From a virus (Duplodnaviria > Caudoviricetes): a stretch of DNA of 51,237 nt. The stretch lies in the IMG/VR virus record IMGVR_UViG_3300017912_002743, positions 1 to 51,237 of that record, one strand, 5' to 3'. Positions within the stretch are counted from its first letter, which is position 1, and the number at the start of each line of letters is the position of its first letter. A program made the position numbers and the translations under genes. This document shows, in pieces, positions 1-51,237 of this stretch. The notes beneath the pieces were generated by a model. That model ran no database searches, was not told the DNA's origin, and saw nothing but the letters and a program-made list of their open reading frames with translations.

Positions 1-1
1 G

Positions 2-1024
2 CAACCACACGCTATCAATTTTTACATTTATCAAACTGAAACCGCATCAGAAAGAGAATCAAGAAATCAAGATTTAGCGAAAAAGGCAGGAGATGGAGAT
101 GAAGGTGCTGCAGCAGCATTAAAGGTTGAAAACGACCGAACTAAATTCCTTGCACTCACAGGTGGTACTTTATTTGGTACTCTCGCAGCTGGTGGATTAA
201 AAGCAGCTAATATTGGCAATCTTGGTTCAGGTGCTGGTGGGTTTGCAGTAGCTGCTGGTGCAACCAAATTGATACAAAACTCTGGTGCAACACAAACAAG
301 AAAAACTAGAAAAATAGATTCATCAATATCTCTTTACATTCCTAACTCACCACAAGCAAAATATGGTGCAGAGTTTAATATTGAAAATATTGGAACTCTT
401 ATGGGTGGAGGTATGGCTGGAGAACTTAAAGTTGCAGATACTTTTGAAAAAATGAAATCAGGTTTTGAAAGCGGTGGACTGTCTGGTGCACTCGAAGCTG
501 GTGCACAATCTGGTCTAGGTAGTGTTTTGGCTCGTACAGTGGCAAGTGCAGGTAACTTACCAAGAGAATTAGGTCTTGGAGATCTAAACGTATCTGGTGC
601 AATTAGATCTGCCACAAGAACAGTTCGTAACCCATACAAAGAACAAATTTTCCAAACAATGGGTTTCAGAAGTTTTGCATTTGAATATAAGTTTGCACCA
701 AGAAATGAAAGAGAACTCCGCGATGTTATGGAGATCGTAAAACTTTTCAAATCACATATGCACCCAGAAAAAGACTTAGGTGGATTATTCTTTACATTCC
801 CTTCTGAGTTTGAAATTGAATATGTTTACAAAAATAGAAAAAACAGATACTTAAATAAAATTGCACCTTGTTTTCTTACAGACTTATCGGTTGATTATGG
901 TAATGGTGGTACATTTACTACCTTTAAAGATGCACGTGGTGCACCTTCAGAAATAACTATGAGTATGGCATTTAGAGAATCAGAACTCTTAACCAGAAGC
1001 CAAATTCAGGAGGAAGGATACTAA
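2..1024 (+). CDS. gp48: Baseplate tail-tube cap (T4 gp48-like), 5'-truncated by the window
   Basis: Frame is open from base 2 into the 269..1024 ORF. Motifs NPYKEQIFQTMGFRSFAFEYKFAP, FTFPSEFEIEY, CFLTDLSVDY and ITMSMAFRESELLT are gp48/gp54-like. Lies directly upstream of gp53. Confidence 0.85.
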   Translation, partial: QPHAINFYIYQTETASERESRNQDLAKKAGDGDEGAAAALKVENDRTKFLALTGGTLFGTLAAGGLKAANIGNLGSGAGGFAVAAGATKLIQNSGATQTRKTRKIDSSISLYIPNSPQAKYGAEFNIENIGTLMGGGMAGELKVADTFEKMKSGFESGGLSGALEAGAQSGLGSVLARTVASAGNLPRELGLGDLNVSGAIRSATRTVRNPYKEQIFQTMGFRSFAFEYKFAPRNERELRDVMEIVKLFKSHMHPEKDLGGLFFTFPSEFEIEYVYKNRKNRYLNKIAPCFLTDLSVDYGNGGTFTTFKDARGAPSEITMSMAFRESELLTRSQIQEEGY

Positions 1025-1527
1025 TGTTTAAACATTTTCCTAACTTCGGATATATTCTCGATGATAAAGTCGTCGCAGTAACCGACATCTTTAGAAAGAT
1101 AAGACTAAGTGAGTTTGCAAATAACGAACTTTTATTAGTAGATTATACAATCGAAGCAGGACAAACTCCTGAGATTGTTGCCGATATATTATATGATGAC
1201 CCAAAACTCTTTTGGACAATCTTGTTAGTCAATGATATTGTGGATCCATATAATGAATGGTATCTTAGTCAAGAAGATTTAAAATTACTTGTTGATCAAA
1301 AATATGGTGTAGGAAATAGTGGTAATACACATCACTGGATTACTATAGATAACCCACTTGTTTGCGTAGAATATAACAGCGCAAAACTTGCAGCTGGAGA
1401 AATAAAAGAAGTTTCTCATTTAGAGCATGAACAATTTGAGAATGATGCAAGGCAAAACATTTCGGTTGTCAATCCTAAATTTATTCAAGATTTCATATCA
1501 GAGTTTAAGCGGTTGATTGATGACTAG
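1024..1527 (+). CDS. gp53: Baseplate wedge subunit (gp53-like, LysM-like)
   Basis: MFKHFP start, YTIEAGQTPEIVADILYDDPKLFWTILLVNDIVDPYNEW; synteny gp48-gp53. Confidence 0.9.
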   Translation: MFKHFPNFGYILDDKVVAVTDIFRKIRLSEFANNELLLVDYTIEAGQTPEIVADILYDDPKLFWTILLVNDIVDPYNEWYLSQEDLKLLVDQKYGVGNSGNTHHWITIDNPLVCVEYNSAKLAAGEIKEVSHLEHEQFENDARQNISVVNPKFIQDFISEFKRLIDD

Positions 1528-2905
1528 AAAAAAAGAAAATTTATCCCAACCTGGAGCAGTCCTAATTGAAGAAGCGTTTATTGTTACCAAAGACGGTACA
1601 ACATTCAGCTTAAAAAACTTCATTGCAGAAATATGTGTTTATGAACATATCAATATGAATGGTATGCATGCAGATATTACCATTGTTGATAGTAATGGTC
1701 TGATCACAGCTGCACCTATATTGGGCGAAGAGACAGTTGTTATAGAGTTTAGAACTCCTACTTTCCAAGATAAATTTAATAGAAACTTTGTTGTATATTC
1801 TGTTGTTAACAGACTCGTTAATAATGACCGTGAGCAATTCTATACACTTAAATGTGTAACACCAGAATTATATGCTGATAACTTTGTACGTTTGACAAGT
1901 AAGTTTGCAGGCGCAACTGATGATTTAGTACAAAATGTTTTTGATCAAATTAAAGTCAAGAGAGGTAAAACTAACAAAGCAAAAGATTCTGAATTGTTTA
2001 TTGCAGAAACACCACATGCTTCTACAAACTACGAATTTATTGCAAACCATTGGTCACCATTTAAATGTCTAAATCATTTAGCGACCAAGAGTATCGGTGC
2101 AGAATCTAACAAATCTAATTTTAAGTTTTTTGAAAACAAGAGTGGATTCTTTTTTGCATCACCAGAAAGTTTGGTAAGAGCGCAAAAGAAAAATCGAGCA
2201 GTATATGATGAATATAATATACAACAAAATCAAACTCAAGAGGTAAGAGAAGATAAACGTAATGGAGGATATAATTATGTCTCTCCTTTTATAAGCAGTC
2301 GATTCAATCAAGTAGAATCAATATATTATCCATCGTTCAAAGATAATATTAGATCTCAGATGGATGGTTATACTGCAAGTTCTATCTACTCTTATGACTT
2401 CACAACCAAAAGATTGGCGGTTATGAAGTTTGATGGAAGACCAGAAAGTAAAGAAATTGCAAAAGAGGATAGAAGGTATATCTCTGAAACATTTGATGAC
2501 TTTGAAACCATATCGAAAATAAATCCAATTCCTGAAGGAACTTTAGGCAATCCATTAGCGAATAGAACTTTTTCTCCGATGGCAACCTCTCCTTATGCAA
2601 CTACTTTTAGTCGTGGTGTTGATCAGATAAGAAATACACTGATCAGAAGATATGGTGATGCAGAGTTAGAAGATAATGTAATGGAGATTACAGTTCCTGG
2701 AAAAACTGACGTTGAAACTGGATTACTTGTAAGATTAATATACCCACAAACAAAAGAACTCGGACAAACTGGTGTTGATAGAACAGAACTAGAAGATCCA
2801 TATATCTCTGGCATTTATCTTATTATAGGTGTTCGTCACGATATTCAAAATGGTCAACACAGCATGACTCTTAGTCTTATGAAAGATAGCTTGGGGGATT
2901 TCTAA
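1520..2905 (+). CDS. Baseplate hub / tail protein (gp27-like fold probable)
   Basis: Located between gp53 and gp5. N-terminal YEHI..HADITIVDSNGL..PILGEE and C-terminal ITVPG..GLLVRL..SGIYLIIGVRH are typical of contractile-tail hub proteins. Confidence 0.65.
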   Translation: MTRKKENLSQPGAVLIEEAFIVTKDGTTFSLKNFIAEICVYEHINMNGMHADITIVDSNGLITAAPILGEETVVIEFRTPTFQDKFNRNFVVYSVVNRLVNNDREQFYTLKCVTPELYADNFVRLTSKFAGATDDLVQNVFDQIKVKRGKTNKAKDSELFIAETPHASTNYEFIANHWSPFKCLNHLATKSIGAESNKSNFKFFENKSGFFFASPESLVRAQKKNRAVYDEYNIQQNQTQEVREDKRNGGYNYVSPFISSRFNQVESIYYPSFKDNIRSQMDGYTASSIYSYDFTTKRLAVMKFDGRPESKEIAKEDRRYISETFDDFETISKINPIPEGTLGNPLANRTFSPMATSPYATTFSRGVDQIRNTLIRRYGDAELEDNVMEITVPGKTDVETGLLVRLIYPQTKELGQTGVDRTELEDPYISGIYLIIGVRHDIQNGQHSMTLSLMKDSLGDF

Positions 2906-4359
2906 TGATTTACGGTGATTTTCAATGGTGGATTGGTACAGTCGAGGATGTAAACGATCCCGAAAAGATAGGTCGTTACAGAGTCAGAATATTAGGATTT
3001 CATACGTCTGATAAATCTGTTCTTGCAACTGAAGATTTGCCATGGGCAATGACAGTACAACCCACATCTTCTGCTGCAATCTCTGGAATCGGTAATACAA
3101 ATATTGGTCTTGTAAATGGTTCAACTGTTGTTGGCTTCTTTACAGACGCTTCTGAACATCAGCTTCCTATCATAATGGGATCTTTAGGTGGTGTTGATTC
3201 TGTTAAAGGTAACGGCGAAACAGGATTCCAAGACCCTGCAGGAGTCTACCCACTAGACAATAAACGCGATGAAGACGTTGGTAGAAATAGAGTTGGCGAA
3301 TCTTCTCTTTCTAGATTGGCTCGTGGTGGTGAAACTGCAGAGAAACATATATCTCTCAAAGCAAAAAGAGGAATGAGAGTAACAGGGCAACCCTTTGCAC
3401 AACCAAGCGAGATAGAAGGCGAACCAACACCATTCCCTAAAATAAAACCAGAAACTTGGGATGAACCTTATGCACAGGGTTCAGAAAAATCTAAAACACA
3501 ATATCCTTATAATAATGTCCATGAATATGAATCTGGTCATGTAATGGAAGTTGACGATACTCCTGGAGCCGAAAGAATCCACACGTATCATAAGTCAGGT
3601 TCTTTTGTAGAGTTTCAACCAGATGGTTCACGTGTTCAAAAAATTGTAGGCGATGATTTCGAGATTGTTTATGGAAACAAAACATTGCACGTTGAAGGCG
3701 ACCTTACAATCAATGTAACTCGCGGTAATGTAAATATCAAGGTAGACAAAGGCGATGTTGTTGAGGATTATGCAGGAAATATTTACTCTACTATCAGAAA
3801 AGGTAGATATGCAAAAGTCCAAGGTAATGATATGCTTGATGTTCTTTCTGATCAGAAAGTAAATATCAGTGGTAGTAGATATACTGTTGTTAACTGCGCA
3901 ACGTCTGGACCACCGATAACGATTCCATTTATTGGTCAGGTTCCAGCAGGTTCAGATACTTTGTTAGTCAAGGGTTCAAAAGCCACACAAATTGGTATGA
4001 ATCGTAACCTACACGTTGGTGCAAGAAATAATATTAGAAGTATGGGTAAAACTCACTTCACTGTTGGTGTTACTCCAAACTTAGAAGGATTCGCAGTTAC
4101 AACAATAGGTAACATTGACTTGTCTGCTGGGTCATTATCTAAAATCAGTACTTCAGCAGGACAAACGAACATTGCTTCAGTATTAAATACAAACATTGAC
4201 ACAGGCGGTATTTTAGCAGTAACAACTGTTGGAGCGATGGCAGTACAATCAGCTGCAGCAACTTATACGCATGCAGCAACAATATTTAATACCGCATCAA
4301 CAGTATACAATGCAGGCACACTGTTCGATGTGAATGCTGTAGCGATTACACTAAACTAG
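2905..4359 (+). CDS. gp5: Baseplate central spike gp5 (OB-fold plus beta-helix, no lysozyme domain)
   Basis: WWIGTVEDVNDPEKIGRYRVRILGFH, LPWA, GSTVVGFF (OB domain); YPYNNVHEYESGHVMEVDDTPGAERIHTYHKSG; beta-rich C-terminus ending ITLN. Confidence 0.9.
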   Translation: MIYGDFQWWIGTVEDVNDPEKIGRYRVRILGFHTSDKSVLATEDLPWAMTVQPTSSAAISGIGNTNIGLVNGSTVVGFFTDASEHQLPIIMGSLGGVDSVKGNGETGFQDPAGVYPLDNKRDEDVGRNRVGESSLSRLARGGETAEKHISLKAKRGMRVTGQPFAQPSEIEGEPTPFPKIKPETWDEPYAQGSEKSKTQYPYNNVHEYESGHVMEVDDTPGAERIHTYHKSGSFVEFQPDGSRVQKIVGDDFEIVYGNKTLHVEGDLTINVTRGNVNIKVDKGDVVEDYAGNIYSTIRKGRYAKVQGNDMLDVLSDQKVNISGSRYTVVNCATSGPPITIPFIGQVPAGSDTLLVKGSKATQIGMNRNLHVGARNNIRSMGKTHFTVGVTPNLEGFAVTTIGNIDLSAGSLSKISTSAGQTNIASVLNTNIDTGGILAVTTVGAMAVQSAAATYTHAATIFNTASTVYNAGTLFDVNAVAITLN

Positions 4360-4368
4360 GAGGAATAA

Positions 4369-5004
4369 ATGAGTTGTGGAGCACCAAAAGAATTATTAGA
4401 TCTTGTAGACGGTATTAATGGAGTTATTGATACTGTCGAACTCGGTATTGCAGCACTCCCTAAACGTATTGCCTCAATTCCTGGATATACAGAGATTGTT
4501 ATGGCAACGCAAGTTGCAAACGATCTAAAATTATATAAGTCATTGTTAGACGATCCTCTTGCTTTATTGGAGATGGCAGTTCCTTCCTTGCCACAAGAGT
4601 TTCAAGACTTTATTGATGCAGGTAACTCACTTGTTGCAGAGACAGAAGAAAAATTAAATCTTGTCAGCAGTATTGCAGAAAGGTATGGCGACCTTGATAT
4701 AGGAGATCCAGAAGAATTACTGGATGCATTGAATGACCTTGGAGGAGATATTGATAAACTATGTACTATCATTCCAAACATTCAAGAGAGATTTGGCGAG
4801 TTAATTGAGATGGGTAAACCATTAACAGGAACTGTTGAAAGACCAATTAATCCTATTCCAAAACTCGCTGCTCCCTTTGTCAAGGGGTTGAAAGATCTAA
4901 AAGACGAACTTGCAGATGGGTTTGATACACCAGCAGATGAAGACAAACCACAAACTTGGGATGATATTGTATATGAAACATCTCAAAACTATCTTTTACA
5001 GTAA
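4369..5004 (+). CDS. Hypothetical helical protein in baseplate module
   Basis: 211-aa ORF with AGGAGG RBS, between gp5 and gp25. Confidence 0.7.
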   Translation: MSCGAPKELLDLVDGINGVIDTVELGIAALPKRIASIPGYTEIVMATQVANDLKLYKSLLDDPLALLEMAVPSLPQEFQDFIDAGNSLVAETEEKLNLVSSIAERYGDLDIGDPEELLDALNDLGGDIDKLCTIIPNIQERFGELIEMGKPLTGTVERPINPIPKLAAPFVKGLKDLKDELADGFDTPADEDKPQTWDDIVYETSQNYLLQ

Positions 5005-5009
5005 AGGCG

Positions 5010-5017
5010 TATAAATA
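5010..5017 (+). promoter_or_regulatory. T4-type late promoter
   Basis: Exact TATAAATA, intergenic, 5 nt before the gp25 ATG. Confidence 0.8.
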
Positions 5018-5022
5018 AGGGT

Positions 5023-5424
5023 ATGGCAGTCACTAATACACCAAAAAGAGTCTACAAAGATATCGACATGGCATTCAAGCCAAATATTCTTACAAAAGAT
5101 GTCGGTAAAAAAGTGGATGTAAATGCCGTCAAACAAGCATTAAAAAATATCTTGTTGACGAGGAAAGGCGAGAAACCATTTCAACCGAATTATGGTTCTG
5201 GTGTTTACGATCTATTGTTTGAACCAATGGATTACTTTGTAAGTAGTATTATGCAAAAAGAAATTGAAACAACTTTGACTAATTACGAGCCAAGAATTGA
5301 ATTGATTGACGTTCAATGTAATCCAAATTTTGATTTGGATAATTACGAAATAAGAATAGAATTTTATGTAGTCGGCGTAAAAGATCCGCAAGTCTACACA
5401 AACGTATTGGAGAGATTAAGATAA
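5023..5424 (+). CDS. gp25: Baseplate wedge subunit gp25
   Basis: YKDIDMAF, AVKQALKNILLTRKGEKPFQPNYGS, LLFE, NYEPRI motifs. Confidence 0.93.
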   Translation: MAVTNTPKRVYKDIDMAFKPNILTKDVGKKVDVNAVKQALKNILLTRKGEKPFQPNYGSGVYDLLFEPMDYFVSSIMQKEIETTLTNYEPRIELIDVQCNPNFDLDNYEIRIEFYVVGVKDPQVYTNVLERLR

Positions 5425-5747
5425 TGCCTGCAGCTGCACACTTGGGAGATATTACAACAAACGCACACGGATGCCAAACATCAGTGCCGATTGATACTTC
5501 GGCAGCTAATATTGCACTCGCATCTGGTGTTACAATTGATGGAATCTCTGCAGCTGTTGTTGGAAGTCAATTACAAGCACATACGATATTATCAGGTTCT
5601 AGTTGTGTACCGCATGCAGGTCAGACAGTAACATCTGGAAGCACAACAGTTAAAGTTGGTGGTAAAGCATTGGCATATCAGGGGGCAACTGTATCGTGTC
5701 CAGGAACAATAACAGGTGCAGCAGGAACGGTAACTGTTGGCGCATAA
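5424..5747 (+). CDS. PAAR-repeat spike tip protein (gp5.4-like)
   Basis: MPAAAHLGD start; His/Cys residues (HGC, HT, CVPH, SC); GSTTVKVGGK and ends TVTVGA. Confidence 0.8.
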   Translation: MPAAAHLGDITTNAHGCQTSVPIDTSAANIALASGVTIDGISAAVVGSQLQAHTILSGSSCVPHAGQTVTSGSTTVKVGGKALAYQGATVSCPGTITGAAGTVTVGA

Positions 5748-5765
5748 AAATAAAAAGAGTCTAAA

Positions 5766-7685
5766 ATGGCAGTAAGAAAATTAACAGAACTAGAATTTGA
5801 TCAAATCAAAACAAACCTAAAGACTTTCTTGTCTGATCAGTCGCAATATTCTGATTACGACTTTGAAGCATCTGGTCTTAGCGTTTTAATTGATCTATTA
5901 GCATATAATACTCAATACAATGCAATGTTGGCACATATGGTGACCAATGAAGCATTTTTAGACTCAGCTGTCAAAAGAAGTTCCGTTGCTTCTATTGCAA
6001 AGACGATGGGTTATACAGCAAGATCTGCTCGTGCTTCAGCTGCTGTAATCAATCTTACAATTACAAATGTACCTTCTTCATATACAAGCAGTTCTTTTAC
6101 ACTATCAAAAGAAAGGGCATTTACTGCCTCTTCTGGCGGTAAGACATTTAAGTTTTATCCAGACAAAGACTATACAGTAAACAAAACACAACAGAATAAT
6201 GTAGATGGATTCTACTTTACAAACGTAAGATTAGTAGAAGGAGTTAGAGTCGACAATTCAGAAATTATAGATGCAACTTCCTTACAAGGTCCAGTCTTAA
6301 TGGCTAACCCTGATGTTGATACAACTACAGTTACTTGTGTTGTTCAGGAAAGCATAAGCGACAGTACAAGCACAACATTTAATTTTGCAGATAATATTCT
6401 AAATGTTACATCAACTTCAAACGTATTTTATATAGAAGAAGCATTGAATGGATTTTATGAAGTAAGGTTTGGTGATGGTGTTATTGGTAAAAAATTAACA
6501 GCAGGTAATATTGTCCGTCTTAACTATATTGCAGCTGGTGGTCCAGCAGCAAACGGTATTAAATCATTTACACCACCTAACGTATTCATTGGATCGGGAG
6601 AGACAGTTTCAGTAACTCTTGTATCTGAATCTTCTGGTGGTGCAAAACAAGAAAGTGTAGATAGTATTCGATTTAATGCACCTAGATTTAATGCAACTAA
6701 AAATAGAGCAGTTACAACTAACGATTATCAAGCACTTATTCTTTCAGCAAATCCAAACGTAAAATCAGTTGCTGTCTGGGGTGGTGAAGATAATGACCCA
6801 CCAATTTATGGTAAGGTATTTATTTCATTGCAGGCAAAACCTGGATTGGTAATTACGCAAGATGACAAAGATAACCTTCTTAGAGAAACAATTGAACCAA
6901 GACAACCAGTATCAATTACTGCTGAATTTGTAGATCCAGAGTTTACTTATATTGGATTAAATGTCGGTGTTACATACGATTCTAAGAAAACTACATTGAC
7001 AGAAGGTGCACTTACAACTCTCGTAAATAATGAAATCACTAGCTATTTTGATACACAACTAAATGCATTAGACAAAAACTTTTATTACTCTGTTCTTTCT
7101 TCTAGGATTGTTGGTCTATCTACTTCCTTTATTGCTGTTAATTTAGAATTAAGATTACAGAAAAGAGTAACTCCAACTTTGGACTCAATCGTAAAATATA
7201 CATTGCCATTCAATAATAAGATTCAACCACTTTCAGTTTCAAGTGGATTCTTTAGTGCTAAAATTGACCAAGCGACATATTCTGTTTATATAGCAGATGT
7301 CCCAGATGCAAATGTTGTTGCACCAGCTTATAGTGGTAAAGGAACAATCGTACTTAAAACATCAGATAAAAATGTTGTTGTAGATGCAAATGCAGGAACT
7401 ATTGATTATGATACAGGTAAAATAGAATTTAATTCACTGAATATTCAAGCCATATCTGGTTCTCATGCAACACTAAGTGTTACTTGTCAACCACACGAAA
7501 GTCAAAAAGATATCAAAACTGATATACTTCTTAGAACTGCAGAGGTAAGTAGTAACGGTTCGGCTGTTCTTCCTACTGCTTCTAAAAACTATATCTTAAC
7601 ACAGGATAATTCAACTGCTGACATTCCTAATAATATAAGGGCAGGAACCACTGTAAACTTAACAGCACGTGTAACGGATAAGTAA
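5766..7685 (+). CDS. gp6: Baseplate wedge subunit gp6
   Basis: LEFDQIKTNL, DYDFEASGLSVLIDLLAYNTQYNA, NEAFLDSA, FGDGVIGKK, RAVTTNDY, WGGEDNDPPIYGKVFIS. Confidence 0.95.
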   Translation: MAVRKLTELEFDQIKTNLKTFLSDQSQYSDYDFEASGLSVLIDLLAYNTQYNAMLAHMVTNEAFLDSAVKRSSVASIAKTMGYTARSARASAAVINLTITNVPSSYTSSSFTLSKERAFTASSGGKTFKFYPDKDYTVNKTQQNNVDGFYFTNVRLVEGVRVDNSEIIDATSLQGPVLMANPDVDTTTVTCVVQESISDSTSTTFNFADNILNVTSTSNVFYIEEALNGFYEVRFGDGVIGKKLTAGNIVRLNYIAAGGPAANGIKSFTPPNVFIGSGETVSVTLVSESSGGAKQESVDSIRFNAPRFNATKNRAVTTNDYQALILSANPNVKSVAVWGGEDNDPPIYGKVFISLQAKPGLVITQDDKDNLLRETIEPRQPVSITAEFVDPEFTYIGLNVGVTYDSKKTTLTEGALTTLVNNEITSYFDTQLNALDKNFYYSVLSSRIVGLSTSFIAVNLELRLQKRVTPTLDSIVKYTLPFNNKIQPLSVSSGFFSAKIDQATYSVYIADVPDANVVAPAYSGKGTIVLKTSDKNVVVDANAGTIDYDTGKIEFNSLNIQAISGSHATLSVTCQPHESQKDIKTDILLRTAEVSSNGSAVLPTASKNYILTQDNSTADIPNNIRAGTTVNLTARVTDK

Positions 7686-7687
7686 TA

Positions 7688-10600
7688 ATGGCAAGATCAG
7701 CACCGCGATTTAGAAGATTTATCGAGTCGATAACTATTACCAATGCAGGTAATAACTATTCTTCGATTCCGACTGAAACTGAAATCTTTATCACTGCTCC
7801 TTCTGGATCTCCTGAGTCTGATCAGGTGCAAGCTACTGCAACTGTAGATATTCAAAACGGTCAAGTTTCATCTATCACATTAACGAATCAGGGTGATGGT
7901 TATGGAGATATCCCACAAGTTTATATTCGTTCTGGTATTGGAATCGGAACTTCATCCTTAACAAATACAACAACAGCTGATACAAGAAGAGACGCTGGAA
8001 CATATACAGGAGTTGCTGTTGTATCTATGAAAGCTGGTACAGGTGCACTCGCCACAGTTGTAGTAGATTCTAATGGTGCTGTAACTTCGGTAGATGTTAC
8101 AACTTCTGGTTCTTCCTATATGGAAGGCGAAACTGTTACAATTAGTGATATTTCTATTGGTGGTGTTAACAATGCACCAGATATGACATTTACTGTTGCT
8201 CAAAATGTGGGTGGCGGTAATGGTGCAATTCTTACACCAGTCTTAAATACAATTGCTAGAACTCCTGGATATTTTCACGACAATATGTCGTATCTTATCG
8301 ACTCACAAATACCAGATTTTATTCATACAGATTATCCTAACTTTGCAAGGTTTATTAAAGATTATTTCAAATATTTGGATCTTGGACCAACTGAGTTGGG
8401 TGCATTAAACCTTACAGACGGTCAAACAAAACACGCTCCAAATCATCTCCTTCAGGAATTAATCGATAAACTAAATCTTGATCACAGCATAGAAGCGACA
8501 GATGATTTCTTAGAGCCATTATTAGAACAATATGCAATCGACTTCCCAGCATCTGCTGAAGTAGATTCAAGACTTCTTATTAAGAATATAAGATCTTTCT
8601 TCGAATCAAAAGGTTCAAGGAGAGGTGTTGAAGAATTCTTTAAATTAATGTTTAATGAAGATGTTGAAGTATTCCTTCCATCTGAATTTATATTAAGACC
8701 CTCTGATGGTATCTACAATAAAGAATTAACTATCAAGGCATATGCAAATACTGAAATATCTCCAAACCCAGATCCTCTAAGTCTTAGGGGTAAACGTGTT
8801 GATGTCCACTATTACGAATCAACAGCATCTATTACAGCAAGAAAAGTAATTAACACATCTGTAACTCGTGTTAAAGAAATTGCTTACACTGCACCAACTG
8901 CATATGAGATGACTCTTGACCTTCCTGGAGGCACGATAATTCCTGGACAGGGTGTTGAGGGTGAGTTGACAGCTGTCATTGGTGGTAGAATTGCAACCGT
9001 AGGAACTATCGGTGCAGCAGATGCACTAAGAACTGCAGGAACATATGATATTGATACTGGCTTTACTACAGATGGAAATGGTTCAGGTGCAGAATTTACA
9101 GTAGTTGTAAACTCCTCTGGTGCAGCAACTATTACAGTCGATACAGTTGGTGATAATTATGCACCAGATGAAACGATTACGATTCCAGATTCTCTTTTAG
9201 GTGGCGGTGGAGCAGCTGCTCTTACATTTAAAGTTGCTACAATCACAAACGGTAAAATTTTCTCGGTAACTATTACTGACGGTGGTGCAGGTTATTCTGC
9301 AAACCCTGCTGTTATCATTCAACCAAATGCAGCAGATACTATTACAACCACAGCAGTTATTGATACAAGGTTGACGAATGGCTCAATATCTAATACAGTG
9401 TTTGTTAATAACGTGCAAGGTGTTGGATATAATAACGTACCAAACTTAATCCTTAATACAGACGCGGTAAGGTCTTGGATTGGTCTTGAAGGACTTTCTG
9501 ATGTTATTGGTAATAAGACTGCATTCCTTACACGTGTGCTTAATAGTGTCGCACTTAAAACAAACTCAGGCACGTCAAATGGTGGGTTTGTTGTAGGTGA
9601 AACATTTAAAGTTTCAGAAACTGGTGATATTCTTGGTGTGTATGCGATTGATTACTTTGCACAAGATTATACAATCACTGGTATTGATAACAACGCATTG
9701 GTACGAATAAAAACTTTGGATACAAATAATTATCCATCAGTCCTTGAAGTTATATCAACTGGTACAGGTTTCCAAAGATCTTCTTTTGATTTTGTTCTTA
9801 GATCTGAAACGAATGAAACTGCAACTATTAGTTGTTCTACAGGTTTCTCTCATACATTTCCTGGAGCATTTAAAAACTCTCGTGGATTCTTGTCTGATGC
9901 AAACAAAATTCAAGACAACGCAGTTTATCAAAACTTTGCTTATCAGGTAAGAACTTCAAGACCAAAAACACAATGGGGTGAATTGTTAGACCGTATTGCA
10001 CACCCAGCTGGTATGATAGCTTGGACTGATTTGCAGATATTGCAAACAGTAAATATGGGTGCAGACTTTGATGCACAACCAGACATTATTGTATTCCGTT
10101 TGTTTGCTGAAATTGAGAACCCACTCGTTGACGATTCACCAGCATTATTCTTCCACAAACCAGCTATTGCAGATTCAGTAGATTGGGCTGATCAGAGAAC
10201 AGGTGCATCAACTGATACTATCTTGTTGTTTCCTCATCTCGGTAAAGTTGAAAGCCCAGACGTTGATGATCAGATTAACAAATTTGATGTTACAATGGCT
10301 AAGACTGAAAGCGTTGACTGGTCAGAAGCTGTTGCGAAAGACGTACATCTGCCTTCTGTCTCAGATTCGGTTGATTGGTCTGAATTAGTAGACCTCTTAC
10401 TCGTTATTCTTCGTAATCCAGAAGACTCGATTGATTGGGCAGAAACTGTTGTTAGAACAGTAGAACTAAATAAAACTGAAAGCGTTGACTGGACAGATGT
10501 TGCTGTTAAATTCCCACAACTGGTTAAAACAGAATCAGTGGATTGGGCACAAAGTGTTAACAGACAATCAGAAAATGCATACACAGAAGACCCTGATGTT

Positions 10601-10741
10601 GACGATGCTCCAGTATTATTATTTACAGGTGCACAGACAGAGAGCATAGGATGGGGTGAGAGCGGTCAAATTATCGCACAGAACTATGCAGGAGATTATT
10701 TCGCCGAAGATTATGTTGGCGAAGTTAGAAGTATTTCTTAA
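7688..10741 (+). CDS. gp7: Baseplate wedge initiator (gp7-like) with inserted modules and C-terminal repeats
   Basis: QIPDFI..YPNFARFIKDYFKYL, LLIKNIRSFFESKGS, ILRPSDG, GFLSDANKIQDNAVYQNFAY and HPAGM motifs; position between gp6 and gp8. Confidence 0.75.
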   Translation: MARSAPRFRRFIESITITNAGNNYSSIPTETEIFITAPSGSPESDQVQATATVDIQNGQVSSITLTNQGDGYGDIPQVYIRSGIGIGTSSLTNTTTADTRRDAGTYTGVAVVSMKAGTGALATVVVDSNGAVTSVDVTTSGSSYMEGETVTISDISIGGVNNAPDMTFTVAQNVGGGNGAILTPVLNTIARTPGYFHDNMSYLIDSQIPDFIHTDYPNFARFIKDYFKYLDLGPTELGALNLTDGQTKHAPNHLLQELIDKLNLDHSIEATDDFLEPLLEQYAIDFPASAEVDSRLLIKNIRSFFESKGSRRGVEEFFKLMFNEDVEVFLPSEFILRPSDGIYNKELTIKAYANTEISPNPDPLSLRGKRVDVHYYESTASITARKVINTSVTRVKEIAYTAPTAYEMTLDLPGGTIIPGQGVEGELTAVIGGRIATVGTIGAADALRTAGTYDIDTGFTTDGNGSGAEFTVVVNSSGAATITVDTVGDNYAPDETITIPDSLLGGGGAAALTFKVATITNGKIFSVTITDGGAGYSANPAVIIQPNAADTITTTAVIDTRLTNGSISNTVFVNNVQGVGYNNVPNLILNTDAVRSWIGLEGLSDVIGNKTAFLTRVLNSVALKTNSGTSNGGFVVGETFKVSETGDILGVYAIDYFAQDYTITGIDNNALVRIKTLDTNNYPSVLEVISTGTGFQRSSFDFVLRSETNETATISCSTGFSHTFPGAFKNSRGFLSDANKIQDNAVYQNFAYQVRTSRPKTQWGELLDRIAHPAGMIAWTDLQILQTVNMGADFDAQPDIIVFRLFAEIENPLVDDSPALFFHKPAIADSVDWADQRTGASTDTILLFPHLGKVESPDVDDQINKFDVTMAKTESVDWSEAVAKDVHLPSVSDSVDWSELVDLLLVILRNPEDSIDWAETVVRTVELNKTESVDWTDVAVKFPQLVKTESVDWAQSVNRQSENAYTEDPDVDDAPVLLFTGAQTESIGWGESGQIIAQNYAGDYFAEDYVGEVRSIS
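10165..10665 (+). repeat. About 9 degenerate ~19-aa repeats (KTESVDW-like) in gp7 C-terminus
   Basis: DSVDW, ESPDV, KTESVDW, SDSVDW, EDSIDW, KTESVDW, KTESVDW, TEDPDV, TESIGW in the translation. Confidence 0.8.
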
Positions 10742-10758
10742 TTGGCGTATAAATTCGT

Positions 10759-10766
10759 TATAAATA
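10759..10766 (+). promoter_or_regulatory. T4-type late promoter
   Basis: Exact TATAAATA in intergenic region. Confidence 0.8.
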
Positions 10767-10810
10767 AGGAACAGATATTAATATTAAAACACATCAACTA
10801 GGAGAAAAAA

Positions 10811-11272
10811 ATGATTCTTGATGTAGAAAAAATGAATGCGTTAGGTCGCGTTCAAATCCAGCTTTTCGATGCAGATGGAAATCTGAAAGAAGAGCAACAA
10901 GTGAAGAACTTGGTTGTGACCACTGGTCTTAACCATATCGCCGATAGACTCGGTGCTTCTTCACCAGCAACTCGTATGTCACATATGGAAGTTGGCACAG
11001 GCACAACTGCTCCAGCTGCTGGTAACACAGCGTTGGAAACAGCAATTGCTTCCTCTCGTGTAACACTGACATCACAAACTGTTTCAACTAACACTGTTGA
11101 GTATGTAGGTGATTTCCCAGCTGGTACAGGAACAGGTGCTGTTACAGAAGCAGGGGTATTTAATGCATCCTCTTCTGGCACAATGCTTTGCCGTACAACT
11201 TTCTCAGTTGTGAACAAAGGTGCTGCGGACACACTGAAGATTACTTGGACGCTTACAGTTTCTGACACGTAA
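10811..11272 (+). CDS. Virion structural protein (tail-collar/fibre-attachment-like)
   Basis: NLVVTTG..IA, MEVGTGTTAP..TALE, GAVTEAGVFN..GTMLCR, VVNKGAADTLKITWT pattern common in phage tail/baseplate proteins; AGGAG RBS. Confidence 0.65.
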   Translation: MILDVEKMNALGRVQIQLFDADGNLKEEQQVKNLVVTTGLNHIADRLGASSPATRMSHMEVGTGTTAPAAGNTALETAIASSRVTLTSQTVSTNTVEYVGDFPAGTGTGAVTEAGVFNASSSGTMLCRTTFSVVNKGAADTLKITWTLTVSDT

Positions 11273-11297
11273 ACCTAACAGTTAGGAGTTAGAAACT

Positions 11298-12902
11298 ATG
11301 GCATTACTGCTTAGAAAAGCTGCAAATGTAGAAAATGCTCGTTCTTTTTATAGGGATATCTTTAATGAGAACGACTTTTTCTATATGTTTGCATCACGTG
11401 CAAGATCTTGGACGGATGATACCACTCCAGAGACTCCACGTGATTCTCAATACTATCAGGCGACTTATCGTCAGGATATGCTTTTCGTTAAAAGAATACA
11501 AGCATCGGATGCAGTATTGCTTGCACCAAGATATGATTGGGTTTCAGGCACAATCTACGATCAATATGATGATGAGTATGCAGACAATCACCCAGCTTAT
11601 AGTGGTGCGACGAACTTAGCTAACGCCAAGTTCTATGTAATGACGGATGAATTTAACGTCTATAAGTGTCTTGATAATAACAGTAATGCACAAAGCACAG
11701 TTAAACCGACATCTACATCAACTGACACTTTTAAACTTGATGATGGTTATACTTGGAAATTTATGTTTCAAATCGGTGCAGCTGATAGAACGAAGTTCTT
11801 AAATGTCAATTTTATTCCTGTCAGAAAAGTTTCTGGTGCAGGTAATCCAGCTTTTGACGTGAACGGAGAGTTAGATAGCATCACAGTAACAGCTGGTGGG
11901 TCAGGATATACTTCTGCACCCACTGTTGTCATCGAAGGAGATGGCACTGGTGCTGTTGCAACTGCTACTGTTAGCAGTGGTGCAGTAACTGCAATCACAA
12001 TCACCAGCGAGGGTCGTGGCTACTCATTTGCGTTTATCAAACTTACTGGTGGTGGTGGCTCTGGGGCAACTGCTACGGCTGCACTCGGTTCTACAGAAAC
12101 TCCTTCATTACAATCATCCGTAGAAGCAGCAGCTGTTAAGGGTACTCTCGACCGTATTGTTGTTACAAATGGTGGTGTTGACTACGTTGAAGGTGATGTA
12201 GTAATCACAGTAAAAGGTGACGGAACTGGTGCGACTGCTTCAGCTACTGTAAATTCAGCTGGTACAATTACATCAGTGGCAGTTACAAATCCTGGATCCA
12301 ATTATACTTTTGTTGAATTAGAGATTACACAATCAATTGGTTCGGGAACAGGTTGTACTTTAAGACCAGTTGTTGCACCAAACTCTGGGCATGGCGGTAA
12401 TCCTCCAAGAGAATTGTTTGCTAAAAACGTGGGTGTAACAGTTTCATTTACAAGTGATGATGCAGACATTATAGTTGGTAACGAATTTAGACAAGTAGGT
12501 ATAATTAAGAATATGCATAACTTTGCAGAGACAGGAACTTTTACCGATTCTATTGGAACTCCATGTCATGTAGTAACAGTCAGTGCTGCAAATGTATCAA
12601 AATTTAATTTGGATGATATTGTAACAACTGATGATGGTGGTAGATTCTCAGTCATACAAAACATCGATACAAATAATGACGGAGTAAATGACACTGTTTA
12701 TCTCCTACAGAAGTTTCCTGGAATTTCAGCTTCGTCAACTTTTACAAATGTTACCACAGGTGACACAGGAATGACTATAAATAGTTTAGCGACTCCAGAG
12801 ATAAGCAACCACTCAGGTGAGATCCTATATATTGATAACAGACGACCTATCACTAGGGATGAAAATCAGGTTGAAACATTGAAGGTGGTATTTAATTTTT
12901 AA
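11298..12902 (+). CDS. gp8: Baseplate wedge subunit gp8
   Basis: [68 protein letters not shown]. Confidence 0.88.
12776..12783 (+). promoter_or_regulatory. Possible internal late promoter for the 1995-aa gene
   Basis: Exact TATAAATA inside gp8, about 130 nt upstream of the next start. Confidence 0.5.
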
Positions 12903-12911
12903 GGTAAACAA

Positions 12912-15900
12912 ATGGCATTAAATCTAAACACAAGTCCATATTTTGATAACTTCGATAGAGCGAAGAAATTTGCACGTATTCTGTTCAAACCTGGAGTTGC
13001 AGTACAAGCAAGAGAATTGACGCAGATGCAAACAATCTTGCAAGACACAATAGGAAACTTTGCCGACCATGTGTTCAAGGATGGTGCAAGAGTAAAAGGG
13101 GCGAGTGGTGAACCACTGATCAGAGATTATATTAAGATTAATGACCTCGATGCTTCATCTGCAACAGTTTCAAACGATACTCTTGCAAACTTTGTTGGTG
13201 ATACACTAACTGGTGGTACGAGTGGACTAAAAGCTAAAATCTCTAAAGCTACAACAGGTCTTGATACAGACGCTGTTGATAAGAAAACATTTTATATTGA
13301 TTATATTCAAGGTTCAAGTACTGGCGCATACTTACACTTCGAAGCTGGTGAAACACTTACAGTAACATCTACAGACTCTGGAAGAAACGGTAGTACATTT
13401 GTTGTAGATAATGGTACAGACGCAAACGATGCAACAAGAAATTATTTCGGTTCAGGTCTTGACTTTGTAATCGAAGACGGTATTTTATACATCGATGGAT
13501 ATTTTGTATACCACGATAAACAAGAAATTAATCTAGAAAAATATAAAACAGATGCTAACTATTATGTTGGTGTTAAATTTAAAGATTCAAAGGTTACAGC
13601 AGACGAAGACACCACACTAAACGACCCAGCAACTGGTACATTTAACTTCAATGCTCCAGGAGCAGACCGTTATAAGGTATCAACTGAGATTGCTAAACTT
13701 GGTCTTACAGCCACAAACGATTCAGATTTTATCTCTCTTTACACCGTTGAAGAGGGATTACTTTCTCGTGGCGATGATGTTGGAGATCTAGATTTTTATA
13801 ACAGATTAGGTGCTACACTTGCCTCAAGAACAAAAGAAGAAAGCGGTAACTATGTTATTAAAAACTTTGAAGTAACAGTCAGAGAGCATTTATCAACTAG
13901 CGGAAACAGAGGTTTGCTGACTTCTAGTGAAGGCGGTTCAGCTGATCACATCGCTGTTGGTGTTGGTCGTGGTCTTGCATATGTGAATGGTTATAGAAGG
14001 GAATTCCTTTCACCGACATATGTTAAGGTAGATAAAGCAAACGAAAGTGTTGTTGAAGAAGGGTTTACAGTTTCAACAGCATACGGTAACTATGTTATTG
14101 TTGACGAGGTTGCTGGTAACTGGGATATTCAAGACGGCACACTCGTAAAATTTGGAGATACAGCATCTGATGCAGCAACAGACAATACATATTCTATCCA
14201 CGCTGCACCTTCTACTATAATTGGACAAGCACGTGTAAGACAGATCCGTTATGAAAGCGGAACAGTAAATGCTGCAGCATGTAAGTATCGTTTATATCTT
14301 TATGATATTCGTATGACTGCTGGCACATTCGGTGATATTAAAACAATTTATCACGATGATGATGCAATTAATGGTTTTGCAGACCCAGTATTGGAAAGCG
14401 GTAAGGCAGTTCTTAAAGAATCAAATTCAAACCAACTCGTATTTCAGGCTCCATTCCAAGCTGCAAAAACTCTTGCAACTGATACTGGTAACACATACGA
14501 TAATAACTATACATACCAAAAAGAATTCTCTACTGAATTTACAACATCAGGAACTTCTACACTAACTGTAACTGGTACAGAAACTTTCCCATATTCTTCA
14601 ACACCAACTCAAACTCAACTTGATACTGAGTTCTATATGGTGTTTCAAGCTGATGCAACACTCGATTCAGTAGCATATAAAGCAGGTGAGCCATTTAGAT
14701 TGACTCCTTCGATGATTACATCGATATCAAATACTGCAATTAACTTTGATATCGGCACATCACTTAGTGCTGCAACTGATGTAACAATTCATGTAAAAGT
14801 AAAACAAACTGATGTAACACCTACACCAATCAACGCTCTAGCATCAAGATATGTTAAGATTGATACTTCTACAAATGAGATGGGTGCGACTGGACCATGG
14901 AACTTAGGAATTGCAAACTGTTACAAATTAGAAGCAGTTTATATTGATGGCTCTGCGTACAGCGAATCAGGAACTGATTATAAGAAACAATTTGTTCTTG
15001 AGAATGGACAAGCTGATAATTTCTACGGACATTCAAAACTTGTCAAGAAACCATCCGCAACTATTAGCACAACAGGTAAAAAGATTGTTGTCAAGTTCTC
15101 ACACCTCGAGCCTAACTATGGTGGCTCAGTCGGTTCTTACTTTGCAATCGACTCTTATCCAGTAGACGATACAGGTTCTTCAGGTATCTTCACTTATGAA
15201 ATACCTGTATATAGATCTAAAAAACTTGGTACTTTTGATTTAAGAGATTGTATTGACTTTAGACCTTATGTAAATAATACAGCAACCAGTTCTACTACTA
15301 TGGCTGGTGCATCAGAAAACCCACTCGAAACATTTGACTTGAAGACTATTTCTGGTGGTTATGAGATGCCAATACCGACAGAATCTTATACAACAGATGC
15401 TGAGTATTATCTTTCTCGTATCGATAAGGTTGTGATCAGTGAAAAAGGTAACATTGATGTAATTAAAGGTGCACCAAGAATAGATCCTAGAGCACCAGTT
15501 TCTCCAATCACAGTTATGGAGTTGGGGCAAGTAACGATTCCACCATATCCTTCACTCTCTCCATATATTGGTAAAACGAGTGGAAGAAAAGATTTATCCT
15601 GCCATATTGCACTAAAACAAAACAGACGTTATACAATGGCAGATATTGGTGCGATTGAGAAAAGAATTAATCGCTTAGAATACTATACATCTCTAAACTT
15701 ACTCGAAAAAGATACAGAGAGTCTCAAGATTACAGACTCCTCAGGGAATGACAGATTTAAAAATGGTATCTTTATTCATAACTTTGCAAACCATAATTTA
15801 AGTAATCTCAGAGATCCAGACTTTAATGCAGCAGTAGACACAAGACGTAAGTTCTTGACATGTAACTTTGAAGAAGAACAAGTTGATGTAATCTACGATA

Positions 15901-18899
15901 GCACAAACTCAACAGGTATTACTAAGACAGGTAATCTACTTACATTGCCATACACACTTGTTGATAATCAGAGAAATATTAACGCTTCTAAATTCCGTAA
16001 CTGTATCGGATCATTGTTGTTTAACTATAAAGGTGATATAGAACTTTATCCACAATCAGATAACTTTGTTGCAATGGAAGACGGTGGTGACATAGTCGTT
16101 GAAAATAATGCAATCGGTGCATCACTTGAAAACCTAGCTGATAGTCTGAATAATGCTGGTATCGTAAATGGTATTGAAAGCAGTATGACAGGAACAACAT
16201 CACAAACACAAGATATTGAATTTGGTGGTAGAGATTCTGATTCTGACAGGGGTGGTAGGAGAAACAGAGTAACATCATCTGCGACAGTTGAGTTTAACGC
16301 ATCTATGGATCAAGTTGTAGAATCTTCATCATTACAACAATCAGTAGATACTCTTACAATCGAATCAACAGGAAGCACAACACTTAACCAAGACTTAGGT
16401 GACAGGATTGTTGATATTGGGTTCTCGCCATTTATGAGATCTCAAAACGTAACTTTCAACGCCACGAGATTAAAGCCAAATACTCGTGTGTATGCATACT
16501 TTGATGGAGATCCAGTTTCTGATCATTGTCGTGCATTAACATATTCTACATTTACTTCTAGACTTGCAGCTGGTGTAGATAACTTCTGGTCAGACTTCAA
16601 TGAAACAACCAATGCATTTGGTTCTGCTCTTGTAACCGACTCTGAAGGTAGACTTGCAGCACAGTTTAGAATACCAACAGACACTTTCCGTATTGGTGAA
16701 AAAGTATTACGTCTTACAGATGATATTTTAAACAGAGATGGCTTTACAACTACTTCTGCCGAAGCGACATTCTCGTCATTCGGTCTAGATGCAGTGAGCC
16801 AAGGATCGATTATTTCTACTCAAGTGCCTTCATTCGCAACAGGCACAAACGCTGGTGATCCAAGAACAATTGCAGACTTAGTAACAGATGTCCGTGTTGA
16901 AGATGTAACATCAAACGTAAATGTTGATGTTAATTTAACAGCGGATGACCCAACAGCGCAAACCTTCACGATTACAAATCCTGAAGGTATCTTCTGCCCG
17001 AAAGTCGATCTATATTTCAGAAACAAATCTTCCACTGACGGCATTACAATTCAGATAAGAGAAGTGGTGAATGGATATCCTGGAGCGAGGGTTGTACCTT
17101 ATGGCTCTAAATATCTATCGCCTTCTGAAGTAAACATATCGTCAGAAGCAGCTGATGGAACAGTAACATTTGCTGCGACTGGCGTAACATTTGACTCTCC
17201 TATTTTCCTCGAGGGTGGTAGAGAGTATTGTATTGTTACACTTCCTCAAGCAAACAGCCCAGATTATGAAGTTTGGGTATCAGAACTTGGTGAAAATAAA
17301 GTTGGTACTACAGAAAGAATCGTAGCTGAAGATGTTTCTTCTGGTGTTCTTTTTGTATCATCGAACAACAAAACTTGGAATGCATTCCAAGCTGAAGACT
17401 TAATGCACAGAATATATCGTTGTAACTTTACAGCTGGTGCGACTGGTACAGCTAAGTTTACAAATGGTCCAATTGACTATCTGAAAATGACAGACTTTAC
17501 AAGCGGTGCATTTGCAGCAGGTGATCAACTCCACGGATTTGATATTACTCTGGATAGCGGTGGCTCTGGTCACGCAGTTAATGATATTGTAACCTTTGCT
17601 GGGTTCGGTAATGGAACTGGCTTAAAACTTAAAGTAACAACTGTAAGTTCTGGTGCAGTAACTGGGTTCAGTATTGATACAATGGGATCTGGGTTTACAG
17701 CAGACGGAACAAACGTAGCACAATCTTCAACAACTGGTTCAGGAACTGGGTTTATTGTTGATGTTGTAACTAAGACTGCAGCAGTGGAAAGATATTCAAC
17801 CCTTAATGATGTCGCTAGAACTCAGCTTACAAAGTCTGACTTTAGTGTGAACGATATCATTTCAAATGGTACAACACAAGGAACTCTTTCGTCTATTGAG
17901 AACAAGATATTCAACAAACTACAACTTAACTTCGGTGAATTAATTCTTCCTCAAACTAAGATTGATCACACATATGCTGGTACTCAATCTACTGGAGTTT
18001 CTACGAAAGGAACTTCTTATCGTAAGATTACTAAAGTTGAACAACAAATAACTACAAAAGAGTTTGCTGTATATTCTAAATCAAACGAAGATGCAAACCT
18101 CAGTAGTAACAAATCATTCAATAATACAGCAGTTCTTACAACTGATAATAAGTTTGTCAGTCCAGTAATCGATCTATCTCGTTGTGGGTTTATTACAACT
18201 AAAAATACAATCAATAATGACTCCACTAATGAGGATGCAAACAATAGCGGTAACGCTCTTGCAAAATATATTTCTAAAACTGTAAGACTCTCTGATGGTC
18301 AAGATGCTCAAGATCTAAAAGTTTTCCTAGATGAGAAAACACCAGTTGGTTCTTCAACAAAAGTATATGGTAAATTCTTGGCTGCAGAGGACGATGCAGA
18401 TATTAGAGGAGAACTTGATTGGTTCGAATTGAAAGAAGAATCAGTTCCTGATAATCAAGGTCTAGCACAAACTCAATTTATTGAGAAAAAATATACTATT
18501 GATAATGCAAACCTCAATGGAAGTGATGTGCTTGAATATTCGGTCAAGCGTGTAAGCGCAACTACAATAACCGCTGGTGGATCTGGTTATACCACTGCAC
18601 CAACGGTAACTTTCTCTGGTGGTACAGCTACCAGACAAGCAAAAGGTATAGCAGTTCTAAGTAGTGGAGCAGTTTCCTCGATCATCATTACGGATCCAGG
18701 AAGATACTCTACTTCTTCAGCTGCTCCAACAATAACAATTTCTGGGGGCGGTGGCTCTAGTGCAACAGCAACAGCCACTCTTGGTACTACAACTTATACA
18801 ACCTTCAAAGAGTTTGCAGTGAAGATTGTGATGTTGACTGATAATACCTCGAATGTTCCTCAGTTGAAAAATTTAAGGGCTATTGCTCTGCAGGTATAG
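12912..18899 (+). CDS. Large virion structural protein (DUF4815 / VrlC-like)
   Basis: LNTSPYFDNFD..KFARILFKPGVAVQARELTQMQTILQ, APGADRYK, RTKEESGNY, IDFRP, RYTMADIGAIEKRINRLEYYTSLNLLE, DRFKNG, ends NLRAIALQV. Confidence 0.85.
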   Translation: MALNLNTSPYFDNFDRAKKFARILFKPGVAVQARELTQMQTILQDTIGNFADHVFKDGARVKGASGEPLIRDYIKINDLDASSATVSNDTLANFVGDTLTGGTSGLKAKISKATTGLDTDAVDKKTFYIDYIQGSSTGAYLHFEAGETLTVTSTDSGRNGSTFVVDNGTDANDATRNYFGSGLDFVIEDGILYIDGYFVYHDKQEINLEKYKTDANYYVGVKFKDSKVTADEDTTLNDPATGTFNFNAPGADRYKVSTEIAKLGLTATNDSDFISLYTVEEGLLSRGDDVGDLDFYNRLGATLASRTKEESGNYVIKNFEVTVREHLSTSGNRGLLTSSEGGSADHIAVGVGRGLAYVNGYRREFLSPTYVKVDKANESVVEEGFTVSTAYGNYVIVDEVAGNWDIQDGTLVKFGDTASDAATDNTYSIHAAPSTIIGQARVRQIRYESGTVNAAACKYRLYLYDIRMTAGTFGDIKTIYHDDDAINGFADPVLESGKAVLKESNSNQLVFQAPFQAAKTLATDTGNTYDNNYTYQKEFSTEFTTSGTSTLTVTGTETFPYSSTPTQTQLDTEFYMVFQADATLDSVAYKAGEPFRLTPSMITSISNTAINFDIGTSLSAATDVTIHVKVKQTDVTPTPINALASRYVKIDTSTNEMGATGPWNLGIANCYKLEAVYIDGSAYSESGTDYKKQFVLENGQADNFYGHSKLVKKPSATISTTGKKIVVKFSHLEPNYGGSVGSYFAIDSYPVDDTGSSGIFTYEIPVYRSKKLGTFDLRDCIDFRPYVNNTATSSTTMAGASENPLETFDLKTISGGYEMPIPTESYTTDAEYYLSRIDKVVISEKGNIDVIKGAPRIDPRAPVSPITVMELGQVTIPPYPSLSPYIGKTSGRKDLSCHIALKQNRRYTMADIGAIEKRINRLEYYTSLNLLEKDTESLKITDSSGNDRFKNGIFIHNFANHNLSNLRDPDFNAAVDTRRKFLTCNFEEEQVDVIYDSTNSTGITKTGNLLTLPYTLVDNQRNINASKFRNCIGSLLFNYKGDIELYPQSDNFVAMEDGGDIVVENNAIGASLENLADSLNNAGIVNGIESSMTGTTSQTQDIEFGGRDSDSDRGGRRNRVTSSATVEFNASMDQVVESSSLQQSVDTLTIESTGSTTLNQDLGDRIVDIGFSPFMRSQNVTFNATRLKPNTRVYAYFDGDPVSDHCRALTYSTFTSRLAAGVDNFWSDFNETTNAFGSALVTDSEGRLAAQFRIPTDTFRIGEKVLRLTDDILNRDGFTTTSAEATFSSFGLDAVSQGSIISTQVPSFATGTNAGDPRTIADLVTDVRVEDVTSNVNVDVNLTADDPTAQTFTITNPEGIFCPKVDLYFRNKSSTDGITIQIREVVNGYPGARVVPYGSKYLSPSEVNISSEAADGTVTFAATGVTFDSPIFLEGGREYCIVTLPQANSPDYEVWVSELGENKVGTTERIVAEDVSSGVLFVSSNNKTWNAFQAEDLMHRIYRCNFTAGATGTAKFTNGPIDYLKMTDFTSGAFAAGDQLHGFDITLDSGGSGHAVNDIVTFAGFGNGTGLKLKVTTVSSGAVTGFSIDTMGSGFTADGTNVAQSSTTGSGTGFIVDVVTKTAAVERYSTLNDVARTQLTKSDFSVNDIISNGTTQGTLSSIENKIFNKLQLNFGELILPQTKIDHTYAGTQSTGVSTKGTSYRKITKVEQQITTKEFAVYSKSNEDANLSSNKSFNNTAVLTTDNKFVSPVIDLSRCGFITTKNTINNDSTNEDANNSGNALAKYISKTVRLSDGQDAQDLKVFLDEKTPVGSSTKVYGKFLAAEDDADIRGELDWFELKEESVPDNQGLAQTQFIEKKYTIDNANLNGSDVLEYSVKRVSATTITAGGSGYTTAPTVTFSGGTATRQAKGIAVLSSGAVSSIIITDPGRYSTSSAAPTITISGGGGSSATATATLGTTTYTTFKEFAVKIVMLTDNTSNVPQLKNLRAIALQV

Positions 18900-18907
18900 G
18901 TAATTAA

Positions 18908-19108
18908 ATGTCTGGTTTTACAACTGATAAATACACAAGAGATCCAGATACTAATGCATTACTCAGTAATGATTTAGCTGGGCTCGAACAATATAAAAAG
19001 CAAAAAAGACAATCTAAGAAGTTAGATGAAGTTTGCGATGATATAAATAGTCTGAAAGAAGATTTGGCAATGATAAAAGATGCCATTCAGGTAATTTTAA
19101 AAAAATAG
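18908..19108 (+). CDS. Small coiled-coil protein following DUF4815 gene
   Basis: 66 aa, RDPDTNALL motif followed by heptad-like helix. Confidence 0.7.
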   Translation: MSGFTTDKYTRDPDTNALLSNDLAGLEQYKKQKRQSKKLDEVCDDINSLKEDLAMIKDAIQVILKK

Positions 19109-19118
19109 GTAAGAAAAA

Positions 19119-20162
19119 ATGTCAACACTTACAACTCGTTCAGGTAAAGGCTCTCCACTTACTAACACAGAAGTAGATAGTAACTTTACCAATCTAAACA
19201 CCGATAAGTATCAAAGCGGTGATGATATTGTTGTTGATGATATTACGGTATCAGGTAGATTTATTGTTGGTGTTGATGCTTCAGTAACTGCTGCAGGCAC
19301 AACACAAGGTGATGCAACAGCTTTAACAAAAACATATAACATTATTAATACAGCAAGTGCGAACCAAGGGGTAAAACTTTTAGACGCATCTACTGGTACA
19401 CGTGTAACTATATTTAACTCTACTGCAAATACAGTAAAAATTTATCCATATACTGGTGAGTCTATCAATGACCTTTCAGCCAATGCTGCACTTTCACTTG
19501 GTCCAGAAAAAGGTCGTGACTTTATTGCTGTGTCAGCAACTCAATGGCAATCCACTGACGAAGGTGATGCAGTTGTTGCAACTACTTTAACTGCAACAGG
19601 TCTAGCATCTCTTGATGGTGGTATTGATGTTGATTCTGCATTTACAGTAGCTGATTCAACAGGTAACGTCGCCACGACAGGAACTTTAACAGTAGATGGT
19701 CTAGCATCTCTTGATGGTGGTATTGATGTAAACGGTTCAAACTTTACTGTTGCAACCACAGGTAACATAGCAACTGCTGGTGACTTGAGTGTAACAGGAG
19801 CAACTACTCTTTCAGGAGATTTGAAATACGGTATCACTGCAGCAGTAACTTCAGCTGGTTCTGATCAGGGTGATGCAACTGCACTTACAGAAACAATTAA
19901 CATTGTTAGTTCTTCAACTGCTGGTCAGGGTGTAAAACTGAAAGCAGCTGCAACAGGATTAAGAGTAGAAATTTATAACACAACGGCGAATGATATCAAA
20001 GTCTATCCTAATACTTCTGATACAATTGATGGTGGGTCTGCAAATGCTGCAAAAGACTTACCAGCCAAAACATCTATGGTTTTGGTATGTAAAGACGCTA
20101 CAAACTGGGAAGTATTAAGACCAATAGCAATTTATGGTTCAAACGGCGACTTGTTAAACTAA
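19119..20162 (+). CDS. Fibre-like structural protein with duplicated domain
   Basis: N-terminus TLTTRSGKGSPLTNTEVDSNFTNLNTDK is a common fibre-attachment motif; two copies of VTxAG..QGDATALT..NI..QGVKL..G.RV.I.N.TAN..K.YP. Confidence 0.7.
   Translation: MSTLTTRSGKGSPLTNTEVDSNFTNLNTDKYQSGDDIVVDDITVSGRFIVGVDASVTAAGTTQGDATALTKTYNIINTASANQGVKLLDASTGTRVTIFNSTANTVKIYPYTGESINDLSANAALSLGPEKGRDFIAVSATQWQSTDEGDAVVATTLTATGLASLDGGIDVDSAFTVADSTGNVATTGTLTVDGLASLDGGIDVNGSNFTVATTGNIATAGDLSVTGATTLSGDLKYGITAAVTSAGSDQGDATALTETINIVSSSTAGQGVKLKAAATGLRVEIYNTTANDIKVYPNTSDTIDGGSANAAKDLPAKTSMVLVCKDATNWEVLRPIAIYGSNGDLLN
19599..19729 (+). repeat. Exact 32-nt direct repeat (19599-19630 and 19698-19729)
   Basis: ggtctagcatctcttgatggtggtattgatgt twice, 99 nt apart; encodes GLASLDGGIDV. 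Confidence 0.9.
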
Positions 20163-20172
20163 GGATTTTATT

Positions 20173-21255
20173 ATGGCTGGTCCAATAAGAATAGAAGGTA
20201 CTACAGACTCAGAAGGAAATAACTACGAAGGTGGTGTTCGTGAGATGACCACCACTGAGTTGACTACAACTACTGCTAATCTGATCACAACAAAATATGC
20301 CAGTGTAGATGGAACCGCTTCTCTGAGATTAAGAACTTCAGGCAGTGTCCCTTCTGGTTTTACTGATATTGGTTCATTTACAGACAGAAAAAGAAACGAT
20401 GCAGTTGGTACACACCCAACAGACGGAGCATCAACAACTGTAAACACTTATACAATCGCAATGGGTACTACTGCAGATAGTGGTTCTCACGAAAGACCAG
20501 TAAGAGTAAATGCTGATGGCGATTTACTTGAGATGACAGATGCTGAGATCGATACTGAAGTTTGCGATCCAATTATTGCAGCTATGGTTGCAGGCAATAC
20601 AAATACAGCAGGTCTTTATTACCTATCAGCTTCTGCTCCATCAGGTGGTACGTGGACAAGCAGAGGAACTATTTCTGACACACAAGTAGACGGAACTACC
20701 GTAACAAAAACACTTTGGCAAAAAACTGCAGCAACCACTACACATACTCTTCAAACATTCGAGAGTTTAGTTAAAAAACCAGATGATCAATCTTTACAAG
20801 CGATGTCAACAGCTGAAGTTGAAGCATTATATGCACCTTTTGTAAACAGAATTCAAGACGCCACAGGTTTACAAATTGGCTCATATGACTTTGAAACATC
20901 TACTACAGGCTTATCTGGAACTTGGCAACAGCAAGGTGAAACGATGACTGATCAGATGAAAGACACAGCAACTTATGCATACGCTGGTTCTTACACTGGG
21001 TCATATACAGGTTATTATGACGGAACATATTCTGGTACATATGATGGAACATATGCAGGAACTTATGCAGCATCTTTTAGTGGATATTCTGGAACAGCAT
21101 ATACTGGATCTTATACAGGTTCATATACTGGTGCATATACTGGTGCATATGCAGGATCTTATTCAGGAACATACACAGGTTATTATGATGGTGTGACTAT
21201 CATCAGTACTTCAAGTTCTCAGGAAACTAAAAAACTGTTTGTTAAAATTGGATAA
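20173..21255 (+). CDS. Putative virion protein with C-terminal Tyr-x-Gly-x repeats
   Basis: 360 aa, Thr/Ser/Gly-rich, co-oriented with tail genes; three internal modules (..EM[TS]..E) and a YxGx array. Confidence 0.7.
   Translation: MAGPIRIEGTTDSEGNNYEGGVREMTTTELTTTTANLITTKYASVDGTASLRLRTSGSVPSGFTDIGSFTDRKRNDAVGTHPTDGASTTVNTYTIAMGTTADSGSHERPVRVNADGDLLEMTDAEIDTEVCDPIIAAMVAGNTNTAGLYYLSASAPSGGTWTSRGTISDTQVDGTTVTKTLWQKTAATTTHTLQTFESLVKKPDDQSLQAMSTAEVEALYAPFVNRIQDATGLQIGSYDFETSTTGLSGTWQQQGETMTDQMKDTATYAYAGSYTGSYTGYYDGTYSGTYDGTYAGTYAASFSGYSGTAYTGSYTGSYTGAYTGAYAGSYSGTYTGYYDGVTIISTSSSQETKKLFVKIG
20974..21192 (+). repeat. 12-nt-period coding repeat (YxG[STAY]), about 16 units
   Basis: YAGSYTGSYTGYYDGTYSGTYDGTYAGTYAAS-FSGYSGTA-YTGSYTGSYTGAYTGAYAGSYSGTYTGYYDG. 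Confidence 0.9.
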
Positions 21256-21287
21256 ATAAAAATATATAAATTTATTATGGAGTAATT

Positions 21288-21740
21288 ATGGACGTTATTG
21301 CAACCTCAAACGACGAAATCAAACCACTATGGAAAGATCCTATCTGGAAAGATAAGGATAATAGACGTATGGTCGCCAGAAGATTAACTGGTACTGGCGA
21401 ATATGCGGTTGTTCATATTGATGCATCTGGTGGTGTCAATAAAGATTTCGATGAAATCCTAGAAACCTTTGGCGAAGAAAAGTTAGACGAACTAACAGCC
21501 AAACATAAGGAAGAGCAAATCAGACAAGAGCAGATTCATCGCGAAAGAGTTGAAGCCGATCAAACCAGACGTAAACAAGAAACTCTTTTCAATATGAAAC
21601 TCGAAGCGTTTGAAATCGAAGAAATCAAAACCTCACAAAATAGAGATTTAAAGAAACGTCTTAGAAAGGCAAAGTCGCCAATCGAAATCCAAGCATTTGC
21701 AACCCTGTTGATACAGGAAGCATTGGCGAATGCAGAGTAA
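21288..21740 (+). CDS. Hypothetical protein (helical C-terminus; possible assembly chaperone)
   Basis: 150 aa, GGAG RBS; overlaps the following GT gene. Confidence 0.7.
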   Translation: MDVIATSNDEIKPLWKDPIWKDKDNRRMVARRLTGTGEYAVVHIDASGGVNKDFDEILETFGEEKLDELTAKHKEEQIRQEQIHRERVEADQTRRKQETLFNMKLEAFEIEEIKTSQNRDLKKRLRKAKSPIEIQAFATLLIQEALANAE

Positions 21741-22440
21741 TGGATTTGTTTACGTTGCTTCAGTAAATAAACAATTCTATTATGCAGCACTACATAGTGC
21801 ACAATCTCTTTTAGATTTTTATCCCGAAGCAAAGATTACTTTGTTCACTCATAAAACGTGGGTGTGTGATGAAGCACGTGAAATATTTGATCAGATTATA
21901 ACTGACGGTGTTCCGAATCATATAAGAGCAAAACTTTGGGCACTATCTAAATCTCCATACGATACAACTCTTTATATTGATTGTGATACTACTATCCAAA
22001 GCGAAGAAATATCAGAGGTTTTCGATTTACTCGGAGACAATGATATAATTTTTACAAGGAATCGTCCATACAACGCAAAGATTACCAAGCTATCTGAAAC
22101 AGAAGAAATGATTTATCATTGTGGTTTGTTTCTTTACAACACAAAAACCACTAAAGATTTGATGGATAGTTGGTACACAGGATATCTAGAACAAAACGAT
22201 CCGCGTTGGGATCCTTCTCCATACCCTGAAGAAGTTAGAAAATGGGACACATTTACTATGTGGAATCTATTGACTAATGGCAATTTTCAGGTTAAAGTAG
22301 GAGAGTTTCCTGCACCAGATGCAAAGTGGAACTTTGTAAACGGATATAAAGAAGATGAATTGATGGGCGAGGAAATAGTTATACAACATTATACAATAGC
22401 ACACACGAAGCTGATGACAAATGAAGTTTATAGACCTTAA
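21730..22440 (+). CDS. GT-A fold glycosyltransferase (GT8/nucleotide-diphospho-sugar transferase-like)
   Basis: GFVYVAS start, RAKLWALSKSPYDTTLYIDCD (DxD), HCGLFLY, WDTFTMW, WNF, IQHY. Confidence 0.75.
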   Translation: MQSNGFVYVASVNKQFYYAALHSAQSLLDFYPEAKITLFTHKTWVCDEAREIFDQIITDGVPNHIRAKLWALSKSPYDTTLYIDCDTTIQSEEISEVFDLLGDNDIIFTRNRPYNAKITKLSETEEMIYHCGLFLYNTKTTKDLMDSWYTGYLEQNDPRWDPSPYPEEVRKWDTFTMWNLLTNGNFQVKVGEFPAPDAKWNFVNGYKEDELMGEEIVIQHYTIAHTKLMTNEVYRP

Positions 22441-23029
22441 TAAAGAAATATTAGAAATCCTCGAGGAACATAGAAAGTGGTTCTTCGATCAAGATTTGTC
22501 AGAACTATATGTTGATCAGAAAGGCGACTCAAATGCTCTTTATGCATCGTCAAGAGAATATCTTGATTTGATGTTACAGAAGCCAATGGGAAAAGAAAAA
22601 GGTCAACACGCTGGTCCACCAGAGTTAATACGCAATGTTTACTTTGGTGTGGGTGCAAGATCTCCTGATAAATTCAAAAAAGAATCTGAAAGTTTTAATG
22701 ATAAACTTGTTAAGTTTTTAGGGGCAAGACATAGTGCTGTCCACGTTTACTATCCAGAAGATGGGTATATGGGGTGGCACAATAACTGGGATGTTCCTGG
22801 ATTTAATATTCTATTTAATTACAGTAACGGCGATGGATGGTTTCATTATCTTGAGGGAAACGAGATAAAGAAAATGATAGACCCAAAAGGTTGGTCAGCG
22901 AAAGTAGGATATTATGGTGGACAAGACGATCCGTTTTGGCATTGTGCAGGTGGTGGTCCAAGAATTACACTCGGTTTTGTTATTCCTGATCAGAGTATGT
23001 GGGAAATGATGGTTGAGGATATTACTTAA
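22421..23029 (+). CDS. 2OG-Fe(II) oxygenase-like / cupin protein
   Basis: YYPEDGYMGWHNN ... FWHCA ... RITLGF resembles the DSBH HxD..H..R layout (Asn in place of Asp). Confidence 0.55.
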   Translation: MKFIDLNKEILEILEEHRKWFFDQDLSELYVDQKGDSNALYASSREYLDLMLQKPMGKEKGQHAGPPELIRNVYFGVGARSPDKFKKESESFNDKLVKFLGARHSAVHVYYPEDGYMGWHNNWDVPGFNILFNYSNGDGWFHYLEGNEIKKMIDPKGWSAKVGYYGGQDDPFWHCAGGGPRITLGFVIPDQSMWEMMVEDIT

Positions 23030-23241
23030 ATACCAATATAATATTGGTGATACCATACAACACAAGCCATAATTGTTGCAGGAAGCATTGCAACTAAAGA
23101 TGGTATGAAGACCATGTAAAACATTGGGTGTTCGCAAAGCCAATCCATATCCTTATTATTCAACCCAAGTTTTTTTTGTTCTGACGTATAGTCTGGATAA
23201 GATAGCGATTCTTCAAATCTTTTTACATGGTCTGGTTTCAT
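23026..23241 (-). CDS. Small membrane protein
   Basis: 71 aa, C-terminal hydrophobic stretch MFYMVFIPSLVAMLPATIMACVVW. Confidence 0.65.
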   Translation of the reverse strand: MKPDHVKRFEESLSYPDYTSEQKKLGLNNKDMDWLCEHPMFYMVFIPSLVAMLPATIMACVVWYHQYYIGI

Positions 23242-23244
23242 ATT

Positions 23245-23385
23245 TTAAAATCCAAAATAACTTGCTCTCGTTTGCACGATTATCATGTATGGGATTCCTA
23301 AAGGAAGAGCAATGTATGCTAGAAATTCGGCGAATGCTTTGGTTTTTCGCACCATGCTCTTCGTTATTGTTATAACTGTGGTCAT
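23245..23385 (-). CDS. Small membrane protein (46 aa, absent from ORF track)
   Basis: MTTVITITKSMVRKTKAFAEFLAYIALPLGIPYMIIVQTRASYFGF*; AGGA RBS; stop 3 nt before next ATG. Confidence 0.65.
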   Translation of the reverse strand: MTTVITITKSMVRKTKAFAEFLAYIALPLGIPYMIIVQTRASYFGF

Positions 23386-23448
23386 GGTTTTTCCTGTTAA
23401 GTATTATTAAAAGTTATAAAAAAATAAATTCTTATAACTACCTAAAAA

Positions 23449-23456
23449 TATTTATA
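23449..23456 (-). promoter_or_regulatory. T4-type late promoter (minus strand)
   Basis: TATTTATA on plus = TATAAATA on minus, intergenic, upstream of two small membrane genes. Confidence 0.65.
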
Positions 23457-23485
23457 AGGGTTGTGTGAAAAATTAGATTATATAC

Positions 23486-24157
23486 TTATTCTTTTGAGCC
23501 AATGACCATAAAGCGATCGTACTTCTTTTGCCCATCCCACGAATAGTATGTTTGTTCTATTTGTCCTTCATAGAATATCTCATCTAAACCGATTTGCTCG
23601 GTTAAATCTTTTACTGAATTGACACAGTTGATACCATACATCTCTTCAATAACATTACTATTCTGACAAGCAAACAATGCCATTGGGTTTCTTGTTGTAA
23701 GTTCTTTCAACGGATACATCTGTTCGGTGTTGATAGCGATTACGATGTCCGCATCTATTTTATTTAACTCATCGAATGCAAACGGAATATCTAAACAATG
23801 ATGTCTAAACTTTACAAACTTCTCTTGTGCGTAATGTTTGTGTAGTATTTTAGATATATCCAACGCTTCTTTATCGAGGTCAACTAAATGTAACTCTCCG
23901 ATGTCGATATTTTCACAAAGTAAAGGAACAAGTGGCATACCCAACCAAGAGTTTAGAACTAAAACTTTCAGTTTTTCCTGCCTTGCACAGTTATCAATAT
24001 TTGTGATCAGTTCTTCTACGAGCCATGTTGCAGCTTCGACATGGTTTGCCTCGTGACATTGGCGTAAGTCGGTAAGTTTATGTGGTGCTTTTTGTTCGAT
24101 GAAATATAATGCTTCACCATAGAACTTAAAATTATTTAGAAAATTAGATTTTAACAT
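23486..24157 (-). CDS. Class I SAM-dependent methyltransferase-like protein
   Basis: KVLVLNSWLG, LHLVDLD, DIVIAINTEQM, FACQNSN, CVNS, DRFMVIG; start MLKSNF overlaps upstream stop. Confidence 0.55.
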   Translation of the reverse strand: MLKSNFLNNFKFYGEALYFIEQKAPHKLTDLRQCHEANHVEAATWLVEELITNIDNCARQEKLKVLVLNSWLGMPLVPLLCENIDIGELHLVDLDKEALDISKILHKHYAQEKFVKFRHHCLDIPFAFDELNKIDADIVIAINTEQMYPLKELTTRNPMALFACQNSNVIEEMYGINCVNSVKDLTEQIGLDEIFYEGQIEQTYYSWDGQKKYDRFMVIGSKE

Positions 24158-24818
24158 CTTCACTTTTACCCATAGAGTCAAATAAACAGATATATGGCAA
24201 GTCACGATACACGTGCTTTTCAGTATCTTGTGGATAGATATAACCTTGATTGAAACTATACACCCATCCTAGAGGAAACAGTTTCATCGGGACTATGTTT
24301 TTATCGCAAAGAAAATTATCAATACCGCGATATTGCCAAAGTATCTGTTGTTTATATTTATTAAAGTATTCCCACAGCTTTGCAGAGTCAAAACTATCAT
24401 TCCATCTCAGTACACTTGAGTTGATATCGCTAAATTTATGGGGAACGTGTTTTGTTTCTTCGCGCATACGATCGAGATCGTGCCACCAAGTCTTTACAAT
24501 ACCCAAACAATCCTCTGGTTCAAAATTTTCAAATGCTGTGATGTCGTGTTGTATTAGGATATCAAGGTCAAAGAAAAGTTTTTCTCCTTTCTGATCAACC
24601 AAAGGCGAAAACAAATACATTTTGTTCCACCATTTTTCTAAATCATTATACTTAGGAATCAAGATAGGTTCAATGAAATCCTCTAATCCTTCTGGGTCAT
24701 CAGTTATACAATACATCTGACGATTCTCTTCTGGAAAATCAGAGCAAATATCATATGCAATTTTATTTACATATTCAGAGGAGTATTTGTCTCCCCATTT
24801 TACTGTGTATATGTTCAT
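24144..24818 (-). CDS. GT-A glycosyltransferase, KWGxKY family
   Basis: MNIYTVKWGDKYSSEYVNK, CITDD, WWNKMYLF, FFDLDILI (DxD), NSSVLRW, GIDNFL; ATGA overlap with upstream gene. Confidence 0.8.
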   Translation of the reverse strand: MNIYTVKWGDKYSSEYVNKIAYDICSDFPEENRQMYCITDDPEGLEDFIEPILIPKYNDLEKWWNKMYLFSPLVDQKGEKLFFDLDILIQHDITAFENFEPEDCLGIVKTWWHDLDRMREETKHVPHKFSDINSSVLRWNDSFDSAKLWEYFNKYKQQILWQYRGIDNFLCDKNIVPMKLFPLGWVYSFNQGYIYPQDTEKHVYRDLPYICLFDSMGKSEDVKI

Positions 24819-25402
24819 AGGTATAGCCAATCCAATCCAAATTGTTTATGTTTCTTGTAACCCATATCTAGCAATATATCCTCGCCGTTTGCCCTTTCCA
24901 ATACAATCGCAGGTTTGAAAGTGTTTATTGTACCTAACATTCCTTTGAGTGCACTTCTTTCCATACCTTCAATATCTAGGTGAATTAAATCAGGTTCTAA
25001 ATGAAATCTATCTAATGTAACCTGCAGTAATTCACCTCTTCGTTTTACTCTTGTTGCACCGCTGTTTACTCTGTCTCTCATTATACCGCATTTTCTATCT
25101 TCATTACCAAGAGCATATGGATATATTGATACATTATTATATTCTTTTAAGTTTTCTTTCAAACATTTTAGATTCCAAGCATCTGGCTCGAATGTTGCAA
25201 CTTCATTAACCACAGAGCAATATTGCCATGTGTATAAACCGCAATGTCCACCAGCTTGAATAACCATACTCACATCGCCAACTTCTTCAAGAACTTGTTG
25301 AGGAATGTCAGGGTATTGTTGTGTCAGATGCCTCCATGCGTGGTGGTCATCAACTGTCCATAGCCAGTCTTTACCTCTCCAAAATCTTGTTTCGTAATTC
25401 AT
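24815..25402 (-). CDS. FkbM-family methyltransferase
   Basis: VIQAGGHCGLY, TFEPD..N..CLKEN, YALG, TLD, DLIHLDIEGME..ALKG...TI..FKPAIVLE. Confidence 0.85.
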   Translation of the reverse strand: MNYETRFWRGKDWLWTVDDHHAWRHLTQQYPDIPQQVLEEVGDVSMVIQAGGHCGLYTWQYCSVVNEVATFEPDAWNLKCLKENLKEYNNVSIYPYALGNEDRKCGIMRDRVNSGATRVKRRGELLQVTLDRFHLEPDLIHLDIEGMERSALKGMLGTINTFKPAIVLERANGEDILLDMGYKKHKQFGLDWLYL

Positions 25403-25766
25403 TGCTACTAAATCTGTGTTGACGTTTATTGTAATAAATTTCTATTCCCATATCCTTGCCAGTAAAATCTTTATCTCTATATTCTTCGCCGATAATTCTT
25501 ATGTCAATTGGATACAATTCTAAAATATCTAATAGTTCTCTTTCAGTTGAATATGGTATAATTTCGTCTACATACTTTACTGCTTTCAGTTGTGTATATC
25601 GTTCAACGATATTCTGTGCAGGTTTATTTTTCTCTTTTCTTTCCCATCTAGGGTTAAAATGTAATCCACATATTAAATAATCGCATTGTTGTTTTGCTTC
25701 TTGCAACATAATAACGTGACCAGTGTGCAGTAAATCAAATGCGCTTGCAGTAAATCCTATCTTCAT
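25371..25766 (-). CDS. Cytidylyltransferase (TagD / glycerol-3-phosphate CTase-like)
   Basis: GFTASAFDLLHTGH (HxGH), DYLICGL, KP...ERY.QL.AVKYVDEIIPY, RQHRFSSNELR. Confidence 0.88.
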   Translation of the reverse strand: MKIGFTASAFDLLHTGHVIMLQEAKQQCDYLICGLHFNPRWERKEKNKPAQNIVERYTQLKAVKYVDEIIPYSTERELLDILELYPIDIRIIGEEYRDKDFTGKDMGIEIYYNKRQHRFSSNELRNKILER

Positions 25767-26563
25767 TTCCAGTGTTCTAATAGTTTTGGGTCGACTAATT
25801 CGTCTTGTTTTGTTGTACCTCGCGATGCATCTTCAAAGGGAAGAAGGTCGACATTAAATACGCAGAGGATACAATTCTCTCTATAAATTCCTACATTTAA
25901 ATCATCTTCATCCCAAGAGCGACCACGATTATACGAGTATGCCATCCAACTTGGAAAATAATCCCATAGTTCTTTCCAACGCCAACTATGGTAATTATCA
26001 GTTCCGTCTGTAAACGTAAACCAGATTTTTTCTTGGTGTTTCAATACGTCTTTCCATATTGGTTCGCATTGGTCATCACTCCATACTTGACAACTGCCAT
26101 TGGTAAATGCACCATGTGATAGTTTAAATCTTCTACTATTCATAGGTCTAGGATCTTGCCACCAAGAACGCATCTTTGTAGGTTGTTCCATATTGTAAGT
26201 AATTATAGGAGTCAGATCGTTTTGGATTATTACATCAAGATCTAGAAAGACGAACCGACCAGTAGGTTTGTCATCGGCGAAATTATGGGTGTTAAAAACG
26301 AAAGTTTTTGCGCGATCCCAACAACGAGCCATTCCGTACTTAAAATCATCCAAACCAAACCAATACTTAGGATGGATGTTCGGAATATCTGGAAAGGGGA
26401 TAACTTTAATATCAGATTGAAGACCAGTATCATCATCAGTGTAACAATAGAAGTGTACGTCAAACTGATCAGGGCAGTTCCTACGAGCCATATTACAAAG
26501 TCTGTTGACAAAGTGTGCACCATACTTTGTGCCCCATTTAGCACATACAAAATTTACACGCAT
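25763..26563 (-). CDS. GT-A glycosyltransferase, KWGxKY family
   Basis: MRVNFVCAKWGTKYGAHFVNRL, CYTDD, HPKYWFG, CWDRAK, FLDLDVII, NGSCQVW, GTDNYH. Confidence 0.8.
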   Translation of the reverse strand: MRVNFVCAKWGTKYGAHFVNRLCNMARRNCPDQFDVHFYCYTDDDTGLQSDIKVIPFPDIPNIHPKYWFGLDDFKYGMARCWDRAKTFVFNTHNFADDKPTGRFVFLDLDVIIQNDLTPIITYNMEQPTKMRSWWQDPRPMNSRRFKLSHGAFTNGSCQVWSDDQCEPIWKDVLKHQEKIWFTFTDGTDNYHSWRWKELWDYFPSWMAYSYNRGRSWDEDDLNVGIYRENCILCVFNVDLLPFEDASRGTTKQDELVDPKLLEHWK

Positions 26564-27942
26564 CTTCCACAAGTCTCTTTACAAATTTTCAAATGGTCTT
26601 TTTTTAGACTATCATTATAACATTCAAAGTCCGCATTATATACAATTTCCTTTAATGGAAAGGACTTCGCGTTATTATATTTAGGATTGTACGGATAGTC
26701 TATTGGATGGAGAGGGTAAAGTCTATTCTCTAAAATATCTCTCGCGATATATGAACAAGGGAAAACTTGTCCTTTTGCATTGATGTAAACCATATTTTCG
26801 TTTCTGGCTTCACAATCAATCACCCATTTTTCTTCTTTTGCAACATTCCTATATTCTTCTTTTTGTTTAAATTTCTTAATGTTTTCTCTCGTTACGTGCT
26901 CAGGTCTCTCTACAAAGTCAGGTATATTTAAAACATCACACGGTTCATTATCATCCATCGCTGGAATCATTACTTGACTTCCTTGTTGTTCAAACCACTC
27001 TATGATTTTTATATAATCTTTACAACGACTCGGTTTAGAAAGCGTATGTAAAAAAGTTACATATTCAGGTGGGTCTTGGAATATTCTTTTTATGTCTTGC
27101 AATGTAAGTTCGTCATCTTCAACAAATATATCGTTGAACGAGTTTCCTGTGTCATTGTGTTTATTAGATAATTCTAGTACAACGCGAGTAGGAAAATCTT
27201 TATACATATCATACTTACCATACCAGTGATTGAGAAGTATAGAATCTTCTAACTGGTCTATTGATATTGTATCTTCTCCCTCTATCATATTTTGATTGAA
27301 CAGAGCGAGTTTTGCATCATAATCTGTATCTTGATAGTTGTAACTATAATACCATTCATGCGGTAAGAAGTTCCAGAACTCAGTTCCTGCTGGTCTACGC
27401 CATTGGTGGTAATTATCTGAACCCTTATAGAATGTTTTGAATGTATCTGGATTCTCTATCACATCTTCATATATTTTTTTCGGCTGATCAGACCACCACA
27501 TCATACAACTGGAGTTAAAATATGTTCCTCGTATATCTCTAAATCTTCTTAATTTGAGTTGCCCTTCAGGTTGCCAGTGTGAATATAAGATATGTGGTTT
27601 AAATGCAAGGTCATAAAACTCGTCAATAGAGTCTTGAATAATAACATCAAGGTCAAAGTAACAGAATGGTCCAGTCGTTGCAAGCCATTCTTCCGCATTA
27701 AACAATAAAAATTTAGAACGATCCCAGCAATAGTTCTCCTCTCCGAACCAATACTTTGGATGAAGTGGTTTTATATCAGGAATGGGATGTACTTCTACTT
27801 CTTCGCGAATGCCTTCTGGCTCGTCTGTGAAACAAACCATACGAAACTGATTGACATAATTGGCGTCAATCATTCCATATAGATTATTTACATAATCAGG
27901 AGAGTATTTTTCACCCCACTTTATCGTTAGAAAAGTGAGTAT
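26554..27942 (-). CDS. Glycosyltransferase fused to degenerate radical-SAM/SPASM-like domain; probable ATA start
   Basis: Frame extends 23 codons upstream of the track ATG as (ATA)LTFLTIKWGEKYSPDYVNNLYG; YFDLDVII; C-terminal IDCEA..YINAKGQVFPC..CKETC. Confidence 0.72.
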   Translation of the reverse strand: MLTFLTIKWGEKYSPDYVNNLYGMIDANYVNQFRMVCFTDEPEGIREEVEVHPIPDIKPLHPKYWFGEENYCWDRSKFLLFNAEEWLATTGPFCYFDLDVIIQDSIDEFYDLAFKPHILYSHWQPEGQLKLRRFRDIRGTYFNSSCMMWWSDQPKKIYEDVIENPDTFKTFYKGSDNYHQWRRPAGTEFWNFLPHEWYYSYNYQDTDYDAKLALFNQNMIEGEDTISIDQLEDSILLNHWYGKYDMYKDFPTRVVLELSNKHNDTGNSFNDIFVEDDELTLQDIKRIFQDPPEYVTFLHTLSKPSRCKDYIKIIEWFEQQGSQVMIPAMDDNEPCDVLNIPDFVERPEHVTRENIKKFKQKEEYRNVAKEEKWVIDCEARNENMVYINAKGQVFPCSYIARDILENRLYPLHPIDYPYNPKYNNAKSFPLKEIVYNADFECYNDSLKKDHLKICKETCGRCV

Positions 27943-28603
27943 AGTAATCAGTCCTCAAATCAAAATTATGTCGATCCTGACCATTCAACAAACAAATTGT
28001 TGGGTCAGGTCTGTATTTTCTGCCACGCGGACTTACATCCGTTTCGTGGTCAATTCCATACATATAAGAGTATAACACTCCTTTTTCATATGTATCAAAG
28101 TCATTTTTATGCTCGTGGAATAAGTATTTATCATCACAACCCTTATATTCTCTTATCCATTTGTATGGATTTTCGTTGAAGTGTTTTTTGATTTTAACAC
28201 CTTGAAATCCTCTCCAAGCCATTACACTTGAATTGAAATCACCACCGCCATGTTCAGATTCGAAACCATCGTGTTTCCACCACGTTTTACAAATCTTTAA
28301 GTTTTCAGTGAATAAATCCCAGACTTTTTCTGGTTTTTGTATTACCACGTCTAAATCTAAATATAATGATTGTCCCCAGTCTTGACCCAAGATATTTACT
28401 TTCTCGAATGTTCCAAGTTCTGAGTCTGCCCATCGCAAATTAATTTCAGGATAAAGACCTTCATCACGAAGGCGTTCACCCTGATCAGTATGACAAACAT
28501 AACGGTATTGGAAACCTTCTCCAATGCCTATTGTAGAAGCAATCCGATTCACGTCATCGAAATTATACTTGTCACCATATAATAATGTATGTATTGTAAG
28601 CAT
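27911..28603 (-). CDS. GT-A glycosyltransferase, same family
   Basis: MLTIHTLLYGDKY, CHTD, EKVNIL, LYLDLDVVI, FNSSVMAW, GCDDKYL, ICLLNG. Confidence 0.8.
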   Translation of the reverse strand: MLTIHTLLYGDKYNFDDVNRIASTIGIGEGFQYRYVCHTDQGERLRDEGLYPEINLRWADSELGTFEKVNILGQDWGQSLYLDLDVVIQKPEKVWDLFTENLKICKTWWKHDGFESEHGGGDFNSSVMAWRGFQGVKIKKHFNENPYKWIREYKGCDDKYLFHEHKNDFDTYEKGVLYSYMYGIDHETDVSPRGRKYRPDPTICLLNGQDRHNFDLRTDYYTHFSNDKVG

Positions 28604-28613
28604 AGCAATCTAT

Positions 28614-28642
28614 ATATTACCTTAATATTTGTAATAAGTCAA
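28614..28642 (-). promoter_or_regulatory. Sigma70-type promoter for the minus-strand GT operon
   Basis: TTGACT (28642-28637) - 17 nt - TAATAT (28619-28614); ATG 10 nt downstream, no SD. Confidence 0.65.
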
Positions 28643-28646
28643 GTCT

Positions 28647-28654
28647 TATAAATA
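28647..28654 (+). promoter_or_regulatory. T4-type late promoter
   Basis: Exact TATAAATA, divergent from the GT operon promoter. Confidence 0.8.
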
Positions 28655-28675
28655 AGAGCAAAAGGAGTAAAATTA

Positions 28676-29002
28676 ATGGCAACTCAACAAAATATAGTAA
28701 TTGATCAGGGAACAACATTCTCTACGACAGTCACTGCCAAAGATAGCACAGGTTCAGCAAAAGATCTGACTGGCTATACAACAACCGCACAAATAAGAAA
28801 AAGCTATTACAGTTCGTCATCCACAGATTTTACTACCGCGCAAGTAGACGGTACAGGTGTTATCACACTATCATTAACCGCAGCCCAGACAGGAAATTTA
28901 AAAGCAGGAAGATACGTTTATGACGTTGAATCTGCTTCAGCATCCGAAACAATAAGAGTTGTTGAAGGAATTGTTACAGTTACACCCCAAGTGACGAAAT
29001 AA
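28676..29002 (+). CDS. Small Ig-like/BppU-like virion protein
   Basis: NIVIDQGTTFS, DLTGY..AQIRKSY, G.ITLSLTA.QT..L.AGRYVYDVE, RVVEGIVTVTPQVT; AAGGAG RBS. Confidence 0.75.
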   Translation: MATQQNIVIDQGTTFSTTVTAKDSTGSAKDLTGYTTTAQIRKSYYSSSSTDFTTAQVDGTGVITLSLTAAQTGNLKAGRYVYDVESASASETIRVVEGIVTVTPQVTK

Positions 29003-29003
29003 T

Positions 29004-29127
29004 GTGGGCGAGTTGCGCATAACTCTGGCAGTAGTGCGCTGAAGCTGACAACCTCGAGGGACATATGTTAAGGGCAGAAGATAAGCCAAGCCAGTCATAA
29101 CATAGTCATCAGCAAATCCTCGCCCAC
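29004..29127 (+). ncRNA. Candidate structured non-coding RNA of unknown class
   Basis: 9-bp closing stem GTGGGCGAG/CTCGCCCAC, several internal stems and a CTGGC/GCCAG loop pairing; GC-rich in AT-rich context; no credible ORF. Confidence 0.6.
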
Positions 29128-29143
29128 TCCCACTTCAAACTCT

Positions 29144-29151
29144 TATAAATA
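29144..29151 (+). promoter_or_regulatory. T4-type late promoter for gp13
   Basis: Exact TATAAATA, intergenic. Confidence 0.8.
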
Positions 29152-29190
29152 GTGACATAGACTTAACAATATTAACAAACAGGGGTTTAG

Positions 29191-30150
29191 ATGGCTCTAT
29201 CAACTAGACAAGAACTTATAGATTACTGCCTCAGAAGATTAGGATTCCCTGTAATCGAAATCAATGTAGATGACGATCAAGTAAGCGATCGTGTCGATGA
29301 CGCCATACAATTATGGCAAGAACATCACTTTGATGGTGTCGAGCGTGTATATATTAAGAAAGCACTCGAAGGATCGACATTAAATCTTTCTTCATCTGCT
29401 ACATTTAATGCAGGAGAAACGATTACAGGTGGAACATCAGGCGCAAAAGCTATTGTAGATAAAAGCAGTTCTGGCACAAAAGTAATTTATGAAAACGTAT
29501 CAACCGTAGAAAAGTTTGAAGCAAACGAAGTTATTACAGGCGAAGACTCTGGCGTAACTGCTACAATCAGTTCTATCGTAAAAGGAAATATCGAAAACGG
29601 ATATATTGCAATCGCAGATAATATTCTTGGTGTTACAAGAATGTTTAAGTTCGGTGGTGTTGGCTCAACATCAAACTCAGATGGCTTATTCGATATTGAT
29701 TATCAATTCGCACAAAACGATCTTTACAATCTATTGGCTGCTGATGTAACATATTATTCAATGGTCAAAACACATATGAATGTGCTTGAAAGTCTTTTCG
29801 TGAACGACCGAGCAATTAGATTTAACAGAAAAACAAACAAACTTTATATTGACACCGATATGGATAGAACTTTCAATATCGGAGATTATGTCGTTGCAGA
29901 GGGATATGCTCTCGTAGCAGGCACAGATTACGCTGAAGTCTACGATGACATGTGGCTCAAAAAATATACTACTGCTCTGATCAAGAGACAGTGGGGAGAA
30001 AATATGAAGAAGTTTGGTGGTATTCAACTTCCTGGAGGTGTGACATTAAATGGTGATCAGATTTACGGCGAAGCGGTTCAAGAAATTGCACAAATAGAAG
30101 AAGAGATGCAAAACAGATACGAACTGCCACCTACATTTATGACAGGCTAA
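29191..30150 (+). CDS. gp13: Neck protein gp13
   Basis: TRQELIDYCLRRLGFPVIEINVDDDQ, HFDG, WLKKYTTALIKRQWGENMKKF.GIQLPGGVTLNG. Confidence 0.93.
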   Translation: MALSTRQELIDYCLRRLGFPVIEINVDDDQVSDRVDDAIQLWQEHHFDGVERVYIKKALEGSTLNLSSSATFNAGETITGGTSGAKAIVDKSSSGTKVIYENVSTVEKFEANEVITGEDSGVTATISSIVKGNIENGYIAIADNILGVTRMFKFGGVGSTSNSDGLFDIDYQFAQNDLYNLLAADVTYYSMVKTHMNVLESLFVNDRAIRFNRKTNKLYIDTDMDRTFNIGDYVVAEGYALVAGTDYAEVYDDMWLKKYTTALIKRQWGENMKKFGGIQLPGGVTLNGDQIYGEAVQEIAQIEEEMQNRYELPPTFMTG

Positions 30151-30154
30151 ATTA

Positions 30155-30901
30155 ATGGCTACAAATTTTTATTTTCAATCAGGCAATACGCAAGGAACTA
30201 CGTCCGAACAAAGGCTCGTGGAGGATCTTGTTGTCGAGTCTCTGAAAATATACGGTCACGATGTTTTCTACATGCCTCGTACCTTTGTCAATAAAGATAC
30301 GATGTTTGATGAAGATGAGTTGTCAAAATTTGAACAAGCATATCCTATCGAGATGTATCTTGAAAATGTTGAAGGGTATGAAGGCGATGGTGAGTTGTTT
30401 CAAAGGTTTGGTCTTGAAATTAGAGACCAAGCAACCTTTGTTATGGCTCGAAGAAGGTGGGATGATACAGTAGAAAATACTGACGGTGGTTCGTTTACAG
30501 GCGGTGGTAAAAGACCGATGGAAGGAGATCTTTTATTCTTCCCAAAAACTAAATCGCTATTTGAAATAAAATTTGTAGATTTCCAAGATCCGTTTTATCA
30601 ATTAGGTAAAATCAACGTATTTAAAATGCGTTGTGAATTGTTTGAATACTCTTCAGAAATTATTGACACTGGCAATGCAGCGATTGATATACTCGAAGAT
30701 GATAACACGATTGATCAGAGATTGTTCCAGTTGGTACTTGAAGATGCAACTGGTAATATTATCCTTGAAGATGGTGGCTCTCTTATTAAAGAAGATTATG
30801 CAATCAAACCATCAGTACAAGGCGATGACTTTGAAGAGATAGAAAGAGCAAGTAATATTCTAGACTTTACTGAATCTAATCCGTTTGGAGATTTTGAATA
30901 A
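30155..30901 (+). CDS. gp14: Neck protein gp14
   Basis: EQRLVEDLVVESLKIYGHDVFYMPR, FGLEIRD, RPMEGDL, FYQLGK, CELFEYSSE, DFTESNPFG. Confidence 0.93.
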   Translation: MATNFYFQSGNTQGTTSEQRLVEDLVVESLKIYGHDVFYMPRTFVNKDTMFDEDELSKFEQAYPIEMYLENVEGYEGDGELFQRFGLEIRDQATFVMARRRWDDTVENTDGGSFTGGGKRPMEGDLLFFPKTKSLFEIKFVDFQDPFYQLGKINVFKMRCELFEYSSEIIDTGNAAIDILEDDNTIDQRLFQLVLEDATGNIILEDGGSLIKEDYAIKPSVQGDDFEEIERASNILDFTESNPFGDFE

Positions 30902-31929
30902 TGTTTAAGGGAAAGACCTTTTATCATAGTCACATAAGAAAAGCAGTTGCTGCATTCGGCACAATATTCAATAACATAAACATCGAGCGTAAAGACTCGA
31001 GTGGAAACATAGTACAAACTTTAAGAGTACCACTTGCCTATTCAACAAAACAAAAATTTATTTCTAGGATTGAACAAGTCCCGACTATTGAGAGTCGTGG
31101 TGAAGTTGCGATCGTCTTACCGCGTATGGGTTTCGAGATTATCTCACTTACATACGATGCAGCAAGACGAACATCACCTATCCACCATCACAAAAAGGCA
31201 ACAGACTCGGCGACTTCCGTAAAGAAAGTATTTACATCAACACCATACGACCTATCATTACAATTATATTGTTTTGCAAAGAACCAAGAAGATGGTTTGC
31301 AAATCATTGAACAAATTTTACCTTTTTTCAATCCAGATTTTAGTATCACTGTTAACGACCTTCCAGAGTTAGGAATCAAACGTGATATCAAAATAACACT
31401 CGACTCTGTCGGTTATGAAGACCAATCACAAGGTACGTTTGCAGACAGAGCAAGTATTGTATGGACTCTTACATTTAATATGAAACTCAATTTTTATGGT
31501 CACGTTGCTGATCAGGATCTGATCAGAAAAGCAGTTGTAGAAACATATGCGAATCCAGACGGAACTGCAGGTGGCACAAGAACTCGCCAAACATATGAAG
31601 TTGTGGCATCAACTGCTACTGCTAACGCTACGATCGAAAATGGGGCAGTATCATCTATTGTTGTTGCATATAAAGGTGGTGGCTATACTGAGAATGGTCC
31701 AAATATAACCATATCTGGTGGCGGTGGCTCTGGGGCAAGAGCCTCAGTAACAATGGAAGTAGACCCTATAAATACTGGTAAGTTTAGAGTTAAGTCTGTT
31801 ACGATAAACGATGGTGGCACAGGTTATACAAGTGTGCCAACAGTAACATTTGAAGCACCAGACGACGGAAATCAAGGTGTTGATGACACCTACAGATTTC
31901 TAGAAGAGTTTGATACAGTTTATGAGTAA
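30901..31929 (+). CDS. gp15: Tail sheath stabiliser / terminator gp15 with C-terminal insert
   Basis: FYHSHIRKAVAAFGTIFNNI, VPLAY..KQKF, LPRMGFE, QIIEQILPFFNP. Confidence 0.92.
   Translation: MFKGKTFYHSHIRKAVAAFGTIFNNINIERKDSSGNIVQTLRVPLAYSTKQKFISRIEQVPTIESRGEVAIVLPRMGFEIISLTYDAARRTSPIHHHKKATDSATSVKKVFTSTPYDLSLQLYCFAKNQEDGLQIIEQILPFFNPDFSITVNDLPELGIKRDIKITLDSVGYEDQSQGTFADRASIVWTLTFNMKLNFYGHVADQDLIRKAVVETYANPDGTAGGTRTRQTYEVVASTATANATIENGAVSSIVVAYKGGGYTENGPNITISGGGGSGARASVTMEVDPINTGKFRVKSVTINDGGTGYTSVPTVTFEAPDDGNQGVDDTYRFLEEFDTVYE
31767..31774 (+). promoter_or_regulatory. Possible internal late promoter for terminase genes
   Basis: Exact TATAAATA inside gp15, about 150 nt upstream of gp16. 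Confidence 0.55.
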
Positions 31930-32374
31930 GAATAAGATATTTGATGCATTAGACAAAACTTTTGAAACCGAAACCAAAAAAACTGAAACAAAAGTTCCAG
32001 CAGTAAAAGAAAACGGTACGGTTGAACAAGATTTTGATGAAGCAAGAGCAGCACTGAAAAGAGCGATGGCATATAGCGAATCGACTCTTCAAGGTATAGT
32101 AAATGTTGCAGAGAATAGCGACAACCCTCGTGCATACGAGGTAGCAGGACAGCTTATCAAAATGTTTGGTGATCAAGCCAAAGATATACTCGAATTGCAG
32201 AAACAGAAAAAAACTATTGACGGTGTTGATGAAAAGACACAGCAAAAAATAGGTCATCAAACTAATGTTTTATTTAATGGAAGCACAACAGATCTTATGA
32301 AGGAACTGAAAAGCATAGTGGATAATGATGAGAAAATCATTGAAGGCAAAGTAGAAGATGGCAATACCGACTGA
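31922..32374 (+). CDS. gp16: Terminase small subunit gp16
   Basis: DFDEAR..L, A.NSDNPRAYEVAGQLIK, NVLFNGSTTDL; immediately upstream of gp17. Confidence 0.9.
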   Translation: MSKNKIFDALDKTFETETKKTETKVPAVKENGTVEQDFDEARAALKRAMAYSESTLQGIVNVAENSDNPRAYEVAGQLIKMFGDQAKDILELQKQKKTIDGVDEKTQQKIGHQTNVLFNGSTTDLMKELKSIVDNDEKIIEGKVEDGNTD

Positions 32375-33995
32375 AGACACCTCGTATCACGGCAATCCTA
32401 ATCTAAAGTCAATAGGTCACCAGCATAATTTTACGAAAGAACAAATTAAAGAACTGGTAAAGTGCCAAGAAGATCCGATATATTTCATTGAAACATACTG
32501 TCAGATTGTAACTCTAGATAAAGGTTTACAACCATTCATACTATATGAATGTCAAAAGAAAAAAGTCGATTTCATTATGAACAATCGACAAACAATTCTA
32601 ATGGAAGGTAGACAGCAAGGTAAGACTGTCGTTGCAGCTGCATGTATCCTTCATTATACATTATTCAACGAAAATAAAACCGTTGCGATCCTCGCAAACA
32701 AAACTACGGCTGCAAGAGAGGTTTTAAGTCGTTACCAAATTATGTACGAAGGTTTACCGATTTGGATGCAACAAGGTGTGAAGACTTGGAACAAAGGTAA
32801 TGTAGATCTAGAAAACGGATCTGTAATCTTTACAGCTGCAACAACCTCGTCTGGTATTCGTGGTAAATCAGTAAACTGGTTATATATTGATGAGGCTGCA
32901 ATCATCCCTAATAATATTGCAGATGAATTTTTCACAGCTGTATATCCTACGATTTCAGCTGGTGAAACTACTAAGATCCTTCTTACCTCCACACCACTCG
33001 GTTATAATCATTTCTGGAAGTTTTGGAATGAATCCGAAGAGGGTAAAAATGGTTTCAAGCGTATGTTTATACCATACAGCGAGATTCCAGGAAGGGATGA
33101 GGTATGGGCAGAGGAACAACTTAAACTTCTGGGTGAACTTAAATTCAATCAGGAAGTTTTATGTGAGTTTCTCGGTTCAACAAATACACTGATCAATGGC
33201 AAGACTTTGTCTGTTATGTCGGCAGTACAGCCAGAATATAGCAAAGACGGTCTTGATTTATATGAAGAACCAAAACCAGACCACTTTTATGTAATGACGG
33301 TAGATGTGGCTCGTGGTATTGGTGGTGATTATTCGGCATTTTCACTCATAGATGTAACAGAAATGCCGTATAAATTGGTCGGGAAGTATAAACATAACAA
33401 AATTTCTCCGATGTTATATCCGAGTATCATAGCGAAAGTAGCAAAAGACTTTAATAATGCGTTTGTTTTAGTCGAAGCAAACGATATTGGACAACAAGTT
33501 TTGGATATTTTACATCAAGAAGAGGAATATGAGAATGTCTTTACAACTCTCACAGAGAATGGTAAGCAATATTTGACTCCTGGATTTGGTAGATCTGCTA
33601 AATTAGGAGTTACAACATCGAAAGCAGTCAAACGACAAGGGTGTTTTGCTATAAAATCTCTGATTGAAGACACAAAATTACTCATCCACGACGCAGATAT
33701 TATCGGTGAATTGTCTGTTTTTACTGAAAGAGGACAGACATTTCAGGCAGATGAAGGATATCACGACGACTTAGCAATGACTTTGGTCTTGTTTGGATGG
33801 GTTACAACTAATTCTTTTTTCGCAGATTTGACAAATGTAAATGTTAGAGAAGGTTTATTCAACGCCGAAATGCGTATGATTGAGAACGATTTAACTCCAT
33901 TTGGACAAATAGTTGATGGAACAGAAGAAGAAGTCGAGGTTATGGGCGGTGATGTGTGGTATACCAATGATCGAGAGAAAACGTCATTATTATAA
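32358..33995 (+). CDS. gp17: Terminase large subunit gp17
   Basis: YHGNPNLK, Walker A GRQQGKT, Walker B LYIDEAA, TSTPLG, nuclease DVARGIGGDYS, HDDLAM. Confidence 0.97.
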   Translation: MAIPTEDTSYHGNPNLKSIGHQHNFTKEQIKELVKCQEDPIYFIETYCQIVTLDKGLQPFILYECQKKKVDFIMNNRQTILMEGRQQGKTVVAAACILHYTLFNENKTVAILANKTTAAREVLSRYQIMYEGLPIWMQQGVKTWNKGNVDLENGSVIFTAATTSSGIRGKSVNWLYIDEAAIIPNNIADEFFTAVYPTISAGETTKILLTSTPLGYNHFWKFWNESEEGKNGFKRMFIPYSEIPGRDEVWAEEQLKLLGELKFNQEVLCEFLGSTNTLINGKTLSVMSAVQPEYSKDGLDLYEEPKPDHFYVMTVDVARGIGGDYSAFSLIDVTEMPYKLVGKYKHNKISPMLYPSIIAKVAKDFNNAFVLVEANDIGQQVLDILHQEEEYENVFTTLTENGKQYLTPGFGRSAKLGVTTSKAVKRQGCFAIKSLIEDTKLLIHDADIIGELSVFTERGQTFQADEGYHDDLAMTLVLFGWVTTNSFFADLTNVNVREGLFNAEMRMIENDLTPFGQIVDGTEEEVEVMGGDVWYTNDREKTSLL

Positions 33996-33998
33996 ATA
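33991..33998 (+). promoter_or_regulatory. T4-type late promoter for gp18
   Basis: Exact TATAAATA overlapping the gp17 stop. Confidence 0.8.
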
Positions 33999-34067
33999 AT
34001 TTCAGTAATAACGCAATTGAGCAATTATAATAACGATTTATCCAATTAATATCGAGGAGATAACAAA

Positions 34068-36281
34068 ATGGCATTTCAATTAAGTCCAGGAGTTCTCGTA
34101 AGAGAACAAGACGCAACAGCTGTCGTTCCTGCAGTTGGAACTACAGTTGGTGGATTCGTGGGCGATTTCGCTTGGGGTCCAGCACGTGAATTAGTTTCGA
34201 TTTCAGGAGAAAACGAACTTGTTTCGCGTTTTGGTAAACCTGCCTCTGCTACTAATGTTGACTTTTTAACAGCGTCTTCATTCTTAGCATATGGTTCAAA
34301 CCTGTTGGTTTCCCGAGAAGTGGGCGATGGCGCAAGAAACGCAGTAGCTACACCTTCTAAAAAAGTAGCTTCCATCGCAGTGTCTGCTGGTGGATCTGGT
34401 TACACATCTACTCCCACTGTTACTGTCGCTGATCCGACTGGTGTCACTGTTGCAAATGGTGGTGTCAAAGCATTAGCTACGGCAACGGTATCAGGTGGTG
34501 CTGTAACTGCAATAACAATAACAAATCCAGGATTTGGTTACTCTAGTGCACCGACAGTAACGATCTCTGGTGGTAGTGGTTCTGGTGGAACTGCAACTGC
34601 AACACTAGATACTACTGACTCTGGTAAATTGATCAGAAACGATGATGAGTATGACTCTAATTTTTACAGTGGAACTAACGGTGTTGGTCCATTCGCTGCA
34701 AAATGTGCAGGTTCAAGAGGTAACACTCTAAAGGTAGCAGTTGCTGACCTTGGGAACTTTACTGCAACATCTGTCGCGTCAATTAGTGTCACAGCTGGTG
34801 GGTCAGGATATACTTCTGCTCCAACAGTAACAATATCAGCATCACCATCCACTGGTGGTACTGCTTCTGCTACCGCTACGATTGATAGTGGTGCAGTAAA
34901 CGCAATAACTGTGGTGTACACAGGGTTTGGATATACTTCTGCTCCAACAGTAACAATTTCTGGGGGTGGCGGTTCTGGTGCAACAGCAACGGCTGTCCTT
35001 TCTACTGCTTGGACATACGCTTCAAACTTTGATAACACTCCAGGAACTACTGACTGGGCAGCAAATAATAACGTAAACTTTGACGAATTACACGTAATCG
35101 TCATCGATGAAGATGGAGCATTTACTGGTGCAGCTGGTACAGTTCTTGAAAAATTTGCTGGTCTTTCTAAGATTCCAACAGCAAGAAATGATTCCAACGA
35201 ATCAAATTACTATAAAGATGTAATCAATAACAAATCAGAATTTATTAGATGGACTGATCACGTTTCAACAACTTCTACAATTGCTGGACAAGCATGGGGA
35301 ACTGACCTCGCTACTATCCAAGCAGCAGCTGTGAAACAACCAAGATTACTTCTTTCTGGATATGACACAGATGCATTCTCACTTTCTGGTGGTGTTGATG
35401 AATCACCAACAGATGGTAACTTGCAAACATCTTACTTACTCTTCTCAAATGACGAAGAGACTGACGTCAGCTTAATTTTTGCTGGTGGTCATAGTGCAAC
35501 GGTTGGTGATTATATTATCGACAATGTTGCTGAAATTAGAAAAGATTGTCTAGTATTCGTATCGCCACAGAAAGCAAGTGTTGTCAATAACTCTGGTTCA
35601 GAAGTAACTGACATCAAAGCAGAACTGGCAAATTATACAAGATCTTCCTACGCGGTCATGGATAGTGGCTGGAAGTATATGTATGACAAGTACAACGATA
35701 TCTATGTATGGGTTCCAGTAAATGGTGATACAGCTGGTTGCTGTGTTACTGCTGACCTAGAAGCAGATCCTTGGTTCTCACCTGCTGGTGTAAATCGTGG
35801 TTCTATCAAAAATGCTGTTAAGTTGGCGTTTAATCCTAAGAAATCAGATCGTGATACGCTCTATTCTGCTGGTGTAAACCCAATCGTTCAGTCAGCTGCA
35901 CAAGGAATTATCTTGTTCGGTGATAAAACGCTTCTGGCTAGATCCTCTGCATTTAACAGAATCAATGTTCGTAGGTTGTTCATAGTAATCGAAAAAGCGG
36001 TTGCTGCAGCTGCTAAATTCCAGCTGTTTGAATTCAACGATGCCTTTACAAGAGCACAGTTTAGAAGTTTGGTTGAGCCATTCATGAGAGACGTGCAAGG
36101 CAGAAGGGGTGTTTATGACTTTAGAGTGGTTTGTGACGAAACAAACAACACTGGTCAGGTTATAGACGCGAATGAATTTAGAGCAGATATCTTTATCAAA
36201 CCTGCGAAATCTATTAACTTCATCACTCTTACATTCGTAGCTACCAGAACTGGTATCTCGTTTGAAGAGTTAGGTGCTTAA
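34068..36281 (+). CDS. gp18: Tail sheath protein gp18
   Basis: [58 protein letters not shown]. Confidence 0.97.
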
Positions 36282-36307
36282 TCAAGACTTATAGGAGAAA
36301 ATAACAA

Positions 36308-36823
36308 ATGAATATTGAAGAATTTAAGGCTCGATTAGGTGCTGGTGGTGCTCGTCCTAACCAGTTTAGGGTGAGTCTCGCCTTCCCTAGCTATGTGCCA
36401 AATGTTGACACTAGCTACAGCCTATTGGTAACTGGGGCAGCATTGCCTGCTTCTAACGTAAACCCTGCCATTATCCAGTATAGAGGTCGTGAAGTGAAAC
36501 TAGCTGGTGAAAGAATATTTGATCCATTCACAATTACAATCGTGAATGACTCAGAATTTTCACTGCGTACACCTTTCGAACAATGGATGAATGGCTTAAA
36601 CGATCGTGAAAGTAACACTGGTGTTCTTACTCCTAGTGAGTATCAAGCAGATATCACGGTTGAACATTTGGATCGTAATGATGAGGTATTGGAAGGTGGC
36701 GTCTACACTTTGCGTAACGCTTTCCCGATTAATATGTCAGAGATTACTTTACAATATGCACAGAATGATATCTTTGAAGAATTTACGGTGACTTTCCAAT
36801 ATACACATTATGATGTAGCATAA
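36308..36823 (+). CDS. gp19: Tail tube protein gp19
   Basis: GGARPNQFRV, LPAS, YRGREVKLAGERIF, FP..MSEI.L, EEFTVTF.Y. Confidence 0.95.
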   Translation: MNIEEFKARLGAGGARPNQFRVSLAFPSYVPNVDTSYSLLVTGAALPASNVNPAIIQYRGREVKLAGERIFDPFTITIVNDSEFSLRTPFEQWMNGLNDRESNTGVLTPSEYQADITVEHLDRNDEVLEGGVYTLRNAFPINMSEITLQYAQNDIFEEFTVTFQYTHYDVA

Positions 36824-36855
36824 ATAGTTATACATAATCGTATAGAGGAATTATA

Positions 36856-38376
36856 ATGGAATTATTTGGATTTGAAATAACGAGGAAGAGGGAGCCGAAG
36901 ACAGCGCAGTCTTTCGTTGCTCCTGACTCCGACGGTGCTTTGGAAGCCATCCGTGGTGGTGGTTATTATGGCACTTATTTTGATGTTGAGGGAGTTGCTA
37001 ACACTGAAGAGCAACTGATCAAGAGATATCGAGATATTTCAATGTATGCCGATATTGATACGGCTATTGAAGATATCGTAAACGATTCTATCTCTAACCT
37101 TGATGATGAGAAGCCTGTAACTATTAATACAGATGATATTAAAGTTTCAGCAACGATTAAAAAAGCGATTGCTGAAGAATATGAAAATGTATTAAGTTTA
37201 ATGGACTTCAATAACCGAGCGCAAGATTATTATAGGCGTTGGTATATTGACGGCAGAATTTATTTTCATAAGATTGTCGATAAAACCAATCCTAAAAAAG
37301 GTCTATATGACGTCAGATATATCGACCCACGTAAGATTAAAAAGATACGTGATGTCAAAAAGGAGAAAGATCCGAAGACTGGCGTAAGTATGATCAAAGA
37401 AGTAAATGAATATTTCGTTTACGATGATAAGGGGATCGCTTCAAAACCTGGACAGTATAAGTCCAACAATGTAAGTGATAAGTCTCTCAAGATATCGAAG
37501 GATGCGATAACTTATATTCCTTCTGGATTACTTGATCAAGATAAAAATATCCCTCTATCATATTTGCATAAAGCCATCAGACCAGCCAATCAGCTGAGAA
37601 TGATGGAAAATGCAGTGGTGGTTTATAGAATTACTCGTGCGCCAGAACGTAGAGTATTTTATGTAGATACTGGTAATCTGCCTACAATGAAAGCAGAACA
37701 GTATCTCAAAGATATTATGAATCGCTATCGTAACAAATTAGTTTACGATGGTGAATCTGGAGAGATCCGCGACGACAAAAAGTTTATGTCGATGCTTGAA
37801 GATTTCTGGATGCCAAGACGCGAAGGCGGTCGAGGTACTGAGATTCAAACTCTTCCTGGAGGGCAAAATCTTGGAGAGACAGGCGATGTGGATTACTTTC
37901 AGCGTAAGTTATATCAAGCGTTGAATGTTCCTATCTCTAGACTTGAAGGTGCACAAACTGGTCTTAATTTTGGACGTAGTGCTGAAATTAGTAGAGACGA
38001 GTTGAAGTTTACTAAGTTTATTGCCAAACTTCGTAGACGTTTTTCAGCGATGTTTGATGACTTGCTGAAAACACAACTTATTCTGAAGGGTGTAATCTCT
38101 GAAGATGACTGGTCAGAAATAAGAGATGGTATCAGATATGTTTATGCATCAGATGCCTACTATACTGAATCGAAAGAACAAGAGATTCTTAGAAGCAGAG
38201 TAGAAGTTTTGAACGGTCTTTCTAATTATGTCGGAGAATATTTCTCTAAAGAATATGTGCAAAAGGAAATTTTAAAGATGAGAGAAGATGAAATCAATCT
38301 CATCAATAAACAAATAGAGGGTGAGGCTGCTGAAGGCGAATTACCTGTAGAACAAGAAGGTGAAAATAATGAGTGA
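36856..38376 (+). CDS. gp20: Portal protein gp20
   Basis: MELFGFEI, WYIDGR, YIDPRKI, SYLHKAI..ANQLRMMENAVVVYRITRAPERRVFY, MLEDFWMPRREGGRGTEI.TLPGGQ. Confidence 0.97.
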   Translation: MELFGFEITRKREPKTAQSFVAPDSDGALEAIRGGGYYGTYFDVEGVANTEEQLIKRYRDISMYADIDTAIEDIVNDSISNLDDEKPVTINTDDIKVSATIKKAIAEEYENVLSLMDFNNRAQDYYRRWYIDGRIYFHKIVDKTNPKKGLYDVRYIDPRKIKKIRDVKKEKDPKTGVSMIKEVNEYFVYDDKGIASKPGQYKSNNVSDKSLKISKDAITYIPSGLLDQDKNIPLSYLHKAIRPANQLRMMENAVVVYRITRAPERRVFYVDTGNLPTMKAEQYLKDIMNRYRNKLVYDGESGEIRDDKKFMSMLEDFWMPRREGGRGTEIQTLPGGQNLGETGDVDYFQRKLYQALNVPISRLEGAQTGLNFGRSAEISRDELKFTKFIAKLRRRFSAMFDDLLKTQLILKGVISEDDWSEIRDGIRYVYASDAYYTESKEQEILRSRVEVLNGLSNYVGEYFSKEYVQKEILKMREDEINLINKQIEGEAAEGELPVEQEGENNE

Positions 38377-38662
38377 AGAAAACGTAAAAGCAGAAGACCA
38401 AGCGGTTGAAAAAGCTAATGTCGTTAGACAAATGATGGATCAGTGGAAAGATGGTAAACTGACGGATGCACAAGATACATTCAACAGTATTATGAATGAT
38501 CGTGCTGATGCAATGATAGCTGATAGAAAAGCAGAAGTTGCTGGAGCAATGTTTAATAACGCTGGTCCAGTCGTAGATGTACCAGAACCAACTTCTGGTG
38601 AAGTGGATGTTAATCCAGAGCCAGAAGTACAAGAGGAAGAAGAGCCAAATGAAGACGCTTAA
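38369..38662 (+). CDS. Prohead core protein (gp67-like)
   Basis: Acidic small protein directly after portal; AQDTFNSIM..RA..MIADRKAEVA. Confidence 0.6.
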   Translation: MSEENVKAEDQAVEKANVVRQMMDQWKDGKLTDAQDTFNSIMNDRADAMIADRKAEVAGAMFNNAGPVVDVPEPTSGEVDVNPEPEVQEEEEPNEDA

Positions 38663-38972
38663 AACACTTATTTCTGAAGAAGAAAATAAACAATCATCAG
38701 AGGTTGTTAATAAACCAAAAGCAGAAGAGCCAACTGCTGATCACGGTAACGCTGAACGCGGTATCGCTGGTGATGTAACTCCCCCAACACAAGGGAGTTC
38801 GAACACAGATGAATTTAAAATGGCTCTAAATGGACAAGTTATGCATCACAAACTCGGTGAAGGCACAGTCTTAGCAACTTATGGCGAAGGCGTTGACGAA
38901 GTAGCTGAAGTGATGTTCAAAGAATCAGTAAACAAGGTTCCTGTATGGGAACTTGAACCAGTAGGAGAATAA
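38649..38972 (+). CDS. Putative prohead core protein
   Basis: MKTLKTLISEEE start, acidic; between portal and protease. Confidence 0.55.
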   Translation: MKTLKTLISEEENKQSSEVVNKPKAEEPTADHGNAERGIAGDVTPPTQGSSNTDEFKMALNGQVMHHKLGEGTVLATYGEGVDEVAEVMFKESVNKVPVWELEPVGE

Positions 38973-38977
38973 ATTAA

Positions 38978-39364
38978 ATGGCAGTCACAGTAGACACTTT
39001 AAAACTAACGCAAACACATGGCGTAATCGCTGTCCGTGGGACTGCTGCCACTGGAACGATAGCGTTAGCAACAACGCTTAAAAAATCGACCGAAACACAA
39101 TCTTCACCGAAAGCTAATATTAAAGCCATCCATTGGGCATTATCTTCTGGTGCAAGAGCGTATGTTCAACGGAATTCTAAAATCTTATATGAACTACAAG
39201 TTACAGGTAAGTTAGACTTTTATGGGTTCTCCGATGACGATGAGAACGGATCCGATGTAGAGATCGTAATCGCGTCTGGTAACGGAGGAACAGTAATAGT
39301 AGAACTTGCCAAAGTATCTGGTTATGGTTCACAACAACACCAGAACCAAGGAGATTTAGGTTAA
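38978..39364 (+). CDS. Hypothetical head-module protein
   Basis: 128 aa, AGGAG RBS, stop overlaps gp21 start. Confidence 0.7.
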   Translation: MAVTVDTLKLTQTHGVIAVRGTAATGTIALATTLKKSTETQSSPKANIKAIHWALSSGARAYVQRNSKILYELQVTGKLDFYGFSDDDENGSDVEIVIASGNGGTVIVELAKVSGYGSQQHQNQGDLG

Positions 39365-40017
39365 TGAAACTAATAAAAGAAATAACTGAGGATGTTCAAT
39401 ACATCCAAGAAGAGAAGGATGGAAAGAAAAACCTTTATATTGAAGGTGTGTTCTTACAATCTAATCTAAAAAACCGCAATGGTCGTGTATATCCGAAAGA
39501 GGTTATGCAAAAAGAAGTTGCGCGTTACACAGAGCAACAAATAAACAAGAACAGAGCGTTAGGCGAACTGGGTCATCCAGATGGTCCAACGGTCAATCTG
39601 GATCGTGTATCTCATATGATTGTTTCCCTCAAAGAGGATGGAGACAATTGGATTGGTAAGGCGAAAGTCCTTGACACTCCAATGGGTAAAGTTGCTGCAA
39701 GTTTAATCGAAGCAGGTGCACAATTGGGTGTATCATCCCGTGGATTGGGATCTATAAAAGAGCGTTCAGGCATCAGTGAAGTCCAAGATGACTTCATGCT
39801 TGCAACTGCTGCTGATATTGTATCCGATCCATCTGCTCCAGACGCCTTTGTTCAAGGTATTATGGAGAGCCGTGAATGGGTTATGGTTGACGGCGTTTGG
39901 TGTGCAAGAGAAGTGGAAAAAGCACAGGAAATTATTGAAAGTGCGAGTTCCCATGAACTAGAGACAGCAAAAATGGCTGTATTTAGTTCTTTTCTTGAAA
40001 AGGTATCTAAGATTTAA
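39364..40017 (+). CDS. gp21: Prohead protease gp21
   Basis: LYIEGVFLQ..KNRNGRVYP, ALGELGHP, GVSSRGLGS, DIVSDPSAPDAFV. Confidence 0.97.
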   Translation: MKLIKEITEDVQYIQEEKDGKKNLYIEGVFLQSNLKNRNGRVYPKEVMQKEVARYTEQQINKNRALGELGHPDGPTVNLDRVSHMIVSLKEDGDNWIGKAKVLDTPMGKVAASLIEAGAQLGVSSRGLGSIKERSGISEVQDDFMLATAADIVSDPSAPDAFVQGIMESREWVMVDGVWCAREVEKAQEIIESASSHELETAKMAVFSSFLEKVSKI

Positions 40018-40022
40018 GAAAT

Positions 40023-40030
40023 TATAAATA
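40023..40030 (+). promoter_or_regulatory. T4-type late promoter for gp22
   Basis: Exact TATAAATA, intergenic. Confidence 0.85.
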
Positions 40031-40066
40031 AAACTAGCAAAACGAAAACTCTACAAGGAGAATAAA

Positions 40067-41296
40067 ATGGCTGTAGAAAGCAAAATCAGAGAACTTCTTA
40101 GAGGTAAGACTGAAGAGATTACCGAAGAAGTCAATGAACTAGACGAGTCTGCTGCACGTCCTGCAGACAAATCGCAAGGCGATTCTACCCCACCAGTACA
40201 AGGTTCATCTGAAGCCAATCCAGAACAAGAAAAACTGGAATCTGACGATGCACTTTCTGCTGATGCAGGTAAAGTTGCTTCCGCTAAAGCATCAAAAGAC
40301 GGTAGTAAATCTGCCTCATCTTCTAATGCTGGCGACCAAACCTCACCAACTCAGGGTTCATCTGAGACAGCGTCTACTGAAGGACAGGTTAACAAACCTG
40401 GAAGTCACGCAGATGTGAAAGCAGAAGACACTGAGTCTGAAGACGAAGTGCTTGAAGAGGACATCACAGACGAAGAAATCGAAGCTGAACTGCCTGAAGG
40501 TATGGAAGGTTACGAAGAGGAAGAGTCTTACGAAGAAGTTGAAGAAGTTGAAGGTGAAGAGGATCTTTCTGAAGATACTTTATTTGCTGACGACATGGAA
40601 AACTTGTTCGCTGATGAGGAGCATTTGTCAGAAGAATTTAAAGTCAAAGCTGCAAACTTATTTGAAGCAGTTGTTACAGCGAGAGTATCATCTGAAATTG
40701 ATGAGATCAAAGCTGAACTTGCTGAAGAAGCAGCAGTGGCACAAGAGACATTTATGGAAGAAATGGTTCAAAAAATCGACGGTTATTTGAACTATGTTGC
40801 CGAAAACTGGATGAAAGAAAATGAACTTGCTATCGAGCGTGGCTTGAGAAACGAGATCACAGAATCATTCGTTGGCTCTTTAAAACAAGTTTTTGCCGAG
40901 CATTACATCGATATTCCTGAAGAGAAATATGATGTACTGGGCGAAATGCAGAGTGAAATCGAATCACTCAAAGAGAAGCTAGACGAATCAACTAATGAAA
41001 AAGTTGAATTGTCAGCTGCTAACGTAGACCTTTCTAAAGCAGCAGCAATCAGAGAAGCTACTAGCGACTTGACTGATGTTGAAACTGAAAAGTTTGCTAA
41101 ACTCGTTGAAGACGTTGAGTTTGATGGCGATTACGCTGAAAAACTTTCTGTGATCAAGGAAAATTATTTCCCATCGCAAAAAGCAGATCAGGAAGAAGAT
41201 AAGTTAGTTGACGATGAGACTGTCTCAGAAATCAGCGATGGTTCTTCACCAATCAGCATTTACGCTCAAGCGATTTCGAAATCGGTAAAAAGATAA
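40067..41296 (+). CDS. gp22: Prohead scaffolding protein gp22
   Basis: LSEEFKVKAANLFEAVV, KIDGYLNYVAENWMKENELAIERGLRNEI.ESF, F.EHYIDIPEEK.DV, KENYF. Confidence 0.93.
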   Translation: MAVESKIRELLRGKTEEITEEVNELDESAARPADKSQGDSTPPVQGSSEANPEQEKLESDDALSADAGKVASAKASKDGSKSASSSNAGDQTSPTQGSSETASTEGQVNKPGSHADVKAEDTESEDEVLEEDITDEEIEAELPEGMEGYEEEESYEEVEEVEGEEDLSEDTLFADDMENLFADEEHLSEEFKVKAANLFEAVVTARVSSEIDEIKAELAEEAAVAQETFMEEMVQKIDGYLNYVAENWMKENELAIERGLRNEITESFVGSLKQVFAEHYIDIPEEKYDVLGEMQSEIESLKEKLDESTNEKVELSAANVDLSKAAAIREATSDLTDVETEKFAKLVEDVEFDGDYAEKLSVIKENYFPSQKADQEEDKLVDDETVSEISDGSSPISIYAQAISKSVKR

Positions 41297-41300
41297 TTTT

Positions 41301-41308
41301 TATAAATA
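41301..41308 (+). promoter_or_regulatory. T4-type late promoter for gp23
   Basis: Exact TATAAATA, intergenic. Confidence 0.85.
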
Positions 41309-41351
41309 ATAACAGTTAATAACTATTTAAACTAAAGCAAGGAGACGAAAG

Positions 41352-42599
41352 ATGTATCTTTCAGAATCACAAATGGAAAAATGGGCTCCTGTATTGGATC
41401 ACCCAGAACTTCCTGAAATTAAAGACTCACACCGTAAGAATGTTACGGCTGTGGTTCTAGAAAACCAAGAGAAGGCTCTCCGCGAGGAGAAACAAGCTCT
41501 TTTTGAGTCAGAGAACGCAACTGGTGCTTCTATCGACAACTATGATCCAGTATTGATCAGCCTTGTCAGACGTGCCCTGCCAAATCTGATGGCATATGAT
41601 GTAGCTGGTGTTCAGCCAATGACTGGTCCAACAGGACTGATCTTTGCGATGAAATCCCACTTTACATCACAAACTGGTACTGAAGCCCTTTTCAATGAAG
41701 CCGACACAGACTTCTCTGGAACAGGTACTCATGCTGGTTCTAACCCAGTGGACGGATCTTACACAACTGGTACAGGTATGACTACCTCTGCTGGTGAAAG
41801 TGTAAACCCTGCTGAAATGGCTTTCTCAATCGAGAAAACCACTGTTACTGCTAAGACTAGAGCACTGAAAGCAGAATACACAATCGAATTGGCTCAAGAC
41901 CTGAAAGCAATTCATGGTCTAGACGCTGAAGGCGAATTGTCAAACATTCTGTCTCAGGAAATCTTAGCTGAAATCAACAGAGAAGTAATCAGAACAATCT
42001 ACAAGGTTGCTAAAACTGGTTCTGCTTCTACTGCTACTGCAGGAACTTTTGACCTTGACGTTGACTCCAACGGTAGATGGTCTGTTGAGAGATTCAAAGG
42101 TCTTCTCTTCAATATTGAAAGAGATGCCAACGTAATCGCTCAAGACACTCGTAGAGGCAAAGGTAACTTCATCATCTGTTCTTCAGATGTAGCAAGTGCC
42201 CTCGCAATGGCTGGTGTTTTGGATTATGCTCCAGCATTATCCACTGACTTGAATGTTGATGACACAGGTAACACATTCGCTGGTGTATTGAATGGTAGAT
42301 ATAGAGTATATGTTGACCCATACAGTGCAAACACTGGTGCTGCATCGCAATTCTACGTTGTAGGTTATAAAGGTACTAGCCCATATGACGCTGGTATTTT
42401 CTACTGCCCATACGTTCCATTGCAGCAAGTTAGAGCAATCGATCCTACTGACTTCCAACCAAAAATTGGTTTCAAGACTAGGTATGGTATGATCGCTAAC
42501 CCATATGTAACTCAATCAGACGGAACTACAGACGCAGACACATTTACTGCTGACCGTAACCAATACTACAGAAGTGTTAAAGTTACAAATCTTATGTAA
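41352..42599 (+). CDS. gp23: Major capsid protein gp23
   Basis: KWAPVLDH, DPVLISLVRRALPNL.AYD.AGVQPMTGPTGLIFAM, KTRALKAEYT.ELAQDLKAIHGLDAE, FYCPYVPL, FQPKIGFKTRYG. Confidence 0.98.
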   Translation: MYLSESQMEKWAPVLDHPELPEIKDSHRKNVTAVVLENQEKALREEKQALFESENATGASIDNYDPVLISLVRRALPNLMAYDVAGVQPMTGPTGLIFAMKSHFTSQTGTEALFNEADTDFSGTGTHAGSNPVDGSYTTGTGMTTSAGESVNPAEMAFSIEKTTVTAKTRALKAEYTIELAQDLKAIHGLDAEGELSNILSQEILAEINREVIRTIYKVAKTGSASTATAGTFDLDVDSNGRWSVERFKGLLFNIERDANVIAQDTRRGKGNFIICSSDVASALAMAGVLDYAPALSTDLNVDDTGNTFAGVLNGRYRVYVDPYSANTGAASQFYVVGYKGTSPYDAGIFYCPYVPLQQVRAIDPTDFQPKIGFKTRYGMIANPYVTQSDGTTDADTFTADRNQYYRSVKVTNLM

Positions 42600-42629
42600 A
42601 TAAGAAGAGTTGATATAATCAACCACCTT

Positions 42630-42659
42630 AAAAGGGGATCTTCGGATCCCCTTTTTTTT
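42630..42659 (+). terminator. Rho-independent terminator after gp23
   Basis: AAAAGGGGATC-TTCG-GATCCCCTTTT stem with cUUCGg loop and U8 tract. Confidence 0.92.
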
Positions 42660-42662
42660 GCT

Positions 42663-42670
42663 TATAAATA
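42663..42670 (+). promoter_or_regulatory. T4-type late promoter for gp3
   Basis: Exact TATAAATA right after the terminator, 5 nt before ATG. Confidence 0.8.
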
Positions 42671-42675
42671 GTGGT

Positions 42676-43263
42676 ATGGCATATAATCCTATTACAAATG
42701 TTACAGAATCAGACTTCAGTCAGAATAATCCTGCTGAACTCGACTTCTTAAGACCAAATGGTTTTCGATTCCAGATCGCGAACATACCTCAAGCATCATA
42801 CTTTTGTCAAGCTGCAAACTTACCACAGATATCTCTTGGATCTCCAGAGATGCAGACACCACTTGCAACTCTCCCATATCCTGGAGACAAAATTCAGTTT
42901 GGTGAACTTCTGATCAGATTCCTCGTTCAAGAGGATATGTCGAACTACAAAGAGTTACACAGATGGTTGATTGGTCTTGGCTTCCCTGATAAGAACCAAC
43001 AGTTTACTGACTTCATAGAGTCACAATCGTATAGGACTGCCACGGCACAGAAGAGCAAGAAAGAAGCAATCGCGCAAGTGAGTGATGCTGACTTATTTGT
43101 TCTTGATTCAAACAATAACCCTACAATTAAGATAACATTTTTCGATGCATTCCCAGTAAGTCTGGAAGGTCTCGACTTTGATATTACACAGGGAGCAGGA
43201 GACTACTTCACTGGAATAGCTGGATTTAGATACAGAACATTCCAAATTGAAAACTTGACATAA
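42676..43263 (+). CDS. gp3: Tail completion / tube terminator gp3
   Basis: FLRPNGFRF, YFCQAANLPQISLG, PGDKI.F..L..RFLVQEDMSNY.ELH.W, SDA.L.VL.SNNNP, F.DAFPVSL..L.FD. Confidence 0.88.
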   Translation: MAYNPITNVTESDFSQNNPAELDFLRPNGFRFQIANIPQASYFCQAANLPQISLGSPEMQTPLATLPYPGDKIQFGELLIRFLVQEDMSNYKELHRWLIGLGFPDKNQQFTDFIESQSYRTATAQKSKKEAIAQVSDADLFVLDSNNNPTIKITFFDAFPVSLEGLDFDITQGAGDYFTGIAGFRYRTFQIENLT

Positions 43264-43283
43264 ACCCCAAAAAAGGGTACAAT
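43255..43283 (+). promoter_or_regulatory. Sigma70-type promoter for uvsY
   Basis: TTGACA - 17 nt - TACAAT; ATG 5 nt downstream. Confidence 0.75.
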
Positions 43284-43288
43284 ATATT

Positions 43289-43732
43289 ATGATTACTTTA
43301 AAAGAATTACAAGACACATGGGCAGTAGACTGCAAAATTAACGAGTTGGAACTCGGTAAAGAGACAATCAAGACTGCTGAACTTCATTCCAAATATCTCA
43401 ATCATCTCTCTAATTTTAAGTTACAACTGAGAAAATCCGAAGCTGCATTCTTTAAATTGAGAAGAGTCAAAGAACAATACTGGCGTGGTGAACTTACTCG
43501 AGAAGAACTAGATTCTCTTGGATGGGATCAATGGCTCGGTAACAAACCTCTCAAAAACGATATGCAACATATGATAGAATCAGACGACGATCTGCAGGAA
43601 CAGATGAACAAAGTCGAATACATTCGTACAGTATGTGATTTTCTAGAGCGTGTCATGAGAGCATTAAATAGCAGAACATGGGATATCAAGAACGGTATCG
43701 AGTGGACGAAGTTTACAAACGGACTTATGTAA
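43289..43732 (+). CDS. uvsY: Recombination mediator UvsY
   Basis: LQDTWAVDCKI, LHSKYL, YWRG, D.DL, R.WDIKNGIEWTKFTNG. Confidence 0.9.
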   Translation: MITLKELQDTWAVDCKINELELGKETIKTAELHSKYLNHLSNFKLQLRKSEAAFFKLRRVKEQYWRGELTREELDSLGWDQWLGNKPLKNDMQHMIESDDDLQEQMNKVEYIRTVCDFLERVMRALNSRTWDIKNGIEWTKFTNGLM

Positions 43733-44263
43733 ATGGCTGACATCCTAGGATATTCATCTGAATCGAGTTGGGTGTGGGAATCTCTCATCGGAGTACTCCC
43801 AGAAGAAGGTAATCTTTTGGAAGTAGGGACTTATTGTGGATTATCGGCAAGCATTTGGGCGAAGAAATTTCCCAAGTATATGGTGCATACAGTAGACGTT
43901 GCGCTTGGAGTCCCATCTACAGATTCCAAAGGCGACCCCACGTGGATTTCTAGGGAAGAACAACTCAATTCAATTCATCAAGTAGTTAAAAATAACGAGA
44001 ACTTGAGTTTCAGCGAGGGTAATTTTTTCAAAATACAAATTCCAGAACCTTTCGATAATCCTGATGTTTTCTTTTATGACGCGGATCACAATCCTGGAAA
44101 AACGATAGAGGCATTAAATAAATTAAAACAATGTCCCAACATAGTAGTTGACGATTGTCAATTTGATTGGGTTAAAGAAGAGGTTCTGTTATTCGTGGAA
44201 GAAAATTCCAGAAATTTAAAGTTGTTTAAAACAGAACATTTTGAGGTTGCCGTGATACAATGA
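43733..44263 (+). CDS. Class I SAM-dependent methyltransferase (Methyltransf_24-like)
   Basis: LLEVGTYCGLSA, VHTVD, DVFFYDADH, IVVDD. Confidence 0.72.
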   Translation: MADILGYSSESSWVWESLIGVLPEEGNLLEVGTYCGLSASIWAKKFPKYMVHTVDVALGVPSTDSKGDPTWISREEQLNSIHQVVKNNENLSFSEGNFFKIQIPEPFDNPDVFFYDADHNPGKTIEALNKLKQCPNIVVDDCQFDWVKEEVLLFVEENSRNLKLFKTEHFEVAVIQ

Positions 44264-45741
44264 CAGATATTATTGTAACATATAAAAACGCTGTGAACAT
44301 GCATGTTGAATGTGACACAGGTATTCTCCAAGAACTGAATGACTTTTTCACGTTTGATGTTCCTGGAGCCAGATTTATGCCTGCATATAAATCGCGTATG
44401 TGGGATGGTAAAGCAAGGCTGTTCAATATGTTCAATAAAGAATTACCTGTTGGACTGATCAAGTATCTCCTCGACTTCGCTAAACAGCTTGAGTACACCG
44501 TAGACAATCAACTTATATCAAAGGGAGATATTGTATCGACTGAATATGTTGAGAAGTATGCAAAGGAATTAAACCTACACAGTAACGACCAACCTATTCA
44601 GATGAGAGATTATCAGGTTCAAGCAGTGAGAAAAGGTATTCAGGGTGCAAGGTCTTTATTGCTCTCACCAACTGCTTCAGGTAAATCATTAATCATCTAT
44701 ACTCTGATGAGATACTATCAACAAAGAAAAACGAAACAATTAATTATCGTACCCACAACATCATTAGTCGAGCAGATGTATGGCGACTTTCAAGACTACG
44801 CCAGTGCCGTGGATTGGCAAGTGAGTGAAAACTGTCATAGGATATATGGTGGTAAAGAAAAGTCAAACGAGTTTCCAGTAACTATCTCAACATGGCAATC
44901 AATATACAAGTTTCCGAAGAAATGGTTTGAAAAGTTTGACGTTGTGTATGGTGATGAAGCACATTTGTTCAAAGCAAAATCTCTCACTACAATTATGAAC
45001 AAGTGTGAAAATGCACACTGGAGATTTGGCACAACAGGTACATTGGACGGAACAAAAACACATCGCCTAGTTTTGGAAGGTTGTTTTGGTAATGTGACAA
45101 AGGTTATTACAACCAAAGAACTTATGGAAGATGGTAAGGTCGCCAATTTAGATATTACTTGTCTGGTCTTGAAACACAAAGACGAGGAATGTAAGGCGAT
45201 GAAAGGAATGAAGTATCAAGAAGAAGTCGACTGGATTGTTCGTGATCAGTGGCGAAATAACTTCATTAGCAATCTCGTGCTAGACCAAAAGGGAAATAGT
45301 TTGGTACTCTTTCAATTTGTAGAAAAACACGGAAGCGTATTATATGACGAAATAAAGAAAAGGGCAGAAAAAGGTCGTCCAGTATTCTTCGTTTATGGTG
45401 GAACTGAGACTGATCAAAGAGAACAAATAAGAGCATTGACAGAGAAAAGCGACAACGCAATCATCGTCGCATCGTATGGAACCTTCTCAACTGGTATAAA
45501 TATAAGGAATCTTCATAATGTGGTGTTCTCCTCGCCATCGAAGAGTAGGATTAGAAACCTACAATCTATCGGTAGAGGATTGAGACTCGGAGATAATAAG
45601 GTCGCGTGTAAATTATTTGACATCGGCGACGATCTATCTTGGAAATCAAAAAAGAATTACACCCTTGAACATTTGGTAGAAAGGGTTAAATTATATAATG
45701 AAGAAGGATTCAATTACAAACTCGTCAAGGTTGACAAATGA
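44260..45741 (+). CDS. uvsW: SF2 helicase UvsW
   Basis: FTFDVPGARFMPAYK..MWDGK, RDYQ, SPTASGKS, VPTTSLV.QM, GDEAH, FGTTGT, SYGTFSTGINI, QSIGRGLR. Confidence 0.96.
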   Translation: MTDIIVTYKNAVNMHVECDTGILQELNDFFTFDVPGARFMPAYKSRMWDGKARLFNMFNKELPVGLIKYLLDFAKQLEYTVDNQLISKGDIVSTEYVEKYAKELNLHSNDQPIQMRDYQVQAVRKGIQGARSLLLSPTASGKSLIIYTLMRYYQQRKTKQLIIVPTTSLVEQMYGDFQDYASAVDWQVSENCHRIYGGKEKSNEFPVTISTWQSIYKFPKKWFEKFDVVYGDEAHLFKAKSLTTIMNKCENAHWRFGTTGTLDGTKTHRLVLEGCFGNVTKVITTKELMEDGKVANLDITCLVLKHKDEECKAMKGMKYQEEVDWIVRDQWRNNFISNLVLDQKGNSLVLFQFVEKHGSVLYDEIKKRAEKGRPVFFVYGGTETDQREQIRALTEKSDNAIIVASYGTFSTGINIRNLHNVVFSSPSKSRIRNLQSIGRGLRLGDNKVACKLFDIGDDLSWKSKKNYTLEHLVERVKLYNEEGFNYKLVKVDK

Positions 45742-46166
45742 AATTTGATAAAATAAAAGTAGTAAGATTTTTAGATGGCTCTCAAATAGTTGCCACTCTT
45801 GAGAATGATTACGATCTAAATAATAAATTTATCAATATAATGTACCCAATTGAAATATGGTCTGGTGGCGTGAATGAGTTTCAAGATCATCTTTCTGAGC
45901 ATTACATGTTAAAAGCATGGATGGGTCTGAGCGATGATGTGGCGTTTACTATCAACACTGATGCAATTACTGTTGTGTCTGATTTGATAGACACCCATCA
46001 TGAAGGATATCAGCAGTGTGTGCAAAGATTGTTTATTGATAAAGAGGGATTGATGAAACCTCCGACTCCAAGAAGGAGAGATCCCCTCGACGCGATGGCT
46101 GATGCCCTATCGCCTGATGATTTGCTCGAGTATCTCGATGCAAAAGAAAAGAACAGGATAAATTAA
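45738..46166 (+). CDS. Hypothetical protein between uvsW and gp55 (Sm-like N-terminus possible)
   Basis: KVVRFLDGSQIVA..P..W pattern; ATGA overlap with uvsW. Confidence 0.65.
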   Translation: MKFDKIKVVRFLDGSQIVATLENDYDLNNKFINIMYPIEIWSGGVNEFQDHLSEHYMLKAWMGLSDDVAFTINTDAITVVSDLIDTHHEGYQQCVQRLFIDKEGLMKPPTPRRRDPLDAMADALSPDDLLEYLDAKEKNRIN

Positions 46167-46192
46167 TATCTCGTTCAAACAGCGACACGCTG

Positions 46193-46221
46193 ATTATACG
46201 CATAATTTTGTGATTAGTCAA
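46193..46221 (-). promoter_or_regulatory. Sigma70-type promoter, antisense orientation
   Basis: Minus strand TTGACT (46221-46216) - 17 nt - TATAAT (46198-46193). Confidence 0.65.
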
Positions 46222-46256
46222 GCATAATTACAAAGTTTTTTAAAATAAATTTGTGC

Positions 46257-46285
46257 TTGACATTTACAACTTGTTAATATAGAAT
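46257..46285 (+). promoter_or_regulatory. Sigma70-type promoter for gp55
   Basis: TTGACA - 17 nt - TAGAAT; ATG 9 nt downstream, no SD. Confidence 0.75.
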
Positions 46286-46294
46286 GGTAATATT

Positions 46295-46906
46295 ATGGCA
46301 AAAAGAAGAGATCCAAACAGTCGACACTATGTTGACAATAAAGAATTCCTAGCTGCGATAACGGAATATCGCGAGAAGGTTCTAGCTGCAAAGAAAGCAG
46401 GGGAGGACAAACCTCGTGTGACTGAGTATCTCGGCGAATGCATGGTAAAAATTGCAAATCACTTAGCATATAAATCCAATTTTGTAAATTATACTTTCAG
46501 AGATGAAATGATTCTCGACGGTATCGAAAACTGCATCACATATATTGATAACTTCGATCCAGAGAAATCTAAAAATCCTTTTGCATACTTTACACAGATT
46601 ACATACTATGCATTTATTAGACGTATCCAGAAAGAGAAAAAGCAGATGGATACGAAGAAAAAATATATCGGAAGTTTAGACATTCAAGAACTTCTAGACT
46701 CTAGTGCAGATGGTAATGAGCACAACTCTGAATATCTCGATTATATTCGTAAGGCAGTTGATGAGTCTGCATCCCTAGAAGAAAAATTCACTGATCAGAA
46801 ATCAAAACTTAAAAAGCGTAGACCGAAATATCTTGATGATAAAGAGGCATTGAAAATGGCTAAAGAAAAAAGTGAAGTCATGAAGACTAAGGTTGAGAGT
46901 AAATAA
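46295..46906 (+). CDS. gp55: Late-transcription sigma factor gp55
   Basis: HYVDNKEFL, YLGEC.VKIA.HL..K.NF.NY.FRDEMI.DGIENC..YI.NFDPEKSKNPFAYFTQI.YYAFIRRIQKEKKQ. Confidence 0.96.
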   Translation: MAKRRDPNSRHYVDNKEFLAAITEYREKVLAAKKAGEDKPRVTEYLGECMVKIANHLAYKSNFVNYTFRDEMILDGIENCITYIDNFDPEKSKNPFAYFTQITYYAFIRRIQKEKKQMDTKKKYIGSLDIQELLDSSADGNEHNSEYLDYIRKAVDESASLEEKFTDQKSKLKKRRPKYLDDKEALKMAKEKSEVMKTKVESK

Positions 46907-47460
46907 TGGACGGTGCACAACTGTTTACAAATCCAAAGCAGTATCAAGTTATGGTTGATATTGAGACACTCAGCACAAGACAAAATGCTGCAATACTCTC
47001 GATCGGCGCAACCAAATTCAATATCGAATCTGGAGTAATTGATACTTATTATCAAAACATTGATGCTTCTACCTGTAAGAAGTATGACCGCCATGTAGAT
47101 AAAGGAACTATCGAATGGTGGGGTAAACAGAACAAACAAGCACTCAAACAATTACTTATTGATGTAATGCCTTTTGATAAAGCAATACACGAATTCAGAG
47201 AATGGTATGGAGATAAATCTATTCCTATCTGGGGAAACAGTGCTGGGTTTGATGTTCAAATCCTAGAGTCTGCTATGTATTCAGTTGGTTATGAAAAACC
47301 ACCATGGATGTATTGGCACATTCACTGTTTTAAAACTGCGACTAATTTGGTCGGAGTAAGTAATGCAAAGATTAGAGCAAACGAAAATGACACACATCAT
47401 AATGCTCTAGACGATGCAATCAGTCAGACAAACACATTAGTAACTATTTTAAGATCATGA
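46906..47460 (+). CDS. DEDDh 3'-5' exonuclease (Rv2179c/DUF5051, DexA-like)
   Basis: MVDIETL, ILSIGA, TIEWW, WGNSAGFD..ILE, HNALDDA. Confidence 0.85.
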   Translation: MDGAQLFTNPKQYQVMVDIETLSTRQNAAILSIGATKFNIESGVIDTYYQNIDASTCKKYDRHVDKGTIEWWGKQNKQALKQLLIDVMPFDKAIHEFREWYGDKSIPIWGNSAGFDVQILESAMYSVGYEKPPWMYWHIHCFKTATNLVGVSNAKIRANENDTHHNALDDAISQTNTLVTILRS

Positions 47461-47657
47461 TTAACTCAATAGAAGACGTTAGATTTCACGATAATAATCT
47501 CGTGGTATTTGAAAAGGACATGCGAGGAAAAACTGAGCGAAAAAATGTCCTTGACTTTTCACCCAAAGAACTATATGATATAATCTTGCAAGCATATGAA
47601 CTCGGAGATCGCGATGCGCGAAGAAGAATTACAGATGCCCTTAAAGGTCGCTCGTGA
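47457..47657 (+). CDS. Hypothetical protein
   Basis: 66 aa, ATGA overlap with upstream gene. Confidence 0.55.
   Translation: MINSIEDVRFHDNNLVVFEKDMRGKTERKNVLDFSPKELYDIILQAYELGDRDARRRITDALKGRS
47551..47579 (+). promoter_or_regulatory. Possible internal sigma70-type promoter
   Basis: TTGACT - 17 nt - TATGAT. Confidence 0.45.
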
Positions 47658-47787
47658 AATAGTCACGAAATATGAGAAGGATTTTAACAACGGAATTATT
47701 GCATACGAAGGTCTGAAAAAAGATCTTGACATTGCACGAAAAGTATTGGATAATCATTACCGAGAAGTTTTCAGGAGGATGGATTAA
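47635..47787 (+). CDS. Hypothetical protein (50 aa)
   Basis: MPLKVAREIVTKYEK...; stop overlaps next ATG; start uncertain. Confidence 0.45.
   Translation: MPLKVAREIVTKYEKDFNNGIIAYEGLKKDLDIARKVLDNHYREVFRRMD
47726..47754 (+). promoter_or_regulatory. Possible internal sigma70-type promoter for the glycosylase gene
   Basis: TTGACA - 17 nt - GATAAT, followed by AGGAGG RBS. Confidence 0.5.
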
Positions 47788-48326
47788 TGAATATTTTTTA
47801 TCTAGATGAGGATTACAAGGTTGCTGCCAAGCAACACCTCGACAAACACGTTGTTAAGATGATTATCGAATATGCTCAGTTGATGTCGACTGCTCATCGT
47901 GTTCTTGACGGAACAAAGTGGTATGATAAGACTGCAGCTGGTAGACGTATCGCTAGATGGGAACACCCTAATGGCGAACTTGATCAGATACTTTACAAGG
48001 CATCACACATCAACCATCCATCTGGTATCTGGGTGAGAGAATCATTCAGTAACTATATTTGGTTGCATGCTCTGTGGGAAAAGCTATGTGCCGAATATAC
48101 ATATAGGTATGGTAAAATCCATATGACTCAACAAAAATTACAGAATTTTTTGAAAACTCCACCTACAAATATTCCGAGTGGTGGTATGACTAAAATGCCA
48201 CAAGCTATGCCAGACGAGTTTAAACAGAAAGACTCGATTGAAGCATATCGTCAATATTATCGCGTTGCTAAAGCAAAGATGGCTGTATGGACGAAACGTG
48301 ACACACCTGAATGGTATTATGTATAG
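47787..48326 (+). CDS. Pyrimidine-dimer DNA glycosylase / endonuclease V-like protein
   Basis: MNIFYLD...AA..H.DKHVVKMIIEYAQLMSTAH, YKASHINHPS.IW.RES..NY.WL, EYTYRYGK.H, PQAMP, AYRQYY. Confidence 0.8.
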   Translation: MNIFYLDEDYKVAAKQHLDKHVVKMIIEYAQLMSTAHRVLDGTKWYDKTAAGRRIARWEHPNGELDQILYKASHINHPSGIWVRESFSNYIWLHALWEKLCAEYTYRYGKIHMTQQKLQNFLKTPPTNIPSGGMTKMPQAMPDEFKQKDSIEAYRQYYRVAKAKMAVWTKRDTPEWYYV

Positions 48327-48447
48327 ATTTAAAGATAAAGAATTACTTTACATCGCACTCGCTGGAATCGGTGTAGTGTTTGCATATCCTGCGTTATATT
48401 GGTTAGCACTAGAATTATGGTGTATAGCGTATGGTTTAATTTACTAA
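48319..48447 (+). CDS. Small membrane protein (42 aa)
   Basis: MYRFKDKELLYIALAGIGVVFAYPALYWLALELWCIAYGLIY; fills the gap before the receptor gene. Confidence 0.55.
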   Translation: MYRFKDKELLYIALAGIGVVFAYPALYWLALELWCIAYGLIY

Positions 48448-48458
48448 CTGGAGATATT

Positions 48459-49988
48459 ATGAATAAAGTGAAGATTGCTCTTGTAGTCTTGTTCTCATTA
48501 TGGGCAACAAGTGCATATGGAGCAATAGAAGAAGTGGTTGTTACTGGATCCACCAAAGAAATAGGATCTTCTCAACCTGAGTATGATGGCTCTGCAATTG
48601 AAGCAGTGCAAATGTTTAATGTATTTCAAGCTGGAGGACTCGGCGGTTTTGCTGCAGTCGCAAGGCATGGTACAGATACAAAACATACAGCAGTCTATAG
48701 AAACGGAGTTCCAGTAAACGATCCGAGTGGTGGTTGGTTTGATTTTGGTACAGAGTTACCAACATTCCAAACATATCAGATTATCTCTGGACCAAACAGC
48801 GTTATGTTTGGAAGTTCCGCTATGGCTGGAACTGTATTGATGGAAGATACTTTCGACCCAAGATTCTTTTACAAAGGTGGTGAAGATCGTTCATTGATCA
48901 TCGGTGGTAATGAGTTTTTTCAGTTCTCACATTATAAAGGTTCAAATGGATCTGTTAGAACAGATAACGAAGAAACAGACTGGTTTGAGAACACAACACT
49001 TAAAACTAAATATGAAACAGATAACTGGACGACCATAGCAACAGTCCAAGATTATTCATACGACTACGATAACTGCTGGGTTGAATTTACTCCTATCAAT
49101 AATTGTGTTCAAGATGGTCAAAAAAGAGATCTATCAATTAGAAATAATTGGATGACTATCGGCTATCATGAGAATGACGTTGAGCATAATACTGGTTGGT
49201 CTTCAATCAGCAAAAGATATTTTGTAGACTTTAATGAAGAAGTTACAGACGGTCTTGTTTTAGGATTACAAGCACACAAACAATCATATAACGATGAGGA
49301 TTATCAACACGAAGCAGTGTATGTTAATTATCAAAATGATACTATTGCTCTCGGTACTAGATGGGAAGATGGTAATCTAATTTTCAGAGCAGGATACGAA
49401 TACGAAAAATTTAAAGTATCTGTCGCTAACAGTATTAGAATGCCAAACTTATATGAAAGATTTGGCGACGACTGGGTATCTGCTAATCCTAACCTCGAGG
49501 CAGAAGATAGTAAAGGTATCGAGATGGCTTATGATTGGGTACAAGTCTTTTATTATCACTTTGATGAGAGTATAGACTTTGATATGCAAGCATATAAATA
49601 TATTAACACAGGTGGCTATATATCTCGAGGAATTAAATTTAATGAGCATCTATTATTTGATAATGGTGCATTACATATGGCTGCTCTGATCAATGATAGC
49701 GAACAAATTAGATCTGCCAAATATCAAATCAAAATATCTTGGTTTGGAATGGTAAATGGTTGGGATTATCTAATTGGTTATGTTGGTCAGTTTGATAGAG
49801 GAGACGACTTTGATGGTTCTCCTATTGATAATGTTTCTACATTCGACTTTAACATCGGTAAATATATTGGTACAAAAACTAGAATCGGATTTCAAATATC
49901 AGATATATTTGATAGAGAATTCGAGATTCTACCCAACTATGGTGCAGGTGGCAGATCCTTTGCCATCAGCTTCGACCGTACTCTCTAA
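48459..49988 (+). CDS. TonB-dependent outer-membrane receptor (compact, BtuB-like)
   Basis: Signal peptide MNKVKIALVVLFSLWATSAYG, TonB-box-like IEEVVVTG, plug motifs HTAVYRNGVPVND and ISGPNSVMFGSSAMAGTV, barrel motifs RMPNLYE..NPNLEAE and C-terminal DIFDREFE..NYGAGGRSFAISF; GGAGA RBS. Confidence 0.85.
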   Translation: MNKVKIALVVLFSLWATSAYGAIEEVVVTGSTKEIGSSQPEYDGSAIEAVQMFNVFQAGGLGGFAAVARHGTDTKHTAVYRNGVPVNDPSGGWFDFGTELPTFQTYQIISGPNSVMFGSSAMAGTVLMEDTFDPRFFYKGGEDRSLIIGGNEFFQFSHYKGSNGSVRTDNEETDWFENTTLKTKYETDNWTTIATVQDYSYDYDNCWVEFTPINNCVQDGQKRDLSIRNNWMTIGYHENDVEHNTGWSSISKRYFVDFNEEVTDGLVLGLQAHKQSYNDEDYQHEAVYVNYQNDTIALGTRWEDGNLIFRAGYEYEKFKVSVANSIRMPNLYERFGDDWVSANPNLEAEDSKGIEMAYDWVQVFYYHFDESIDFDMQAYKYINTGGYISRGIKFNEHLLFDNGALHMAALINDSEQIRSAKYQIKISWFGMVNGWDYLIGYVGQFDRGDDFDGSPIDNVSTFDFNIGKYIGTKTRIGFQISDIFDREFEILPNYGAGGRSFAISFDRTL

Positions 49989-50000
49989 GAAAGACATTCT

Positions 50001-51062
50001 ATGAAAATTGCTCTGATTACAGACACTCATTTCGGTGCACGTTCCGACTCTATTCCCTTTGATAAATTCTTTGAAAAGTTTTACAGAGAGAAATTTTTTC
50101 CAGAGTTAGAAAAACGTCAAATTAAAACTATTATCCATCTTGGTGATATATTTGACCGAAGAAAATTTATTAACTTTAATACATACAAAAGTTGTCGTGA
50201 ATATTTCTTTGACAAAGTCGAGGAACTTGAGATCGATATGCATATGATTCCAGGAAATCACGATACATATTTTAAGAACACCAATGAAGTAAATAGTCCT
50301 GAACTTTTGCTTAGAGATTATTCTTGTGTTCACATCTATCCAGAAGTGACCAAGCTATCATTCGATGGTAGAGATATACTGTTTACTCCTTGGATTTGTT
50401 CTGACAATTATCAACAGACAATGGAGGCAATCGATGAAACAGATGCAACAGTATGTTTTGGACACTATGAACTTGCTGGTTTCCAAATGTATAAAGGTCA
50501 TGCAAACGACCATGGGATGGATCCGAAAATATTTGATAAATTCCAGCTTGTCTGTTCTGGTCATTTTCATCACCGTTCTAGCAACGGCAACATTACTTAT
50601 CTTGGCAACCCTTATGAAATTACTTGGAGTGATTATGACGACCCTAGAGGATTTCACATCTATGATACGAGAACGAATGAATTGGAATTCATCCAAAACC
50701 CATTTAACGTATTTCACAAATTCTATTACAACGACGCAGATAATTCTTCTGGAACAGATATCGATGCTATTGATTATTCTAGCATTGCAAACGGATCTGT
50801 TAAGGTAGTTGTAGTACAAAAATCTGATTTCGGAAGGTTTGATGCTTTTATAGATAAACTCGAGTCTTGTGATTTAATTGAGTTAAAAATTATCGAGGAC
50901 TTCTCGGAGTTTGAAGACGATGCAATCGATACTGATAATCTGAATCTTGAAGACACGATAACATTACTTGATGAATACATTGATAATATCAACACTGACT
51001 TAGACCGAAAAAGACTTAAAGATGTTGTCAAAGGTCTATATGTAGAAGCCAAAAATTTATGA
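50001..51062 (+). CDS. gp47: Recombination endonuclease gp47 (Mre11/SbcD-like)
   Basis: ITDTHFGAR, HLGDIFDRRK, GNHD, GHYE, SGHFH, YLGNPYE. Confidence 0.95.
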   Translation: MKIALITDTHFGARSDSIPFDKFFEKFYREKFFPELEKRQIKTIIHLGDIFDRRKFINFNTYKSCREYFFDKVEELEIDMHMIPGNHDTYFKNTNEVNSPELLLRDYSCVHIYPEVTKLSFDGRDILFTPWICSDNYQQTMEAIDETDATVCFGHYELAGFQMYKGHANDHGMDPKIFDKFQLVCSGHFHHRSSNGNITYLGNPYEITWSDYDDPRGFHIYDTRTNELEFIQNPFNVFHKFYYNDADNSSGTDIDAIDYSSIANGSVKVVVVQKSDFGRFDAFIDKLESCDLIELKIIEDFSEFEDDAIDTDNLNLEDTITLLDEYIDNINTDLDRKRLKDVVKGLYVEAKNL

Positions 51063-51237
51063 TATACTTTGAAAAACTGCGGTGGAAAAACTTTCTCTCC
51101 ACTGGTAATGCCTTCTCTGAGGTCGAGTTTACAAGATCTCCATCTACTCTTATTGTGGGTGATAATGGTGCAGGAAAGTCAACATTCCTAGATGCACTTT
51201 GTTTCGCGTTGTTCAATAAACCTTTTAGAAACATAAA
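51059..51237 (+). CDS. gp46: Recombination ATPase gp46 (Rad50/SbcC-like), 3'-truncated
   Basis: Manual translation MIYFEKLRWKNFLSTGN...LIVGDNGAGKSTFLDALCFALFNKPFRNI (Walker A). Confidence 0.93.
   Translation, partial: MIYFEKLRWKNFLSTGNAFSEVEFTRSPSTLIVGDNGAGKSTFLDALCFALFNKPFRNI

What the first reader, a model, noticed from the sequence alone, without database searches (positions are those of the whole stretch)
29004..29132. Pseudoknotted multi-stem RNA candidate upstream of the neck/terminase genes
Seen: P1 29004-12/29119-27 (9 bp). Hairpin 29015-24/29030-39 (one G-U, one mismatch) presents a 5-nt loop CUGGC exactly complementary to GCCAG at 29090-94, a possible kissing loop or pseudoknot. 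P3 GCTGA 29044-48/TCAGC 29109-13; P4 GAC-a-TATGTTA 29060-70/TAACATA-GTC 29098-107; small GGC/GCC hairpin 29073-87; 3' tail TCCCA. The G-U pair favours the plus strand, downstream of the late promoter at 28647. I do not recognise it as tRNA, tmRNA, 6S, SRP or a known riboswitch. Inference: an undescribed late ncRNA. Loose analogies are T4 stable RNAs C/D or the three-way junction with interlocking loops of phi29 pRNA; it could also be a ribozyme or processing element.
Basis: partly seen in the sequence, partly recalled or inferred. Interest (0 to 1): 0.78.

Follow-up and report, generated by a model that had tools for sequence, protein, structure and literature searches.

The report
Phage RNA born inside fibre gene
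In an uncultured marine T4-like phage, a 130-base stretch predicted to fold into a multi-stem RNA is all that is left of a tail-fibre-like gene that close relatives still carry whole, and paired base changes keep its stems intact, so it is likely a new non-coding RNA caught at its birth from inside a protein gene, possibly acting as a decoy for a host protein.

Summary
The new result is their origin. In 11 of 14 related loci that span this slot, a fibre-like gene lies between the 108-aa LtfC-like gene and gp13. The window's element is homologous (E 1.6e-16) to codons ~260-305 of that gene. About 790 nt upstream and 635 nt downstream are gone, with breakpoints within ~10 nt of the P1 ends. Relatives show three states: coding without the fold (20-21/30 core pairs), coding with it (27-30/30), and non-coding with frame-breaking indels. 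Five pairs change on both sides, and G-U intermediates occur. The CUGGC/GCCAG pseudoknot is possible but shows no two-sided change. gp13 has its own late-promoter motif 3' of the element, so a link to neck or terminase genes and the pRNA analogy are unsupported. The junction resembles a type III hammerhead but fails 3 of 13 core positions. A selected fold is likely (~0.8). Best mechanism: a processed stable RNA acting as a protein decoy (0.4). A discrete transcript is not shown, and only six distinct related sequences were aligned. The scan had not reported this on other DNA.

The parts
28647..28654 (+). TATAAATA, T4-type late promoter motif (consensus recalled) ahead of the 108-aa gene; likely source of the transcript that holds the element
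   Evidence: same motif at the same place in L003, L012, L015; late sigma factor gene at 46295-46906
28676..29002 (+). 108-aa gene, phrog_1084 / LtfC-like (L-shaped tail fibre assembly); its stop codon ends 1 nt before P1
   Evidence: Pfam LtfC E 2.5e-4, below the curated cut-off
29004..29134 (+). Structured element; remnant of codons ~260-305 of a fibre-like gene that is whole in relatives
29004..29127 (+). P1, 9 bp (29004-12 with 29119-27), closes the two ends; pair 29008/29123 is A-U in coding copies, G-U in the RNA-run variant, G-C here
29015..29039 (+). P2 hairpin with loop CUGGC (29025-29); pair 29017/29037 is G-C here, A-U in coding copies and in the RNA-run variant
29044..29113 (+). 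P3 (29044-48/29109-13; a sixth pair 29049/29108 in L002 and the RNA-run variant); two pairs with two-sided changes
29052..29059 (+). 2-bp hairpin CC-UCGA-GG; kept in 5 of 6 aligned sequences, no covariation
29060..29107 (+). P4 (29060-70/29098-107), 10 bp here and 8 bp in coding copies, rebuilt by substitutions and a 2-nt insertion
29073..29097 (+). GGC (29073-75) and three possible G-Y-C acceptors (29085-87, 29090-92, 29094-96); candidate pseudoknot strand for the P2 loop, register unresolved
29144..29151 (+). Second TATAAATA, 3' of the element, ahead of gp13
29191..30150 (+). gp13-like head-tail adaptor (neck) gene; neighbour only

Best explanation
The element is a remnant of the middle of a tail-fibre-like gene whose stems are kept by paired base changes; it is likely a functional folded RNA that arose inside that coding sequence, is likely trimmed out of the late transcript as a stable ~130-nt RNA, and would act in trans, most plausibly as a decoy that binds a host (defence) protein. 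Shown: homology to the coding segment, loss of the gene on both sides, frame-breaking indels, compensatory changes, position between two late-promoter motifs. Inferred: (1) the fold was built on synonymous and tolerated amino-acid changes while the gene still coded; (2) it was kept by selection when the gene was deleted; (3) the full fold forms on untranslated or cleaved RNA, because ribosomes cross it in coding copies and a ribosome stopping 1 nt before P1 would open P1 here; (4) P1 joins the two ends, as in processed stable RNAs (recalled), and a P2-loop contact may clamp the two arms. The decoy role is the weakest step: it rests on analogy and on the element being patchy within a recombining fibre gene. 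I put about 0.8 on a selected fold and about 0.4 on this whole mechanism.
For: Origin: nhmmer E 1.6e-16 to L003:3117-3254, in frame inside a 517-aa ORF with tail-fibre PHROG hits. Breakpoints hug P1. Covariation on 6 distinct sequences: 92% of 250 cells paired, 5 of 43 pairs with two-sided changes, 0 of 500 shuffles reach the covariation score, slid controls 33-49%. RNAalifold recovers P1-P4 unaided. A variant in RNA-library contigs differs at 5 places in the element, all compatible with the fold. Coding copies L003, L343, L371 keep 30/30 core pairs and L015 27/30, against about 20 for synonymous recodings (0, 0, 0 of 20000 and P 0.0013; GC3-matched 0, 0 and 3 of 10000 for L003, L343, L015); L013 and L012 have 20 and 21 of 30, as chance. 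Simulated neutral decay of the L003 copy reached the window's energy in 9 of 400 runs and L002's in 2 of 400. No promoter or terminator of its own in the scan; different upstream DNA in coding and standalone copies.
Against: Few, related sequences; the shuffle control ignores relatedness, and 'further pair types' was not above shuffles (402 of 500). The structure was derived from these sequences, which biases the pair-count tests. Overall divergence window-L003 (27 substitutions, ~21%) is no lower than 4-fold sites of gp13 (19%). Window-L002 conservation (2/129) equals that of adjacent intergenic DNA and, in one record, of the upstream gene (1.3-1.7%). At fixed alignment columns the substitution test is modest (236 and 523 of 10000; L343 to L015 3426 of 10000). 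Coding copies L003 and L015 are not significant against dinucleotide shuffles (z -1.42, -1.32), L003 is 13 of 200 against GC3-matched recodings, and the consensus fold lies 3.3, 1.6, 1.6 and 11.4 kcal/mol above the free minimum in L003, L343, L371, L015. L015 has lost 3 of 9 P1 pairs. Both junctions show short microhomology (by eye). L012 and L013 lack the fold, so it is dispensable. No RNA ends, strand or partner are shown.
Confidence: 0.4

Rival explanations
1. Cis-acting 3' barrier: the fold stays on the mRNA and blocks 3'-5' exonucleases, raising the level of the upstream LtfC-like cistron relative to what follows.
For: Sits right after the stop codon. Near-identical RNA-library contigs in 5 of 8 runs laid cover only 28706-29210.
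Against: One hairpin would do, yet four helices are maintained. In coding copies it would leave stop-less fibre mRNA. The runs were chosen by words from 28600-29400, depth is 2-4, and they may hold DNA.
Confidence: 0.2
2. Neutral remnant: a chance fold in a GC-richer coding patch, left between two microhomology-guided deletions and now decaying.
For: Divergence not below neutral gp13 sites; microhomology at both junctions; the unstructured protein sequence already gives ~20/30 pairs; narrow distribution.
Against: 13 substitutions fall in paired columns between L003 and L002, yet each helix is as long or longer after re-registering; the 5 differences of the RNA-run variant all fit; neutral-decay simulation 2-9 of 400.
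Confidence: 0.12
3. The fold acts on single-stranded DNA (recombination, replication or packaging signal) rather than RNA.
For: The same helices are predicted with DNA parameters (-22.9 kcal/mol); the fibre gene is highly mosaic.
Against: One-sided changes are mostly G-U on the + strand, which suits RNA; no other copy in the window.
Confidence: 0.08
4. The fold arose as a -1 frameshift or pausing signal in the fibre gene and was later co-opted or is lingering.
For: Coding copies have two Lys codons (N-AAA-AAR) 6 nt before P1, the geometry of bacterial -1 signals such as IS911 and dnaX (recalled).
Against: Unstructured alleles have the same codons; none has the A-AAA-AAG heptamer; the window has a stop codon there and still shows compensation.
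Confidence: 0.07
5. A self-cleaving ribozyme with type III hammerhead geometry and a rewired core, cutting 3' of 29015 to process the late mRNA.
For: The order of stems and a loop-loop contact match type III; with hammerhead numbering laid on the junction the window meets 10 of 13 consensus positions (consensus from PMC3088659), and that paper reports hammerheads flanking prophage genes.
Against: A9, A13 and H17 are not met in any of 6 sequences; G12 is A in L015 and its pair covaries as a normal pair; A14 is G in all 4 coding copies; CUGAAG is also in unstructured L012/L013 as Leu-Lys codons; no Rfam hammerhead hit; I chose the register after the fact.
Confidence: 0.06

Closest known systems
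OxyS, an sRNA that arose from a peroxidase gene (PMC8825220; abstract and Discussion read)
   Same: A fragment of a protein-coding gene kept as RNA after the rest was deleted, at the same locus and under the parental promoter.
   Different: OxyS came from the 3' end with a terminator, in bacteria, and is little like its parent. Here it is the middle of the gene (the rarest class there, 10 of 62), in a phage, with a multi-junction fold, and unstructured-coding, structured-coding and non-coding alleles coexist. Function here is untested.
cabRNA of staphylococcal phages (PMC10686824; passages read)
   Same: A structured phage RNA transcribed from within virion-assembly coding sequence.
   Different: cabRNA (~400 nt or under 50 nt) comes from terS/terL and activates CBASS; the passages read give no case of one kept after its gene was lost. 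No sequence comparison was made.
Pseudo-ToxI RNAs of phage PhiTE (PMC3475682; abstract read)
   Same: Precedent for a phage non-coding RNA that works as a decoy against host defence.
   Different: Those are tandem repeats mimicking a known antitoxin; this is single-copy and resembles no Rfam family.
Type III hammerhead ribozyme (PMC3088659; passages read)
   Same: Three-way junction with the open stem at the ends and a possible base-paired contact between the other two arms.
   Different: Core fails at A9, A13, H17, where ordinary pairs form instead; an extra three-way junction in the long arm.
phi29 pRNA and T4 RNAs C/D (recalled, not tested by alignment beyond Rfam)
   Same: Small structured phage RNAs.
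   Different: No Rfam match; no tRNA cluster in the window; no link to the terminase beyond lying 2.8 kb upstream.

Membership tests
Any Rfam 15 family (riboswitches, ribozymes, SRP, 6S, RNase P, phage motifs) | Match to the covariance model | tested here: not met
   No match over the element at E<=5, over three coding copies at E<=10, or at gathering score
tRNA / tmRNA | Cloverleaf or tRNA-like domain | tested here: not met
   ARAGORN 0 genes; the 3' tail derives from Thr-Pro-Thr codons
Hammerhead ribozyme | Three stems around a junction, type III order | tested here: met
   P1/P2/P3 order
Hammerhead ribozyme | Core C3 U4 G5 A6 N7 G8 A9 G12 A13 A14 A15 U16 H17 | tested here: not met
   10 of 13 in window and L002; A9, A13, H17 fail in 6 of 6
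Hammerhead ribozyme | Tertiary contact between the stem I and stem II arms | tested here: inconclusive
   Two possible registers, 83% and 100% of cells paired, no two-sided change
Hammerhead ribozyme | Self-cleavage | not testable with these tools
   Needs an in vitro assay
ncRNA derived from a protein-coding gene (OxyS route) | Homology to coding sequence of a gene at the same locus in relatives | tested here: met
ncRNA derived from a protein-coding gene (OxyS route) | Loss of coding capacity | tested here: met
   Start and stop regions gone; indels of -1, +2 and -8 nt in the alignment
ncRNA derived from a protein-coding gene (OxyS route) | Selection on the RNA | tested here: met
   Compensatory changes, on few related sequences
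ncRNA derived from a protein-coding gene (OxyS route) | Discrete transcript with a function | tested here: inconclusive
   Only low-depth contigs from RNA libraries; ends and strand not shown
Intrinsic terminator | GC hairpin followed by a U run | tested here: not met
   0 found in 28500-29300
Programmed -1 frameshift signal | Slippery site in an open frame 5-9 nt before the structure | tested here: not met
   In the window the frame ends at a stop 1 nt before P1; in coding copies only Lys-Lys codons, shared with unstructured alleles
Packaging RNA (pRNA) | Oligomeric ring on the portal needed for packaging | not testable with these tools
   No supporting link found; dispensable in L012/L013, whose gp13 is 98% identical in DNA to that of structured L015

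The most novel reading that the evidence does not exclude
A new class of phage RNA, with its own pseudoknotted two-junction fold, evolved de novo inside a tail-fibre reading frame, spreads between fibre alleles by recombination, and outlived its host gene because it neutralises a host protein or cleaves RNA with a new core. All stages of its birth still exist in ocean populations.
Probability: 0.3. Interest if true: 0.87.

Novelty: new variant of a known kind. Interest (0 to 1): 0.7.

Why it matters
How new structured RNAs arise is hard to study because intermediates are usually lost. Here three stages sit side by side: coding without the fold, coding with it, and fold without the gene. They can be synthesised and compared directly, which makes the question testable. 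It also suggests that phage RNAs can hide inside coding sequence, where a screen seeded from intergenic DNA (PMC10690425, section 4.2) would not start. If it is a decoy, it points to an unknown host defence in marine bacteria.

Tried and rejected
Rfam by E-value and gathering score: nothing on the element. blastn of the element against 50,697 annotated phage records: only 27-33 nt chance matches; tblastn of the L003 fibre protein there: no match. Pattern scans: 17 hits; only L082, L086, L097 homologous; 68 hits, 5 homologous; gap length set wrong, missed the known copies, uninformative; 77 hits, 5 homologous; 6 hits, 5 homologous; 38 hits in bacterial and archaeal genomes, none matched the model. 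Model R1 found no distant member: 99 sources, 85 sources, 46 whole records (7 with a match, all this clade, plus one weak second hit at E 0.008), 45 sources. R1 is sequence-heavy, so distant structural analogues could be missed, and most records are fragments. RNA ends: contigs in X4 and X6 stop at 29129 and 29135, but X4's loose end is the reverse complement of a loose end in X2 (likely adapter) and X1 runs on to 29210, so this is not evidence. SAM-I, cobalamin, lysine, twister, pistol and HDV-like folds were considered from memory and dropped, as Rfam gave no hit. The two - strand ORFs (28918-29064, 28937-29098) span the deletion junction, so they cannot be ancestral. Host not determined: best terminase matches are ~48-50% (Pelagibacter phage Mosig, cyanophages). 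Not in print as far as searched: searches returned 0 papers; searches listed none on this element by title or abstract start; word and contig-id searches of the PMC10690425 supplements found nothing, but files 1 and 2 could not be searched, file 4 may be cut, and they may hold a model of it.

Full report
Setting. The window is a fragment (32% complete) of an uncultured T4-like phage: baseplate, neck, terminase, head and late-sigma genes. The best terminase matches are about 48-50% to Pelagibacter phage Mosig and cyanophages, so the host is unknown. The element lies between a 108-aa phrog_1084/LtfC-like gene (stop ends at 29002) and gp13 (29191). TATAAATA, recalled as the T4 late promoter, occurs at 28647 and at 29144. 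The element is therefore the trailer of the first unit and not part of the leader made from gp13's own promoter.

Observation. All helices are as described. The fold is -43.5 kcal/mol, z -3.15, 0 of 200 shuffles. There is no Rfam, tRNA or tmRNA match and no terminator.

Origin. Of 80 loci kept for the 108-aa gene (576 relatives seen in an incomplete scan), 14 also reach gp13. Two have the window's arrangement. Twelve have 1.3-1.9 kb between the genes, and 11 of these show a homologue of a fibre-like gene (L079 was not tested). That gene has tail-fibre PHROG hits and no Pfam hit. The element matches L003:3117-3254 at E 1.6e-16, in frame at codons ~260-305 of the 517-aa ORF. The segment has weak protein similarity to many other fibre-like proteins, so the coding role is the older one. 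Relative to L003 the window lacks 789 nt between the stop codon and P1, and about 635 nt between P1 and the gp13 promoter. Homology starts within 1-4 nt of P1 and ends about 7 nt after it. By hand, two uniform breakpoints would both fall within 10 nt of the P1 ends about 2 times in 10,000; short microhomologies at both junctions weaken that figure. No other copy of the fibre gene is in the window.

Three states. Non-coding: window, L001 (identical element), L002, L097, L349 (two differences), and a variant in RNA-library contigs. Coding with the fold: L003 and L363, L343, L371 (30 of 30 core pairs), L015 and L394 (27 of 30). Coding without it: L012, L013 and L104 (20-21 of 30 for L012, L013), and L184, L185 (z 0.05). 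Trees of the element and of its flanks disagree (short alignments, moderate support), and sliding differences show a mosaic gene. So gain followed by spread, or gain followed by loss in L012/L013, cannot be told apart. L184, the most distant allele, lacks the fold, which favours gain.

Selection on the fold. On six distinct sequences (L012, L013, L184 left out because they lack the fold) 92% of 250 cells pair; 5 of 43 pairs change on both sides (19 of 500 shuffles); cells with two-sided change and the covariation score exceed all 500 shuffles; further pair types do not (402 of 500); slid controls give 33-49%. RNAalifold finds P1-P4 itself. Wobble intermediates are seen: P3 C-G/U-G/U-A and P4 U-A/U-G/C-G, and P1 A-U/G-U/G-C with the variant in runs X1 and X4. 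That variant differs from the window at 5 places in the element: two restore the ancestral A-U pair in P2 together (X1, X4, X5, X6), one makes the G-U, one adds a pair, one is unpaired. Coding copies pair far above synonymous recodings, and their free folding energy beats GC3-matched recodings in L343 (3 of 200) and L015 (6 of 200), less so in L003 (13 of 200), not in L013 (83 of 200). Simulated neutral decay of L003 with the observed numbers of substitutions and indels reached the window's energy in 9 of 400 runs and L002's in 2 of 400.

Against. The sequences are few and related. The element's overall divergence is not below neutral gp13 sites. The window-L002 identity is matched by neighbouring DNA. 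Fixed-column substitution tests give only P about 0.02-0.05 for the standalone copies and nothing for L343 to L015. The consensus fold is not the minimum in coding copies, and their dinucleotide z-scores are weak where tested. I put a selected fold at about 0.8.

Pseudoknot. A register 4 nt further 3' gives 4 pairs in 6 of 6 sequences. Neither has a two-sided change, and GGC at 29073-75 competes for the same bases. A loop contact is plausible but unproven.

Transcription. Six of 9 listed runs hold a small share of the region. Near-identical contigs cover 28706-29210 in X1, X2, X4, X5, X6 and part of gp13 in X3; X7 and X9 have none. Depth is 2-4, the runs were chosen with this region, three are only guessed to be RNA, and contigs cannot show ends or strand. 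This shows presence in RNA libraries only.

Mechanism. Whatever the fold does, it must work both in the middle of an ORF and just after a stop codon, with unrelated upstream DNA. That argues against recoding, translational control of gp13 and a promoter of its own (inference). Ribosomes would open P1 in both settings, so the full fold most likely exists on a cleaved or untranslated piece. An end-closing helix with a short tail is typical of processed stable RNAs (recalled). A patchy trait in a recombining fibre gene suggests host interaction, and phage RNA decoys have precedent (PMC3475682, abstract). I commit to a processed RNA acting as a protein decoy at 0.4. Rivals: cis 3' barrier 0.2, neutral remnant 0.12, ssDNA signal 0.08, frameshift origin 0.07, hammerhead-like ribozyme 0.06.

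Comparison. The route works like the origin of OxyS (PMC8825220, abstract and Discussion), but from the middle of a phage gene and with living intermediates. It resembles cabRNA (PMC10686824, passages) in lying within virion-gene coding sequence. Its main junction has type III hammerhead order and meets 10 of 13 core positions (consensus from PMC3088659 passages), but it is not a member: A9, A13 and H17 fail in all six sequences, and the matching hexamer is also present as Leu-Lys codons in unstructured alleles. The distribution is one small clade: model R1 found nothing outside it, nor did searches of annotated phages. I found no description in the searches named under Tried and rejected; two supplement files of PMC10690425 could not be read. 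Earlier findings of this scan concern the neighbouring enzyme island, not this element.

Verdict. Real, likely selected, undescribed fold; known kind of origin in a new setting; function open. Interest 0.7.

Noticed in passing
window 23486-28603 (- strand): Island of seven genes opposite to the structural genes: a methyltransferase and a heptose adenylyltransferase-like gene by PHROGs, five with no PHROG hit; earlier scan notes describe a similar island as glycosyltransferases.
   Followed up: no
window 29002-29191: This lineage has lost a fibre-like gene that relatives keep in this slot, while keeping the LtfC-like gene upstream; no other copy in the 51 kb held. It may change host range.
   Followed up: partly
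L015 versus L012: gp13 differs by 2% in DNA, but the fibre gene segment by about 20% with saturating third positions: allele exchange within one phage population.
   Followed up: partly
window 29003-29071: The frame of the 108-aa gene stays open for 22 codons past its stop and joins the old fibre frame after the 1-nt deletion (read from the sequence); probably chance.
   Followed up: no
L414 (G039:C1:23219-23355): Weak second match to model R1 (15.7 bits, E 0.008); probably noise.
   Followed up: no
L464 / L005 (G004): An allele of the fibre gene that matches only the first 199 aa of L003's and has no element; about 6.8 kb separate the 108-aa gene from gp13 there.
   Followed up: partly
window 19119-23029 (+ strand): Five consecutive ORFs (150-360 aa) after the 1995-aa gene with no PHROG match at E 1e-4.
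   Followed up: no
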